A DNA stretch of 64,000 bases from Ignavibacteria bacterium (GTDB lineage Bacteria > Elusimicrobiota > Endomicrobiia > PHAN01), in the NCBI GenBank assembly GCA_041694835.1, contig JBGFRZ010000032.1:12544-76543 (forward strand), given 5' to 3'. Positions 1 through 64,000 of this stretch are shown here, piece by piece (the stretch's first letter is position 1; each line of letters starts with the position of its first letter). The notes beneath the pieces are model-generated. The model was not told where the DNA came from and searched no databases. It saw only the letters and a list, made by a program, of their open reading frames with translations. The position numbers were made by a program, and so were the translations under genes.

Positions 1-236
1 TTGCCGTGCGTCGCCCATCTTGTGTGACCTATACCGACGGAGCCTTTAATTGGCGAGGCTTTGATGGCAAGTTCTAACTGAGCGATTTTCCCGGTGCCCC
101 TGATCCGTCGTATCTCGTCGTTTTCAATCACGGCAATCCCGGCAGAATCGTAGCCCCTGTATTCAAGCCTTTTTAATCCGTCGATGATAACGGGGACGGA
201 GTCGCTGTCGCCTATATATCCGACTATTCCGCACAT
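1..236 (-). CDS. glmS: glutamine--fructose-6-phosphate aminotransferase, N-terminal part (runs off window)
   Basis: Manual translation from ATG at 236: MCGIVGYIG...[15 protein letters not shown]...[10 protein letters not shown], the GlmS glutaminase signature with Cys2. Confidence 0.97.
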
Positions 237-262
237 ATTAGTGATTAGTGATAGTGGTTAGT

Positions 263-538
263 TAGTGTCCTGTCCCGCAAATACCTTTACATTTGAAGGG
301 TAAGATTTGAGACGGATTCAAGAAACGACGAGTGCGGTGTAGTCTCTGGACTACATAAACGAGGAGTGACGCAGAAGCCGTCCAAATAATACCCTTCCCG
401 AAGGGCTGATGTCTTTTGTTCATCGTCGGCGTTGCTCGTCGCTCACATACCGCAGAGGGTATGCTTCGCTCCTCGCGCCTTGACGCTGAAACAAAATACG
501 AACAGCGAATGTAAAGGTATTTGCGGGACAGGACACTA
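263..538. mobile_element. 276-bp non-autonomous MITE-like element with TA ends (family B, copy 1)
   Basis: Perfect 31-bp terminal inverted repeats at 263-293 and 508-538 (TAGTGTCCTGTCCCGCAAATACCTTTACATT); internally homologous to 55714-55989 in the opposite orientation. Confidence 0.85.
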
Positions 539-561
539 CATCTTATCACTCAATTAACTTA

Positions 562-1284
562 TCAGCCTGCTTTGTTTATTTTTTCTATCATTTCTCTGAC
601 GGCGTTATCCAGTCCGACAAACACCGCTCTCGCTATTATCGAAAAACCGATGTTCAACTCGTTCATACCGGGAATTTTAACCACAGAAGTTACATTATCG
701 TAATTTAAACCGTGGCCGGCGTTCAAAATAACTCCGTTTTTTAAGGCGATTGCCGCTGCTTTTTTTAAAGTCCCGAGATTTTTTTCACATTCCTCTTTTG
801 TAGGGCTATTCGCATAAATACCCGTATGAAGCTCGACACAGTCGGCGCCTACTTTTTTCGATGACACTATCTGCGATTCTTCCGCGTTTACAAACATGCT
901 CACTCTGATGCCGGCCGATTTCAACCTCGCGACGACGCTTCTGAGATAATCTGCGTTGCCCGCAACATCCAGACCCCCCTCGGTTGTAAGTTCGCTTCTT
1001 TTTTCCGGGACGAGACAGACATCGTGGGGCATGAGTTCTAAAGCTATTTTTATGATATCTTCCGCCGCCGCCATTTCAAGGTTTAACTTTGTATTTATGT
1101 TTTTCTTTAAATCATAGACATCAGCGTCCTGTATGTGCCGCCTGTCCTCTCTCAAATGGACTGTTATCCCGTCGGCGCCCGCTTTTTCGCAAACGAGAGC
1201 GGCCTCAAGGAGATTTGGAAATCCCTCTTTCCTCGCCTGCCTTAGGGTTGCGATGTGATCTATGTTTACACCAAGTTTTACCAT
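562..1284 (-). CDS. pdxJ: pyridoxine 5'-phosphate synthase
   Basis: LGVNIDHIATLRQAR, HLREDRRHI, ELHTG and NAGHGL motifs. Confidence 0.97.
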   Translation of the reverse strand: MVKLGVNIDHIATLRQARKEGFPNLLEAALVCEKAGADGITVHLREDRRHIQDADVYDLKKNINTKLNLEMAAAEDIIKIALELMPHDVCLVPEKRSELTTEGGLDVAGNADYLRSVVARLKSAGIRVSMFVNAEESQIVSSKKVGADCVELHTGIYANSPTKEECEKNLGTLKKAAAIALKNGVILNAGHGLNYDNVTSVVKIPGMNELNIGFSIIARAVFVGLDNAVREMIEKINKAG

Positions 1285-1332
1285 AAGTTTTTATCGCGGC
1301 AAGGGATAACGGGAAAAATACTTCGCCACGAT

Positions 1333-2694
1333 TTATAATGTACTTCCCGCCGAAGCCGATTCGGACAGAAAAATCTTTTTCAACTCCTCGGCCGTTTTTC
1401 TGATTTTTTTTTCGCTTTTACCTTCTATCATTATCCTCAAAAGCGGTTCGGTGCCGGAATATCTTACAAATATCCTTCCATCTTCGGCCAAAACATTTTC
1501 TTCCTCTTTTATCTTTTTCATAAATCCGGGCAGGTTCTCAATCGGAATTTTTTTCGGCACGGCGACGTTCAACATAACCTGCGGATACATTTTTATAGAT
1601 CCGGCGAAACGCGAGAACCTCTTTCCAGTTTCTTTCGTGGCGGACAAAATACGCAATGCCGTGAGAATGCCATCGCCCGTCTTCGCGTATTTTCTGAAAA
1701 TTATATGTCCCGACTGTTCCCCTCCTATTAGCGCTCCGTTTTTTTTCATCCCTTCCAAAACATACTTGTCGCCGACGTCTGTCGTCAGAACATTTATTTT
1801 TTCATCTTTCATTTTTTTCATAAAACCCAGGTTTGTCATAACCGTAACGACGACGTTGTTTGGATTCGGCTCTTTTTTGTTTTTCAGGTAAATAGCATAT
1901 CCTCCTATTATCTGGTCGCCGTTGATATAATTTCCGCGCTCGTCGCAAAAAACAGCGCGGTCGCCGTCGCCGTCAAAAGCAATTCCACAAAAAGCGCCCT
2001 GCCTTACAGTCGCGTTTTGAATCAGAGCGGGATAAAGCGAGCCGCAGTTTCTGTTTATATTTTTCCCGTCAGGTTTTGTGTTTAAGGCCAGCACCTCGGC
2101 GCCAAGATCGGCAAAGACGCCCGGGGCGATGGCAAAGGTTGAGCCATTAGCACAGTCCAATACTATTTTCATGCCTGAGAGGTCATCCTTCACCGTTTGC
2201 TTCAAAAACGAGATGTATTCGTTTTGAAGGCTGTAATTCACGGCATTATTCGCGCTGTTTTTCTTTTTTTGCAACGGCACTTTGGAATTGAAGTACTCTT
2301 TTTCTACTTCACTTTCGATTTTTGGGGGAAGTTTTTCGCCATATTTGGTGAAGAATTTTATGCCGTTGTCCTGCCAGGGATTGTGAGAGGCCGAGATTAC
2401 GACCCCGGCTAAATATTTGTTTTTCTCAACGAGATGCGACACCGCGGGAGTGGGGATTATACCGACGTTTACAACGATAATGCCGGATTGGCGCAGCCCC
2501 GAAGAAAGTTTTTCGAATATAATGCCAGACGAGCATCTTGTATCCTGACCTATGATCGCTTTTGGTTCGACCCCTTTGTATTTTTTTCTTAAAACTATAC
2601 CCGCGGCATATCCAAGTTTCACTATGTTTCTATCTATAAGAAATCCACAACCATATCTGCCTCGGATGCCATCGGTTCCAAATAAGGTCTTCAT
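1333..2694 (-). CDS. glmM: phosphoglucosamine mutase
   Basis: FGTDGIRG, SASHNP phosphoserine loop, DGDGDR and GGEQSGH; follows cdaA. Confidence 0.95.
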   Translation of the reverse strand: MKTLFGTDGIRGRYGCGFLIDRNIVKLGYAAGIVLRKKYKGVEPKAIIGQDTRCSSGIIFEKLSSGLRQSGIIVVNVGIIPTPAVSHLVEKNKYLAGVVISASHNPWQDNGIKFFTKYGEKLPPKIESEVEKEYFNSKVPLQKKKNSANNAVNYSLQNEYISFLKQTVKDDLSGMKIVLDCANGSTFAIAPGVFADLGAEVLALNTKPDGKNINRNCGSLYPALIQNATVRQGAFCGIAFDGDGDRAVFCDERGNYINGDQIIGGYAIYLKNKKEPNPNNVVVTVMTNLGFMKKMKDEKINVLTTDVGDKYVLEGMKKNGALIGGEQSGHIIFRKYAKTGDGILTALRILSATKETGKRFSRFAGSIKMYPQVMLNVAVPKKIPIENLPGFMKKIKEEENVLAEDGRIFVRYSGTEPLLRIMIEGKSEKKIRKTAEELKKIFLSESASAGSTL

Positions 2695-2792
2695 CCTGCC
2701 CTCAGATAGAGCCAGATTAGAATGGCGAAAATGACCGCTATTATTTTTAATTCAATGTTTTCCTTGAGTTTTTCAATTAGCTTCTTCATCAT
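2691..2792 (-). CDS. 33-aa membrane peptide resembling the CdaR/YbbR N-terminal anchor only
   Basis: MMKKLIEKLKENIELKIIAVIFAILIWLYLRAG*; ATGA overlaps with both the cdaA stop and the glmM start; occupies the cdaR position; below the ORF-track cutoff. Confidence 0.75.
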   Translation of the reverse strand: MMKKLIEKLKENIELKIIAVIFAILIWLYLRAG

Positions 2793-3580
2793 TTAACATT
2801 CCTGCGCTCGGCGAATCCGTCGCCGCCTTGAGGGGTAAACATCTTGAGCATATGCTTTTCAGTTTCATCGATATTTATGTTGTAATGAAGCTGACCCCTT
2901 CTTGCAAGAGAAACCTCTCCGGTTTCCTCCGAGACGACGATAATTACTGCGTCGGATATCTCGCTTAAGCCTAAAGCGGCTCTATGTCTTGTCGCACCGT
3001 GCGGTATTTCCTTTTCTATGCTCAAAGGGAGTATGCATCCGGCGGAGAGCAACTTGGTGTTGCTTACTATCACAGCGCCGTCGTGGAGCGGCGATTTGTC
3101 CACAAATATAGAAAGTATAAGCTCTTTCTTTACGTTCGCGTTCAAAACCGTTCCTGCATCTATGTAATTCTTAAGTCCCGTTTTCCTCTCGAAAACTATA
3201 ATGGCGCCGGTTTTTGTTTTGGACAACTCCCTTATAGCATCAAATGTCTCCTTTAAGAACTCGACGTTGTCAGCCATAAAGAACTTTCCTATCGGTTGTG
3301 TCCCGAGGAAAGCAAGAACCGACCTTATTTCCTGCTGGAATATGATGGCGGCAAGTATTATGCCGGCAAGCCAAAATTGATTCAGTATCCAGTTGAATGT
3401 CTTTAAACCAAGTAATTTGGATACTATGGTGAGGAAAAAAATAAGGATTATCCCGAGGAATATCTGTATCGTCCGAGTGCCCCTGAAAAGCAAAAGGAGC
3501 CTGAAGATAATGTAACTGATTATCGCTATATCTAAAACATGAACAAGGAAATTTTTCCAGACGTCGACTAAAATATCCAT
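2789..3580 (-). CDS. cdaA: diadenylate cyclase (CdaA/DacA)
   Basis: Three N-terminal TM helices, LHDGA and RHRAA DAC motifs, VSEETG; cdaA...glmM synteny. Confidence 0.95.
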   Translation of the reverse strand: MDILVDVWKNFLVHVLDIAIISYIIFRLLLLFRGTRTIQIFLGIILIFFLTIVSKLLGLKTFNWILNQFWLAGIILAAIIFQQEIRSVLAFLGTQPIGKFFMADNVEFLKETFDAIRELSKTKTGAIIVFERKTGLKNYIDAGTVLNANVKKELILSIFVDKSPLHDGAVIVSNTKLLSAGCILPLSIEKEIPHGATRHRAALGLSEISDAVIIVVSEETGEVSLARRGQLHYNINIDETEKHMLKMFTPQGGDGFAERRNVK

Positions 3581-3597
3581 TGCATTATTTTATCTCG

Positions 3598-3664
3598 TTA
3601 GAGGTCTCCGTGGTTTGTTCATCGACTCTGTATTCTTTGGCTTTACCATAAACCCTCTAAAACT
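3598..3664. repeat. degenerate ~50-70 bp dispersed repeat (family C, copy 1)
   Basis: Core TTTGTTCATC(A/G)AC(C/T)CTG...GGCTTT shared with 30209-30276 and 31326-31376. Confidence 0.6.
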
Positions 3665-3734
3665 TCTAATGTGGCTTCCCATAAATCTCCTGATACCGGG
3701 GATTCAAATGTAAACACCACACTAACGGGTTTTA

Positions 3735-4565
3735 TCAAAAAACCGATAAAACATTGAAGAAATCCCTCGTGGCCTTCACATCGTGAACCCTGAAAATCCT
3801 CGCTCCATTCAGATACGCCGACATATTCGCCGCCATCGTCCCGAAAAGTCTATCTTCCGGAGGAGCGTCGTCAAGTATTTTTCCGATGAACGACTTTCTT
3901 GACAATCCGACGACGATTGGTCTTTTTAACTCGAGAAATTCGTTTAATTTTTTTATCAGAGCGATGTTGTGCTGAAACGTCTTTCCGAAGCCTATACCGG
4001 GATCTATCATTATGTTTTCAGAACCGATTCCTTTTTTTAAAGCGAAATCGAGCCTTTCCGTGAAAAAATCTTTTATCTCTTTGACGACATCGGAGTATGA
4101 AGGATTGTTTTGCATAGTTTCGGGGCTACCCTTCATATGCATCAATATCACGCCAACGCCAGATGCAGCGGCCACACTTGCCATTTCTCCATCGTCGTAA
4201 GTCAAGGCATATATGTCGTTAATTATCACAGCGCCGCACTCAATCGCTTTACGCGCCACAGCAGGCTTATAAGTGTCTATTGATAAAGGTATTTCAAACT
4301 TTTTTGATATTTCCTCTATTACCGGCAGAACGCGACGCACTTCTTCATTGACTTCCACGGCTTTAGAGCCCGGGCGCGTCGATTCGCCGCCCACATCTAT
4401 AATATCGGCACCGTCTTCTATCATGCTTTCCACACGTCTTAAAGATGTCTCCAAATCGGCGTGTCCGGCTCCATCATAAAATGAATCCGGTGTGACGTTT
4501 AAAACCCCCATTACAAGAGGTCTATCCGAGATATCAAATGTCTTCTCCTTTGCTTTGAAAATCAT
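3735..4565 (-). CDS. folP: dihydropteroate synthase
   Basis: MGVLNVTPDSFYDG, GGESTRPG, DPGIGFGK, SRKSF and RVHDV motifs. Confidence 0.97.
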   Translation of the reverse strand: MIFKAKEKTFDISDRPLVMGVLNVTPDSFYDGAGHADLETSLRRVESMIEDGADIIDVGGESTRPGSKAVEVNEEVRRVLPVIEEISKKFEIPLSIDTYKPAVARKAIECGAVIINDIYALTYDDGEMASVAAASGVGVILMHMKGSPETMQNNPSYSDVVKEIKDFFTERLDFALKKGIGSENIMIDPGIGFGKTFQHNIALIKKLNEFLELKRPIVVGLSRKSFIGKILDDAPPEDRLFGTMAANMSAYLNGARIFRVHDVKATRDFFNVLSVF

Positions 4566-4581
4566 CTTATGAGATTCTCGT

Positions 4582-5145
4582 TCATCTTCCGGAAATCAAC
4601 GCCATAGCCTCAGCGCGAGTCTTCGGGTCACTCTGGAAAACCCCCCTCACGGAAGATGTCACCACCCTGGCGCCGGGTTTTTTTATCCCTCTCATCGTCA
4701 TGCAGAAATGCTCCGCTTCGATGACGACTATCGTTCCATGCGGTTTCGCCACTTCCATTATGGCGTTCGCTATCTGTTGGGTTATTCTCTCCTGGAGCTG
4801 GAGTCTTCTTGAATAAGCGTCGACGATTCTGGTGAGTTTTGAGATGCCTAAAAGACGGTCTTTCTTCGGTATGTACGCTATGTGAGCCTTCCCGAAAAAT
4901 GGGAGAAGGTGGTGTTCGCAGAGACTGTATACCGGGATGTCCTTTATGAGAACTATCTCTTCGTGGTTTTCGTCCTCATAATGAACTCTTAGTATTTTTT
5001 GGGGATCGACGGCATTGCCCCACAAAGCCTCTCTATAAAACTCGGCAACCCTTTTAGGCGTGTTTTTGAGTCCCTCCCTTTCGGGATTTTCTCCCACGGC
5101 CAGAAGCAATTTCCTGATTATCTTTTCAATTTTTTTAACGTCCAT
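4582..5145 (-). CDS. folE: GTP cyclohydrolase I
   Basis: [27 protein letters not shown] and HFCMTMRG; start placed at MDVKK. Confidence 0.96.
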
Positions 5146-7018
5146 CTTCGGAATGTTGAGGCGATGCAATTTCATTTAAGTGCTCGTTTGCATTTGTGAA
5201 AACGGTGCCGTTTATAGGCGCAAGAGTACCGCCGGAAAGAATTGTGTCTACATCTTCTCCGTCAAGAACCTCCCTTTCGATAAGAAACTTCGCGAGGTGC
5301 ACAAGTTTTTCCTTGTTGGCGCCAAGTATTTCAGATGCGCGGTTTTTGCATTTTTCAACTATATCTTTTGTTTCGGCGTCTATTATTTCAAGGGTTTTTT
5401 CCGAGAGGTGGTTCTGCCTCGCTATCTCTCTGCCGAGGAAGATTTCCTCTTCAGGTTTCTTTAACGAAAGGGGGCCGAGTTTCTCGCCCATGCCGAACTC
5501 ATAGACCATCTTTCTTGCAACATCGGTTGCCTTTGAAAGGTCGTTTTGTCCACCGGTCGTTATCTCGTTGAACATCAACTCCTCGGCGCATCTTCCGGCG
5601 AGCAACACTGAAAGTCTTGCAAGGATTTCAGTTTTTGTCGTCAGATACTTGTCTTCAAGAGGGAGCTGAAGGGTGTATCCAAGCGCTGGTCCGCGCGGTA
5701 TTATCGATACCTTATGGACGGGGTCTGTTCCGGGCAAAATTTTTGCGACGAGGGCGTGGCCCGCCTCGTGATACGCTATTATGTTTTTCTCATGCTCGGA
5801 TATCATCCTTGATTTTCTCGCCGGGCCTGCTATAACCCTGTCGATAGCCTCTTCCATCTCCTCCATATTGACGGCTTCATTGTTTTTTCTCGCCGCAAGA
5901 AGCGCCGCTTCGTTGACGAGGTTTGCTATGTCCGAGCCAACAAAACCCGGCGTCCGTCGGGCTATTATCCTTAAATCCACTTTATCTCCTATACGCACTC
6001 CCCTGCAATGAACTTTCAATATCTCTTCGCGTCCCTTCAAATCCGGGGTGGGAACGTTTATGTGTCTGTCGAATCTTCCAGGCCTTAAAAGCGCCGGATC
6101 CAGAACATCGGGTCTGTTTGTCGCTGCTATGAGAATCACCCCCTCTTTAGTGTCAAAGCCGTCCATCTCAACAAGAATCTGATTTAGGGTCTGCTCCCGC
6201 TCGTCGTGACCGCCGCCGATACCCGCGAATCTATGTCTGCCTACGGCGTCTATCTCGTCTATAAATAAAAGACATGGGGCACTCTTTCTTCCCTGCTCGA
6301 ACAAATCCCTGACTCTGGAGGCGCCAACGCCGACAAACATCTCGACAAACTCGCTCCCCGAAGACGAAAAGAAAGGAACCCCCGCTTCACCGGCGACAGC
6401 TTTCGCAAGAAGGGTTTTTCCCGTACCGGGAGCGCCGTAGAGCAGCACGCCTTTCGGTATTTTTCCGCCGAGCTTCTGGAATTTTTTCGGGTCTTTCAGA
6501 AATTCTATTATTTCTTTCAGTTCTTCTTTCGCCTCGTCGCATCCGGCGACGTTTTCGAAAGTTATCTTTTGATCCTTCTCCGACCTGAGTTTCGCCTTAC
6601 TTTTTGCAAAAGTCATAACCTGCCTGCCACCGCCCTGCATATTGCGTAGCATGAATATCCAAAAGATGATAAACAGCAGTATCGGGCCAAAGTTCAGGAG
6701 AATCGTTCCGAACCATCCCGCCCCTGTTTCCGCCGAATAACTTTTAACCCCGTATTTTGAGAGTTCGTCCGCAAGGCGGCTGTCGGGAAGGGCGGTGGTT
6801 TTGAATTTTATTTTTTTATCGTCGACGAGATACTCGCCTCTGAGCACATTTTCCTTTACAGTCAATCTTTCCACTTTGCCTTCTTTCAATTTTTCGTAAA
6901 AAGTGGAATATGGGATATCTTCGACGAGAGTGGACTCCCTGTATGTCCTCGTTAAGTAGAATATCGCAAAAAATAAAAGCACCCAAATCAAAAGGCTTGT
7001 CCAGTTTCTTTCCTTCAT
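5135..7018 (-). CDS. ftsH: ATP-dependent zinc metalloprotease FtsH
   Basis: Two TM helices, GAPGTGKT Walker A, FIDEID Walker B, SRH, HEAGH zinc motif. Confidence 0.98.
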
Positions 7019-7578
7019 TTTTCTCCTCTGTATATTTCAGGTTTTAATATTCCCACATAGGGCAGATTTCTGTATCTTTCCCTATAATCAAGACCGTATC
7101 CTACGAGAAATTTGTTTGGAACATCAAAACCCTTGTAATCGACTCTTACCTCTTTTCTTCTGGCCTCGAATTTATCGAGCAAGACGCATACTTTGAGAGA
7201 TGCCAGATCTCTTGTCATAAAGTTTCTTAAAATATAATCAAGCGTATAGCCGGTATCGACTATGTCTTCAATAATGAGAATGTCTTTGCCAACAGGAGAT
7301 TCCCTTAGATCCATAATCATCCTTACAACGCCCGATGTCTCAATCCCGCCCCGATAAGATGAAACCGAAATAAAATCCACTTTGCACGGCATCGAGATAT
7401 TTCTCATCAAATCTGCAAGAAACACGATGCTTCCCTTCAGGATGGAAACGAGAGTAAGCTCTTTGCCGCGATAATCTTCGGATATCCGAACGCCGAGTTC
7501 CCTGACTTTTTCTCTGATAGCGTCCTTTTCGATTAGAACTTTTTCGATGTCGTCGTTGGGGTTTATTGAAAACTTCAT
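7015..7578 (-). CDS. hpt: hypoxanthine phosphoribosyltransferase
   Basis: ILKGS, IIEDIVDTGYT PRPP loop, VGYGLD; tilS-hpt-ftsH synteny. Confidence 0.96.
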   Translation of the reverse strand: MKFSINPNDDIEKVLIEKDAIREKVRELGVRISEDYRGKELTLVSILKGSIVFLADLMRNISMPCKVDFISVSSYRGGIETSGVVRMIMDLRESPVGKDILIIEDIVDTGYTLDYILRNFMTRDLASLKVCVLLDKFEARRKEVRVDYKGFDVPNKFLVGYGLDYRERYRNLPYVGILKPEIYRGEK

Positions 7579-7584
7579 AATATC

Positions 7585-8535
7585 TTAACCTGAACGCCCG
7601 ACCAGATATGCCGACTTTCGCTTTTTTTCAATCAGATATCTACCTACAGAAAGACGACGGGATGAAATGTCTGACAAAAAGGCATTTATCCTGAAGAATA
7701 AATCAAAATCAAGCGGGCGACCGAGCCAGCTTCTTACCACCTCATACCTTACTATGTTATTATACCGAAAAAAGTGGGATAAATCAAGAACTCCGTCGGT
7801 AACACAACTGACGACCGCCTTTTTTGAATACGCGGCAAAAAAATCGTCCAAATCGCAAAGCAACGACGAAAGGTTGTTCAGATGCCTTATGACCGAAGGC
7901 CTGAATTTTTCAAGATATGGAATTATTTTGTTTCTGATTTTGTTTCTGAAAAATTTATCGCTCAAGTTGGTTTTATCAAGTGAATATCTGAATCTATTTT
8001 GCGAAAGATATCGCATTATCTCTTTTTTCTCAAAAAAAAGAAGTGGTCTTGAGACGCAAACCTTCGGTGAAAGCCATCTTTTCAACGGAATGCCGGCAAG
8101 ACCTTTAAGACCGACTCCCCTGAGCAACCACATTATTACCGTCTCGGCGTTGTCGTTCGCGGTGTGGGCGGTCATTATTTTATTGAAACCGTTTTTCACG
8201 GCAATATCAAGGAGATTTTTGTACCTTAAATCCCTTGCCTCTTCTTCGATAGACGCCATTTTCTGGAGATGAATTTTTCTGACGACAAATCTCCATTTGT
8301 AAGAACCGGCTATTTTTTTTACAATATCCACGTCTTTTTTTATCTCAGAGCGAGGCCTGATAGGGTGATCGAAATAGACAAGGATAGCATCGATATTGAA
8401 CAATCTCCGATATTTTCCCAGAAGGTGAGCAAGACAGACAGAGTCCACCCCGCCTGATATGGAAAGTATTATTCTGTCGTTTTTTCCGATGAGTTCGTAC
8501 TTCTTGCAGTTTTCGGCGAATTTTTTATCAAGCAT
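7585..8535 (-). CDS. tilS: tRNA(Ile)-lysidine synthetase (short form)
   Basis: SGGVDS PP-loop, EEEARDLRY, TAHTANDNAET, RPLL and RNKIR; start placed at MLDKK. Confidence 0.92.
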   Translation of the reverse strand: MLDKKFAENCKKYELIGKNDRIILSISGGVDSVCLAHLLGKYRRLFNIDAILVYFDHPIRPRSEIKKDVDIVKKIAGSYKWRFVVRKIHLQKMASIEEEARDLRYKNLLDIAVKNGFNKIMTAHTANDNAETVIMWLLRGVGLKGLAGIPLKRWLSPKVCVSRPLLFFEKKEIMRYLSQNRFRYSLDKTNLSDKFFRNKIRNKIIPYLEKFRPSVIRHLNNLSSLLCDLDDFFAAYSKKAVVSCVTDGVLDLSHFFRYNNIVRYEVVRSWLGRPLDFDLFFRINAFLSDISSRRLSVGRYLIEKKRKSAYLVGRSG

Positions 8536-8715
8536 TAAGGTGGGGGTCGAACCCACGACCTACGGCTTACTCGCCCCGCACCTTTTTATAATTTACCAGG
8601 GGTGGGGATTGAACCCACGACCTACGGCTTATGAGTCCGCTGCTCTACCACTGAGCTACCCTGGCATTAAAAGGTGCGGGGCAAGTCCGCTGCTCTACCA
8701 CTGAGCTACCCTGCT
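8531..8715 (-). pseudogene. split second copy of the same tRNA (5' half ~8684-8715, 3' half ~8531-8569) interrupted at the anticodon loop
   Basis: 8684-8713 is identical to 8634-8663; 8539-8569 matches 8601-8631 with 2 T-loop differences; the insert is bounded by 17-18 bp inverted repeats. Confidence 0.75.
8594..8665 (-). tRNA. tRNA with CAT anticodon, probably tRNA-Ile2 (elongator Met not excluded)
   Basis: GCCAGGGTAGCTCAGTGGTAGAGCAGCGGACTCATAAGCCGTAGGTCGTGGGTTCAATCCCCACCCCTGGTA folds as a cloverleaf; lacks fMet features; lies next to tilS; CCA not encoded. Confidence 0.9.
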
Positions 8716-8851
8716 AAATTTCAGTATATTGAAACCGTTGACGCTTCGCTAAAACCCGGATTTCGTGTATCTGCACCCGTCTTACGGCGCTAATTTATCA
8801 ATGAGGGCACCGCAAGGCAGTGCTCGCACAAAGACCTTTTTCAGCGAGCTC

Positions 8852-8880
8852 ATTATACAAAAAACACGATGGGAAAGCAA
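8852..8880 (-). promoter_or_regulatory. sigma70-type promoter for the tRNA-tilS-hpt-ftsH operon
   Basis: TTGCTT-17 bp-TATAAT on the minus strand. Confidence 0.6.
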
Positions 8881-8889
8881 AAATCCGAA

Positions 8890-10104
8890 TCAGTATCGGT
8901 AGGAAAATCTTACTCCGAAGGAGAATGCTGTGAAATTATACGGCAGATACTTTTCGTATTTCATATTCGAGGAAGATGTCTGATTGGCCAAATATAATGT
9001 GGTTGTTGTCACAGGATTCGGCATGTAGTTAAATCCGCATGTGATTATCTGAAGAGCATTCTGTTGTTTTTCTTTTAAAAAATTTCCGTTACCGTCTCTT
9101 GCCGGACGGCTGGAATATGATTTTATTTCATGGTCTAAAATCAAAAAGAGCTCCCATGCTTTTGCAACTGAAAGATATAACGGAAGCGACAAACTCAATT
9201 GAGAGAAAGAATAGTAGTCGGAGTGATAAGGAGAAATTTTTGCCGGCGCGGTTGAGGTGACATCGTCGAAATGAAGATAATTCTGATTAGATGCTCTCAT
9301 TCCGTACTTTACTCCGGGCGAGGTAGCAAAGATTCCTGATGCAAGGTCAACCGCGCTGGCTATCGTCACAATCGTATCGCTCTGGAGAGCCCCCGAGTAA
9401 AAACTGCCGTCGGGCTGAACTATGTTGGTGATGACTTTCTGTCTGAAATAATTTTGAAGAGTTATATCAACAGAACCCTTGAGCATTTTCCATTCGCCAG
9501 AAAGACCGAGTTGCGTCAGAGCGTGGTCTTGTTTGCCGGCGGATGATTCCGCCGTGCCGCCTTCAGTGACTCTGAGTTCTGCAAGTAAATCGGTGTAGTT
9601 CGGAAAAATCATAGAATGATATTGAAAATTCCCGGAAAGAGCAACTTCGCCGAATTTTTTCTGAACGCCCAAAAGTCCGCCGAAACGATTTATGTCGTAT
9701 AGCCCATAACCCCATAGTTCGTTTGTGCCCGAACGTCGCAACTGCTTCCAATAATCAATTTGTGATTTTAATCTGAAGTTCCAGGGTGTATCCCAGTGAT
9801 GTCTGAATACGACCATGTGGTCCATCGTCCTATTGGTAAACTGCTCGCCTTCCTGTCTCTTGACTCCCGGCCCGCTATATTTTATCTGATAAAATCCTAT
9901 AAGAGAATGGGCATTGTTAAGTTTTGCTATCATGCCGATGTCATTTGCAAGATGTAGGTCAAAAAACCAACCGCCGCGCGAAGGGATGGATACGCCTTCT
10001 GTGATTTGCAAATTGTAGTATGGCGCGAATTTTACTTCTGAATATATCGTCGTAAAGAACGACGACAAACAGAGCAACAGGCAAATTTGATATATTTTAT
10101 ACAT
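8890..10104 (-). CDS. exported protein, probable outer-membrane beta-barrel
   Basis: Signal peptide, aromatic-rich alternating strands, C-terminal GVRFSYRY beta-signal-like end. Confidence 0.6.
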   Translation of the reverse strand: MYKIYQICLLLCLSSFFTTIYSEVKFAPYYNLQITEGVSIPSRGGWFFDLHLANDIGMIAKLNNAHSLIGFYQIKYSGPGVKRQEGEQFTNRTMDHMVVFRHHWDTPWNFRLKSQIDYWKQLRRSGTNELWGYGLYDINRFGGLLGVQKKFGEVALSGNFQYHSMIFPNYTDLLAELRVTEGGTAESSAGKQDHALTQLGLSGEWKMLKGSVDITLQNYFRQKVITNIVQPDGSFYSGALQSDTIVTIASAVDLASGIFATSPGVKYGMRASNQNYLHFDDVTSTAPAKISPYHSDYYSFSQLSLSLPLYLSVAKAWELFLILDHEIKSYSSRPARDGNGNFLKEKQQNALQIITCGFNYMPNPVTTTTLYLANQTSSSNMKYEKYLPYNFTAFSFGVRFSYRY

Positions 10105-10145
10105 AAACTTCTTTAACCTTCATCATTCATTGTCGTAATTCATCG

Positions 10146-10910
10146 TTAGAAATACCAATGCCATGCAAGAAATGGATGAATCACTATTACACCCTCGGGA
10201 TAAATGTTCATACCAACTTCCACATGCGGCGATGATGCGGTAATGCGGGCCATTAGTTTATTGTATCTGACGCCGTACGCCATTTGACTGACGACAAACC
10301 TGTCTTTTGATATTTGATGCTCAAGTCCGCCGAAAATAAATATCTCAGACGCTGCGACATTTAAATCGGAGATTTTAAGTCCGCCGCCAAAATCAAGTGG
10401 CTCCGACGGTTTAAAATTCAAATTGACATAAGAGAACTTCGGCCCTATGAATAATCTGTTACTTTGGTCGACTCTTTTAGTTAAAATAAGTCCTACAGTG
10501 TAGTCGTAAAGTGTCGGCTTGACCGTCGAAGTACTTGAAGAATCTCGAGACATCATAGCGGCCGCGACTGCGACGCCGATATTCTGTCCATACTGCCCCT
10601 GAATATCTATCTGAGGAATATAACGTCTTTCATTGAGCACTTTTACTTTCAGATTTAGTCCCGCCCATGTGAAAGGGATAAATGTCGGGAAGAAATTGAA
10701 TCTTACCTGAGCATTTCTGTATGCCGGCACAGGGACGGAGTCCTCCATATTGGAGTGCAGGTCAAATAGAAAATCCGCCGGATTATCGATAAAGCGCAGT
10801 CCCAAATTGATGATTTCTTGAGGAAGTTTAGGCGAGTCGGAAGCCATGGCCGAAGCGTTTAAAAGTGTAATTATTAAAACCGCCCGGATAACTATTCTCA
10901 TAATATCCAT
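10146..10910 (-). CDS. exported protein, probable small outer-membrane beta-barrel
   Basis: Signal peptide ending AMA; amphipathic strands; ends FLAWHWYF. Confidence 0.55.
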   Translation of the reverse strand: MDIMRIVIRAVLIITLLNASAMASDSPKLPQEIINLGLRFIDNPADFLFDLHSNMEDSVPVPAYRNAQVRFNFFPTFIPFTWAGLNLKVKVLNERRYIPQIDIQGQYGQNIGVAVAAAMMSRDSSSTSTVKPTLYDYTVGLILTKRVDQSNRLFIGPKFSYVNLNFKPSEPLDFGGGLKISDLNVAASEIFIFGGLEHQISKDRFVVSQMAYGVRYNKLMARITASSPHVEVGMNIYPEGVIVIHPFLAWHWYF

Positions 10911-10923
10911 AGATGTTTAAGGC

Positions 10924-11120
10924 AACAAATGACAAATAGAGGATAGAGATGAGAGAACAGAGGTGATAGTTCAAGAGTTGAGAGTTTAGAGTGTAGAGTT
11001 GAGAGATGTCGCCGGGTATCTCTAAACTCTAAACTAAGTTCTCTAAACTTGTCCTCTCGTCTCTGACCCTTGTCCCCTGACCTCTGACCTCTGTCCTCTG
11101 CTGCTCTTGTGCACTATCAC
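10924..11120. repeat. bipartite heptamer tandem-repeat array (purine block, then complementary pyrimidine block)
   Basis: AGAGGAT/AGAGTTG/AGAGTTT units followed by CTCTAAA/CTCTGAC/CTCTGTC units. Confidence 0.85.
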
Positions 11121-11121
11121 T

Positions 11122-12729
11122 TTATAGACGAATAAGTGACTTCGGCGACTTATTTTCGTTGATGCCGCTTGAAAATTTAATCCTGGACAAACCCGATGCC
11201 ATCTTCGAGGCCATTGCGATAACTATATCGGGAGTAAAAATTAAATCGATATTGCGGCCTTCAAAGAAATCTCCTTTAACTTTAAGCAACGCGTCTTTTT
11301 GAGTTGGCATCTCAACCTCTTTGACGAATATTACATTCTGTAAAGCGATTTCTTTGAACAACTTAAAAGGATTCGTCTCACCGCCAACGAAAGTATTTTT
11401 TGTCAACAAACCGCCTGAATTATTGATAGCATACGCCTCTGTCCAGACAGAGACATATTTGGTCTGACCATCCCGTTCTATTTTCATCTCCGGCGATTTC
11501 GCCCAGATATACAATTCCTCGCCGCCATCATCCATACTCTCGCTTTTTGCTATGGAGTTGTAAGATTCGTTGATTTTCCATCCGTTCAAAAATATTTCAG
11601 ATTTCATATCGTCTTTACCGTCGACAACTTTTCTGCGCGCTTTAATTTCATACGAGTCCTTTCTATTAGTCAGCGTCACTTCGGCCGATTCCAACTTGAT
11701 GTTATCGCCTCTGTCGAAAAAATATTTGGGCCAATCGGTCATGGCGTCGGGCAGATTTTCGGAAAACTTTATTTTTGCGTTGCAAATATCCATGCGATGG
11801 CCTGTCGTGCCCGAATATGCATCTTTGAAAAAACCCGCATACCGGTACGAATCGCGTTTTGTTATGTTAACAAACTGAATCGTATCCGCCTCCGGCCTTA
11901 AAAACTGCTGTTCAACCCTCACAAGATTTCCGAATCTATCGGTCAAAGTTCTTCCCGAAGATATATCTGCCTGTTTTATCTCGTTCGTGATGTCGCGCGC
12001 AACAACTATGTCGGCTTTCACATCCCTGATCATCTCCCGAAGTTCTTGTTTTATCTGCGCAAGTTCGGAAGCGACATCATCTCTTTTGGTTTTTTCGTCC
12101 TCCTCAACTTTTTCGTCGCTCTTTTCTTCCAATCTCTTTCCCTCTTCGAGCGCTCCATTGAAAGTCTCCTGCCACTCGTTCTGACGTGATTGAAGTTCAT
12201 CGGCGGACAAAATTTTTTCAATGGGCAATCCTGTTTCATCGAGCTTCGCCAAATTGCCCGATTCGACTGTTATGGACTGGCTCATCATTATATCACTGAA
12301 CTCGACGGCGCCTTCAAAAACGACAAGCTCGCCGTATGAATCTATCCCGAAATCCGTCCCTCTGACCGAAGCAACCGCAACAGGGGTCACAACCCTGAAC
12401 TTCGAGCCTCCAGCCAGTTTTACCTTCGCTCTTATCTTTCCCATTATCAGTGAAAACACACTTTCGTCTTTTGATGGGCTTTTCACTTCCATCTCGGAGT
12501 TTTCACGAACATATATCTTTGATTCGCCATCAAGAAGCACTGCCTGCGAGTTGGAGGCGGTCTTTATTTTGTCGAGATGCGAAACTCCGTCCCCCATCCT
12601 GGCTTCCCGCCAAACCCCGGATCGCATGGCCGCCACAGGGCCAACGGTTGCAATTATTTTTACTTCAGAAAATAAATCAGACGCCGCAAACGCACATATA
12701 AAAATCGACACTAAAATTTTATATCTCAT
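11122..12729 (-). CDS. secreted FecR-domain protein with coiled-coil and unknown C-terminal domain
   Basis: GGAGG RBS before MRYKIL, signal peptide, FRVVTPVAVASVRGTDF...VFEG FecR motif. Confidence 0.8.
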   Translation of the reverse strand: MRYKILVSIFICAFAASDLFSEVKIIATVGPVAAMRSGVWREARMGDGVSHLDKIKTASNSQAVLLDGESKIYVRENSEMEVKSPSKDESVFSLIMGKIRAKVKLAGGSKFRVVTPVAVASVRGTDFGIDSYGELVVFEGAVEFSDIMMSQSITVESGNLAKLDETGLPIEKILSADELQSRQNEWQETFNGALEEGKRLEEKSDEKVEEDEKTKRDDVASELAQIKQELREMIRDVKADIVVARDITNEIKQADISSGRTLTDRFGNLVRVEQQFLRPEADTIQFVNITKRDSYRYAGFFKDAYSGTTGHRMDICNAKIKFSENLPDAMTDWPKYFFDRGDNIKLESAEVTLTNRKDSYEIKARRKVVDGKDDMKSEIFLNGWKINESYNSIAKSESMDDGGEELYIWAKSPEMKIERDGQTKYVSVWTEAYAINNSGGLLTKNTFVGGETNPFKLFKEIALQNVIFVKEVEMPTQKDALLKVKGDFFEGRNIDLIFTPDIVIAMASKMASGLSRIKFSSGINENKSPKSLIRL

Positions 12730-12768
12730 AAAAACCTCCCGCTGCGCGGATATATTTTTCACTATTAT

Positions 12769-12944
12769 GAAATTGTTGAAAAACCCATCTTTTTCACTTA
12801 AAGAGCAGTTTTTTAACGGTTAAAAGTTTCAATCAGACCGCAAAACTCCTCGCTTTGCTCGTCGGACATTGCGGTCTAAACGATTTCAACTTTTAACCTG
12901 AAACTGCCAAATCGTTCAAAAGATTAAGGTTTTTCAACGAGCTC
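12769..12944. mobile_element. 176-bp MITE (family A, copy 1), TSD ATTAT
   Basis: Imperfect TIRs GAAATTGTTGAAAAACC / GGTTTTTCAACGAGCTC; ATTAT at 12764-12768 and 12945-12949; near-identical to the other two copies. Confidence 0.92.
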
Positions 12945-12947
12945 ATT

Positions 12948-12976
12948 ATAATAGCAAAAAAAGGGACGAATTGCAA
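12948..12976 (-). promoter_or_regulatory. putative sigma70 promoter upstream of the FecR gene
   Basis: TTGCAA-17 bp-TATTAT on the minus strand, overlapping the MITE TSD. Confidence 0.45.
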
Positions 12977-13004
12977 GTGATGTAACAAAAAAAAATTATT
13001 GAGT

Positions 13005-16000
13005 TTATTTTGGGGGTGTTTCCGTTTTTTCTTTTATCTTTTTCAAATCATCATCCAGCGTTCCTATATCCGAAAGTTTATCAAGATATAATCGCGTCTG
13101 CTCATAATCCTTCGAACGGTAAGTCTTGTAAATCATTTCGTTTAATATAAGCCCATAAAGATTTTTCGCTCCCTTGTGGTCGGGATTGATTTTGATCGCC
13201 TTTTCAAGAAGGGCGGCGACCTCTTCGGATGCCCCCCGCGTGTACATCACAGATGCATTCTGATAGTAGTTTTCAGCGATCTCTCTTCTTATCGCCGACA
13301 TCCTGCTTAAGACAACAACTCCCGCTAAACTCAGAACGAACGCAACGGCCGCGCCTATCAATAATATCTTTTCCCTTAGATATTTTATCCACCCGCGTGA
13401 AGCGACAATGCCGAGTGATTTTTTCGCGCCTTTGACGGTGGCAGCCGCGTCGTTTTTGAGCTCGCTTATCTTCTTGACTAAAATTTCGGCTTCAGCGGCA
13501 TCTTTCCGACTTTCCTTTTTTAACTCGTCCAAAACTTTTCTATACTTGGATGCTATCTCAAGCTCGAATTTTTCACACTCCTGTTTTTTAATTTCAAGAA
13601 ACCGCTTTTGCTTTTCCTCGATATCGACACGGAGATTTTCCATATACTTTCTTTCATTATCGAATTTTTGTCTCTCAATTTTTTCCATCTCAAGAATTTC
13701 TTTTATTTTGACTTCGGCCTGACCGAGTTTGTTTTCAAGGAGCTCTTTTTCCGAAGAAACGCGGTCAATGTCAGACAAAAATTTAGCCCTATCCTTCTCA
13801 AGGGATTTTATTTTTCTTTCAAGACCGTCGATTAAAATGGCGTTTTTGCCATCCATTTTGATTGTCTGTTCGTTTAAGCGGGATTTCTCATCGCACAACT
13901 TTTTGTTTTCCACTTCGACCGCTGTCAACTTCGCTTGCAGTTTCTGTGTTTCTTCAACTTTCGACTGGAAGCGGGCGTTGCCCTCGTACAATTCTTTTTG
14001 CGTGGAAATGACCTTGTCCTCAAGGAATTTGACCCTTTCTTCAAGTGTTCGTCTGATGTTTTCGCTCTTTTCATTTTTTTCAGCATCCGACCTTCTCTGC
14101 GTTGCATCCAATTTCTTTAATTCGTCTTCAAACTCCGATTTTTGTCTTGTAAGACCTGCCTTCAATTTTTCTGCAAGTTCTTCCGTTCTCCTTAACTTCT
14201 TCTCAATCGCCTCTTTTGATGAGAACAGAGATTCTTTCTCGCTTGAAATCAGCGATATTTCTTCCCGCAATTTATTCAATTCTTCTTTGAGAGTTTTTAT
14301 CCGCGAAGAGCTCTCCTGTTCGGCGGTCATCAACCCTTTTAGAAGCGATTCTTTCTCGAAAATAGATGTCGCCATATCGGATATTATTCCGTCTTTTTCC
14401 TTTATTGCATCCTGATACTTGGATATATCCACCTTTAACTTTCCGACGTTTTCGGAAAGCTTGTCTATAAGCGAATTTTTTATACTCTGAACCTCTTCGA
14501 ATTTCAACTGTTCCGACAAGATGCGTTTTTCAAATGAGATACGTTCCGATTTCATTGTCTTCTCCCACTCATCGCGCTCCTTCTGCCAATCATCCAGAAG
14601 CATCTCTCTCTTTCTTTCAATATCGTCCAAGCCCGAAAGCTTCTTTTTAAGCTCATTTATTTCCAGATCAGCCGCTCTCTTTGAATCCGAAAGTTCGCTC
14701 AAGAGTGAACCGACTCTATTTTTTAGATTAGCGTTACTTTCCGACAACTCCATTTTTTCCTTCTCGCGCACTTCCGCCCCGGCTGACAACTGCTGCGAAA
14801 TCAATTTATTTTCTTTTATAACGCTTTCTATTATTTTTGTCTTGGCCGCCAACTCAGCGTCCGACTGCTCCAGATCGCTTCTAACAGCGGAAAGAGCGTT
14901 TTTAAGTTCTTGAATATTTGAACTCATCTGTTCAATTTTCTGAGTATGCCTTTTTTCGGCGGAGGCCAGTTTTTCTTCAAACTCTATTTTCTCTTTCTCT
15001 AGCGTCGAAGCGAGAGCTCGAGCCGACTCGTTCAGACGGGCATTTTCTTCTTCATGTTGTCTCTGTCTATCGGATAATTTTTCTTCCAATTCTTTTATCT
15101 TTGCCTTCGCAGTCACAATGGCGGTTTCGACTGTCCTTCTTTCATCTTTTTCCTTTGACAGGGCATTTTTATGATTTTCTATCTCAGAACTAAGTTGGGC
15201 AACAATTTTTTCATTGTTTTGTTTTATCGATTCCCGTTCGACAATCAGCGATGAAATTTTCTTGCCCAATTCCGACTCTCTCTTTTCGTATTCTGCGCGG
15301 ATAACCTGTTTTTCTTCTTCGAACATTGAAAATATATTAGAGCGATCCCGCTGGAATTCCTCCGCCTTTTTCTTGAGCAAACCTATCTGTTCGTCTCTCT
15401 GGTACTGATAGTTCACGGCTTCCAAAAGAAGTCTTTTTCTTTCTTCTTCAAGATATATGATTTTGTTTTGGAGTTCCAGATTTTCCGAGTTTTTCTTTTC
15501 CTTATCCGACAAAACCGCGGTGTATAATTCGTCAATCTTTGTTATATCGGCGTTTAATCTCTCTATCTCCTTGTTTTTTGAATCTATCTCGGTGTTGTGC
15601 CTGTTTAACTCGCTGTTTCTCTCAAGCTCTATCGAATATAACCTGTGTTTTAATTCTCCTTCGGCAACGGCTCTTTCCTGAAGTGAAACGTTCATTCTCT
15701 CTATGGTTTTCTTGAGCTCTTCAGCGGCAAGTTCCTTCTGCTCCAAAGAGATTTTTTTCTCCGACAGCAACCGGTTTATTCTCTCTTCCGTTTCATTGCG
15801 AACTTCTTCGGTTGCTCTTTGAAGTCTGTCATTCAGAGAGTTTATCTCGTCCTCTTTCGCCGACAAAACAGACTTTATTTCCTTTATTTCCATTTCTCTG
15901 GCGACAAGTGCCGAGGATGAACGTTGATACTCTTGTTTTGTTTTGACCAGTTCACCGATATTTAAGTCAATTTGTTTTTGAATCGCATCAAGTTCGTCAT

Positions 16001-17420
16001 TTCGCGATCTGATTATGGACGCGTATCTCTCTTCTTCTTTTTTGCTTTTTTCGGACAGACGAGATGTTTCTATAAGGAGAGTTTCTTCCCATCGCTTTTC
16101 TTTCTCTGTGATAACCTTCTCTAATTTCGCTTTTTCCTCTTCTAGTTGTTTTATTTTTCCGAACTTTGCTATGCCATCGTTTTTCTCAACCTCGAAAAGC
16201 TTTTGTGTTTCGCTGAGCGATGCTCTTAAGTTTAGAATATCGCCGGAAAGTTGTTTTATTTCTCCTTCCCTTGTTTGTCTGTTATTCTCGTATTCCGATA
16301 TCACTTCATCGTATCTTTTCTTCAAAGATAAAACTTCCTCGGAAAAAGTTTTCTGCCACTGTGCCGATATTTCGCTTTGTCGCTCCATAAGCTTTTCGTT
16401 TTCGGCGACAAGTTCAACATTCTTCTGCTCAGCGGAAAGTCTTGCCGATTTTTCCTCACTCAACTGTTTTTCTATTATCGAAAGGGTTTCCATTATACGC
16501 TCTATATGCGATTCCGTCTCGACTTTAAGCGACTCTTCCCTCTTCGAGTAATCCTCTTTTATTTTTTCCCAAGATGCCTTTTCCTCTTCCCATCTTTTCC
16601 GCCATGAAGCTCTTTCTTCTTCAAGGGCCTGTCTTAACTTTTGATGCTCAAGTTCGTAATGGTAAAGCTTTTCCTCGGCGTTTATGCGTTTTTGCTCCTC
16701 GTCAATCCTTTTTTCCTCAAGTTTCGTTATTGTTTCAATTTTTTCAAGAAGACTCTCTTTTGTTTGAGACAGTTCATGGTCTTTTTTCTGAATTATTTTT
16801 TCCTGGTAGAGTTTTTCATCGGAAAGGCTTAATTCAAGTCGATTCGTTTTTTGTTCAAGATTGTTTATAGTTTCCTGAAGGCGATGTTTATCTTTAAGAT
16901 AATTTTGTTCTGATAGCAGAAGTTTTTCCTTTATGGAGAGTATCTCTTCTTCCTTATTTGACACCATCTCTTTCAATCGTTCCTCGCTCTTGCGGGCCTC
17001 CTCTTTGAAATTCGCAAGTTGATTTTGTATTTCCAGAAATTTTGAACGCGCGTTCTCCGCTTCCTGCCTGTATTTCCTTATTTCATCTTCAACCATGCCC
17101 CATTTTTTTTGCTGCTGTTTTTTCTGCGTCTCAAACTCTATGGCCTGAACTTTAATGTGACCAATTGAAGCCTCCCTCTCTTCGGCAAGTTTCGCTTGAA
17201 GCTGTTTTACTTTCTCTTCGGCGAGGCCAAGCTGATTTTTAAGCTGCAACACCTCGTTTTCCTTCGACTGAAACACTTTATTCCATTGCTCCTTCTCTCT
17301 GGCGGACCTTTGACGGATAAGTCTAATGGTCTCTTCCGCCATCTGTTTCTCTGTGTTAAGAAGTTCGTTTACTACACTCTCCGGGGATGAAAATTTCAAC
17401 TCGTCTCTTTCGTTTTCCAT
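13005..17420 (-). CDS. 1471-aa coiled-coil protein with one C-terminal TM helix and a short TPR-like tail
   Basis: About 1340 aa of E/K/L heptads without Walker motifs; ILLIGAAVAFVLSLAGVVVL TM; AIKINPDH TPR-like segment. Confidence 0.8.
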   Translation of the reverse strand: MENERDELKFSSPESVVNELLNTEKQMAEETIRLIRQRSAREKEQWNKVFQSKENEVLQLKNQLGLAEEKVKQLQAKLAEEREASIGHIKVQAIEFETQKKQQQKKWGMVEDEIRKYRQEAENARSKFLEIQNQLANFKEEARKSEERLKEMVSNKEEEILSIKEKLLLSEQNYLKDKHRLQETINNLEQKTNRLELSLSDEKLYQEKIIQKKDHELSQTKESLLEKIETITKLEEKRIDEEQKRINAEEKLYHYELEHQKLRQALEEERASWRKRWEEEKASWEKIKEDYSKREESLKVETESHIERIMETLSIIEKQLSEEKSARLSAEQKNVELVAENEKLMERQSEISAQWQKTFSEEVLSLKKRYDEVISEYENNRQTREGEIKQLSGDILNLRASLSETQKLFEVEKNDGIAKFGKIKQLEEEKAKLEKVITEKEKRWEETLLIETSRLSEKSKKEEERYASIIRSRNDELDAIQKQIDLNIGELVKTKQEYQRSSSALVAREMEIKEIKSVLSAKEDEINSLNDRLQRATEEVRNETEERINRLLSEKKISLEQKELAAEELKKTIERMNVSLQERAVAEGELKHRLYSIELERNSELNRHNTEIDSKNKEIERLNADITKIDELYTAVLSDKEKKNSENLELQNKIIYLEEERKRLLLEAVNYQYQRDEQIGLLKKKAEEFQRDRSNIFSMFEEEKQVIRAEYEKRESELGKKISSLIVERESIKQNNEKIVAQLSSEIENHKNALSKEKDERRTVETAIVTAKAKIKELEEKLSDRQRQHEEENARLNESARALASTLEKEKIEFEEKLASAEKRHTQKIEQMSSNIQELKNALSAVRSDLEQSDAELAAKTKIIESVIKENKLISQQLSAGAEVREKEKMELSESNANLKNRVGSLLSELSDSKRAADLEINELKKKLSGLDDIERKREMLLDDWQKERDEWEKTMKSERISFEKRILSEQLKFEEVQSIKNSLIDKLSENVGKLKVDISKYQDAIKEKDGIISDMATSIFEKESLLKGLMTAEQESSSRIKTLKEELNKLREEISLISSEKESLFSSKEAIEKKLRRTEELAEKLKAGLTRQKSEFEDELKKLDATQRRSDAEKNEKSENIRRTLEERVKFLEDKVISTQKELYEGNARFQSKVEETQKLQAKLTAVEVENKKLCDEKSRLNEQTIKMDGKNAILIDGLERKIKSLEKDRAKFLSDIDRVSSEKELLENKLGQAEVKIKEILEMEKIERQKFDNERKYMENLRVDIEEKQKRFLEIKKQECEKFELEIASKYRKVLDELKKESRKDAAEAEILVKKISELKNDAAATVKGAKKSLGIVASRGWIKYLREKILLIGAAVAFVLSLAGVVVLSRMSAIRREIAENYYQNASVMYTRGASEEVAALLEKAIKINPDHKGAKNLYGLILNEMIYKTYRSKDYEQTRLYLDKLSDIGTLDDDLKKIKEKTETPPK

Positions 17421-17574
17421 ATCTCACCTCTCGTAAACGCAGCGATTAGGAGATTGGGGAATGTAAAAAATTCCTTTCCCGCCCCGCCTCTCCTCTATTC
17501 TCCCGCCTCTATCTTCTAAACTAAGTTCTCTGAACTTTCCAGTGCGTGCACTGGATAGCGAAACATCAACAATC

Positions 17575-19020
17575 TCATTTTGCCAGTTCTGTTTTTGCTT
17601 CCGAAATATCCACTCCGGTATTTTCATATTTTCTGATTATCCTTCTTAAGATATCTTTTTTTTCTCTTTCCGAAATACCGCGGTCCTTCAGTTGATAATA
17701 ATATCGCATTGAAGTGTCGAACTCAATCTTTCTGTTGTCGATATCGGATTTTGCCGTAGAAATTCTCGGCGCTTTCTTTTCAACCGAAATTTCACGAGGC
17801 GGAATATATTCCACAGCCGGCGACCTTTCCGCTTTCGGTTCTTCCTTTTCTTTTTCAGACGCAAGTAGTGATTCTAGTTCTTTCTTTAATCTGTCTTTCT
17901 CGTTCTCCAACCTCTCTACTTCTTTCAGGAGTTTTTCATTCTGGGACTTTTCCGTGAACAATTTTTCACTCAACTCTTTTAGTTTTTTGCTTTCGGGCGG
18001 TTTTCCGAATCTCATATTAAGTGAAATCCTCTGAATGTCTCCGGAGTTCTTTATCCCAACCAAAGGGAATATATAAGAATAATTGAATCCAAACCATTTG
18101 AGTGAATGGCCGAAACCGACAGCAAACCTTCTCAGTTCCCTGCTTCCAAATGTCATGCCGCATCTTATGGCCGTTGCTCCATATTCTCCGAAATCAAAAT
18201 GCCTTTCAGCCCCGAATGAAAACACATAGTCTAAGATGTTATTCGAGTACTCCTGAGCTGAAAAATCAGCGGAGAGATTTATCAGGGTCGTGTTCATTGC
18301 AAAGCCAATCGTTGATTTCATTTTTTTCGTGTCACCCGAGTTTTCAAACGACATATCCGGCTGATTGATGTCCTTGATAGAGAGCCCGATTTTGTAGTTT
18401 TCAGAGATGTTATACAAGATACCGGCATCCAGAGAGAAGAGCGTCTTCGACTTCCCAGTGAGATGGTCGGTTATGCCCCGTTTTGCTTTGCCAGTTTCAT
18501 CCACGGAATTAAAGGAATAATCATCGGTTCCGATAGATTTTCTTAAAATTTTAGCAGTCAATCCGAAAACAATTTTTTTATATATTCCCGAGAGTGAAAA
18601 AGCGTAAGTCTCATCCTTGTAGAACTCTCCGCCCAATAAAAAATATCCGAAAGCTGGCACATAACCCTTGTAAGGCAGCCCCGCCGCCAAATATACTTCC
18701 GACAATTTAGAGCCATCGGTTAATTTTGGATAAAGCGTTGTATAGGATGTGAATATCTCCGATGTTTTTATATTGTAAAGGCCGGCCGGGTTGTAGAAAA
18801 TCGACTCGATGTCATCCCCTGAAGCAACATAAGTCCCGCATACCCCGGAAGATCGGGAAGCATAAAGACAGGGGATAGTGAATAGCGAATAGCATATAGC
18901 GAATAGAGAATAGAGAATAGAGAATAGAGGATAGAGATTAGAGGTTAGGAAATGGAAATTATTACTCCTCTCCCTATCCGCTCGTCTATCTTCTCTCATC
19001 TCCGACCTCTGTCCTCTCAT
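17575..19020 (-). CDS. PorP/SprF/PorV-like outer-membrane barrel with C-terminal coiled-coil extension
   Basis: SRSSGVCGTYVASGDDIESIFYNPAGL matches the (A)DD..YNPAGL motif; LDAGILY, DINQP and QRISLNMRFG; directly follows a CTD-bearing cargo gene; start uncertain. Confidence 0.7.
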   Translation of the reverse strand: MRGQRSEMREDRRADRERSNNFHFLTSNLYPLFSILYSLFAICYSLFTIPCLYASRSSGVCGTYVASGDDIESIFYNPAGLYNIKTSEIFTSYTTLYPKLTDGSKLSEVYLAAGLPYKGYVPAFGYFLLGGEFYKDETYAFSLSGIYKKIVFGLTAKILRKSIGTDDYSFNSVDETGKAKRGITDHLTGKSKTLFSLDAGILYNISENYKIGLSIKDINQPDMSFENSGDTKKMKSTIGFAMNTTLINLSADFSAQEYSNNILDYVFSFGAERHFDFGEYGATAIRCGMTFGSRELRRFAVGFGHSLKWFGFNYSYIFPLVGIKNSGDIQRISLNMRFGKPPESKKLKELSEKLFTEKSQNEKLLKEVERLENEKDRLKKELESLLASEKEKEEPKAERSPAVEYIPPREISVEKKAPRISTAKSDIDNRKIEFDTSMRYYYQLKDRGISEREKKDILRRIIRKYENTGVDISEAKTELAK

Positions 19021-19033
19021 CTCTGACCTCTCA
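18874..19033. repeat. bipartite heptamer array forming the N-terminus of the barrel ORF
   Basis: GAATAGC/GAATAGA units, then CTCTCAT/CTCTGAC/CTCTGTC units. Confidence 0.85.
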
Positions 19034-19048
19034 CATTAGTACCCTCTT

Positions 19049-22000
19049 TCATCTTGATACCGTCACAGTTCCGTTTATTACTTTGTCGTCGGATTCAATC
19101 TGATAGATATAAATTCCCGAGGGCACTTTGTTTCCGAATTCGTCGTCGCCATCCCACCTTAAAGATGTTTCACGGTTTGGTCCCCTTTTATTCAGTTTTT
19201 TGACAAACCGCCCCATTTTGTCGAATATAAATCCGACGACTCTTTCTTCAATTCCCGGCGGGCCGTCAAAATTTATAATCAAAAAATCATTTTTATTGTC
19301 GCCGTTCGGGGTTATTATTTTCGGATAAACGTCATCTTTTCCTACCGAGAATGTTGAGCGATTCGTTAGTTTTAGTTGAAATTTTCCCAGAACTGACGCT
19401 GCCACTGAAATCGTCTTGTTGAATCTGTCGACGGCACCACCGAATCTGATCCATCTCACTCCGTTGAACCAGTAAACGGCATACTCGCTTTCATAAGAAC
19501 CCGGGGACATCACCGCAGAACCCCTGTCAAAGTAAGTAAACGATATATTGAAAGTTTGTTCTTTTGGAACATTTTTTTCTTTATTTGATTTTATATCCCG
19601 AAGTGCTACAACAAAAGATTTTACCACGCGGCCGATTTTTTCCTCAGGCACTTCTGTAATCCTGAGCACTGAGTTCTCAGGCAAAATGGCCGATGTCTCA
19701 ACAAACAAGTCTTTATTGTCGCTCATTACTATTATAACCGGCGCAGTCTTCGATGCCACTATTGCCGACGGCAGGCTTTCGTTTGAATATATATCCACAG
19801 CCTTTATCGTGTAATAATAAACGTTTTTTTTTGTGTCTTGAGAAAATTCGTTCGACTTTAACGGAAGCATCGTTATTTTTTCGTATATCCCATCCATCGA
19901 AGTGCTCCTGTAAACAAGATAACCGTCGATGTCGTAAATCGGGCTCAGGTCCTCGTTGTATTTAACTTCATCCCAAAATATTTGAAAAATCCCGCCCGAA
20001 AAACTCCCGCGAACTCCGGTGGGAGCAAGTGGGGGCATTTTATCGACGACCTTATCGGTCATAACGTTGACAATATCAGTAGGGGCGGTTATTATTCCGT
20101 CGCCATTGAAGCCATATAGACGGTAGTAGTATGTGGTGGAATGGCTCAAATTTCCATCGGTATAAGTTGAAGAAGAACCAGATATATTGTCGCTTACAAC
20201 TGAAAAAAATAAGCCGTCAAGGGATCTCTCGAGTCTAAACTTGCTGGAGCCGCCCGTCGGAGATTGCCAGGAGAGCGTAATTGAATTTTTTGTTTTGGCT
20301 ATACTCCCCAAATTTCCGGGCGGATTGGCCAGGGTGTATTTTGAAACTACCGATGAACCGAATGAAACGCCGCTTGCATTCCCCGCTTTGATATATCTTG
20401 AATATTGTGTATTGGGTTCTAAACCGATTTCGTTCCAAGATATTGTTTCGTTTCCTTCAAGATTTTTCAACAGATGATTATCACCGGCTCTATAAATCTG
20501 ATAATATGTCGCAGATGATGTTATCTCCCATGTCCAGTTGATCGCCACCGTGCTAACGGCTACCCCGCGAAAACCCAACGGCTCTGAAGGAATTGCCGGA
20601 AGTGTGATAGTTGAGATTGTTGTATCATATATCGTGGGTATACCCTCGCTATTGAACGCCTGAACCTTGTAGTAATATGTAGTCGCAGGCTCTAACCCTG
20701 CCGAGTCAGTAAATGTTGTGCCCGTTTGGTTGTTTGCAAATGAGCTCAAGGTAAAGGTAGAGGTGAAGAAGTTATTCGTTGAGCGCAATACTCCCCATCT
20801 GGTTGATGCCGGATTTCCGTTATTGCTCCATGTGATTTCTATTGAATGTGAAGTCCTCTTTAAAACATAACTATCAACGGGTGGCATCGCCATGGTATAT
20901 CTTGAAGCGACGTTGGATGAAGATATTGATACGCTATTATATGCCGCCACATACCTGCTATAATTAGTATTAGCGGAAAAATTAGTTTCAAGCCAGATCG
21001 TCGTTCCGTGCGGCAACTCTGATAGCAATGCGTTTGTGGAACTAAATATCCTGAAACCATCTTCGTCAGGGGAGTTGTCTTTCCATGACCATAAAATCGA
21101 ACCTGTCGACAAAACCATGCCGCTAAACTCCGAAGGAGCGGATGGAACTCCGATGGGGCGGGTTGAAACGACGGAGGAAAAGGCACTTATAAAAATCTGC
21201 GGTGGAGCATCGTAAGAGTTCATCTTGTAAAAATATGTCGTTCCGTTGGTGACAGAGGTATCAACATAAGTATTGCTACGCGTAGTTCCTATAAGGGAAT
21301 AGGTATTTCCGTCGGTTGAACGGTGAATTTCGTAGTAATCGAAGTCAAGATAACCGAGCTGCCCGAGCATATCATTCCAAAAAAGCTCAACCAACCCGCT
21401 TGAAGCCACTGATTTGAGCCCGGTTGGAGGAGCGGGAACAATATCAAGGGCATAGCTGAACGCCTGTGTGAGCGACACAGTCGGCTCATCGATGGGAGAG
21501 ATATTTCCGTCGGCGTCTTTTGATTTAATTGAAAAATAATATGTTGAAGAAGGGAAAAGACCGGAAATTCCGGTAATCTCTTCGGAGCCTGGAGATTGGG
21601 GGGACGGTGTATTATTAAGCGAAGTGGCGACACTCCACCATGCAGTGGTATCTCCCAAAAGTGAGTTTATGGAAAACGTGGCGTATTTTATGATGTACTC
21701 TGAAACTTTCTTGTTCTGAGGAATATCTCCGGGGGCAATCCATGAGAGTTTGATCTCCCCTTCGCTCGCCCCTGTTACAGCAACAATGGATGTAACCGCT
21801 CTCGGCGGATAAATATCCGCGATATAGTGTGAATTTTCATCCGACCATACGCTCTTCAACAAGCCCGAATCTATTGAAGCAACTGAAAAATAATATGTCG
21901 TTCTTATGGCAAGTTTTTTTATCAATATACTGTTAGTCGTGCCGATTCTTTTGGGCCTCGGATAGTTTCCCGAAAACGGTGTCGCCCATTGCGGACTCAC

Positions 22001-24094
22001 GACATAACTTGAAGGGTTTATGCTGAAGGGGGCCGTCGCCATCCTGACAAGATAGTTGAGTGACTGCTGAGGTGTTTTATCATCGGAACCGTCTTGAAAA
22101 GATATGACCAGATTTTCGTCGATATATTCTGCGATTGGCCCTGGCGGAGCTGATGGCGCAGCGTTGATTTTACCTGAATCTCTGTATGTGTTTTTGTAAA
22201 TTCTTATCAAATTCGAAATGCCCGAAGACGGCGACCCCGAAACGACGAGATCCAGATCCCCATCGTTGTCTATGTCGCCGAAAACGACCGATGAGAGCTG
22301 GAGACCGAGATTCTGACCAAGAATCTCCTGGTCGGAATAAAACGTTCCGGAAGAATTCTTAAACAATATAAATCTCAAAAGACCGTTATTGTCCCTCCCT
22401 GTCACAACAATATCCGGCCATCCGTCGGTGTTGTAATCGCCGAAGGCAAGCGAGCTATTGTCAACACCTGCAGCCAAACCCATTGGCTCCTGGTCGAGGC
22501 TAAAAACACCGTTTGTATTCTTAAAAAGAATAAGCCGTCTACCAGATGCTGTTCCATCAATTGTTCCGCTTACCGCTATATCCAGATCGCCGTCGAGGTC
22601 GTAGTCGCAAAAAGCCACAGAGCCGTTCTCAAGACCGATATTGACACCTAAGGGTTCTTGGTCGATTAAAAAAGTTCCGGAAGAATTCCTAAATAAAATG
22701 AATCTCCTGTTGCCTGTCGTATCTCTGCCTATGGCAGCAAGGTCAACCCATCCATCTTTGTTGTAGTCGCCGACGGACAGTGCCGAGTTGGAAAGCCCTG
22801 TCAAATCAAAACGCATCGTAAAACTTGAATTGTTGTTCTCATACACCCTTAAGTATCTGTTGTTGGGCAAACTACCAGGTCCGATGCCGCTTACGACAAT
22901 GTCGTTGTCACCGTCATTGTCGAAATCCATCAAAACAACACACCCCATGACAAATCCGTCGGCGGAACCCATTGGTTCGCTGTCCAGAACAAACGGTGGA
23001 GTGCCGGAGGTGTTTCTGTAAACAAAAAATCTCCTGGTTGAGCCGTCAGGTGAACCGACCGCGATCTTGTCATCTTTACCGTCGGAATTTATGTCGCCGA
23101 AATAGAGGGAACTAGCCTGAAGGCCGACGGGAAATTCCTGCCACAACGAAAAATTTCCGACAGAATTTCTGTATATAACGTTTTTTCTGCTCACACCATC
23201 AAAGCCGCTGACAGCCAAATCTATGTAGCCGTCTGTGTCTATATCCGAAAAAGAAAAGCCGTTTTCGCTCGACAAAACATCACGAAGCCCCTCGAATGTT
23301 TGTGAGAGAAAAAAAGACGACGATACTGCAGTCGCCGTAGATGACCAGTTTGACTGGTTAGAGTTTTCGTCGAATGCAGATATCCATATATAGTGGGTGG
23401 CCGACGGGAGGAGCGAGGTGAGCATGAAGACATGGCTTGTGGCTGGTGAAAAATTCGATGATATAGAGATTTGATAAGTCGCTGTTTGCGGTGTGTCGGA
23501 AGGATTCGTTGAATATCTTATTAAAAATCCGCCGCCGACTACCGAGCCGTTGTAAACATCATCGCCGGGAGCCGTCCATGTAAGTAAAATCTGGGCGGAC
23601 AGCGTCGCCGAAAGATTCGTGATCTGCCCGGGAGGCAGTAAATCCCTCTGCGCCCAAGATGTAGCGGCATTAGAGATTGGAGAAAAGTTGGCAGGCGGAG
23701 ATGATGTCCAAATTCTGAAAAAGTATGTCGCCCCGCCGGTCAAACCGGTTATTGTGTGGCTTTGCGGCGCGCCGGAATTAACATTTGATGTGGATATTCT
23801 TATTTGCGCCGAAGCGGTTGACCAAACAACGTCGGAATCCTGCGAATGCTGTATGAAATATGTCGAACCAACAGGGAGGGAAGATGGACCGGGATACATC
23901 CATCCCAACACAACCCCGCCTTCGGACTGCCCCCGGGTGGCGTTTAGATTTGTAACGGGGGACGGCTGGGCCGAAAGATAAAAAGGCCCCGCTATTAAAA
24001 AAAAGACAATTAGCGCTCCGTGACAAAAATAAAAAGCCCCCGCAAACCCGCGGTGGCTTGTAGATAAATGACTGACAAAATTAATTTTTATCAT
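19049..24094 (-). CDS. large surface protein: Fn3-like repeats, 7-blade FG-GAP propeller, T9SS type-B-like (gliding-motility-associated) C-terminal domain
   Basis: Seven DxDxDGxxD motifs; LxWxAPGD and Fn3 repeats; C-terminal ITPNGDNKND...IFDKMG...WDG...VPSGIYIYQI; start uncertain. Confidence 0.85.
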   Translation of the reverse strand: MIKINFVSHLSTSHRGFAGAFYFCHGALIVFFLIAGPFYLSAQPSPVTNLNATRGQSEGGVVLGWMYPGPSSLPVGSTYFIQHSQDSDVVWSTASAQIRISTSNVNSGAPQSHTITGLTGGATYFFRIWTSSPPANFSPISNAATSWAQRDLLPPGQITNLSATLSAQILLTWTAPGDDVYNGSVVGGGFLIRYSTNPSDTPQTATYQISISSNFSPATSHVFMLTSLLPSATHYIWISAFDENSNQSNWSSTATAVSSSFFLSQTFEGLRDVLSSENGFSFSDIDTDGYIDLAVSGFDGVSRKNVIYRNSVGNFSLWQEFPVGLQASSLYFGDINSDGKDDKIAVGSPDGSTRRFFVYRNTSGTPPFVLDSEPMGSADGFVMGCVVLMDFDNDGDNDIVVSGIGPGSLPNNRYLRVYENNNSSFTMRFDLTGLSNSALSVGDYNKDGWVDLAAIGRDTTGNRRFILFRNSSGTFLIDQEPLGVNIGLENGSVAFCDYDLDGDLDIAVSGTIDGTASGRRLILFKNTNGVFSLDQEPMGLAAGVDNSSLAFGDYNTDGWPDIVVTGRDNNGLLRFILFKNSSGTFYSDQEILGQNLGLQLSSVVFGDIDNDGDLDLVVSGSPSSGISNLIRIYKNTYRDSGKINAAPSAPPGPIAEYIDENLVISFQDGSDDKTPQQSLNYLVRMATAPFSINPSSYVVSPQWATPFSGNYPRPKRIGTTNSILIKKLAIRTTYYFSVASIDSGLLKSVWSDENSHYIADIYPPRAVTSIVAVTGASEGEIKLSWIAPGDIPQNKKVSEYIIKYATFSINSLLGDTTAWWSVATSLNNTPSPQSPGSEEITGISGLFPSSTYYFSIKSKDADGNISPIDEPTVSLTQAFSYALDIVPAPPTGLKSVASSGLVELFWNDMLGQLGYLDFDYYEIHRSTDGNTYSLIGTTRSNTYVDTSVTNGTTYFYKMNSYDAPPQIFISAFSSVVSTRPIGVPSAPSEFSGMVLSTGSILWSWKDNSPDEDGFRIFSSTNALLSELPHGTTIWLETNFSANTNYSRYVAAYNSVSISSSNVASRYTMAMPPVDSYVLKRTSHSIEITWSNNGNPASTRWGVLRSTNNFFTSTFTLSSFANNQTGTTFTDSAGLEPATTYYYKVQAFNSEGIPTIYDTTISTITLPAIPSEPLGFRGVAVSTVAINWTWEITSSATYYQIYRAGDNHLLKNLEGNETISWNEIGLEPNTQYSRYIKAGNASGVSFGSSVVSKYTLANPPGNLGSIAKTKNSITLSWQSPTGGSSKFRLERSLDGLFFSVVSDNISGSSSTYTDGNLSHSTTYYYRLYGFNGDGIITAPTDIVNVMTDKVVDKMPPLAPTGVRGSFSGGIFQIFWDEVKYNEDLSPIYDIDGYLVYRSTSMDGIYEKITMLPLKSNEFSQDTKKNVYYYTIKAVDIYSNESLPSAIVASKTAPVIIVMSDNKDLFVETSAILPENSVLRITEVPEEKIGRVVKSFVVALRDIKSNKEKNVPKEQTFNISFTYFDRGSAVMSPGSYESEYAVYWFNGVRWIRFGGAVDRFNKTISVAASVLGKFQLKLTNRSTFSVGKDDVYPKIITPNGDNKNDFLIINFDGPPGIEERVVGFIFDKMGRFVKKLNKRGPNRETSLRWDGDDEFGNKVPSGIYIYQIESDDKVINGTVTVSR
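24025..24059 (-). terminator. intrinsic terminator-like hairpin downstream of the riboswitch
   Basis: AAGCCACCGC-GGGTTT-GCGGGGGCTT followed by TTTATTTTT on the minus strand. Confidence 0.65.
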
Positions 24095-24097
24095 TGT

Positions 24098-24271
24098 TTC
24101 GGTAGCCCAGCCGGCATCCGTTCAAACCCGAACCCCGTCGCCTTTCAACGACGGATTGTCCCATAACGCGGGATTTAGCCCTGTTGGCTTTGCGTCCCCC
24201 GGTTTCCCGGCATCCCGACACAAAATCGGAACGTTCCCATATGACCAGCAGGGAAGGTTTGCCTTTGTCGC
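24098..24271 (-). ncRNA. cyclic-di-GMP-I (GEMM-I) riboswitch with two expanded regions
   Basis: AAAGGCAAACC ... CCGG-GAAA-CCGG-GGGACGCAAAGCC ... GGGCTAAA ... ATGCCGGCTGGGCTACCG matches the GEMM-I consensus; G at the Vc2-G20-equivalent position. Confidence 0.75.
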
Positions 24272-24277
24272 TATAAT

Positions 24278-24453
24278 GAGATTATTGAAAAACCCATCTT
24301 TTTCACTTAAAGGGCAGTTTCTTAACGGTTAAAAGTTTCAATCAGACCGCAAAACTCCTCGCTTTGCTCGTCAGACATTGCGGTCTAAACGATTTCAACT
24401 TTTAACCTGAAACTGCCAAATCGTTCAAAAGATTAAGGTTTTTCAACGAGCTC
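24278..24453. mobile_element. 176-bp MITE (family A, copy 2), TSD ATAAT
   Basis: ATAAT at 24273-24277 and 24454-24458; near-identical to copies 1 and 3. Confidence 0.92.
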
Positions 24454-24509
24454 ATAATACAATATATATAGTGAAAATAATTTTGTTTGTCAAGGTTTTT
24501 TTCAAAACT

Positions 24510-27152
24510 TTAGACAACGCATATATTGGAATAAGGACAGTTCCTGCAGTAAAGCTCGTCATCGCTATCCCTTTCAAACGGAGTTTTGGGGTCAAATATC
24601 CCGGAAATCAACGCTTTTAGCGAAGGTAAAAATATGCCGTTCATGGCATCGGCCGCGTTATTCTTGAAAATGCTCACCTCTTCTATCTCCCTTATCGAAT
24701 AAAACTCCGCATTTATCCTCTCCAAAGGAAGTCGTGGGTTTTCTCGCCAGAAAAGAAAGACATAAACGGGCAGTTGGAAAGATTTTATTTTTTTTCTCAT
24801 GGTTTTTCTGTCGTTTATCGCGCCATCCAGGTTTTTTAGCGGAGTTTTAAACTCCCCGCTCTTATAATCAACTATGAAAAAATCGTCACATCTTCTATCG
24901 AGCCTGTCAGCCCGTCCCTTTAACCTGACAAAGGTTTCTCCTTCCAACTCAAGCCTTGAACGCAGTTTAACTTCAGTCGCGATAATCTCGCAATCTCTCC
25001 TGTTTTTTTCAAAATCAAAAAAACTCAAAAGTTTGTTCTTGACAATATCTCTCAACAGATAGATTTCTCCGCGGATTTCGCCGAAATCGTTTTTTAGATG
25101 AAAATCCATTAGTTCCAGAAGACGATTTTTATCTTCATCCGAAAGATTTAGTTTTTTTCCGACAAAAGGTCTGAAAAATTCATCCAAAATTGAATGAAGG
25201 CATCTTCCTATGCGGCTTGCGTCCGGATCCCGTTGGACGTCCTCCCTTTCCTTGAAGTTGAGCAAGGATGAAAAATAAAACCTGGCGGGACAGTTCAGGT
25301 AAACGTCTATCGCAGTGGGCGAAAGTTCTATATCCGACAATAATCTCATTGTGTTTTCGGATTTCCCGAGCGACGCACTTCTTTTTTCGTCGGCGTCTAT
25401 GCGGAAAAAAACCGGAGAAACTTCCGACTCTTCGGATTCGACCGATTTTGAGTTCATCTGTTTTTCCCAGATTATCTCTTCAATGTATCTGCTTCTGGTA
25501 TCTTTGCTGTGTTCACTGTATATCAGATGAACTTCCCTGGCCGAATTTACGAGATTCATGAAATTTTTTCTGAACACTTTCTCCCTCTCCCTGTAAGTCG
25601 GAAGTCCAAGATGCATTCTTGTAGCCGGAGGCAGAATCGGATCGTGTTTCGAAATGTTCGGAACTATTCTTTCATTTACGTCCAAAACTATGACTTTATC
25701 AAAACTTAGGTTTCGAATCTCAAGCATCCCAAGTATCTGAAGCCCGCCCAGAGGCGTGCCCGAGAAGGGTATTGTTTCAGTCGATATGAAATATCTGAAA
25801 AGCTCGAAAAGAGATGGCGGTTCCATGGCTTTATCAGAAAACATTGTTTTCTTCATTTTCTCAAAGAGCTCAAAAAATTTTTTAGTATATTGCGCGCCGA
25901 AGGGCTGGGTCTTAAGCAGAGATTCTGTTATAATAAATTTTAAGATATTTGCGAATTTTACAGCCAACTCGCGAAATGTGCGAATTTCCTCCGACGAAAT
26001 CGTCAATTCCTTGTGGAGCCCACTTAAAAGAACGCTTTGACCCAAAATACTTTCTATTTCATCTAGCGAGCAAAAGGCCTTGTTCACGCGAGACGATATC
26101 ATATCTTCCACTTCTTCCGTCCTGATGGGCAGAGCGGAAAGTATGTTTTTTACATATGGGTGAAAAATGACGGAAAGGTAGTCTCGCATGTAATATTCGT
26201 TGCCGACGCGGGACTCTTCAAGTCTGATTATTGTCTCAAGAAACGTGTAAACGGGTGTCCTGACGAGAGGATAACCCATGGTGACGTTGTAGTCCACCTC
26301 CAATTTGCCCACAACCTCGGATAAAAGAGGAATCAGAGCATCCGACTGCGGCAAAATAACGGCTGTCCGGTCGGGGTCGAAATCTTCCGATAAAATCTCT
26401 CCAACCTTTCTTACTTGCGAATGGGTGTCAAAAGCCGAATATATAAACACCCCTTCCGTTTTCCATTTATTCCCGGAGTTTCTTACAACCGTTATTGTGT
26501 TCTTTAACGAACGGAGCTTGTTCAGAATTTTTTGCTCAAGCCTCAATGGTTCGAATATGCCGCAAAGATAAATTGATTTGTAATCTTTCAGGTGCTCTTC
26601 GGATATATTTTCCGAGACAACTTTAAAATTCAAAGCCGCCGTGGTCAAATTTCTATTCCTGAGCTCTTTGCGGAAAGCATCTCTTATTTCGCCAAGATTC
26701 GCAAGTATGTTGAGGAGTTTCGGGGGTATATTTTCGGAATGCAGAGACTTCAGGCTATCGTTCTCAACGTCACAGATATCTATTTCATCGATGACATTGA
26801 AGATTCTTAGTCCCCACATATAAAAACCGCTGAAGTTGCCGGAAAACGATTTTATCTTAAGCTTGTTTATGACCTCGAAAAGAAGCCACACCTTATCAAG
26901 CTCTTCTATAATCCCAACGCCGGGATTTATTTTTTGCGATATATAGTTTACAAATCCACTTATAGAAAAAACGGCGGGTGGCAGAAACGGCCCGTTCAGT
27001 TTTTCGCTTAAATACTTTATGAAATAATGCGAAGGTCTTTTATTCGGAAAGATCGCCACGATGCCGGACAAATCATTCCCCCCATCGTTCTTCATGATAT
27101 GATCGGCAATTTTTTCTATGATGTTTTCGTTTTGCGACAATTTGATTATCAT
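24510..27152 (-). CDS. AddB/RexB-like inactive-helicase + PD-(D/E)XK nuclease with 4Fe-4S cysteines
   Basis: FPNKR, GLQILGMLEIRNLSFD, YLNCP, GRADRLD...IVDYKSG, QLPVY and CRNCPYSNIC. Confidence 0.8.
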   Translation of the reverse strand: MIIKLSQNENIIEKIADHIMKNDGGNDLSGIVAIFPNKRPSHYFIKYLSEKLNGPFLPPAVFSISGFVNYISQKINPGVGIIEELDKVWLLFEVINKLKIKSFSGNFSGFYMWGLRIFNVIDEIDICDVENDSLKSLHSENIPPKLLNILANLGEIRDAFRKELRNRNLTTAALNFKVVSENISEEHLKDYKSIYLCGIFEPLRLEQKILNKLRSLKNTITVVRNSGNKWKTEGVFIYSAFDTHSQVRKVGEILSEDFDPDRTAVILPQSDALIPLLSEVVGKLEVDYNVTMGYPLVRTPVYTFLETIIRLEESRVGNEYYMRDYLSVIFHPYVKNILSALPIRTEEVEDMISSRVNKAFCSLDEIESILGQSVLLSGLHKELTISSEEIRTFRELAVKFANILKFIITESLLKTQPFGAQYTKKFFELFEKMKKTMFSDKAMEPPSLFELFRYFISTETIPFSGTPLGGLQILGMLEIRNLSFDKVIVLDVNERIVPNISKHDPILPPATRMHLGLPTYREREKVFRKNFMNLVNSAREVHLIYSEHSKDTRSRYIEEIIWEKQMNSKSVESEESEVSPVFFRIDADEKRSASLGKSENTMRLLSDIELSPTAIDVYLNCPARFYFSSLLNFKEREDVQRDPDASRIGRCLHSILDEFFRPFVGKKLNLSDEDKNRLLELMDFHLKNDFGEIRGEIYLLRDIVKNKLLSFFDFEKNRRDCEIIATEVKLRSRLELEGETFVRLKGRADRLDRRCDDFFIVDYKSGEFKTPLKNLDGAINDRKTMRKKIKSFQLPVYVFLFWRENPRLPLERINAEFYSIREIEEVSIFKNNAADAMNGIFLPSLKALISGIFDPKTPFERDSDDELYCRNCPYSNICVV

Positions 27153-27174
27153 AAAATGTCGGTTCTTGAAACTT

Positions 27175-29028
27175 TCAAGCGGCACTCTCTGCGTCTATAG
27201 AAACACTAACCGAATAATTCCTTGAGCTCCGAACAGCAGAAATAATTTTCGAAAAATCGCCGTTTCCCTTCAAAATTATTTTCCAGAGATACCGCTTCCT
27301 TAATTTCTTCCGATAATCACTTGATGGACCGACGATTTCCGCCTCTAAGTTGTTTTCGTTTAATATCTTTTCCATGAGAGTGGACGTTTTTTCGGCGTAT
27401 AACTTGGCCAACTTATCATTTTTGCTCCTGAAGGTCAGCGTTATCAGACGGGCGTAAGGAGGGTATTTGAGTTTTTTTCTTTGTTTCAACTCTTCGGAAT
27501 AAAACTCCTCATAATTTAATTTGAAGGGGTAGTAATCCGGGAAGTGGGTTTCGACATAGAGCTCGGGCTCTTCGGCTTTCTTTGATAAAAGTTCGCTATA
27601 ATCCGCCATCTTCAAAAATATTTTTTCATTGGAAAAATACTCCGGATGCATGAAATCGAAATCCGCATTCAATAAAATGACAAGTCCTATATCAGACGAC
27701 ACCATATAATGCCTGGGAGGATGTGTGGCGATGATGAAATCGGCTGATAACGACTCTTTATTTTTATTGCTTTTGTATGAATTCCTGGCGTCGAGATCGT
27801 AACGGGTTATAGTCGCACACGGATAAAGCTGTCTTAAGGACTCCTCGATTTTTTGCGTTCCAAAAGAAAGAGCGGTAAGATTCCGAGAGCCGCAGATATT
27901 GCATAATGGGGCATAGACGATCTGTCTGCCACAGTAGTTGCATCGGAGTATTTTTTCTTTCCCGGCGATGTAGAGCGTGAGGGGTATGTCGCAGTCTTCG
28001 CATTTCAAAATCCTTTTGCATGAGCCGCAGTAGTATCCCCCGGAAAAACCTTTCAGCGGATAGTGTATAAGCGTGGTAAGCTTTTTGATGTAATTTCTGT
28101 CGATACTTTCCTTTAAAATTGAGATAATGTCATAATTCCTGCTCTTATATTTTTTAACGATTTCCCAATGATTTTTTTTATACGCATCGGGAGGTTTTTC
28201 CGTCAACTTTTTCACGCCGCCTTCTTTGATTTTGGAATAGATGTCGACTGAGAACGCGGATCCTCCGAAAATAACTCTTATCTTATATCGCTCCGATTTT
28301 TTGAGCGCCACGTTTCTTGTGTTGTAATAAGGGCGCCGTCCATCCTTGTGGGCGTAGTCGTACTCTCTGTCAACAATTATGGTCCCGAGGTTGTTGAGTG
28401 GCAAAAACACGCTTCTTCTTGTGCCTATCACAAAACTGCATTCGTTCAAGAGTAGTTTTTCGAATGTTTCCGATTGCATTTTTTTTGATAAATCCGAACT
28501 CCAGACAACGGGCTCGAATCTGGCGTAATAATTTTTCGCCCAAACAACATCCGAAAGCGTTGGTAGAACAAGAAGCACGCTTTTTTTTGCGCTGAGCCCA
28601 TCTGATATTTCTTTTTTGTAAAAATCATATCTTTCATCGTTCCCGAGGAATGCGGCGAAAAGAGTACTTTTGTCTTTTCCATTATTTATCTCTGGATTTT
28701 TTGATGCGGTTTTTATGTGTTTAAAATCAATCGGATATATCAGATTCAACACCGCGCCAACGGAAACAAAGTAATGCTCGCTCAAGGCATTTGCGAATGC
28801 GAGGGCTTTTTCGTCAATAACCGGGGTTTCGTCCACTGATGAGATTACTTCCTTTAATTGATGCTTAAGATGAGGTTCTTTTTTGCCAACATCGACGACA
28901 TATCCAAGGCGGGACGTGCTTCCGAAAGGGACATTCACCCTTGAACCGACAGATAGATTTATGCTCACAGGGACAGCATAATCAAACTCTCCGTCGGGAG
29001 GCTTTGGAAATACTACTTTTGCAAACAT
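27175..29028 (-). CDS. priA: primosomal protein N' (PriA), helicase motifs degenerate
   Basis: N-terminal FDY/VPFG 3'-binding domain, IGTRRSVF, four CxxC pairs, GTQKIEE and YPPY; Walker A absent and DEAH-type motif reads DREYD. Confidence 0.85.
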   Translation of the reverse strand: MFAKVVFPKPPDGEFDYAVPVSINLSVGSRVNVPFGSTSRLGYVVDVGKKEPHLKHQLKEVISSVDETPVIDEKALAFANALSEHYFVSVGAVLNLIYPIDFKHIKTASKNPEINNGKDKSTLFAAFLGNDERYDFYKKEISDGLSAKKSVLLVLPTLSDVVWAKNYYARFEPVVWSSDLSKKMQSETFEKLLLNECSFVIGTRRSVFLPLNNLGTIIVDREYDYAHKDGRRPYYNTRNVALKKSERYKIRVIFGGSAFSVDIYSKIKEGGVKKLTEKPPDAYKKNHWEIVKKYKSRNYDIISILKESIDRNYIKKLTTLIHYPLKGFSGGYYCGSCKRILKCEDCDIPLTLYIAGKEKILRCNYCGRQIVYAPLCNICGSRNLTALSFGTQKIEESLRQLYPCATITRYDLDARNSYKSNKNKESLSADFIIATHPPRHYMVSSDIGLVILLNADFDFMHPEYFSNEKIFLKMADYSELLSKKAEEPELYVETHFPDYYPFKLNYEEFYSEELKQRKKLKYPPYARLITLTFRSKNDKLAKLYAEKTSTLMEKILNENNLEAEIVGPSSDYRKKLRKRYLWKIILKGNGDFSKIISAVRSSRNYSVSVSIDAESAA

Positions 29029-29066
29029 ATTTCGCTATTTGCTATTTGCTATTCGCTATTCGCTAT
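29029..29066. repeat. short heptamer run (TATTCGC/TATTTGC x~5) spanning the spoIID stop
   Basis: Direct reading of the sequence. Confidence 0.8.
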
Positions 29067-30204
29067 CTATAGCGCGACGAACAACCGTTCCGGGATAATA
29101 AAATTTTAATATCTGGACGTAATCCCGCCCTTCATCGGCCATACCTTTGGCGCCGGCCTGACAAAGTCCCACCCCATGGCCCCAACCGGAACCGCGAAAC
29201 TCAAAAGAGTCTTTATGTCTCACAACCGCCGTAAGCTTCGTGCTCCTCATTCGCCACGGGTCCAGCGCCAGGCGGAATTTTCCGGCATGAATCAATGTCT
29301 TGCCTGCGGTGTGGCTCACTCTTATGTGCTTTGCCCGCCCGGATACACTTCGCCCAACAATCTCAAGATTCTTTATTTTTCCGACTTTATATCCGGAAAC
29401 GTACATCTTCTTTCTTATCAATTCTCCGTCGAAAACATGTGTCCAGTTAAAATGCTTATAATGAGTGCAAAATTTGCAAACCCTGGGAACAAAGTAATGC
29501 GGAATTTCGTTTGTCATATTCCAGACATTGGCTATTTCTTCGGTGTGTCCGCCACAGCTTGCATGGTAAACGGCGTTTACAACCTCGCCTTTTCTATCAT
29601 AAAGAACCTCGCCTTTTGTTTCGAAGACCGCCCTATCCGTGGCAGGATTTTCGACTTCGAGGCCGCCGTAAACCTGGCAATGAACCGTAGAACATACATC
29701 GAAACCATCTGCTCTGTGGCGACCTGAATTCTTCCAGACAAAACTCCTTGCCGCCACAGCCTGTGCTTTCAAAGCCTCGGGTGGCCATGAGGGACTCATC
29801 TCCTTCGGAAGCACCCCGCGGATGTAGTTGTCTATCCCGAGCTCGTTGATAACGTTCAACCCGTTTGAGGTTTTTAAAATCAAAATCGAATCCCTGTATC
29901 TTCTGCCGTTTATTTTTACATGCTCATCGCCGACGGGGACGAGCCTAACGGGCAAATTATATCCCTTGCCATCGATCAAAAGAGAGTCTTTTCTTATGCG
30001 CGCCAGATAATCGTTTGAATCGTTGAAAGTTCTTTTTTTTCCGCTTTTTATCTCATAGACATAATAATTATTACCTGAAACATTGAAACCCGGAACATCC
30101 TTGATTATCCCAACTTTGATTATGTCCCTCGAAGCAAAAACAATTTGATAAAGACAAAGCATGAAGCAGAGCGAAAATATCACTAAATGTAAAATTTTTT
30201 TCAC
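29056..30204 (-). CDS. SpoIID/LytB-domain peptidoglycan lytic transglycosylase, exported
   Basis: YIRGVLPKEM, EALKAQAVAARS, CQVYGG, YHASCGGHT, GWGHGVGLCQ.GA and ILKFYYPG; GTG start inferred. Confidence 0.9.
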   Translation of the reverse strand: MKKILHLVIFSLCFMLCLYQIVFASRDIIKVGIIKDVPGFNVSGNNYYVYEIKSGKKRTFNDSNDYLARIRKDSLLIDGKGYNLPVRLVPVGDEHVKINGRRYRDSILILKTSNGLNVINELGIDNYIRGVLPKEMSPSWPPEALKAQAVAARSFVWKNSGRHRADGFDVCSTVHCQVYGGLEVENPATDRAVFETKGEVLYDRKGEVVNAVYHASCGGHTEEIANVWNMTNEIPHYFVPRVCKFCTHYKHFNWTHVFDGELIRKKMYVSGYKVGKIKNLEIVGRSVSGRAKHIRVSHTAGKTLIHAGKFRLALDPWRMRSTKLTAVVRHKDSFEFRGSGWGHGVGLCQAGAKGMADEGRDYVQILKFYYPGTVVRRAIDSE

Positions 30205-30208
30205 CCCG

Positions 30209-30276
30209 TCAGAAGCTCCGATGGTTTGTTCATCAACCCTGAATTTTTGGGCTTTGCTCGTAAATTTTCTAAAACT
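30209..30276. repeat. family C dispersed repeat, copy 2
   Basis: TCAGAAG...TTTGTTCATCAACCCTGAA..TT.GGCTTT shared with 31326-31376 and 3598-3664. Confidence 0.65.
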
Positions 30277-30284
30277 ACATGGGT

Positions 30285-30497
30285 TCATTTTTTAAAAAGA
30301 TTGATAATTAAAGTTAGAATGATTGATAAAATTATCGAAGTAGTGAACGGGAAGAAAAATACGAAATTTTCTTTTTTGATGTATATATCCCCCGGAAGGC
30401 GCCCAATAAACGGAATTTTATGCCCCATGTAAAAAAATATGCCCAAGACAATCATAATTAAACCCGTTATTATAAAAATTTTTCCGAAATTGGACAT
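30285..30497 (-). CDS. DUF2905 family small membrane protein
   Basis: GRLPGDI...FFPFTTSIILS signature; commonly next to ruvB. Confidence 0.88.
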   Translation of the reverse strand: MSNFGKIFIITGLIMIVLGIFFYMGHKIPFIGRLPGDIYIKKENFVFFFPFTTSIILSIILTLIINLFKK

Positions 30498-30512
30498 AAT
30501 TTTAGCGGCGAA

Positions 30513-30736
30513 GGCAGAAGTGCACAAGAGCGCAAGAGCACAAGTCAGAGGACAGAGTTCAGGGAACAGAGAACAGAGGTCAGAGGCTAGAGGCGAGGGA
30601 CAAGAGGTTAGGGAATGGAAATTTTTATTCAATTTCTTGTCCCCTATCCTCTATTCTCTATACGCTATTCTCTCACCTCTGACCTCTCACCTCTCATCTC
30701 TCATCTCTATCCTCTATTCACTATTCGCTATTCGCT
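30513..30736. repeat. bipartite heptamer/octamer array
   Basis: GCACAAGA octamers and AGAGGAC/AGAGAAC/AGAGGTC units, then CTCTATT/CTCTCAC/CTATTCG units. Confidence 0.85.
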
Positions 30737-30748
30737 GTCCTACAGTCT

Positions 30749-31321
30749 CTAATCTCTGCTGCTTTTTTGTTCTACCCGTTTACCTCTCTCTCCCTTGTCG
30801 CTTTCCTGTCTGCTGAATATGCATCCGCAGTATTTCTGACTGTAGAGCCCAAGTTTTTTTATCTTCTCTTTTGCTTCGCGGTATTTCTTCCTCACATCGA
30901 CATAAATAAATTCAACATTCCATTTTTGCGAAAGAGTCTCCGCTATTCCTCTTATTAAATCGTGCTTTTGATAAGGACTTGCAAGAAGTGTCGTCGAAAA
31001 GCAGTCGAATATTTTGTCGCCTCTAAAGCAACGTCTCGCCGTTTCTTCGAGTCGGTTTATATAACAATACTTGCATCTATCAGCCGAAGCTTTCGCCGCA
31101 TCAAGCCACTTTTCCATGCTATGAGCCGGGATATTTATAGATGAGATTCCTTTAAGGGCGTTGAATTTTTCAAGGGCGTCAAAACGGAGATATGATTCCT
31201 GTTCGGGGTGTATGTTCGGATTATACCATAAACCGTAGACATCAAAATCCATCTCTATTCGCTCCAGCATCGGAGCGGTGCAGATAGCACAACACTGATG
31301 AAGCAAAAGTTTCTTTCTCAC
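30749..31321 (-). CDS. queH: epoxyqueuosine reductase QueH (DUF208)
   Basis: LLLHQCCAIC, YNPNIHP, RCKYCY, FSTTLLASPYQ and QKYCGCIFS. Confidence 0.9.
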   Translation of the reverse strand: MRKKLLLHQCCAICTAPMLERIEMDFDVYGLWYNPNIHPEQESYLRFDALEKFNALKGISSINIPAHSMEKWLDAAKASADRCKYCYINRLEETARRCFRGDKIFDCFSTTLLASPYQKHDLIRGIAETLSQKWNVEFIYVDVRKKYREAKEKIKKLGLYSQKYCGCIFSRQESDKGERGKRVEQKSSRD

Positions 31322-31325
31322 CAGA

Positions 31326-31376
31326 TCAGAAGTCCGCGCAATTTGTTCATCAACCCTGAAGTTTTTGGCTTTACTC
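31326..31376. repeat. family C dispersed repeat, copy 3
   Basis: Shares TCAGAAG and TTTGTTCATCAACCCTGAA with 30209-30276. Confidence 0.65.
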
Positions 31377-32402
31377 TTACTGGAAAAGTGAATTTTTCTT
31401 GTCAGGGACTGGAATTTTTAGATGTCCGTAGGCTTTTTCGGTGGCGATGCGGCCGCGGGGTGTGCGGGCTATGAATCCCTCCTTTATCAGATACGGCTCA
31501 TAGACATCGGACACTGTGTCGACATCCTCGGAAACTGATATTGCCACAGATTCTACTCCGACGGGACCACCGTTAAATTTTCCCACTATGCTTAAAAGAA
31601 TCTTCCTGTCCATCTCGTCGAGACCGCCTTCATCCACCCTCATCTTTAAAAGAGATTCCCTCGCTACATCCATAGTAATTATGCCATCGGATTTAACATC
31701 GGCAAAATCTCTTATCCTTTTAAGCAGTCGGTTCGCGATTCTCGGAGTACCCCTTGAACGAGCGGCTATTTCCGCTGATGCGGTGGATTCGATGCGGATG
31801 TCAAGTATCTTGCTAGAGCGGGCGAGTATTTGATTCAATTCCTCCGTTTGGTAATATTCAAGATGTTCGACGATCCCAAATCTTTCCCTTAGGGGCGTGC
31901 TCAATAATCCCGCTCGTGTCGTCGCCCCTATCAAAGTAAATCTGGGAACTGGCAGACGAAATGTCCTTGCGCTCGGGCCCTGACCAAGAATGATATCAAG
32001 CTGAAAATCCTCGAGAACGGGATAGAGAGCTTCTTCTACAAGATGATTCAATCTATGAATCTCGTCGATGAAAAGGACGTCTCCTTCCGACAAACTCGTC
32101 AGTATCGCCGCAAGGTCGCCGACACGAACCAATATGGGGCCGGATGTTGCCCTCAGATTCACCGATAACTCCTTTGAGACAATGTGAGCGAGTGTGGTTT
32201 TGCCAAGACCTGGTGGCGAATAAAAAAGACAGTGGTCAAGTGGTTCGCCCCTTTTTTTGGCTGCCTGTAAAAAAACCTTAAGGTTCTCTTTCATTTTTTC
32301 CTGGCCAACGAACTCATCAAGCGTTTTTGGCCTTAGGGAGTTTTCGAACGGGGTTTCTTGCGCGAATTTTTCGGCGATTGTAATTTCTTCATTATTCTCC
32401 AT
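31377..32402 (-). CDS. ruvB: Holliday junction branch migration helicase RuvB
   Basis: [37 protein letters not shown] and [11 protein letters not shown]. Confidence 0.98.
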
Positions 32403-33007
32403 TACAACCTCTTAAGAGCGTCTTTGACGACTTCCTCTACTTTTTCTCCATAAGGCATTTCGTCCAATGATTCATCGACGGCGGTTTTGGCCTGGCTTTC
32501 GCGATATCCCAAAGCCACAAGCACGGCGACCGCCTCCGCCCTTGTATTTACATATCTGGATGAGCGTTTTTCCATGGGGCCTATTTTTAATTCGGCGATT
32601 TTATCTTTCAAATTCGATATGAGTTTTTCCGCTGTTGGTTTTCTGAAACCAAACAAAGTAGAAAGTATTGGAACATCCTTGTCTATCACTGCCTTCCGGA
32701 AATCTCCGACGGACTTCGTTATCTTATCAAGATACTCCAACGCTTTTTTTGCGCCTGTGCCAGGCATCGTTCTCAACAGCTCGAACGTGTCTTTTTCGAT
32801 CTGGCTCTGAAAGCCGTAAAGCGTTGTCGCGCCGCCGTACATGGCGGTAGATTCGCTGATAAAGAACCTGACCTCAGCCGCCGCATCGTCGGGAAGCGAC
32901 GCAGACGTGGAAGGGGTGACGAAAACTTCCCATCCGACACCCGAAACCTCGACGATGACGCTCCCAGAGTTTTTTTTCAATAATATACCTCTCAGAGATG
33001 CTATCAC
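32402..33007 (-). CDS. ruvA: Holliday junction DNA-binding protein RuvA
   Basis: IASLRG start, LYGF, HhH motifs, LVALGY domain III. Confidence 0.93.
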
Positions 33008-33495
33008 GAGAACCTCACCGAATTGAAATAATGACACACGGCCACCGCAAGAGCGTCAGCGGTATCGTCTGGTTTTGGGATATCCTTTAAGCCCAGAATG
33101 TTTTTCACCATATGCTGCATCTGGTTCTTCTCGGACGAGCCGTATCCTGTCAACGTTATCTTGATTATCCTGGGGTTGTACTGAAAAATCTTCATTTTGT
33201 TTTTGGCCGCTATGTATAGAATCACACCGCGTGCCTGCGCAATTGAAAACAATGTTTTAGATTTTTTTAAGAAGAAAATCTCTTCTATAGCAAGCGTTTC
33301 AGCCTTATGTTTCTTTATTATAAAATCCATCGAATCCGCTATTTCCAAAAACCTATTTTCCGATGACAGTTCGAGCGATGTTTCTATACAGCCGTATTCA
33401 ATCGCTTCAATTTTCTCTGGACCAGAGCCGCCGCAAACACGAACCGCCGCCCATCCAGTCCTCGCAACACCCGGATCTACGCCGATAATTATCAT
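33004..33495 (-). CDS. ruvC: crossover junction endodeoxyribonuclease RuvC
   Basis: IIGVDPG, AIEEIF, QARGV and [10 protein letters not shown]. Confidence 0.96.
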
Positions 33496-34247
33496 AAATT
33501 TGAAGAACCTGATTCTTTCAGGTTGGAAATATCGAAGTTGGCATAGATGTTTTTAACATCATCGTAATCTTCGAGGCTCTCCATTAATTTTAGCATTTTT
33601 TCGGCCTCTTCCCCGCTCAGTTTTATGAAAGTCGTGGGATGCAGCGACACCTCGGCGGTTTCTACCGCTATTTTTTTAACTTCAATAGCTGATTTTACAT
33701 TGTTGAAATTTTCAGGTGAAGTTGTGATTTCGTAGATGTCGTCGTCTTCAGTCCTGACGTCGTCGGCGCCCGCTTCAAGCGCCACACTGATTATTTCATC
33801 TTCGGTAATTCTCGTTTTATCGACGGAGATATAACCCTTCAAATTAAAGAGCCACGCGACGCATCCATTTTCTCCGAGATTGCCGCCGTGCGTCGAAAAA
33901 ATCTTTCTTATCTCCGCTGTAGTTCTGTTTTTGTTGTCAGTCGTTGCCTCGACCATAATCGCAACGCCACCCGGACCGTATCCCTCGTAAACAATCTCTT
34001 CGTAATTAACACCCGGCAGCTCACCTGTGCCCCTTTGAACCGCTTTTTTGATGTTGTCAAGGGGCATGTTCGCTTCTCTTGCGTCATCCATTGCTTTTCT
34101 AAGACGCGGATTGTTTTCCGGATTTCCACCACCAAGTCTGGCGGAGATTGTTATTTCGCGTATTATCCTTGTAAACAACTTCCCTCGTTTTGCATCGATG
34201 ACGGCTTTTTTGTGTTTTATACCCGCCCACTTCGAATGTCCCGACAT
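33492..34247 (-). CDS. yebC: YebC/PmpR family protein
   Basis: [22 protein letters not shown] and TDNKNRT. Confidence 0.95.
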
Positions 34248-34315
34248 CTTTATTCTCCTATGGTCCCGCTTTGCGGGAACATCCCCGAATAAATTCAACC
34301 CCGCCCTGCGGGTCT

Positions 34316-36637
34316 TTATTTCAATCTCTCGACAGCCATTTTGTTTGTAGGGTCTATCTGTTTTACCCTTTCCCAGACGCTCCTCGCCTCTTTCGACCTA
34401 TTTTGCTTTTCATACATCAAAGCCAGATTTGAAAGAAGCGTGGCGTTGCCGGGCTGAGATTGAATAAGTTCTTTGTAAATTTTCTCTGCGTTGTAAAAAT
34501 CCCCGGCGGTAAAATAGAGGTTCGCGAGATAAAATCTGCCCTTGAAACTTCCCGGATATTTTTCCGCTATTTTTTCAGCTATGCCAATAGCCGATGACCA
34601 ATCTTGTTTTTCTATAAACCTGCCGAGCTGCTCCATAAGTTTATCGTATTCGGTCAGGAAAGAAACAGACGCTCCCTGTTGTCTGAGCAAGGTCTCAAGG
34701 TTTTTTCTCGCCATTAAAAACTCTGGGTCAATCTCAATGGCCATCTTGTAGAAATCAATTGCACGCTTCGGTTGGTTGGTGCGGGTATAAAGATAACCCA
34801 GATTATTTATTATGTCCTTGTTGTCTGGAAAAAAATTATGGGCTTGTTCAAAAAGGCTTATTGCCCTGTTGGAATTTTTCTCAATATCGTTCATATATAT
34901 CGCACCGAGCGCCATATATGTATCAAAAGAGAGCGGATTTATTCCGAGTGCCATCGAGTAGTTTTTTTCCGCCTCACTGCGATCGCCCATCTGATTATAA
35001 ACCGTTGCCATGTTAAAAAATATCTCGTCGTATCCGGTATTTGCTTTTAACGCCTCCTTGTAAGCCCATATCGCTTTTTCCTTCATGCCAAGCCTCGCAT
35101 AGGTGTTTCCAAGTTCGTAGTTGTTGTTGACTTCAAATCGCTGATATTTATGAGCGCGCTCAAGATACTCCATCGAACTTCTTACCTCTCCTCTTTTCGA
35201 CAGCTTGAAACCCGAAAAGTAATTTATTTCACCCATGAAATTTTTGTAATACCTTATTATAAAAATCACGCCTGCAAGAATAAGCACAAAAACGATGGAT
35301 TTCGAGAGCATGTTCTTAATCTGTATTTCCCTGATTCTGGGAGACGCTATAGACATCAGGACGCCGACAACCCACCAGTAGAGAAATGCCGGTACGGCAA
35401 AGTGAATAGAGACATTTAAAAGATTATCGATAAGCATGCCAAATATCCCGGCGGATAGAGCAAGAGAGAGCGTCTTTTGAAAACCGGACGCGGATTTCCA
35501 TATTTTAAATCCTGATACGAAAAGAGTGCATATGAGCCAGATATAAACGCCGAATCCAATTATTCCCGTCTGAGACCATATCTCCAGAATTTCGTTGTGG
35601 GCGTTGTTTGCATGTGTCCTAAGGGTTCTATATATGTCAAAAAAAAGATATCTCCCCTGATAAAAAGGAAAAAAAAGCTCGAATAGTCCCCATCCCCTGC
35701 CTATCAGCGGCATCTCAACAATCATATTCCATGCGCACGACCATATCAACTGCCTCTGATGCGCTGGAGCGTAGACTTTTGTGGCGTAATCTTTTGATTC
35801 TATCAATCGTTCAAAAATCGCCGGGGTGTATTTCTCGACGCTTTTCGGGTGAGGCCAGAAAAAAACAAGCAATGCCACAAATGCTCCGAGAACAATCAAT
35901 CTCTTTTTGCTTCTATATATCAGCTCTTTCTGTAAAAGTGCAAAAAACAAAACCAACCCGCCAAACGCCCCGAGCCAGGAAGATCTGGTAAGAGTAACAA
36001 CAAGCGATGTCATATAGGTAAAAATATAGATGAAATAAAAAATGACATCCGATGATTTTTTGGCATTGATATAATAAGCGAAAAGAATCGGCAAAAGTAT
36101 TACAAGGTAAGAAGATAAAAAGTTGGGATTCCCGAAAGTTGAGACGGAACGGCCGCCGAAAGGATTGAGCAATCTTGGCCAAACAAACTCTATGCCGAGA
36201 AACTGCAAAATGCCGTAAAAAGCGGCGATGAACCCGACGAAAAACAAAACACCAAAAGTCTTTTTTTTGAACTCCTCGTCCAATAAATTTATAGGAATGT
36301 GATAAACGAGGATTGCGTTGACAAGGAAAAACAGCCAACGTTTCAGGCCTTCTGAGTAACTCGAAAATCTAAGAAAAACGTCGGAGTAGTTTTCAAAAAA
36401 ATTGAACAGCCACGAAAAAGTCGCCACAGAAAAAAAGACAAAAAGCGGGAGATCTATATTTGAAGTCTTTAATGTTATTTTTTTCGCAATCAACCCTTTA
36501 AGCAAAAACCAAATCCAGATAAAAAGGGTTAGAGCGTTCAAAAATACTATCTGAAAGTAGTACGGATTCCTTGTAAGGTCTGTGAAAAAAACTATCGGCG
36601 GAATCGTCAGTAATATGAAGATTAAAATTTTGTACAT
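34316..36637 (-). CDS. O-antigen ligase / O-oligosaccharyltransferase-like membrane protein with C-terminal TPRs
   Basis: About 12 TM segments, [13 protein letters not shown] and NAHNEILE Wzy_C motifs, followed by TPRs. Confidence 0.82.
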
Positions 36638-36642
36638 CTTCT

Positions 36643-39051
36643 CTATATGGCACCCAGTCGGGAGAGATTCATGTCTTCAGGGAACAGTTCCCTGTAGCGA
36701 CGGACGGCTTCGTTCAATCTTTCCATTTTGTTGGTTTCTCTGTATAACGCTATAAGGTTTTTCCATGCATGGAGGTTTTCGCTATGTCTGTCAATAGCGC
36801 GATTGTAGAATTTTTCGGCATCGCTGAAGTTTCTTCTTAAATAATAGAGGTTGGCAAGTTGAAAATATGAATCTGAATATTCGGATGCCCGACGACGCGC
36901 CCAATCCTCAGGAAAAAGAAGATAGTACTCCCTGTTGTGATGTTCACAACATCGCCACTCCACCTCTTCCTTAAATTGCGACATTAAGTCATCAAACTTT
37001 TTTCGCTCTTCCTGTGTTTTTATATTTTCAGGATTGATAATATCTTCCGGGTTTTGAAGTAACCATTGGGTGTAAAGATGTGCTTTATACACTTTTTCGA
37101 CCATGTCCATATCGCCCATTTGCAAATATACCCACGCCATTCTTTGATAGTTCGCAGGGAAAATGGGGTCTATCGTGTGATATCTCCAAAAGTGCCCGAG
37201 CGACTTATTCCAATAAGACCTCATTTTCTCATCATCGCCTCTGTCTTTAAATTCTCCGCCAAGCTTCATATAAACGAGACCAGCCTGATGATGACTCTGC
37301 ACATAGTTGGGCGCGACTCTCCATACATCTGTGTACTTATCTATTGAACGCTCGGGGTCTATTCTCCCCTCTTTGCCTAAATCAATCTCGACCCACGGCT
37401 TGTCGGCCTCCTTGTCGCCCCACTCTGGATGAAACACACGCGATAGAATCCATCTGTCGTTGAAAACATTGCCCATAAAGTAGTGGCACATTACAAATCC
37501 GTAGTTTTTTTCGGAAACGATGTTGTAGTTCGTCAAAGCTTCCGACCATCTGGCCTGTTTTGAGAAAAATATCGCTATGTTGTGATGGATGTCAGCCTTG
37601 AAAAAACCATAAAAAACAGTGACTGCCCATATAGCCGGCGGTATTATTACAAATACGAGCAACCTCCTTATTTTAACTGGAATTCCGCCGCTGGCGACGG
37701 AGTTAAACGATACTTCGCCAAGAGGATTATTTACGATCAGCGAGCCTATCATTCCCAAAAGAAACCATAACATAACACCACTTGAGACGAATCTCAAACT
37801 GACGCAAACCAAGTTGTGAACAAGCATCCCACCCGATGCGGCAAGAAGTCCCAGCAAATAATATGCCCTGAAATCCGGGCGGCCACTTTTTGTATCTATG
37901 TTTGAAAAAGACTTCAATGCCTTGAAGCCACCAATGAAAAATATCGCAATCAGCCAGAGAAAAATCCCAAAACCCACTAATCCCTCGTCATGCAAGATCT
38001 CGAGATATTCGCTTTCGGGACTGTTCGACTGGGTGTTGTGTTTGCCTTCGACGAAAAAAATCTGCGGCCTTCTCCATGCGGGATATGTAACCTGGAAACT
38101 TCCTATGCCTGTTCCAAGAATTGGTTTCGTATTTATCATCTCCCATGTGGAGAGCCATGTGAAGATTCTAAACTTCGCTGAATCCGTTCTTTGAGTTAGT
38201 TGAAAATAAACAGCTCCGCCCGTCAATAAACTTACGAGTGTTATGACTAAAAGCGCATGCTTTTTTATGTTGACAGTCTTGGGATGCGGAAAGAAAAAAA
38301 TATAAACCAAACCCAGAAGCACATGCCCCGCCACATAACCTATCCATGCGCCTTTAGAGTATGTGACATAGACATTAAAGAGGGTCATAAGCCACAAAAT
38401 CAAAAGATAGGGTTTTCCTGACTTAATAAACAGAGCCAAAGTTATTGGTCCTGTCACGGCGAGAAAATCGCCAAAGAAATTAGGATTTCCGAAAGTTGAA
38501 AAAATGCGGTATGAGAATGCCTGTCTCCATATAAACGGGTCAAGCCCGGGCTCGGGGTTTGGAGGAAAATATTTTCCGTCCAAGAACTGTATGAGCCCGT
38601 AAAAGGTCGACACGAATGTCGCGGCAAGAACCCAATTCAAAAGTCGGTCGACTTTTTTTCTGCTGTTGAATTCTTTCATTATCACAAGTGGGAGTGTAAA
38701 ATATACAACCCTTCTTATCAGTTCATGACCGCTCATCCAAACAAAGGGCGATCTGAAATAAGAAATTACAGCAGACACAAAAAATGTTAAAATCGGAGCG
38801 ACGTATGTTGCGTTTTTCGCGAAAAAATTCCACGAATTTTCTTCAATAATCTTCGCCAATAACATCGCGAGTAAAACAACCCCGCCTATTTGCACGATTG
38901 TTATTTTTATCTGAGCCGAGTCGTAAGTTCTGAGATAAAACATAACCGCTACGAGAAAATAAAAGACGGACGTCAAAAAGACGATATTTTTGCCCAAAAA
39001 ATTAATGAAACCTAAAGAGCCGACGTTTTGGATTTGCGGATTTACTTTCAC
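36643..39051 (-). CDS. second O-antigen ligase-like membrane protein with TPR tail
   Basis: [32 protein letters not shown] where the paralog has NAHNEILE. Confidence 0.78.
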   Translation of the reverse strand: MKVNPQIQNVGSLGFINFLGKNIVFLTSVFYFLVAVMFYLRTYDSAQIKITIVQIGGVVLLAMLLAKIIEENSWNFFAKNATYVAPILTFFVSAVISYFRSPFVWMSGHELIRRVVYFTLPLVIMKEFNSRKKVDRLLNWVLAATFVSTFYGLIQFLDGKYFPPNPEPGLDPFIWRQAFSYRIFSTFGNPNFFGDFLAVTGPITLALFIKSGKPYLLILWLMTLFNVYVTYSKGAWIGYVAGHVLLGLVYIFFFPHPKTVNIKKHALLVITLVSLLTGGAVYFQLTQRTDSAKFRIFTWLSTWEMINTKPILGTGIGSFQVTYPAWRRPQIFFVEGKHNTQSNSPESEYLEILHDEGLVGFGIFLWLIAIFFIGGFKALKSFSNIDTKSGRPDFRAYYLLGLLAASGGMLVHNLVCVSLRFVSSGVMLWFLLGMIGSLIVNNPLGEVSFNSVASGGIPVKIRRLLVFVIIPPAIWAVTVFYGFFKADIHHNIAIFFSKQARWSEALTNYNIVSEKNYGFVMCHYFMGNVFNDRWILSRVFHPEWGDKEADKPWVEIDLGKEGRIDPERSIDKYTDVWRVAPNYVQSHHQAGLVYMKLGGEFKDRGDDEKMRSYWNKSLGHFWRYHTIDPIFPANYQRMAWVYLQMGDMDMVEKVYKAHLYTQWLLQNPEDIINPENIKTQEERKKFDDLMSQFKEEVEWRCCEHHNREYYLLFPEDWARRRASEYSDSYFQLANLYYLRRNFSDAEKFYNRAIDRHSENLHAWKNLIALYRETNKMERLNEAVRRYRELFPEDMNLSRLGAI

Positions 39052-39120
39052 TCCACTACCTCCGTTAAAGGAATTGTTTTTGTCATTATAGCAACTTTCA
39101 GTCTCTTGAGAGTTAGCGGG

Positions 39121-39203
39121 GTCATATCTTCATCCCTATGGGGTTGTATGCTCCTTCCTCACGCCTTGAAATCGCCTCAAACTTAGTTCTCCAAAATGTC
39201 AAT
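39121..39203. mobile_element. degenerate half-copy of MITE family B
   Basis: GTATGCT..TCCTC...TCGCCTCAAA...CAAAATGTCAAT aligns to the reverse complement of 55735-55800 and to 459-485. Confidence 0.55.
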
Positions 39204-39204
39204 A

Positions 39205-40137
39205 TTATTTTTTGGCAACCCCTATGTTTATGTAATGATTTGCGCCAAGCTCCCCTTTAGGATAATACCCGTAATCAAATTTAATCTTGCCAAAAGTTAA
39301 ACCTAATCCGAAGGTCACGCGCGACATAACAAAATCCCCTGTATCGTGTTCCCTGAAAGGATGACGGAAACCCGCCCTGATTGCCAGTATTTTTTCGACA
39401 GGCGCTTCCAACCCGACTTTGACCTCGCCGTTGTTTATTATGTCCTGCTCGGCCTCCAATACGAATCCCACTACATTGATTTTTTTGAATATGGTCAAAA
39501 AAACACTTGACGGTGCGAAGTTTGAAGGATTAAAAGCGCCGCCCAAATTTCTCGCGCCGATGCTGAAAAAAGACGTTTTGTCGACAATCTCGGTCAAAGC
39601 TAAATCTATTACGCGGCCGAAGTATGTGGCAGAATATAGTCTTTCCGCCACAACTTTTGTCGAAACACCGAAAGATGTACGGGGCTGAATCATAACCGAA
39701 TAAAACCCGCCTAAAACTAAATTGTATGTAAGGAATCTTCCTGATTCCTGATAAAGATAATTTTTATCCAAAATCGGAGCAGAAACCTGCGAGTGTTCGG
39801 CTCCGGAGTATGAAATGCAAAATCCGTATGCCCTTCCTTCTTTTTTGAAGAGAGCGCTTGCGTTTACAAAATTAGCGACGCCCCCCAGATGGCTGATACC
39901 TCCTGCAGCGACTTCGCTTTGATGCACGAGTACAGCGGAAGAAGGATTACTCCATGCCATAGTACCGTCGGAGGGACCGAAAAAGTTAACGCTTCCAAGC
40001 GACGCAAGTCTTGCGGAAAAAGGCAATTTCAAAAACTGAAAAGCGGCTGTTTCTTTACAGCACGCGCTCCTGGGGGCGGTAAGATACGTCATAATCAAGA
40101 ACCATTGAACTATCGCCGCCACAAAAAATTTTCTCAT
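39205..40137 (-). CDS. PorV/PorQ-like (UPF0164) outer-membrane barrel
   Basis: Signal peptide, FLKLPFSARLASLG, NPS and DYGYYPKGELGANHYI; ATGA overlap with the trpD stop. Confidence 0.72.
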   Translation of the reverse strand: MRKFFVAAIVQWFLIMTYLTAPRSACCKETAAFQFLKLPFSARLASLGSVNFFGPSDGTMAWSNPSSAVLVHQSEVAAGGISHLGGVANFVNASALFKKEGRAYGFCISYSGAEHSQVSAPILDKNYLYQESGRFLTYNLVLGGFYSVMIQPRTSFGVSTKVVAERLYSATYFGRVIDLALTEIVDKTSFFSIGARNLGGAFNPSNFAPSSVFLTIFKKINVVGFVLEAEQDIINNGEVKVGLEAPVEKILAIRAGFRHPFREHDTGDFVMSRVTFGLGLTFGKIKFDYGYYPKGELGANHYINIGVAKK

Positions 40138-41168
40138 TTTCCACAAATCCGTCTTAATTGTTCAAGTTTTTCAGCAGCCTTCCCAGAGTCGATTGACTCT
40201 TCGGCGACTTTAACGCCTTCAAGGATATCTTTCGATTTGCCAGCGGCGGCGATGGCTGCCGCTGCATTTATCACAACGATGTCTCTTTTGGGACCCCCTT
40301 CGCCATTCAGTATCTTTAATATCGTTGCTGCGTTCTCCCCGGCTCCTCCACCAGAAACATCGTCTTTTTTCGCTCTCTTAATGCCGAAATCCTCAGGCGC
40401 AATCATGTATGTTCTTACCACACCGTCTTTTAATTCGGAAACTTGCGTCTCGGCCGATACCGATATCTCGTCGACGGAGTCCATGCCATGCACAACGAAT
40501 GCCCTTTTCGTCCCGAGATTTTTAAGGACATATGCCACGGGCTCCGTAAGTTTTGCAAGGTAGACGCCAAGAACTTGAGCGTTGGCGCCAGCCGGATTAG
40601 TGAGCGGGCCCAACATATTGAATATCGTTCTTATACCGATCTCCCTTCTTGGGTTTATAGCGAATTTCATCGCCAGATGAATGTTGGGCGCGAACAAAAA
40701 ACCGAGCCCTATTTGATTGATGCACTCCTCAACTTTTTCCACCGCTAAATCGACATTTATTCCCATAGCTTCAAGTACGTCCGCGCTGCCGCATTTTGAG
40801 GAAACAGCGCGGTTTCCGTGTTTCGCCACGACGACGCCGATACCGGCAACTACGAACGCAGCGGCGGTAGAGACATTGAATGTCTTCGCATGGTCGCCGC
40901 CGGTGCCGCATGTGTCGACGATGGTTTTCCAATCTATCAACTTACATCCGTCGCTTCTTATCCTGATTTTGACGGCATGCATCCGCATGACGCGCGCTGC
41001 TCCCGTTATCTCGTCTATCGTCTCCCCCTTCATCCTAAGAGCGGTTATGAAAGACGCTATCTGGGAGTCGGTGGCATTACCTGACATTATCTCTTCTATA
41101 ACGGACGCTGTTTCTTCCTGAGTGAGGTTTTGCCCGATGACCACTTTGGATATCGCTTCTTTAATCAT
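40134..41168 (-). CDS. trpD: anthranilate phosphoribosyltransferase
   Basis: DTCGTGGD, FNVST, KHGNRAVSSKCGSAD and RTIFNMLGPLTNP; start MIKEAI overlaps the trpG stop. Confidence 0.97.
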   Translation of the reverse strand: MIKEAISKVVIGQNLTQEETASVIEEIMSGNATDSQIASFITALRMKGETIDEITGAARVMRMHAVKIRIRSDGCKLIDWKTIVDTCGTGGDHAKTFNVSTAAAFVVAGIGVVVAKHGNRAVSSKCGSADVLEAMGINVDLAVEKVEECINQIGLGFLFAPNIHLAMKFAINPRREIGIRTIFNMLGPLTNPAGANAQVLGVYLAKLTEPVAYVLKNLGTKRAFVVHGMDSVDEISVSAETQVSELKDGVVRTYMIAPEDFGIKRAKKDDVSGGGAGENAATILKILNGEGGPKRDIVVINAAAAIAAAGKSKDILEGVKVAEESIDSGKAAEKLEQLRRICGK

Positions 41169-41764
41169 TTGTCTGTCCCCAGAATAAAGTTTCTTATCAG
41201 TTTTTTTCCTTCCGATGTGAGAATCGACTCCGGATGAAATTGGACGCCCTCGACTATGTTTTTCGGCTTCCTCTTTGAGTGCGGCAGGAATTTTAAGCGA
41301 ACGCCCATTATCGTTCCGTCGGCGACCCACGAGGATATCTCAAAGCACTTCGGGAGCGTTTTTTTATCTGCTATCAATGAATGATACCGTGTTGCTTCAA
41401 AAGGATTCTTCAGACCATTGTATATCGTTTTCCCATCATGATGTATGAACGATGTTTTTCCGTGCATCAGCTTTTTCGACCTGATTATTTTTCCTCCGAA
41501 AGCCGCCACTATGCTCTGATGCCCCAGACAGACACCGAGAATGGGGAGTTTCCCCGCGAAAAATCTGACGGCTTCGACTGAAATTCCAGCCTCTGACGGC
41601 GTGCAAGGTCCAGGCGAAATCACTAAATGGGAAGGATTTAGTTCCTTTATGCCGGCTATAGAAATTTTGTCGTTTCTGAAAACCTTTATTCCGGCGGTGT
41701 ATTCGCCTATATACTGGACTAAATTATACACAAATGAATCGTAGTTGTCAATGACGACAATCAT
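41165..41764 (-). CDS. trpG: anthranilate synthase component II (glutamine amidotransferase)
   Basis: IDNYDSF, ISPGP, GVCLGHQ, RYHSL and QFHPES. Confidence 0.94.
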   Translation of the reverse strand: MIVVIDNYDSFVYNLVQYIGEYTAGIKVFRNDKISIAGIKELNPSHLVISPGPCTPSEAGISVEAVRFFAGKLPILGVCLGHQSIVAAFGGKIIRSKKLMHGKTSFIHHDGKTIYNGLKNPFEATRYHSLIADKKTLPKCFEISSWVADGTIMGVRLKFLPHSKRKPKNIVEGVQFHPESILTSEGKKLIRNFILGTDK

Positions 41765-41782
41765 TTTACCACCTGATATTGA

Positions 41783-41880
41783 TGCACAAGGCACAAGAGC
41801 ATAAGTCAAGAGCATAAGTGCACAAGAGCACAGTAAAAACCTCACCTCTCATCTCTATGCTCTATCTTCTATTCACTATT
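41783..41880. repeat. bipartite octamer/heptamer array
   Basis: GCACAAG(A/G)/GCATAAGT units, then CTCTCAT/CTCTATG/CTCTATC units. Confidence 0.75.
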
Positions 41881-43387
41881 TGTTATTTGCTTTGTATATC
41901 TTTTTAGAAAGTTCGATGGCCTTGAAAAGCCCCTTTGCCTTGTTCAATGTTTCCTGATACTCCCTCTCGGGGACCGAGTTGGCGACAATCCCGGCGCCAG
42001 CCTGAACGTATGCCGTTTTGTTCTTGTACACAATGGTTCTTATAGTTATCGCCATGTCCATATTGCCGCTGTATGAAAAATATCCGACGGCTCCGGCATA
42101 GGGACCCCGCCCGACGGTTTCGAGTTCGTTTATTATCTGCATTGCGCGCACTTTAGGGGCGCCGCTAACGGTGCCCGCCGGGAAGCACGCCCTGAAAAGG
42201 TCGAAGGAATCTATTTTTTTTCTCAGCTTTCCCGTAACTGTCGAAACCATATGTATCACGTGCGAATACTTCTCTATGTTCATAAGCTCCGTAACCCTGA
42301 TGGATTTTAAATCGCAGACCCTTGAAAGATCGTTTCTGCCCAAATCTACAAGCATTATGTGTTCCGCTTTTTCCTTCGGATCCGATGTCAGGGCGTTTAT
42401 CAATTTGATGTCGTCTTCGGCGGTTTTTCCCCTGTAACGCGTCCCCGCTATGGGCTTTGTCACGGCGATTTCATCCTCTCTCCTTACGAGTATTTCAGGC
42501 GAGGAGCCAATGATATAAAAATTTTTCAGATTGAAGTAATACATATAAGGGGATGGATTGACGATTCTGAGCGCTCTGTATATGTCAAAAGTCCTGGATG
42601 TAGTTTCGACATCAAACCTCTGAGAAAGAACCACCTGTATTATATCGCCGCTTTTTATATGTTTTTTAGCCGTGGCCACGTTTTCTATGAACTTTTTTTT
42701 CGAGATGTTCGGCCGAATTTTTGCATGACTTTTAGAAGTGCTGATTAACCGACATAGAGAGCGCGTTTTAATCCTTTTTATCGCGTCGTCGATATTTTTG
42801 CACGCATCCTTGTAAAGCGCAGGACTCATTTTTTTTGTTCTTACATCAATGCAAGACACTATTTTCATGGTATGATAAAGATGGTCGAATACTATCATGT
42901 TGTTGGTAATCATGAAAACCATCTCGGGCAGTTTAAGATCGCATGGCGGAAAAGCTGGCAGGTCCTCGATGAATTTCACTATATCGTAGGCGGCATAACC
43001 CACCGCACCGCCCCAGAATCTTGGAAGCTTTTCCGATTGAAAAGGAAGATAACCTTTCATTAGATTTTTTAGCTCTTCTATAGGATCTGAGTTTTTTTTC
43101 TTTGAAGAAAGTTTTCCTTGCACATATACCGACACCTCGCCGCTCTTCGAAATAAAAAGAGTATCGGGACGGTGCGATATAAAAGAATACCTACCCCACC
43201 TCTCACCTCCCTCGACACTTTCAAGGAGACACGAATATTTTTCTCCGGCGGCGACTTTAAGATATACGGAAACCGGCGTCTCAAAGTCCGCTATTATCTC
43301 CTTGTAAACCGGAATGAGATTGTATTTTCCGACAAGCTTTTTTACTTCGTTGAAAGTCAGCGAAAAATCACGCGATGTATTTTTCAT
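41876..43387 (-). CDS. trpE: anthranilate synthase component I
   Basis: LLESVEGGERWGRYS, NPSPYM, PIAGT, EHIMLVDLGRND and GTVSGAPK. Confidence 0.96.
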   Translation of the reverse strand: MKNTSRDFSLTFNEVKKLVGKYNLIPVYKEIIADFETPVSVYLKVAAGEKYSCLLESVEGGERWGRYSFISHRPDTLFISKSGEVSVYVQGKLSSKKKNSDPIEELKNLMKGYLPFQSEKLPRFWGGAVGYAAYDIVKFIEDLPAFPPCDLKLPEMVFMITNNMIVFDHLYHTMKIVSCIDVRTKKMSPALYKDACKNIDDAIKRIKTRSLCRLISTSKSHAKIRPNISKKKFIENVATAKKHIKSGDIIQVVLSQRFDVETTSRTFDIYRALRIVNPSPYMYYFNLKNFYIIGSSPEILVRREDEIAVTKPIAGTRYRGKTAEDDIKLINALTSDPKEKAEHIMLVDLGRNDLSRVCDLKSIRVTELMNIEKYSHVIHMVSTVTGKLRKKIDSFDLFRACFPAGTVSGAPKVRAMQIINELETVGRGPYAGAVGYFSYSGNMDMAITIRTIVYKNKTAYVQAGAGIVANSVPEREYQETLNKAKGLFKAIELSKKIYKANNK

Positions 43388-43754
43388 CGGGATTGAAGAA
43401 CCTTTTTTCTTCGATTAAAATTTTATTTTCTGATATTTTTCTGTAAAAACAGCTTCGATACCCCGTATGGCATGCGGCGATGCCGAGCTGCTCCACTTTT
43501 ATAAGAAGACAGTCGGCGTCGCAGTCGATGTAGAGCTCTTTTACCTTCTGAAGGTTCCCCGAGGTCTCGCCTTTTGTCCAGAGTTTTTTTCTAGACCGAC
43601 TCCAGTAAGTGGCGTTTCCGGTTTTTAGTGTCATTGAAAGAGAGTCGGCGTTCATATATGCGACCATAAGAACCCTGTTGTCCCTGTAATCCTGAACTAC
43701 AACAGGCACAAAGCCGTCTGAATCAAACTTAATTTGTTTTATTATTTCATCCAT
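43368..43754 (-). CDS. hisI: phosphoribosyl-AMP cyclohydrolase
   Basis: YWSRSR..LW.KGETSG, DCDAD and ACHTGYRSCF; monofunctional. Confidence 0.95.
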   Translation of the reverse strand: MDEIIKQIKFDSDGFVPVVVQDYRDNRVLMVAYMNADSLSMTLKTGNATYWSRSRKKLWTKGETSGNLQKVKELYIDCDADCLLIKVEQLGIAACHTGYRSCFYRKISENKILIEEKRFFNPDEKYIA

Positions 43755-43851
43755 AAGAACTCCAATTCCCCGCCTTGACAGGAACACCGTCCACATGGAC
43801 TCCAATGCCATTGAATACGGAGTCCGCAGCGGCTGGGGAAATCTGGAACCA

Positions 43852-44056
43852 TAGAGCACAAGAACACAAGTCAGAGGTCAGAGGTGAGAGATGAGAGAAT
43901 AGCGTATAGAGGATAGAGGATAGCAAATAGCAAATAGCGAATAGTGGTTGGTGACTGGTGACTTGTGGCTGGAGGAAATGAGCAACGAGCCACGAGCCAC
44001 TAATCCTCTGTCCTCTGTCCTCTGTCCTCTGTTCTCTGTCCCCTGTTCTCTGCTCT
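43852..44056. repeat. bipartite heptamer array
   Basis: AGAGGTC/AATAGCA/GGTGACT units, then CTCTGTC/CTCTGTT units. Confidence 0.88.
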
Positions 44057-44081
44057 CGGCGGTAATATTTTTCATTCGATG

Positions 44082-45098
44082 TTATATCCTGATCGGCACG
44101 CCTCTCTTTTTGAGGTAAAGTTTTAATTCTTTTATGCCGATTTCTCTAAAGTGAAAAAGAGAGGCGGCGAGGCATGCCGAAGCTTTAGCCTCCGCGAAAC
44201 CCTCGTAAAAATCTCCTTTTGAACCGGCTCCGCCCGAAGCTATGACTGGTATCGAGACTGCCTCAACCACGGATTTCGTCAGTTCGATATCATAACCGTC
44301 TTTTGTGCCGTCCTTGTCCATACTCGTGAGTAAAATCTCGCCCGCTCCCATTTTTTCAACGTATCTCGCCCATCTCACAACATCTAATCCAGTATTCTTT
44401 CTTCCGCCGTAAGTATAAACCTCCCATCTTAATCGAGAGGTGAGAGGTGAGAGGTCAGAGGTCAGAGATGAGAGGTGAGTTTTTTCTCTGTCCCCCGTTC
44501 TCTGTTCTCTGTTCTCTGTCTTCTGTCCCCTGTCCTCTGTCCTCTGTTCTCTGTCCTCTGTCCTCTGTCCTCTGTTTTCTGTCCTCTGCTGCTCTTGTGC
44601 ACTTGTGCTCTTGTGCACTTGTGCTCTGCCACTCTGTTCTCTGTCCTCTGTCCTCTGTTCTCTGTCTTCTGTCCTCTGTCCTCTGTTCTCCGCTCTCTGT
44701 CTTTTTGCGTCAATTGCTATGACTATGCATTGGCTCCCAAACTTTTTTGCCGCTCCTTTTATGAAATCCGGATTTTCTACGGCGGAGGTGTTGATTGAAA
44801 CTTTGTCGGCGCCGTTGGCCAGAAGCGTCTGAATATCTTTTAAATTTCTTACCCCGCCTCCAACGGTAAGTGGTATGAAGACGCTTTGCGCCGTTTTTTT
44901 TACGACATTTAAAAGTATCTTTCTTTTTTCGCAAGATGCGGTTATGTCGAGAAAAACAAGCTCGTCGGCGCTTTCTTTGTCGTACTTCTTTGCGACTTCA
45001 ACAGGGTCGCCCGCGTCCCTCAAATTCAAAAACCTCGTTCCCTTTACGACGCGACCGGCATTTACGTCCAAACAAGGAATTATTCTTTTAGTAAGCAT
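44082..45098 (-). CDS. hisF: imidazole glycerol phosphate synthase cyclase subunit with an ~86-aa repeat-derived insertion
   Basis: [43 protein letters not shown] and IASGGAG; 338 aa versus ~250 typical. Confidence 0.95.
44427..44702. repeat. in-frame bipartite heptamer array inside hisF
   Basis: Dozens of CTCTGTC/CTCTGTT units, CTTGTGC(A/T) octamers and AGAGGT(G/C) units between the codons for DAK and WEV. Confidence 0.92.
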
Positions 45099-45101
45099 TC
45101 T

Positions 45102-45821
45102 TTATTCGAATAAAGCAATCGCTGATTTAAGGTCGATATTCCCCTCGTAAATCGCTTTGCCTATTATTACGCCTTTTATGTTTTTATGTCCGAGATTTTT
45201 AATGACCGATATATCGTTTATATCCCTTACGCCTCCCGAAGCGATTATTCCCGTCCGACCCCGTGAAGCGAGATTGCGAATGAGTTCCAAGTTAAGACCA
45301 GAAAGCATGCCGTCACGACTGACGTCAGTGACTATAACTTCGCCTATACCTATTTTTCCGACGGTCATTATAAAATCTTCCGCACTTATTTCGGTTAATT
45401 TCCTCCAACCGTTTACAGCCACTTTTCCATTAACAACATCGCACGCAACGATTATCCTGCCCGGGAATTTTTCCGCGGCGCTCTCTAATGCATCCGGAGA
45501 TATCACAGCCAATGTACCTGCTATAACGTAATCGAAACCTTCGTTAATCAGGTCATTTATCTTTGCAAAATCCCTGACACCCCCTCCTATCTGTATTGGA
45601 ATTTTTACACTCGCTCTTATCTTTTTTATCACTTCAATGTTGGCGGGGCCGCCAAAAGCGGCGTCGAGATCGACGATATGGAGCCTTTTTACTCCGGCTT
45701 CCTGAAAAACTTGTGCGAGCGCCGACGGTTCTTCCGAATAAACACTCTCTCTGTCGGGATCGCCCTTTGTCAGCATGACGCACTTTGAGTTTCTGATGTC
45801 AATAGCGGGAATTATCAGCAT
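45102..45821 (-). CDS. hisA: ProFAR isomerase
   Basis: IIPAIDI, HIVDLD, QIGGGVR, TDVSRDGMLSG and IASGGV. Confidence 0.95.
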   Translation of the reverse strand: MLIIPAIDIRNSKCVMLTKGDPDRESVYSEEPSALAQVFQEAGVKRLHIVDLDAAFGGPANIEVIKKIRASVKIPIQIGGGVRDFAKINDLINEGFDYVIAGTLAVISPDALESAAEKFPGRIIVACDVVNGKVAVNGWRKLTEISAEDFIMTVGKIGIGEVIVTDVSRDGMLSGLNLELIRNLASRGRTGIIASGGVRDINDISVIKNLGHKNIKGVIIGKAIYEGNIDLKSAIALFE

Positions 45822-46441
45822 ATTTTCTCGATAAAATTCCTGATCAGTTTCAAACCCAACGAACCGCTTTTTTCAGGATGAAACTGACAAGCGAATATAT
45901 TCTCCTTGTAAACCGCCGAACAAAACTTTGCACCGTAATCCGTCGTAGATGCGATAATACTTTTATCCTCCGGTTCCACATAATACGAGTGAACGAAATA
46001 AAAATAAGAATCATCCTGTATTCCTTCGGAAACTTTGAACTTTGAACTTTGAACTTTGAACTTTATCTGGTTCCATCCCATATGAGGCACGAGCATTTTT
46101 GTTTCGTCGAACTTCCTTGAAAAACCCTTAAATATCCCAAGACCATTGCTTTTTCCTTCCTCACTTTTTTCGAAAAGGAGCTGAAGACCCAAACAAATGC
46201 CGAAAAAAGGTTTTTTTTCAATTATCCGCGGGAGACCTTCCCAGATACCCCTTTTTTTCAAGTTTCTTACCGCAACGTCAAACGACCCCACGCCTGGAAG
46301 CACGACGCAGTCGGCAGGGCTTATTTTTTTCATGCTGCCCGTAACTCCAACCCTCGCTCCAGATTTTTCAAAAGCTTTCGCCACACTCTGAAGATTCCCC
46401 ATGCCATAGTCAATGACGCAAACATTTATCGTGTTTCGCAT
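45815..46441 (-). CDS. hisH: imidazole glycerol phosphate synthase glutaminase subunit
   Basis: DYGMGNL, LPGVG, GICLGLQ, VPHMGWN, YFVHSY and QFHPEKS. Confidence 0.96.
   Translation of the reverse strand: MRNTINVCVIDYGMGNLQSVAKAFEKSGARVGVTGSMKKISPADCVVLPGVGSFDVAVRNLKKRGIWEGLPRIIEKKPFFGICLGLQLLFEKSEEGKSNGLGIFKGFSRKFDETKMLVPHMGWNQIKFKVQSSKFKVSEGIQDDSYFYFVHSYYVEPEDKSIIASTTDYGAKFCSAVYKENIFACQFHPEKSGSLGLKLIRNFIEKIC
46031..46064. repeat. perfect AACTTTG x4.9 tract inside hisH
   Basis: Direct reading; encodes KFKVQSSKFKV. Confidence 0.9.
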
Positions 46442-46477
46442 TTTTAATCACAAATTTTCAATCTTGAATGCTATATT

Positions 46478-46653
46478 GAGATTATTGAAAAACCCATCTT
46501 TTTCACTTAAAGGGCAGTTTCTTAACGGTTAAAAGTTTCAATCAGACCGCAAAACTCCTCGCTTTGCTCGTCAGACATTGCGGTCTAAACGATTTCAACT
46601 TTTAACCTGAAACTGCCAAATCGTTCAAAAAATTAAGGTTTTTCAACGAGCTC
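46478..46653. mobile_element. 176-bp MITE (family A, copy 3), TSD ATATT
   Basis: ATATT at 46473-46477 and 46654-46658; sits between hisB and hisH. Confidence 0.92.
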
Positions 46654-46656
46654 ATA

Positions 46657-47253
46657 TTAAAGAATCTCTTTCGTCGAAGGGATTCGTCCCTTGAGCCTAT
46701 TTTCGATTTTTACCGCTTGAAACAGTGCCTTTCCGAATCCTTTGAATATCGACTCCGCTATATGGTGGTTGTTTTCGCCCGAGTATTGTTTTATGTGGAG
46801 GTTCATGCCCGAAGCGTTTGAAATCGCCCTGAAAAATTCCTTGAGCAGCGAGTAGTCGAAATCTGACGGACAGGAGGTTTTTTTGAATTTTACGTGGTAC
46901 GATAAATAAGGCCTCCCCGACAAATCAACGGCCACGTAACTCAACGCCTCATCCATGGGCAACAAAAAATTGCCGTATCTCGAAATGCCTTTCTTTTTAC
47001 CGAGAGCCAACTTTATCGTCTCGCCAAGAACTATACCCAGGTCTTCCACAAGGTGATGTCCGTCTATATGTGTATCGCCGAGCGCGCTGATTTTCAAATC
47101 CGTCAAAGAGTGCTTTGAAAAAAGCGAGAGCATGTGGTCCATAAAGGGCAACGGCGTATTTATCGCGGATTTTCCGCTTCCTTCAAGATTAAGCGATATC
47201 CTTATCTGCGTTTCAGCGGTGTTTCTTACAACAATCGCTTTCCTTTTTTTCAT
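46657..47253 (-). CDS. hisB: imidazoleglycerol-phosphate dehydratase
   Basis: RNTAETQI, FMDHML, DGHHLVED, PMDEAL and NNHHIAES. Confidence 0.96.
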   Translation of the reverse strand: MKKRKAIVVRNTAETQIRISLNLEGSGKSAINTPLPFMDHMLSLFSKHSLTDLKISALGDTHIDGHHLVEDLGIVLGETIKLALGKKKGISRYGNFLLPMDEALSYVAVDLSGRPYLSYHVKFKKTSCPSDFDYSLLKEFFRAISNASGMNLHIKQYSGENNHHIAESIFKGFGKALFQAVKIENRLKGRIPSTKEIL

Positions 47254-47272
47254 ATTTTATCCGCTCCATTTT

Positions 47273-48469
47273 TCACGACGTTAAAATGCCGTCTATTTTA
47301 TTATTGCGTCTTCTTATTTTTGCGGATTCGGAATGATAAACCAATCCTTCGGCGGCGGCAATCGCTTCAACCTGTTCTGGCCAAATACCAATAGATTTTT
47401 CACCGGCGAAAACAAAGGTCGTTTTCTTTAAAAATGTATGCGCTGAAATCCCACTTGAAAACCTCGCTGTGGAGGCAGTCGGCAGAACATGAGAAGGTCC
47501 GGCGAAATAATCGCCAATCGCCGTCGGGGTGTGGTAGCCCGCAAAAACCGCCCCGGCGTTTTTTACATACGCAAAATATTTTCGGGGATTTTTCAAAAGC
47601 AGCTCAAGGTGTTCCGGGGCGAGAGTATTTGAAATTTTTATCGCCTCGGTGATGGCTACTTTTCTGATTTTGATTTGTTTTTTATATTTTCCCGGAATCA
47701 TGTTTTTCACTTCATCTATGATTTTCTTTGAATCGGTAAACAAAAACGCCCTGCTTGAGGGGTCGTGTTCGGTTTGTGCAAGAAGGTCATACGCTATAAA
47801 CTCAGGAGGTGCGCCACCATCCGCTATAATGACAACCTCGCTGGGCCCGGCAAGCATGTCTATGCCAACCGTTCCGAAAAGCTGTCGCTTCGCTTCGGTG
47901 ATGTATTTATTGCCAGGGCCAACTATCATGTCGACCTTTGGTATCATCTTCGTTCCAAAGGCGGCGGCAGCCACAGATTGCACACCGCCGACGGTATAAA
48001 TTTCATCGACACCAGATATATCGGCGGCAACCAGTACCGATGGGCTTATGTTTTTCGGTGGTGTTAGCATTATGATTTTTTTAACGCCGGCGATGGATGC
48101 CGGTATGACCGTCATAAGAACCGAGGATGGATACGAATATCTTGCACCGGGCGCATATACGGCGACCGACTCAACGGGACGAACATACTCTCCGCTTTCT
48201 ATACCCGCCCGAGAAATGCTCCAACTTTTTTTTAGATGTTTCATCTGAAAGGTGTGGAATATCCTTATGTTCTCAGCAGCCTTTTTTAAAGCGAGATATA
48301 ATTTTTTATCTACTTTATTTTTTGCGTCTTTTATCTTTTCCAAACTGACTTTAAACTCAGATGGTTTTATGACGACACCGTCGAACTTCTTCGTGTAAAA
48401 ACTGACGGCGACATCGCCGTTTCTTTTGACTCTTTCTATTATTTTTCTCACTGAATTTTCAATTTTCAT
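47273..48469 (-). CDS. hisD: histidinol dehydrogenase
   Basis: GPGNKY, IDMLAGPSE, QTEHDP, APEHLEL and DYFAGPSHVLPT. Confidence 0.96.
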   Translation of the reverse strand: MKIENSVRKIIERVKRNGDVAVSFYTKKFDGVVIKPSEFKVSLEKIKDAKNKVDKKLYLALKKAAENIRIFHTFQMKHLKKSWSISRAGIESGEYVRPVESVAVYAPGARYSYPSSVLMTVIPASIAGVKKIIMLTPPKNISPSVLVAADISGVDEIYTVGGVQSVAAAAFGTKMIPKVDMIVGPGNKYITEAKRQLFGTVGIDMLAGPSEVVIIADGGAPPEFIAYDLLAQTEHDPSSRAFLFTDSKKIIDEVKNMIPGKYKKQIKIRKVAITEAIKISNTLAPEHLELLLKNPRKYFAYVKNAGAVFAGYHTPTAIGDYFAGPSHVLPTASTARFSSGISAHTFLKKTTFVFAGEKSIGIWPEQVEAIAAAEGLVYHSESAKIRRRNNKIDGILTS

Positions 48470-49721
48470 ATTTATGCCTTTTTATATCCGCCCCCAAACT
48501 AGAAAGTTTCTTTTCTAAGTTTTCATAACCCCTGTCGAGGTGATATATCCTCGAGATTTTTGTAACTCCCCTTGCGGCAAGACCGGCGAGCACAAGCGCC
48601 GCTCCCGCTCTCAAATCTGACACCATGACAGGCGCTCCCGAAAGTTTTTCGACGCCATTCACAAACACTTTGTTGCCCGCAACTTTCAAATCTGCACCCA
48701 TCCTTCTAAGTTCAGCGACATGCAAAAACCTGTTCTCAAATATCGTCTCAGACATAACGGAGCGACCCTTGATGCTCGACATAAGAGCCATCCACTGAGC
48801 TTGTATGTCAGTCGGAAAACCGGGATAAACCGATGTGCTTATGTCTACCGGCTTCAATGGTCTCTGCCAGACGGCTGTTATTGTCGTGTTTTTTATTTCT
48901 ATTTTCATGCCGGATTCTTTCAGTTTTTCTATAACTGTCCTGCAATGCGAAGGGGCGGAGTTTTGAACGGCGATTTTTCCCTTCGTAATCGCAGCGGCTA
49001 TGAGATATGTTGCCGTTTCTATTCTGTCCGGTATTATCCTGTGGGTTATACCGACGAGTTTTTTGACGCCTGTTATTTTTATACGATTTGTCCCGGCGCC
49101 AGATATTATCGCCCCCATGGAAACAAGCGCGTCACACAAATCTGTTATCTCCGGCTCCCTCGCAACGTTATCTATCACGCTTTCCCCTTCTGCCAGAGAG
49201 GCCGCCATAACCAGGTTTTCCGTCGCACCGACGCTCGGAAATTTTAAAGCAATTCTTCCACCACGCAAACGACGATGAGACGACATCTTAACATAGCCCG
49301 ACTCCAGTTCTATCTTCGCACCAAGTTTCGCAAAGCCGTCCAGATGTATGTCTATAGGTCTCACACCTATCGCACATCCTCCCGGTAAAGATATCTTTAC
49401 CCTGCCGTATCTTGCCAGCAACGGCCCGGCCATAAGTATGCTAGCCCGCATCTTTCTTACAAGCTCGTAAGGAATTTCAGGCCTGGCTTCCGAAATCGTT
49501 TTTATATTATACTCAGAGCCTTTTGTGAAAATTTTCTTGCCGGAGAGTTCAAGAAGGATGGAAGACGTTTTTATATCTTCAAGATCAGGAACATTTTTAA
49601 ATTCAACGTATTCGTCAGTGAGCAGCGAGCTGAAAAGAAGCGATAAAGCGGAATTTTTAGAGCCTGAAACTTTCATCGCACCTTTTAATTTTCTTCCACC
49701 CCTTACTATAAGGTAATCCAT
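48459..49721 (-). CDS. murA: UDP-N-acetylglucosamine 1-carboxyvinyltransferase
   Basis: SGSKNS, MRAS, LPGGCAIGVRPID, SVGATEN, PGFPTD and DLRAG. Confidence 0.97.
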   Translation of the reverse strand: MDYLIVRGGRKLKGAMKVSGSKNSALSLLFSSLLTDEYVEFKNVPDLEDIKTSSILLELSGKKIFTKGSEYNIKTISEARPEIPYELVRKMRASILMAGPLLARYGRVKISLPGGCAIGVRPIDIHLDGFAKLGAKIELESGYVKMSSHRRLRGGRIALKFPSVGATENLVMAASLAEGESVIDNVAREPEITDLCDALVSMGAIISGAGTNRIKITGVKKLVGITHRIIPDRIETATYLIAAAITKGKIAVQNSAPSHCRTVIEKLKESGMKIEIKNTTITAVWQRPLKPVDISTSVYPGFPTDIQAQWMALMSSIKGRSVMSETIFENRFLHVAELRRMGADLKVAGNKVFVNGVEKLSGAPVMVSDLRAGAALVLAGLAARGVTKISRIYHLDRGYENLEKKLSSLGADIKRHKYEN

Positions 49722-49725
49722 GTCA

Positions 49726-50601
49726 TTAGGCGGCGGTTGCAACTGCAACTCTGTTGTTTCCGCCGAAATCCTTTACGATATTTATATTTTTGTATTCAAA
49801 AAACGAAAGTATGTTTTTCACATTCTCGGCCTGATTGTATCCGATTTCAAGAGCGAGAAAGCCGCCTTTTTTTAAAAAGAACTTCGACTCCGGGATTATT
49901 CTTCTGTAAAAATCGAGCCCATCTTCCCCGCCGGAAAGGGCGAGGGGCGGCTCATAAAGTGACACTTCAGGCTGAAGCGTCTTTATGTGCTTTTCGGGTA
50001 TATAGGGAGGATTTGAAACTATGACATCGAAAAAATTAAGAAATCTCTTGTTGTTCTCGAAAGGAGAAAAAATATCGCCTTTGTAAACCGCAAGCTTTGA
50101 GTAAACGGCATTCACAACGGCGTTCTGACACGTAACCCTGAGAGCGTCTTCGCTGATATCAACGCAGTAAACCATAACATTTTCAGTATTTTTTGCTATG
50201 GCTATCGATATATTCCCGCATCCACAACCCAGATCCAGTATCTTTAAATTTCGAGAGGACTCGCTTGAAGCAACTGCTTTCAGTACTTCGTCCACAAGGA
50301 TTTCCGTCTCTCGTCGCGGAATAAGACAGCCCTCGTTTAAGTTGAGCCTCAGTCCGTAAAAATCGGCAAAACCCGTAATGTAGGAAAACGGCAGACGTTT
50401 TGCCCGCTTCATCAAAGCAACTCTGTATAAATCGATTTTGTCCTCGGAAACCACCTTGTCCCTCATGAGATAAAGTTCAGACCTCTCCATCTCAAGAGCC
50501 CAACCCAAAAGATTCTCTGTTTCTACAACGGCATCGTCTACACCGTGTTTCCTGAGATACTCCTCGCTCAAGTTCAAAAGTTCACCTATTGTTTTTTTCA
50601 T
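49726..50601 (-). CDS. prmC: release factor glutamine methyltransferase
   Basis: LIPRRETE, LDLGCGCG and SNPPY; follows prfA. Confidence 0.95.
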   Translation of the reverse strand: MKKTIGELLNLSEEYLRKHGVDDAVVETENLLGWALEMERSELYLMRDKVVSEDKIDLYRVALMKRAKRLPFSYITGFADFYGLRLNLNEGCLIPRRETEILVDEVLKAVASSESSRNLKILDLGCGCGNISIAIAKNTENVMVYCVDISEDALRVTCQNAVVNAVYSKLAVYKGDIFSPFENNKRFLNFFDVIVSNPPYIPEKHIKTLQPEVSLYEPPLALSGGEDGLDFYRRIIPESKFFLKKGGFLALEIGYNQAENVKNILSFFEYKNINIVKDFGGNNRVAVATAA

Positions 50602-51665
50602 ACCACAAGAGCCTGTAGTTTCTCCTTCTGAGATTCATCTACCAGGGCGCAGAGCAACTCGTCGATGTAGCCCTCCATCGCCTTCGGTAGATTGTAGACG
50701 CTGTAATTTATCCTGTGATCCGTGATGCGATTCTGCGGATAGTTGTATGTTCGTATCTTTTCTGATCTGTCGCCGGTGCCAATCTGTTTTTTTCTTAAGT
50801 TTGCTATCGCGCTTTGTCTCTCCTCCTTCGCTCTGTCCAGAAGCTTCGCTTTCAGGAGCTTCATCGCCTTGACCCTATTTTTTATCTGCGACCTTTCTTC
50901 CTGGCAGGCAACAACTATGCCCGAAGGAAAATGTGTGATTCTTACCGCCGAGTCCGTCTTGTTGACATGCTGACCGCCGGCGCCCGAAGATCTGTAGGTA
51001 TCTATCCTTAAATCCTTCTCGTCTATCTCGACCTCTACATCCGCCGCCTCGACAAGCACAGCCACGCTGACGGTGGATGTGTGTATCCTTCCTGACGCCT
51101 CCGTTATCGGAACCCTCTGAACTCTGTGAACCCCGCTTTCAAACTGGAAGTGTTTCCATGCATCTTTTCCCCTAACCATAAAGACTACCTCTTTGAATCC
51201 TTCAAGGTCAGTGGGGCTTGAGCTCATAACATCCGTGTCTAGATTCTTCATAGACGCAAACCTACTGTACATCTTGAACAGATCTGCAACGAAGATGGCC
51301 GCCTCATGTCCTCCGGCGCCGGCTCTGACTTCCACAATTATGTTTTTCCCATCGTTTTCATCACGCGGGAGCAGGGAAACTATTATTTCGTTTTCTATCT
51401 TCGAGAGTTCTTTTTCCATCCTTATATTTTCTTCCACTATGAGCTCTTTCATCTGCGGGTCTTTTTCCCCGTAAAGCAATTCAAGGTTCTTCTCCTTCTC
51501 GCTCGCTATTTTTTTATATTTCCTGTAAAGCTCGACGGTGGGTCTCAACGAAGCGAGCTCCTTGGCGAGGGCGTGGAAGTTCTTTTCATCGGACACGGAT
51601 GACTCGCACATCTTCCCCTCAAGCTCTTCGTATTTTATCTCCAGCTTTTTCACATAATCAAACAT
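50598..51665 (-). CDS. prfA: peptide chain release factor 1
   Basis: PIT (PxT) recognition loop, GAGGQHVN and RSEKIRTYNYPQ; start uncertain by about 5 codons. Confidence 0.97.
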   Translation of the reverse strand: MFDYVKKLEIKYEELEGKMCESSVSDEKNFHALAKELASLRPTVELYRKYKKIASEKEKNLELLYGEKDPQMKELIVEENIRMEKELSKIENEIIVSLLPRDENDGKNIIVEVRAGAGGHEAAIFVADLFKMYSRFASMKNLDTDVMSSSPTDLEGFKEVVFMVRGKDAWKHFQFESGVHRVQRVPITEASGRIHTSTVSVAVLVEAADVEVEIDEKDLRIDTYRSSGAGGQHVNKTDSAVRITHFPSGIVVACQEERSQIKNRVKAMKLLKAKLLDRAKEERQSAIANLRKKQIGTGDRSEKIRTYNYPQNRITDHRINYSVYNLPKAMEGYIDELLCALVDESQKEKLQALVV

Positions 51666-51718
51666 ATTGCAACCTGCCAATAAACCTTATCCATCGCGAT
51701 GCCTTGAGACCAAAGATT

Positions 51719-51752
51719 AAAAAAGCAGTCCCAAAAAGATTTCAGGACTGCT
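51719..51752 (-). terminator. intrinsic terminator after rpmE
   Basis: AGCAGTCC...GGACTGCT stem followed by a T-run on the minus strand. Confidence 0.6.
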
Positions 51753-51773
51753 CTTCGATTTTTTTCTAACACA

Positions 51774-52124
51774 CTACGACTGTGGTTTTGATTTTTCTTT
51801 CTTTTTTTTTGTGGTTTCAACCTTGGCCCTTTTCATTGAAGTAGATAGTATCTTTATCTTTTGTTTTTTCGCGGCGGTTTTTTTGACTGGCTCTTTTATC
51901 AGTTTTTTCCTTTTCTTCTCTTCCGATTTTTTTGAAGCTTTTTTGATGAACTTATCTACCATGCCAGCCGAATCGACAAGCTTCTGCTTGCCGGTGAAAA
52001 ATGGGTGGCACTGAGAACATATATCAAGGCTAAGAGATGTCGCGGTCGAGTGGGTTTGAAAAGTATTGCCGCAGGCGCATTTTACGGTTATCAGTTCGTA
52101 TTTCGGATGAATTCCTTCTTTCAT
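51774..52124 (-). CDS. rpmE: 50S ribosomal protein L31 (Zn-binding type) with Lys-rich C-terminal extension
   Basis: [13 protein letters not shown] and [15 protein letters not shown]. Confidence 0.95.
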
Positions 52125-52197
52125 CACTCCTCCAATTTTTAGAGTTAAATTGTAAGCTATACAAATTAGCTGTATGGTCCCGCATCATTATATCAAA

Positions 52198-53478
52198 TTA
52201 TTCAGCAAATGACTCAATAAGTTTTAAAAATTCCTTATTGGACTTTGTCGCCGAAAGTCGCTCAAGAAGTTCTTCCATAGCTTCTATCGCATTTTGGGAA
52301 ACAAGCGCTTTGCGCAAACCCCAGATTTTTTTCAGGTCCTCACCATCGACTAGGAGCTCCTCTTTTCTCGTTCCTGATCTGTTTATGTCTATGGCCGGGA
52401 ATACTCTTCTGTCGGCGAGTTTCCTGTCGAGATATATCTCCATGTTTCCAGTGCCCTTGAATTCTTCGAATATAACGTCATCCATCCGGGAGCCTGTTTC
52501 TATGAGCGAGGTGGCGATTATTGTAAGGGAGCCGCCTTCTTCGATGTTTCTGGCGGTGCCAAAAAATCTTTTTGGCCTTTGTAGAGCGTTCGAATCAAGA
52601 CCTCCCGACAGAACCCTGCCTGATGACGGAGTGATGGTGTTGTAAGCGCGGGCCAGTCGGGTGATGGAGTCAAGCAGAATCACAACGTCGTTGCCGTGTT
52701 CTACAAGGCGCTTCGCCTTTTCGATGACCATCTCGGAGACCTGTATGTGTCTTTCGGCTGGCTCGTCAAAAGTTGAGGCTATTACTTCGCCCTTGACGGA
52801 GCGCTGCATATCCGTGACCTCCTCGGGTCTTTCGTCTATCAGAAGAACTATAAGCGCTACGGTGGGATGGTTCGCCGTAAGGGCGTTGGCAATCTTTTGA
52901 AGAAGAACGGTTTTTCCGGTCCGCGGCGCGGCGTTTATAAGGGCGCGCTGTCCCATACCGAGAGGCGTCAATAAATCAATGACTCTCGTCGAAAGTTCAT
53001 TCTTTGTCGTCTCAAGCACGAATCGTCTTTCCGGATAAAGAGGGGTGAGGTTGTCGAAATAAAATCTATCCCTTATGTGATTGAGGTCCTTATTGCCGTT
53101 GACCGAATCCACTTGCAGGAGAGCGAAGTAATGCTCGTTTGATCCTTCCTTCGGCGGGCGGACTATTCCTCCAACGATGTCTCCCTTTCTGAGGCTGAAC
53201 TTTTTAATCTGGGAGTGCGAAATATATATGTCGTCTGGGCCTTGGAGATAGTTGTTATTTGGCGAACGCAGGAAACCGTAGCCTTCCGGATGTATCTCAA
53301 GCACCCCTTCATCATAAACAGACTGGCTTGTTTTAGTCTGCGCTTCGAGAATCTTGGCTATGAGCTCCTGTTTTTTTAACGCGGAAATAGCGTCTACTTT
53401 CAAATCCTTGGCTATGTTCAGTAGCTCTGTCACCTTCATCTTTCCTAAAGTCGATGCGTCCATCAGTTGTTGTGCCAT
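52198..53478 (-). CDS. rho: transcription termination factor Rho
   Basis: [34 protein letters not shown] and [17 protein letters not shown] before MAQQ. Confidence 0.98.
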
Positions 53479-53622
53479 CTTTCCTCCAAAATGTCCGGCT
53501 ATTAATTTTATGGGAGTTGTAACATAAAACGGATTGTTCAATCGGATTTGTGTTATTTATTGTAGTTCGTGGATTTGGACAATGTAACGGTAAGTGCCCC
53601 TTCTTTATTATCTTGGCGAATC

Positions 53623-53652
53623 ATTATACATAAAATTTCACAGGCATGTCAA
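53623..53652 (-). promoter_or_regulatory. sigma70 promoter upstream of rho
   Basis: TTGACA-18 bp-TATAAT on the minus strand. Confidence 0.7.
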
Positions 53653-54566
53653 ATTTTCAAACAGCTTACAAAGTTTAGAACACACTCGGGGAGAGAAGAG
53701 GAATATCCGCCTTCCAAAACGGCAAATCGCGGTAAACCCGTTTCTTTTATTTTCTCGGCTATTTTTCCGTAACTACTTTTTGCCAAACCCAGATTTGTCA
53801 ACGGGTCATCTTCGTATGTGTCAAAACCTGCTGAAACTGCGAGCAAATCCGGTTTGTATTTCATTATCTCGTCAATCGCTTTTGTCAGAACTTCCAGATA
53901 TGCGGTTTCGTCACTCCCGGGTCTTATTGGAAAGTTAATGCAGTTTTTTTCCGACTTCAATCCGCTGCCCGGATAAAGCGGCGACTGATGAATTGAAATA
54001 AATAGAACATTCTCGTCGCCTAAAAAAATATCCTGCGTGCCGTTGCCGTGATGACAGTCGATATCCAGTATTGCAATACGAGGATTTATCCCGTCGGTCG
54101 GGATGCCAAAACCCGAAGTATTATTCATGGGTATACCCCCCCATTTCAATAGGGGGAGCATCAATAGATGTTGGACGGCAATCGCTATGTTGTTGAAATA
54201 ACAAAAACCGCCTGAATGATTTTTGAAAGCGTGGTGGCCCGGCGGGCGCATAAGAGAAAATGCCGGCTTTCCTTTTAGTGCGCTTTCTGCGGCTCCTATT
54301 GCAGCACCGGCCGATAATAACGCAAACTCATACATATTTTTGTTATTGGGTGTATCGCCGTCAATAAACCCGCCCGATTTTACATTTTCAACAACACTTA
54401 AAGAATGAACCGCGAGTATGTCTTTTTCTTTGCATGGCGACGGCTCGCTGATTTCATAGCCGTGTTTGAGTAAAAATTCGTATGTCGCTTTGACTCTTTC
54501 TGTCGATTCCGGATGTCCTGAAAAGTTATACTGCCAGCATTTTTTCGACGAGATGACTTTAATCAT
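53649..54566 (-). CDS. histone deacetylase family (AcuC/AphA-like) amidohydrolase
   Basis: HPE, RPPGHHA, GFCYFNN, DIDCHHGNGTQ, SAGFD and LEGGY. Confidence 0.92.
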   Translation of the reverse strand: MIKVISSKKCWQYNFSGHPESTERVKATYEFLLKHGYEISEPSPCKEKDILAVHSLSVVENVKSGGFIDGDTPNNKNMYEFALLSAGAAIGAAESALKGKPAFSLMRPPGHHAFKNHSGGFCYFNNIAIAVQHLLMLPLLKWGGIPMNNTSGFGIPTDGINPRIAILDIDCHHGNGTQDIFLGDENVLFISIHQSPLYPGSGLKSEKNCINFPIRPGSDETAYLEVLTKAIDEIMKYKPDLLAVSAGFDTYEDDPLTNLGLAKSSYGKIAEKIKETGLPRFAVLEGGYSSSLPECVLNFVSCLKI

Positions 54567-54593
54567 ATAATTTATTTTCTGAATGTATGTAAA

Positions 54594-55667
54594 TTATCCG
54601 AGCCATTTTTGAGGATTGTCTTTGTTGTATTTCCTCAGATACCCGATTTCGTTTTTGAGGTTGTTTGCTTCGGCAAGCATTTTTGCTTTTTTATACAACT
54701 CCCCGTCGTTTTTTCTGCTTAGTCGCTCTAAATACAAACTCAAAAGTCCCCTTGTGTCTTGCGATTTCTTAAAAAATTTTAGCGATTTTGCAAAATAAAA
54801 ATCGCTCAAAATTTTGCAACCCGTCTTAAGATAACAACCCGCCAAACCCTTGTAGACAAAAGCGAGCGACGATAAATCTTTTGTCTTTATGTAGAGTGGT
54901 TCAGAAAAACCATAATAAGATATCGCTTTTTTTATTTTGTCCGACGCTTTATATGCGTTAGCCATTCCGCAGAAAGAATATGCCCGTCCGTATGCATCAC
55001 GGTTTTTTTTGAATATTTTATTTGCCCGAGTATATAATTTCAGCGAATCTTCCAGTCTCCCCGAAGCCCTCAGCAAACCACCGAGGCCGCAGAGCGAAAA
55101 TCCAACGCCGTTTAAGTCGTTTATTTTTTTATGTGTCGCAAGAGAAATCTCAAGATGTTTTTTTGATTTGTTAAGCGCGCCGAGAAATCTGTAAATCATT
55201 CCTATATGCCAGTGGATAAATCCGAGAGCATCGGCATCTTTTTGATTTTTAGCGAGTTTTATTGTCTTATTCAATTTTGAAAGAGCGAGTTTGTATTTCC
55301 CCTCGCATTTGTCGCAAAGAGCGTCTCCTATGAGGCAATCCAAAAAATACCTGTCGACGTTGTCATCATTTTTATTTTTCAAAAACCCTGCGGTTTTGTT
55401 GTAAAATTTTCTTGAATCCGAAAATCTGCCGAGAACTCTGAACAAATCGGCTATGGCAAGCATCGCGTCCAATTTATCAGATAACAAAGCCCCGAACATT
55501 TGTTCGCCCCGAACACTTGTTCGCCCCGAACACTTGTTCGATTTATTTTGATGAGTTGTGGCGGATTTTGATGCGGAAAGAAACCCTTTGTATAACTTCA
55601 CCGCTCCGCAGTAATCACCTAATTGACGAAGCTTCTCCGCCTTATGCAGCAGGTTTTTATTTACCAT
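54594..55667 (-). CDS. tetratricopeptide-repeat protein
   Basis: About 40-aa-periodic helical repeats (D..G.A...G....G); basic composition. Confidence 0.75.
   Translation of the reverse strand: MVNKNLLHKAEKLRQLGDYCGAVKLYKGFLSASKSATTHQNKSNKCSGRTSVRGEQMFGALLSDKLDAMLAIADLFRVLGRFSDSRKFYNKTAGFLKNKNDDNVDRYFLDCLIGDALCDKCEGKYKLALSKLNKTIKLAKNQKDADALGFIHWHIGMIYRFLGALNKSKKHLEISLATHKKINDLNGVGFSLCGLGGLLRASGRLEDSLKLYTRANKIFKKNRDAYGRAYSFCGMANAYKASDKIKKAISYYGFSEPLYIKTKDLSSLAFVYKGLAGCYLKTGCKILSDFYFAKSLKFFKKSQDTRGLLSLYLERLSRKNDGELYKKAKMLAEANNLKNEIGYLRKYNKDNPQKWLG
55490..55540. repeat. 3 x 17-bp palindromic tandem repeat inside the TPR gene
   Basis: CCCCGAACA(T/C)TTGTTCG x3 = 51 bp, frame-preserving. Confidence 0.92.
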
Positions 55668-55713
55668 TTTTCACAACGTTCAGTATCTTTGTAATCTCTG
55701 TGGTATTTTGACC

Positions 55714-55989
55714 TAGTGCTCTGTGCCATAAATAATTGACATTTTGCACGAGAGATTTTGAGGCGAAACAAAGAACGAGGAGTGAAGCATACCCTCTGTG
55801 GTATGTGAGCGACGAGTGATGAAGTTGTAGCCCAAAAGCGCCGTGCCCTTCGGGGTTCGTCATCTTTGGGGCATTCTTAAGTCACTCCTCGCTTATGTAG
55901 CACTGCGGCTACACCGCACTCGTCGTTCCTTGAACTGCCCTCAAATCTGAAGAACCAAAATACTCAACTATTTATGGCACAGAGCACTA
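55714..55989. mobile_element. 276-bp MITE-like element with TA ends (family B, copy 2)
   Basis: TIR CTAGTGCTCTGTGCCATAAATA(A/G)TTGA matches at 26 of 27 positions; same length and internal motifs as 263-538. Confidence 0.88.
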
Positions 55990-56700
55990 GTATCTTCCGA
56001 CGGGCATTATATAAAGCGGTGTTTCGTCTTTTGTGCCAAGAATCTCCTGAACTGCCTTATCTTGAAAAGCGCCGATTATTACCGTCCCTAGTCCCAATGA
56101 CTCCGCCTGCAAGTGAACATTCTGTCCGGCTCCGCCCATATCCATAGGAACATAACGAACTTCTCCGCGCGTGCCGTACCTCCCGGTAGTGCGTGGGTAG
56201 GCGGCGGTAAAGACGATACTCGCTGGAGCATTTAGTACCATTCCTTGCCCCAGCGCCGCTCTCGTCAATTCCCGACGCAAATCGCCGTCTTTCAATCGTC
56301 TGATAGTATGGTCATGCCATTTATAATGATAAATCCCGTCGGACAAACTCTCCACATTTCCAGCAACTAAATAGATTTCTAAAGGATAAATACCACCTGC
56401 AGATGGATATGCTCTGGTCGCACCGCTTATACCGTCAATAGTTTTCCCCCCCGCCGCCCAAAGAAGCTGCGAAACATCTTTTAAGGTTAGAAGTTCGTCT
56501 TTGTAGCGTCTTATGGATTTTCTTTTAAAAATTGCTTCTTCGACGGAGAGTTTCCCTTTATGTTGCGGGGCGGGCAATTTTATCGTCTTTTCTTCGCCAT
56601 CAATCTTTGCCTGAGAGTGCCCCAGATACTTACCTAAAAGCAACCCACCAACAATGATACTAACTAAAACAACTAAAAACCATATCTTTTCTCTCTTCAT
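55987..56700 (-). CDS. SagB/ThcOx-type FMN-dependent nitroreductase-fold protein with N-terminal signal/anchor
   Basis: RKSIRRY, SQLLWAA, PSAGGIYPLE, QNVHLQAE and IGAF; GGAGG RBS. Confidence 0.85.
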   Translation of the reverse strand: MKREKIWFLVVLVSIIVGGLLLGKYLGHSQAKIDGEEKTIKLPAPQHKGKLSVEEAIFKRKSIRRYKDELLTLKDVSQLLWAAGGKTIDGISGATRAYPSAGGIYPLEIYLVAGNVESLSDGIYHYKWHDHTIRRLKDGDLRRELTRAALGQGMVLNAPASIVFTAAYPRTTGRYGTRGEVRYVPMDMGGAGQNVHLQAESLGLGTVIIGAFQDKAVQEILGTKDETPLYIMPVGRY

Positions 56701-56723
56701 ACACACCTCCATAAAATTTATCT

Positions 56724-56795
56724 GGACGCAGATTTGCAGGATTATCACAGATAAAAAATCTTTAAAACTTTTATTATCTGCGTTTATCTGCGTTC
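56724..56795. repeat. short bipartite 9-10-mer repeat hairpin
   Basis: ACGCAGAT/CACAGAT ... ATCTGCGTTT-ATCTGCGTTC. Confidence 0.55.
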
Positions 56796-56812
56796 AATTA
56801 GTTTTTATTCAC

Positions 56813-57649
56813 CTAAAAATCCGCTTCCTCTAATTTAATCACGGTAATTTCCGACGGGCTAAAAAGACGAATGGGCAATATACTTCTCCCGATCCCGCGT
56901 GTTACATACATTTGAGTTTGACTTATACGATATAGCCCAGATATAAATCCTCCGCCGCCCAGAAGTTTAACAACAAGATGGCTGAATAAAGGAATATAGA
57001 TTTGCCCACCATGCGTATGTCCTGCAAGTACTAATTCAATCCTATGTCTATCTGCTTGCTTGATTATTACTGGAGAATGAGATAACAATATCTTAAAGTC
57101 ATCTTTTGGTATTCCGTCAATTGCCCTCGACAAATTATCTCGCCCACTAAATGGGTCGTCCACTCCGACGAGCCAGATATTTTCTTGTCTTATTTTTATC
57201 TTTTGATTCTTATTGTTTAGAAATACAACATCCGATTCAACATCTATTTTTTCCATGTCAGTTGGTGTCAGATGCAAATGGTCATAGTTGCCCCAGACGC
57301 CCCACTTTCCGTACTTCGCTCTGAATTTATTGATTAGTTGAATGCAGTCATCCAATGCTTTGCGTGTATTGACAAAATCACCGGTAACGACGAGGATGTC
57401 GGGATTTATTTCGTTTACAGCATCAAGCAATTTTTCTTCTCGTGCCCCGAGCTTTTCTAAATGCAAGTCAGAAAGATGTACTATTGAAAGTCCATTCAAC
57501 GCTTCGCTCAATCCATTGATTCTAATATCGATTTTGCTAACTTCCATTCTATTGGTCTCAATATAGAGTATATAGATGAAAAAAGGAACGCCGAATATTA
57601 GAAATATTTTCCACACTAATCTGTGTTGAACAGACATCTTTTTTAACAT
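56813..57649 (-). CDS. membrane-anchored metallophosphoesterase (YkuE/YaeI-like)
   Basis: SDLH, TGDF, GNYD (GNHD variant), LSHSP and AGHTHGGQ. Confidence 0.88.
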   Translation of the reverse strand: MLKKMSVQHRLVWKIFLIFGVPFFIYILYIETNRMEVSKIDIRINGLSEALNGLSIVHLSDLHLEKLGAREEKLLDAVNEINPDILVVTGDFVNTRKALDDCIQLINKFRAKYGKWGVWGNYDHLHLTPTDMEKIDVESDVVFLNNKNQKIKIRQENIWLVGVDDPFSGRDNLSRAIDGIPKDDFKILLSHSPVIIKQADRHRIELVLAGHTHGGQIYIPLFSHLVVKLLGGGGFISGLYRISQTQMYVTRGIGRSILPIRLFSPSEITVIKLEEADF

Positions 57650-57704
57650 TCAATCTAAATCCCCCCTCACCCCCTTTTATTAAAGAAGGGATTGAAGGAT
57701 GATT

Positions 57705-58790
57705 TCATTTCCACACCCCGGGGATTTTATGCTTGCAAAATTTACATTTTCCATTTTCCATATCGTTACTTAAAACCGAGAAGTGAACTCTATGGATTAG
57801 TAGTTTGTCGCATCGAGGACAGAAAGTAGAGTTATATTTGTGTCCCGGGACATTGCCGATATAAACATATTGCAATCCTACTTCGTGAGCAATCTCTATC
57901 GCGCGCTCTAATGTCTTGACCGGCGTTGCCAGAAGATGAGTCAGTTTATATGCGGGATGAAAACGGCTGAAGTGCACGGGCACATCTTTTCCTAAATTAT
58001 CTCTTATCCATACGCACATCTTTTTTATCTCCTCAGGGTCATCGTTGAGTGTGGGAATGACGAGGTAGACAATTTCAAAGAAAGCGCCTTCTTCTTTCAA
58101 AACCTTAAGAGTTTTTAGCACCGGCTCAAGTTCTCCTGAGCATATTTCCCTGTAAAATTTTTCTGTGAACGCTTTAAGGTCAATTTTTACCGCACTTAAA
58201 TAAGGAAGAAGTTTTTTTAATGGCTCAGGATTAATATAGCCGTTTGAGACGATAGATGTTTTAAGTCCTTTTGCTTTGGCTACTTTGGAGATTTCATAAA
58301 TATACTCATAAAAAACAGTGGGTTCGGTATAGGTAAAGGAGATGGAGTCAACCCCAAGCCTCAATGCTTCTTTAACTATTTCTTCAGGAGATAGAGCATA
58401 TTCTCGCACTTCTCCCGGGCCCGCCTGTGAGATTTGCCAGTTGTGGCAGTTTTTACACTTTAAGTTGCAACTCACTGTAGCCAGGCAAAGCCGTTTATGT
58501 CCTGGAACAAAATGATATAAAGGCGCTTTCTCAATCGGCCCTATATCTACTGAGCAGGGTTTGCCATAAACTAATGAATATAATTTTCCTTGCCAATTTT
58601 CTCTTACTCGGCACAATCCCCTTTTTCCTTCAGAGATAATACATTTTCGAGGGCAGAGTTGACACCATACTTTGTTATCGTCTAACTTTTGGTAAAACAT
58701 CGCCTCTTTCAAATCCCTCTTGTCCGCTCTTAAATCAGCAGATATTAAAGAAAACAAAAATATTATTAACCCTATTTTTCTCATGCTCAT
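57705..58790 (-). CDS. AmmeMemoRadiSam-system-type radical SAM enzyme with signal-peptide-like N-terminus
   Basis: CQLCPRKC...CRVREN, PIEKAPLYHF, CNLKCKNC.NWQISQ, TYTEP, HFSRFHP and YIGNV. Confidence 0.85.
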   Translation of the reverse strand: MSMRKIGLIIFLFSLISADLRADKRDLKEAMFYQKLDDNKVWCQLCPRKCIISEGKRGLCRVRENWQGKLYSLVYGKPCSVDIGPIEKAPLYHFVPGHKRLCLATVSCNLKCKNCHNWQISQAGPGEVREYALSPEEIVKEALRLGVDSISFTYTEPTVFYEYIYEISKVAKAKGLKTSIVSNGYINPEPLKKLLPYLSAVKIDLKAFTEKFYREICSGELEPVLKTLKVLKEEGAFFEIVYLVIPTLNDDPEEIKKMCVWIRDNLGKDVPVHFSRFHPAYKLTHLLATPVKTLERAIEIAHEVGLQYVYIGNVPGHKYNSTFCPRCDKLLIHRVHFSVLSNDMENGKCKFCKHKIPGVWK

Positions 58791-58792
58791 CT

Positions 58793-59863
58793 TTATCTTA
58801 TCAGCCACCAGTAGCCACGAATATCCAGATTGGTCAGTCCCGATTCTTTTGCTTTCTTTACAACTCTTTCATATTCTTCTGAAGTTATTCTTCGGGATAT
58901 TTCGGGATAGTCATATGCTTTATATTGCGGGTTATATTGTGCCATAATGTTGACATAAGTATCATTGGGTAAATTTTTGGCAATCCATTCTATAACTTCT
59001 TCAGAACCGCTGACGGCATTTGGCATAACCAAAACACGAATCATCAGACCTCTGTATATGACACCATCTTTGGCGGGTTTCGCTACGCCAACCTGACGAT
59101 TCATCTCAAGGATTGCTTTTTTTGTATCGTCGGGATAACTCTTTGCACCAGCTGAATATTTTGCCGCAAGTTCACTGTCCCAGTATTTAAAGTCAGGTAG
59201 ATAAATGTCTACAACTCCGTCAAGAATTTTAAGAATTTCCATGCACTCCCATCCTGATGTATTATATACAACGGGCAGACGCAAACCTCTTGATGCGGCG
59301 ATATCAAGGGCTTTTAGAATGTGGGCGGTGTAGTGCGTGGGTGTGACGAGATTTATATTATGACAACCGATTTTCTGCAGATGTATCATCATATCAGCCA
59401 ACTCGTTGATACTTTTCACAGAACCTCTGCCGCGATGACTTATGTCCCAATTTTGGCAGAATAAACATCTGAGATTACAGTGTGCGAAAAATATCGTCCC
59501 TGAACCGCCTCTTCCCACCAATGGTCTTTCTTCGCCAAAATGTGGATGGACTGAAGAAATTACAAGTTCAGTGCCGCGGGAGCGGCAAAATCCCGTCTGC
59601 CCTTTCAGACGGTCAACTTGACATTTCCTCGGACAAAGCCGACATTTTTTCATTATATCCCACAATTTTTCAGCACGTCTTTTTAATTCGCCTGTCCGAT
59701 GAAGTTCCAAATAAACTGGTTCAAACTTAGCGTCTTTATCGGCAGATTTTTCAACCACGGTTTTTCTCCTTGTCTGACTGTGCTGGGCCCGCAGTCCCAT
59801 ATATAATGATACGCTTATAATCGTAAGTCCTAATACTGTTTTTAAAACCACACTTCGTTTCAT
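58793..59863 (-). CDS. PflX-like radical SAM protein with N-terminal hydrophobic segment
   Basis: CRLCPRKC, HFGEE..L.G.GGSGTIFF, CNLRCLFCQN, HNINLVTPTH and DIYLPDFKY. Confidence 0.85.
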   Translation of the reverse strand: MKRSVVLKTVLGLTIISVSLYMGLRAQHSQTRRKTVVEKSADKDAKFEPVYLELHRTGELKRRAEKLWDIMKKCRLCPRKCQVDRLKGQTGFCRSRGTELVISSVHPHFGEERPLVGRGGSGTIFFAHCNLRCLFCQNWDISHRGRGSVKSINELADMMIHLQKIGCHNINLVTPTHYTAHILKALDIAASRGLRLPVVYNTSGWECMEILKILDGVVDIYLPDFKYWDSELAAKYSAGAKSYPDDTKKAILEMNRQVGVAKPAKDGVIYRGLMIRVLVMPNAVSGSEEVIEWIAKNLPNDTYVNIMAQYNPQYKAYDYPEISRRITSEEYERVVKKAKESGLTNLDIRGYWWLIR

Positions 59864-59905
59864 AGAGATACATGGACTTCTATTAATTTAATTTTAACAA
59901 ATTCT

Positions 59906-62230
59906 TTAATCCATTTTTGTGCTTGGAGTCATTTTCGTAATTTCAGAAAAATATTTGTCGGCTACAATAATAAAACTACTCAATTTTAGTAATACAACCA
60001 CAACACAACTGCCAAAGAGTCCCAAAATCGGCAAAAGTAAAATGCCACCAAAGATTCCACCAAACCATCCGCCCAAAAGGTCAATACTATAAATGAGTCC
60101 TGCTGTTTCACTTAAATTCTGTCTACCTTTTAGATAAAGTTTATTTGCTAACGGAAATTGCGCTCCAACCAAAAATCCGCCAATAAACGAAAGCAGCAAA
60201 AACAACATCTGTAAAAAAATAAAAATACCCGTAGTGTCTAAGTAGGGTTTGATAATCAAAAATATGAACGGCAAGAAAAAAGAAAAACCGATTATTGACA
60301 AGTCAATATAAATAAAAAATTTGGCATGATTTTTTATCCGTGGCAAAAGAGATGTTATTTTGAGCGCGCCGATTGCTGCCCCTGCCATAAAAAATGACAC
60401 CAAAAGTCCAATCCAGGAAAAAACGTATCCGTAAATTGCCTGAAATGTGAAAATCAGCGCAATGTCAAACAACATCCCTGCAAAACCTGTTGTTCCTACA
60501 GAAAATGGAATTCCCGAGCCCCAAAAATTTTTTTTACGCTCTCTTATAATAAAAAATAAAATTATAAAAACCAGAAACAACGCAAAAAATATCCATAGAT
60601 TTAAATTCTGCAGCCATCTAAAAATATTCGCCAAAGAAGGTGTAAAAATTGCACTCCAGTGGGAGATACTATAAAACAATCCGCGGGGGATAAAATCATA
60701 GTTGATTTTTTGACTGCTTTCTTCTATAAATTTTAAAAACCAATCTGTCCATCCCTGGTGCAGTTTATATTCAATATGCCGCGGAACGATGAGATTTACT
60801 TTAAGGTTTCGTTCGCTTAACTGATTGATGAGCCGCGTTTTATCAAGCACCGATATTTCTTCAGAATTTGATGCAAGAAAAATGTTGGTTCCTTCGCCCG
60901 GAATTGCACGAATATGCGGGAATACATTTTTGAGCGTATGAAAAATGCTCCCGTTAAGATTTTTCAATTCGTCATTTAAATAAGTCAAAGAACCCGGCAA
61001 ACCAATAACCAATATACCATTCTTCTCCAATTTTTTTTCTGCTAAAGAAAAAAATTCTTTTGTAAAAAATCTGTTTGTCTGCAAATCCGACGGTTCTGTT
61101 AGTCCGACGAAAATTACATCATATCTTTTATCGGTAATTTTTAGCAATCGTCTGCCGTCAATATGTTTGATTTTTACCCTGTCGTCATTCAATTCATCTT
61201 CGGTCAGTTGTGTAGGAAATTTTTTTAAAAGTTGAAGCACCATGGGGTCAAGTTCGGTATACTCAATTAACTTCACCGACGAGTGTTTTAAAATTTCGTT
61301 TATAACCCCGCCCGCGCCCCCGCTTAAAACAAGAACCTTATCCGGATAAGGATGCGAAAGAAGTGCAAGATGGACAAATTCTTCCACAAACACTATATCC
61401 GGGACGGGCGTTATAATATGTGGAATACCATCTAAGAAAAAAGTATATTGTCCTTCTGTTTCAATAACGCAGATGTTTCCATATATGGAATTTTGATAAT
61501 GAACTACATTTTGAAATTTCCACTGAGATTTTATTGACCGACGATGAAGCCAATCTACGCCGCCAAAAAAAATGAAAAATGAACCCAGGGTGAACAAAAG
61601 ACACGAAATAATAATAATTATTTTTTGAAATCTGTCTGTTTTCCAAAACGGAACAAGTAGAAAAATACATATAAGAAAATTTAATACTGCAAGACCTATT
61701 GCGATGTGGAATGTATGCAAATACGGAATTAAGAGATATGTTACTGCGACTCCTCCGACAAGTGTCCCGACAGTTTCATATACATAGACCTTCCCTGTGC
61801 TTGATGCATCGTCGTTAGAAAAAAGCGAGTGAATCTTGCAGGCAAAAGTGAATAATGCTCCGTGGAATATACTCGTCAGTAAAAGTATAAAAAAAGAAGA
61901 ATAAAATATCGATAAAATACCAAGCCCTTGCCCTATGGAGACGCCGAGAATGTTTTTTAAACTGCGCGTGAGATATATTGCGGCAGGTAAAGATAGAGAA
62001 AATAGAATTGTAATAGCAACGAAAATTTCAATTTTATGTTTAATATTTTCAACTCTTTTGCCCAAAAAGAACGCACCCGATGCTTCAAGAATTAACCAGT
62101 TGGCAAGAATAATTCCAATCGAAAGTTCATTGCCTGCAAAAACGATCAAAAGTTCTCTCAAAAGCAGTATCTGTGCAACTAAACCGCTAAATCCCGTCAG
62201 TAATATGGCTATATTAAATCTATTTTTCAT
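59906..62230 (-). CDS. membrane-integral spermidine synthase-like protein (TM block - aminopropyl/methyltransferase - TM block)
   Basis: AQILLLRE..GNEL, VYVYETVGT, VLVLSGGAGG, ELDP, DGRR, NRFFTKEFF and YSIDLLGG. Confidence 0.82.
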   Translation of the reverse strand: MKNRFNIAILLTGFSGLVAQILLLRELLIVFAGNELSIGIILANWLILEASGAFFLGKRVENIKHKIEIFVAITILFSLSLPAAIYLTRSLKNILGVSIGQGLGILSIFYSSFFILLLTSIFHGALFTFACKIHSLFSNDDASSTGKVYVYETVGTLVGGVAVTYLLIPYLHTFHIAIGLAVLNFLICIFLLVPFWKTDRFQKIIIIISCLLFTLGSFFIFFGGVDWLHRRSIKSQWKFQNVVHYQNSIYGNICVIETEGQYTFFLDGIPHIITPVPDIVFVEEFVHLALLSHPYPDKVLVLSGGAGGVINEILKHSSVKLIEYTELDPMVLQLLKKFPTQLTEDELNDDRVKIKHIDGRRLLKITDKRYDVIFVGLTEPSDLQTNRFFTKEFFSLAEKKLEKNGILVIGLPGSLTYLNDELKNLNGSIFHTLKNVFPHIRAIPGEGTNIFLASNSEEISVLDKTRLINQLSERNLKVNLIVPRHIEYKLHQGWTDWFLKFIEESSQKINYDFIPRGLFYSISHWSAIFTPSLANIFRWLQNLNLWIFFALFLVFIILFFIIRERKKNFWGSGIPFSVGTTGFAGMLFDIALIFTFQAIYGYVFSWIGLLVSFFMAGAAIGALKITSLLPRIKNHAKFFIYIDLSIIGFSFFLPFIFLIIKPYLDTTGIFIFLQMLFLLLSFIGGFLVGAQFPLANKLYLKGRQNLSETAGLIYSIDLLGGWFGGIFGGILLLPILGLFGSCVVVVLLKLSSFIIVADKYFSEITKMTPSTKMD

Positions 62231-62281
62231 TATTAAAAAACTATAATTATCCTCTTTTCCCCCTGAATTTTATTGTCCTCT

Positions 62282-63526
62282 TTATAACGAGTGACCGCGC
62301 ATTGTTTCAGCCCGAAGATATTGCAACCTTTCCTCCACAACTTTCTTGAATGCATCTCTTTCTTCCGTCGGTACACTTTGAGAAGGAGGAAATTCCAGTT
62401 TCAAGAAATTGACAAATCTCCCGTGCTTCTCCATACGAAAATCAAGATGAGGCCCCGTGGAGAGTCCCGTGGAACCGACATATCCGATAACCTCTCCCTG
62501 TCTAACGCGCACTCCCCTTTTTATACCCCGGGAAAGTCGCGATAGATGTGAATACCAAGTTGAATAGACATGATTATGTCTCACTATTACATGAAGCCCG
62601 AGCCCTTTTCTCTTGCGTGTCTCACCCCATCCGGCATAAGTTACCGTGCCGTCGCCTATGCTCACAACAGGCGTCCCCGTAGGTGCGGCATAGTCAATTG
62701 CCAGAGAAGGCAACCATCTTCTCAGTATCGGATGAAATCGTCTGTGTGTAAAATAGGATGATATTCTCCTGTAATTTAATGGAGCCCGAAGAAAGAGCTT
62801 TTCTAAAGAGTTGCCCGATAGGTCATAATAACCGCCCCGGTGATTTGAGTCCTCAAAATATATTCCGGTATGTTTTCTTGTCTCTTTTCCGTCATATCTG
62901 GCGACAAGAATCTCACCTGTCTTCGTAACATTGTTTGCAAAATTATGTTGTTCATAGACAAGTTCAAATCGGTCGCCCCGTCTGGGTTCAGTCAGAAAGT
63001 CAATCTGCCAAGAAAAAATGTCGGCGAAATTCATAACAACATCAACCGGAATTCCTTTATTAGTCATTGCCTCATACAGAGATGACTCAATTTCACCCCG
63101 GACTGTGGTTAGGATTTTTTCTGAAGGAACATGTATCTTTTTACAATAAAATTTTTCATCTTCTGCTCTTTTTATGTTGTAATAGTTGACAGAGTCCCTC
63201 CAATATCTAAATCCGAGCACTTCCCCCGACTCTTTGCAACGGTAAAGTTCGTATATTTGTCCTGGATGTATATTCCTTACATTAAACTCTGATTTGAACG
63301 CCTCAATTATACTCTGTGATTCAGAGTGGGGAACATTTTCATTTGCCAATATCAAATCCAATGTGTTACCTGGTTTCACGGTTCCGGATGATACCGTAAT
63401 CTCACGTCCCGGGGCAATCGGTTCTGGAACATACTCTATTGCATTGTTTCTATTCAAGTATAAAATAAATGCAAAAAGACCCGCTATTCCTATTGTTATT
63501 ATTGGATATATAGTTTTTCTAACCAT
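62282..63526 (-). CDS. M23 peptidase-family protein (MepM/Csd3-like architecture)
   Basis: N-terminal TM, FSWQIDF, RISSYF...RFHPIL, IDYAAPTGTPV, YSHL and STGPHLDF. Confidence 0.85.
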   Translation of the reverse strand: MVRKTIYPIITIGIAGLFAFILYLNRNNAIEYVPEPIAPGREITVSSGTVKPGNTLDLILANENVPHSESQSIIEAFKSEFNVRNIHPGQIYELYRCKESGEVLGFRYWRDSVNYYNIKRAEDEKFYCKKIHVPSEKILTTVRGEIESSLYEAMTNKGIPVDVVMNFADIFSWQIDFLTEPRRGDRFELVYEQHNFANNVTKTGEILVARYDGKETRKHTGIYFEDSNHRGGYYDLSGNSLEKLFLRAPLNYRRISSYFTHRRFHPILRRWLPSLAIDYAAPTGTPVVSIGDGTVTYAGWGETRKRKGLGLHVIVRHNHVYSTWYSHLSRLSRGIKRGVRVRQGEVIGYVGSTGLSTGPHLDFRMEKHGRFVNFLKLEFPPSQSVPTEERDAFKKVVEERLQYLRAETMRGHSL

Positions 63527-63530
63527 ACAC

Positions 63531-63590
63531 TAATGCTCTTTTATCGGAGCAACTACAAAAAACACCAAGGATTGATGTCACAGAGCACTA
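63531..63590. mobile_element. 60-bp internally deleted remnant of MITE family B
   Basis: Right end ATGTCACAGAGCACTA matches the 55974-55989 TIR at 15 of 16 positions; left end TAATGCTCT resembles TAGTGCTCT. Confidence 0.45.
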
Positions 63591-63689
63591 ATTATCGGGC
63601 AGCATCTCAATCAATGCACGATGAGGCATTCGCTCCAATCCTTTTTTTATAACATCGCTTTTCATAAGTACTGTCGCTTTTTGTTCACT

Positions 63690-64000
63690 TTAGCAACTTT
63701 TGGTTTTTCTCTTTTGCCTGTAAGTCATGACTAATCTTTTGAGAACATAATACGAAATTATTGACACAATTGAGGCAATGATTAAATTGCCGGTTAAATA
63801 CAACAAACTTATCTCTCCTAATGACTTAAGTATTTTACCATTCTCTATTTGTTGAATGATAATATGCGCATCTGATGACCAAATCAAACTACCAATATAA
63901 GCGCTTCCCCCCCAAAATATTGGTGTAGTTATCGGATTCATTATGATGAGTATCCCAAGAATTGCCGCCGCATAGTTTAATCTAAATATTTTGCACAATG
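63690..64000 (-). CDS. DUF2062-like membrane protein, C-terminal part (runs off window)
   Basis: FRLN..AAILG...NPIT motif, hydrophobic helices and basic C-terminus. Confidence 0.65.
   Translation of the reverse strand, partial: LCKIFRLNYAAAILGILIIMNPITTPIFWGGSAYIGSLIWSSDAHIIIQQIENGKILKSLGEISLLYLTGNLIIASIVSIISYYVLKRLVMTYRQKRKTKSC

Follow-up and report, generated by a model that had tools for sequence, protein, structure and literature searches.

A tRNA(CAU) gene carried by a hairpin-ended cassette within the anticodon loop of a broken cognate gene upstream of tilS

We analyzed a 64,000-nt stretch of an Elusimicrobiota-type genome (GCA_041694835.1, contig JBGFRZ010000032.1, positions 12,544 to 76,543; hereafter the window), in which the gene for tRNA-Ile lysidine synthetase (tilS) is preceded by a nested tRNA locus. 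On the minus strand, positions 8715-8539 comprise the 5′ piece of a tRNA(CAU) gene, an 18-nt arm, a complete 72-nt tRNA(CAU) gene, the complementary arm, and the 3′ piece of the first gene, followed by the tilS start codon (Table 1). Exactly three nucleotides, the anticodon, are missing between the two outer pieces. The complete inner tRNA was called by ARAGORN as tRNA-Met(cat) at 8593-8666, and scored 69.1 bits against the Rfam tRNA model RF00005 (gathering threshold 29) over 8594-8665, with a cloverleaf structure. In contrast, ARAGORN did not call the outer copy either with or without intron search.

Table 1. Features of the nested tRNA locus (all on the minus strand; positions are those of the window)
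Feature	Position	Description
Dispersed repeat	8740..8752	One copy of a 21-copy repeat (TTAGCGAAGCGTC), about 25 nt upstream of the outer 5′ piece
Outer 5′ piece	8684..8715	32 nt, AGCAGGG...GGACT; tRNA positions 1-32
Left arm	8669..8686	ACTTGCCCCGCACCTTTT; shares ACT with the outer 5′ piece; core CCCCGCACC at 8681-8673
AAT	8666..8668
Inner tRNA(CAU)	8594..8665	72 nt, anticodon CAT, no encoded CCA
Spacer	8587..8593
Right arm	8569..8586	AAAAGGTGCGGGGCGAGT
Outer 3′ piece	8539..8568	30 nt, from the anticodon-loop AA to the end of the T stem plus one base; 3′ acceptor strand lost
tilS ATG	8533..8535	3 nt after the outer 3′ piece
tilS	7585..8535	316 aa

The structure described in the first-pass annotation, a tRNA nested inside a hairpin that splits a second copy of the same tRNA, was confirmed. 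As it had stated, the arms are complementary at 17 of 18 positions with a single exception that is a G-U pair on the tRNA-sense strand, and the T-loops of the outer and inner copies differ (TTCGACC against TTCAATC). The outer pieces match the inner tRNA at 58 of 62 positions (30 of 32 in the 5′ piece and 28 of 30 in the 3′ piece). This resemblance is not due to chance: alignment of the two flanks against their own tRNA gave scores of 30 and 26, against a 99th percentile of 13.5 in 446 mismatched controls, and the 13-nt arm motif occurs twice in the window against 0.15 expected. One detail did not hold as interpreted. The acceptor pairing proposed for the outer copy (AGCA/TGCT) is what remains after a net 16-nt loss, which removed the true 3′ acceptor strand and the spacer. 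The one sequencing run examined (X1) contained 0.04 of the sampled words and covered only 8586-8673, the conserved tRNA core, with contigs of other organisms, and gave no information on the junctions.

To determine which copy is ancestral at this locus, we compared it with two sister genomes of a sister genus (G001 and G002), both of which carry one intact tRNA(CAU) gene 12 nt before tilS. The outer 5′ piece is identical to the G001 gene at 31 of 32 positions, and the outer 3′ piece is identical to both G001 and G002 at 29 of 30 positions, including the T-loop TTCGACC, giving 2 differences in 62. The inner gene differs from the G001 orthologue at 6 of 72 positions, including a compensated acceptor pair (G2-C70 to C2-G70 in linear numbering). 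A pseudogene that is less diverged than the working copy means that the outer copy was working until recently and that the inner copy has a separate history. The outer copy is therefore the dead resident gene and the inner one, the working gene as judged from sequence, an incoming allele. The outer halves showed no clear donor/recipient mosaic.

The same logic applied to other tRNA genes. In a Glu-CUC nest of G002, the outer acceptor equals that of the un-nested gene of G001, whereas the inner gene has two compensated pair changes. For tRNA-Trp of G002, the remnant T-loop is G001-like, while the working gene is identical at 71 of 75 positions to the inner Trp gene of the genome under study (G000) but at only 65 of 74 to its congener G001. 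The inner Pro-CGG gene of G000 is identical at 71 of 75 positions to the inner gene of G131, a genome of the same phylum but outside this class, and at only 62 of 77 to G001.

We next examined how widely this layout occurs. In G000, a metagenome-type draft of 89 contigs, about 10 of the 38 tRNA genes, approximately a quarter, show the layout or its decayed halves; six of these passed the flank alignment test, and four more, which are softer cases, were judged by eye from arms plus remnants. Using a strict arm pattern, 5 of 401 genomes of the phylum matched, and 6 of the 9 elements examined in three of the phylum's other genomes (G127, G131 and G150) carry a tRNA. Among 80 metagenome loci with the same arms (CCCCGCACC / GGTGCGGGG), 11 carry a tRNA, and all 11 have cognate outer pieces, although those in two loci (L155 and L166) are the weakest. 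Break points were found not only in the anticodon loop but also in the D loop, the variable region and the T loop. The arm pattern also hit 41 viral contigs, about what chance would give by a rough estimate; none of the 41 has a tRNA between the arms, and several belong to an unrelated giant-virus repeat. The draft state of G000 and the absence of reads across the junctions leave room for an assembly artefact in which two alleles were collapsed into one chimeric contig. However, this is highly improbable, since the inner and outer copies differ and the same architecture with different tRNAs occurs at about 10 loci in this assembly, in independently assembled genomes (G002, G127, G131 and G150), and in 11 metagenome contigs from many projects.

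The arms belong to a dispersed inverted-repeat family. The core occurs at 15 plus 15 sites in G000 and at least 120 metagenome stretches match it, and the same arms bound both tRNA genes and non-tRNA elements. A 4-bp flanking direct repeat was present in 14 of 83 elements against 0.3 expected, mostly TCAA, TTGA, TAAA or TTTA, and the non-tRNA copies on G000 contigs C42, C54 and C81 have TTTA or TAAA duplications; this nest and most tRNA nests have no clean duplication, and here 3 nt of the target are missing. Elements with the same arms also sit in the P3 region of RNase P RNA genes in 7 metagenome loci, which suggests that the family colonizes loops of structural RNA genes more generally. Two RNase P loci with the same flanks and arms hold interiors that are reverse complements of each other (51 of 62, against 37 of 66 on the same strand). 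None of the 69 non-tRNA elements showed any tRNA likeness, and an Rfam search of three of those in G000 (L026, L027 and L029) matched no family. Taken together, we regard these elements as a MITE-like family.

No partner transposase with these ends was found in a search restricted to two transposase families in draft genomes. A DDE profile (PF01609) gave only a 22-bit fragment in G000 and nothing in G002, G127, G131 or G150. A RAYT/REP link was not supported, since the single Y1/RAYT-like gene (PF01797) sits between its own, different repeats. Two 134-nt repeats with similar ends on contig C7 flank ordinary genes rather than a transposase. A dif/Xer-like reading and an integron attC-like reading of the arms were set aside from their site layouts alone, which do not fit. 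Furthermore, other nests in the same family of genomes use unrelated arms (TCCCGCC/GGCGGGA, AATCATTGGA/TCCAATGATT and TCCCAATA/TATTGGGA), and one specific transposon family therefore cannot explain the whole phenomenon.

The existence of several unrelated arm sequences could be explained by a general repair process, and positions 4-32 of the inner and outer copies are identical, as might arise from a local duplication by template switching at a hairpin without any mobile element or transfer. We consider this very unlikely. A local duplication predicts that the inner copy equals the ancestral allele, whereas the outer copy matches the sister genomes and the inner copy carries compensated stem changes. 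In addition, identical arms occur at unlinked loci, in other classes of the phylum, and around non-tRNA cargo with target duplications, and inner alleles are shared across genera. One metagenome locus (L181) holds a Met(CAU) cassette with the same unusual T-loop, TTCAATC.

The 189-nt transcript of the nest (8716-8528) is predicted to fold as a cloverleaf inside a cloverleaf joined by the arm helix (-84.7 kcal/mol, z = -4.7), in which the arm helix continues the outer anticodon stem. This raises the possibility that the outer tRNA is still functional, as a bacterial counterpart of archaeal intron-containing or split tRNAs. An RtcB-type RNA ligase gene is present in the genome, and in the nest on contig C11 the outermost arm pairs coincide with the outer anticodon stem. 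However, the outer copy here lacks the anticodon and the whole 3′ acceptor strand and cannot make a complete tRNA, break points differ from nest to nest with 10-15 nt of the outer tRNA often missing, and the inner gene already supplies the same anticodon. A profile search for the tRNA-splicing endonuclease domain (PF01974) found none in the genome, while it hit 4 of 4 archaeal controls. This reading is very unlikely, and for this locus the missing acceptor strand brings it close to refutation.

The first-pass annotation had proposed two interpretations, and this proposal is partly supported. Its first alternative, a hairpin insertion element that targets anticodon loops and carries a rescuing tRNA copy, is largely borne out, except that insertion is not restricted to anticodon loops. 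Its second, a tRNA-mimic leader coupling tilS translation to tRNA processing, is not supported and remains very doubtful. The tilS ATG does lie 3 nt after the outer T-arm remnant, and tRNA(CAU)-tilS linkage is conserved in the family, but the sister genomes keep this linkage without any nest, the other nests lie at unrelated loci without tilS, and the outer copy has lost its 3′ acceptor strand. TilS homologues were found in 31 of 31 related genomes searched, and the N-terminus MLDKKFAE lines up with MMEKSFAE and MLEKRFAE read from the relatives' DNA; a separate search for related loci gave only one distant TilS locus (29% identity, in a Chlorobiaceae MAG). Of 19 related loci scanned for tRNAs, only the two from this family have a tRNA(CAU) before tilS. 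The linked tRNA is probably elongator tRNA-Met rather than the TilS substrate, although the evidence is weak: it is identical to tRNA-Ile(GAU) at 49-50 positions, against 54-57 for the tRNA(CAU) of the type found on contig C79, and a BLAST comparison with E. coli matched only tRNA-Arg and tRNA-Thr cores at 84%, which is uninformative. A side effect of the remnant hairpin on tilS translation is not excluded.

The interpretation we favor, with reasonable though not full confidence, is that a promoter-less tRNA cassette displaces its cognate gene in situ. The sequence comparisons themselves establish that a roughly 115-bp non-autonomous cassette, consisting of two inverted-repeat arms (the core plus an A/T run) around a complete, CCA-less tRNA(CAU) gene, sits in the anticodon loop of the resident gene, that the outer pieces are the remains of that gene and the inner gene is a different allele, and that the same arms bound other tRNA genes nested in their own cognate remnants as well as non-tRNA elements carrying target-site duplications. 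Only 3 nt separate the left arm from the inner tRNA, which leaves no room for a promoter of its own. Expression and processing are, on the other hand, inferred from sequence alone. In this view, the whole nest would be transcribed from the resident gene's promoter, of which the 21-copy repeat upstream may be part. A promoter scan found no consensus site directly upstream, and our reading of TTAGCG, 17 nt and TATACT as a promoter was not supported by it. In the precursor, the arms would form a GC-rich helix that closes the inner tRNA off as its own folding domain, away from the near-identical outer halves; RNase P, RNase Z and the CCA-adding enzyme would then release the inner tRNA, RNase III may also cut the arm helix, and the outer halves would be discarded. 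Because the cassette would supply the function that its insertion destroys, the insertion would be tolerated only in a cognate gene and could not afterwards be lost. The outer gene would then decay, here by losing its anticodon and 3′ acceptor strand so that the remnant now abuts the tilS start codon, while direct-repeat deletion would give half-nests and re-invasion several layers. This reading leaves unexplained how some 15 different tRNA species came to lie between the same arms.

Cognate placement might reflect selection alone, but if insertion were random and only filtered by selection, some free tRNA cassettes should exist, and none was seen. Every tRNA-bearing element examined (about 10 in G000, 11 in metagenome loci, 6 in other genomes of the phylum, and 2 in G002) lies in remnants of its own cognate gene. 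A sharper version of the favored interpretation is possible, though it remains tentative, in which a dedicated mechanism finds the cognate gene by its likeness to the cargo, either through recombination of a pre-formed nest via its outer halves or with the cargo tRNA acting as a guide. The Pro-CGG nests of G000 and G131 share junction positions as well as near-identical inner genes, and a three-layer Glu nest in G127 repeats the same junction in each layer. In contrast, Glu-CUC nests in G002, G127 and G000 are broken at three different places, which argues for separate insertions rather than the spread of one nest, and T-loop nests of Val, Arg, Met and Lys share junction sequences, which looks like site preference rather than cargo guidance; no enzyme candidate was found. 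In its most speculative and unlikely form, bacteria of several phyla would host a class of selfish tRNA-replacement cassettes that home specifically into their cognate genes, kill them, take over their function so that they can never be lost, and pass between distant lineages. This would be a gene-drive-like way of turning over core translation genes and a new way for a mobile element to choose its target.

tRNA genes are taken to be among the most stably inherited genes. Under the favored interpretation, about a quarter of them in one genome have been displaced in place by incoming alleles riding in a 100-bp hairpin cassette, and near-identical cassettes turn up in lineages outside this class. 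tRNA gene trees in these lineages need not follow the organism. Since tRNA finders report only the inner gene, broken outer copies and layered nests go unseen in annotation. A cassette that destroys an essential gene while supplying its replacement could not be lost, and the arm helix would be a natural design for releasing one structured RNA from inside another. Literature searches on nested and disrupted tRNA genes and on MITEs with tRNA cargo returned nothing on bacterial nested tRNA genes, although most subscription journals and all supplements lay outside these searches.

Among known systems, bacterial MITEs and mobile insertion cassettes are inverted-repeat-bounded, transposase-less elements, some with passenger genes. 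The cassettes described here share with them the terminal inverted repeats, small size, many dispersed copies, lack of an internal transposase, and insertion in either orientation; a 4-bp flanking direct repeat is limited to the 14 of 83 elements noted above, and this nest and most tRNA nests have none. They differ in that the passenger is a working tRNA gene found only inside the broken cognate gene, that beyond the 9-nt core the arms differ between copies yet stay complementary within each copy (median perfect stem 14 bp), that the interiors are unrelated between copies, and that no partner IS was found. Intervening sequences of bacterial 23S and 16S rRNA genes are hairpin insertions that replace a helix tip and are cut out by RNase III without re-joining. 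As in those, an extended helix with a variable interior is inserted into a loop of a structural RNA gene with sporadic distribution among relatives, but in a tRNA the insertion destroys function, and the loss is made good by a complete gene carried in the insert.

Archaeal disrupted tRNA genes include bulge-helix-bulge introns at non-canonical sites and split or tri-split tRNAs, and a mobile element with a recombinase has been proposed to have left a tRNA-Thr 5′ fragment beside a complete gene (Sugahara et al. 2012, PMC3293823). In both cases tRNA genes are broken in their loops, GC-rich complementary sequences sit next to the halves, and a mobile-element origin is proposed. In archaea, however, the broken gene is the working one, restored by the splicing endonuclease and a ligase, whereas here the endonuclease is absent, the outer gene is dead, and a second complete gene lies inside. 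Integrase-mediated islands and prophages at tRNA genes likewise target a tRNA gene, restore function with their own tRNA sequence, and leave displaced remnants of the host gene. Those elements are kilobases long, encode an integrase, duplicate only one side of the tRNA, namely its 3′ part, and lie next to the gene, whereas the present insert has no protein gene and both halves of the host gene flank a complete inner gene; the ORF list for 5500-12000 shows only tilS and its neighbors, which were left unannotated, on this strand. Group I introns are also inserted in bacterial tRNA anticodon loops, and this very genome has one in tRNA-Arg(UCU) (contig C49, 24241-24741; a weak Rfam RF00028 match of 25.8 bits). 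The window has no match to the group I model at Rfam's gathering threshold, and the nested insert is too short for a ribozyme core, holds a tRNA instead, and does not restore the host tRNA.

As a first step, we mapped the locus on the minus strand. ARAGORN and Rfam both recovered the inner tRNA, and the two arms paired at 17 of 18 positions, the exception being a G-U pair on the tRNA strand. The outer pieces matched the inner tRNA at 58 of 62 positions. Alignment of the flanks against their own tRNA gave scores of 30 and 26, compared with a 99th percentile of 13.5 in 446 mismatched controls. The 189-nt stretch is predicted to fold as a cloverleaf inside a cloverleaf joined by the arm helix (-84.7 kcal/mol, z = -4.7), and 0 of 200 shuffles folded as well. 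The first-pass annotation, which had described a tRNA nested within a hairpin that splits a second copy of the same tRNA, was correct in its observation. A dispersed 21-copy repeat with the core TTAGCGAAGCGTC, often preceded by CTCTGTGGTGAATT, has one copy just upstream of the nest and 20 others elsewhere in the genome. By our reading it may carry promoter-like hexamers, although a promoter scan did not support this.

Coordinates of the nested locus and of other features in the window and the same genome (G000, the genome under study; C, a contig of G000; L, an extracted locus)
Location	Strand	Feature	Sequence, length or score
Window 8715-8684	minus	First 32 nt of a tRNA	AGCAGGG...GGACT
Window 8686-8669	minus	Left arm	ACTTGCCCCGCACCTTTT
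Window 8668-8666	minus		AAT
Window 8665-8594	minus	Complete tRNA, anticodon CAT	72 nt; ARAGORN call at 8593-8666; Rfam 69.1 bits
Window 8593-8587	minus	Spacer	7 nt
Window 8586-8569	minus	Right arm	AAAAGGTGCGGGGCGAGT
Window 8568-8539	minus	tRNA positions 36-65
Window 8535-8533	minus	tilS ATG, after three more bases	ATG
Window about 8740-8752	minus	One copy of the dispersed 21-copy repeat
Window 24098-24273	minus	c-di-GMP-I riboswitch match	Rfam RF01051, 39.5 bits (cut-off 35)
C49:24241-24741 (L270 about 540-1040, minus strand)		Split tRNA-Arg(UCU) gene	Insert of about 420 nt; Rfam RF00028, 25.8 bits (cut-off 50)
C79:19836-20297 (L254)		RNase P RNA	Rfam 83.8 bits (cut-off 100)
C55:47300-47510	minus	Three tandem repeats downstream of tRNA-Phe	About 72 nt each
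C7:21386-21519 and 22948-23081		Two copies of an element with ends ATCCCGCAC(C)...GGTGCGGGAT	134 nt each
C41:8757-9467 (L133 1758-2468)		RAYT-like Y1 transposase gene	NCBIfam REP_Tyr_transpos, 62.7 bits (cut-off 80)

We next examined whether the layout recurs in the genome, a 1.9-Mb draft of 89 contigs with 42% G+C, 97% completeness and 38 tRNA genes. A scan for inverted repeats hugging each tRNA found arms of the same kind around five more genes, namely Thr-CGU (C55), Pro-UGG (C11), Trp (C4), Cys (C68) and Pro-CGG (C82), and in each case pieces of a second tRNA of the same kind lay outside the arms. When each tRNA was formally aligned against its own 110-nt flanks, six of 38 passed: Met, Cys, Pro-CGG, Tyr, Val-UAC and Glu-CUC. 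Four more, Trp, Pro-UGG, Thr-CGU and Ala-GGC, fell below the threshold but showed arms plus recognisable remnants when read by eye, so that our count of about 10 of 38 is partly a matter of judgement. Tyr, Val-UAC and Ala-GGC are half-nests with a remnant on one side only, whereas Glu-CUC at C54 looks three layers deep. On C55, each of the tandem repeats between tRNA-Phe and the Thr-CGU nest ends with a copy of the tRNA-Phe 3′ end (TCCTGCGGCA) and a T run. Given this recurrence within one assembly and in independent assemblies, an assembly artefact is very unlikely, as judged from the assemblies alone.

The outer gene is broken at a different place in each nest, in the D loop, in the anticodon loop, after the anticodon stem or in the T stem, and often 10-15 nt are missing. 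A working split or intron-bearing outer tRNA fails at this locus, since there is no anticodon, no 3′ acceptor strand and no splicing endonuclease in the genome, although RtcB is present. The same genome does carry a classical-looking tRNA intron: the only tRNA-Arg(UCU) gene found is split in its anticodon loop by an insert that gives a weak group I intron match, below the Rfam cut-off, and that holds a short truncated ORF.

To determine which copy is the original, we compared the locus with the only two genomes that share the family, G001 and G002, whose TilS is 47% identical to that of G000. Both have one intact tRNA(CAU) 12 nt before tilS. The outer pieces differ from the G001 gene at 2 of 62 positions and keep its T loop, TTCGACC, whereas the inner gene differs from it at 6 of 72 positions. 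The inner differences comprise two in the T loop, one at position 43 and three in the acceptor stem, where pair 2:70 is swapped from G-C to C-G and pair 1:71 becomes G-U (linear numbering). A dead copy that is closer to the orthologue than the working copy means that it was the working gene until recently and that the inner gene came from elsewhere. This allele comparison contradicts a local duplication. Compared with the relatives, G000 has lost 16 nt net between the T stem and the tilS ATG, a loss that took the 3′ acceptor strand, and the AGCA/TGCT pairing pointed out in the first-pass annotation is therefore most likely a leftover coincidence.

The same pattern was observed at other loci. 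In the Glu-CUC nest of G002, the outer acceptor equals that of the un-nested gene of G001, while the inner gene has two compensated pair changes. The Trp gene of G002 is followed by a right arm and a remnant with a G001-type T loop, and the working gene is 71 of 75 identical to the G000 inner Trp gene but only 65 of 74 to G001, its own congener. The inner Pro-CGG gene of G000 is 71 of 75 identical to the inner Pro-CGG gene of G131, a genome listed in the same phylum but outside this class, and only 62 of 77 identical to G001. The orthologues of the G000-nested Thr-CGU, Pro-UGG, Pro-CGG and Cys genes are un-nested in G001 and G002 where they could be seen. These findings indicate that the cassettes move between lineages.

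The interpretation offered in the first-pass annotation was partly supported. Its alternative of a tRNA-like leader of tilS is contradicted by the un-nested relatives and by the other loci. The tilS-linked tRNA is also less like tRNA-Ile(GAU) than the C79-type tRNA(CAU) is (49-50 against 54-57 identities), and so it is probably elongator tRNA-Met, although this evidence is weak.

We then analyzed the arms themselves. Their core, CCCCGCACC / GGTGCGGGG, also bounds non-tRNA elements in G000, including an 84-nt element at C71, related elements at C39 and C9, and a family of about 106 nt (C42, C54 and C81) flanked by TTTA or TAAA duplications. The two C7 elements with ends ATCCCGCAC(C)...GGTGCGGGAT exactly fill intergenic gaps between ordinary genes, RpiB-like genes among them by our reading. 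A looser pattern matched 3 of 122 genomes of the class. With a stricter pattern (core, four A/T, 65-95 nt, four A/T, core), 5 of 401 genomes of the phylum matched. In three genomes of the phylum, G127, G131 and G150, 6 of the 9 elements examined carry a tRNA (Pro-CGG twice, Pro-UGG, Thr-CGU, Lys-CUU and Glu-CUC), and the Glu nest of G127 has three layers with the same junction in each. Among viral contigs there were 41 hits, none with a tRNA, and giant-virus-type contigs (viral loci L043, L045, L047, L052, L055, L056 and others) carry an unrelated hairpin repeat, AACCAAGGTTCCCCGCACCCCTCCT...AGGAGGGGTGCGGGGAACCTTGGTT, which happens to contain the same 9-mer.

In metagenome contigs, at least 120 stretches matched, and we examined 80 of these loci. 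Of the 80, 11 carry a tRNA, and all 11 lie between cognate outer pieces, loci L155 and L166 being the weakest. The remaining 69 carry unrelated interiors, none of which shows any likeness to a panel of 110 tRNAs beyond shuffled controls. Of 12 loci picked by their flanks and scanned with Rfam, seven (L134, L153, L156, L189, L198, L203 and L204) lie in the 5′ (P3) region of class-A RNase P RNA genes, and their interiors differ between otherwise near-identical loci. Two of these, L156 and L204, have identical flanks and identical 21-nt arms, but their interiors are reverse complements of each other (51 of 62, against 37 of 66 on the same strand). The RNase P RNA of G000 itself scores below the Rfam cut-off and carries several extra hairpins, including three copies or near-copies of a small CCCCGATGTTACATCGGGG hairpin and a long CCCACCACC...GGTGGTGGG stem.

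Across the elements, a 4-bp flanking direct repeat is present in 14 of 83, against 0.3 expected, and most of these are TCAA, TTGA, TAAA or TTTA. The four A/T positions are fully complementary in 71 of 80, and the median perfect stem is 14 bp, although the sequence beyond the core varies. This is the behaviour of a MITE-like DNA element that inserts in either orientation. No partner transposase was found among the two transposase families searched: a PF01609 search gave one 22-bit fragment, and the PF01797 (RAYT-like) gene sits between different repeats. This single RAYT-like Y1 transposase gene, on C41, scores below its NCBIfam cut-off and is flanked by inverted copies of a different repeat, AATTGGGGACGGTCCTCAATT.

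We regard the following as established by the analysis: that this is a DNA insertion, that the inner allele is foreign, that the outer gene is decaying, that the layout recurs, and that tRNA cargo is strictly associated with a cognate host gene. How the nest works is inferred from sequence. With only 3 nt between arm and tRNA, the cassette has no room for a promoter, and in this view it must be read from the promoter of the resident gene. It also encodes no CCA, like most tRNAs here; roughly 6 of 38 encode CCA. In the precursor, the arm helix would isolate the inner cloverleaf from the near-identical outer halves, which would otherwise compete for pairing, and RNase P and RNase Z would then release the inner tRNA. 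An insertion that kills an essential single-copy tRNA gene could survive only if the cargo replaces it, which would explain the sense orientation and the cognate pairing and would make the cassette impossible to lose. Recombination between the direct repeats (outer against inner halves) would yield the half-nests, and a new insertion into the inner gene would yield layers.

No free tRNA cassette was seen in any of the collections, which favours some homology-dependent route over blind insertion filtered by selection. Against this, Glu-CUC nests are broken at three different sites and T-loop nests of four different tRNAs share junctions, both of which look like site preference. About 15 different tRNA species lie between the same arms, a diversity that this model leaves unexplained. 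Furthermore, nests with unrelated arms exist in G000, G001 and G002, so that more than one element family, or a more general process, is involved. In the sister genomes (G001 locus L107, and G002 loci L111 and L125), we found nests with other arms or half-decayed nests: G001 Leu-CAG has arms AATCATTGGA/TCCAATGATT, G002 Thr-UGU has arms TCCCGCC/GGCGGGA, and G002 Trp keeps only a right arm and a remnant, with heptamer-like repeats replacing its left side.

In a literature search that did not extend to supplements or to most subscription journals, we found no description of bacterial tRNA genes nested in their own remnants. What this case contributes is a defined arm family shared with TSD-bearing non-tRNA elements and with RNase P RNA insertions, together with outgroup evidence, at three loci, that the outer copy is the resident gene and the inner one an immigrant. 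The nearest published case found is archaeal, in which a mobile element is proposed to have left a tRNA fragment beside a complete gene (PMC3293823). Among known systems, we place the element with inverted-repeat cassettes that carry a passenger gene, here a tRNA gene lying within the remnants of its own cognate gene, and it would deserve a category of its own if cognate targeting proves to be mechanistic.
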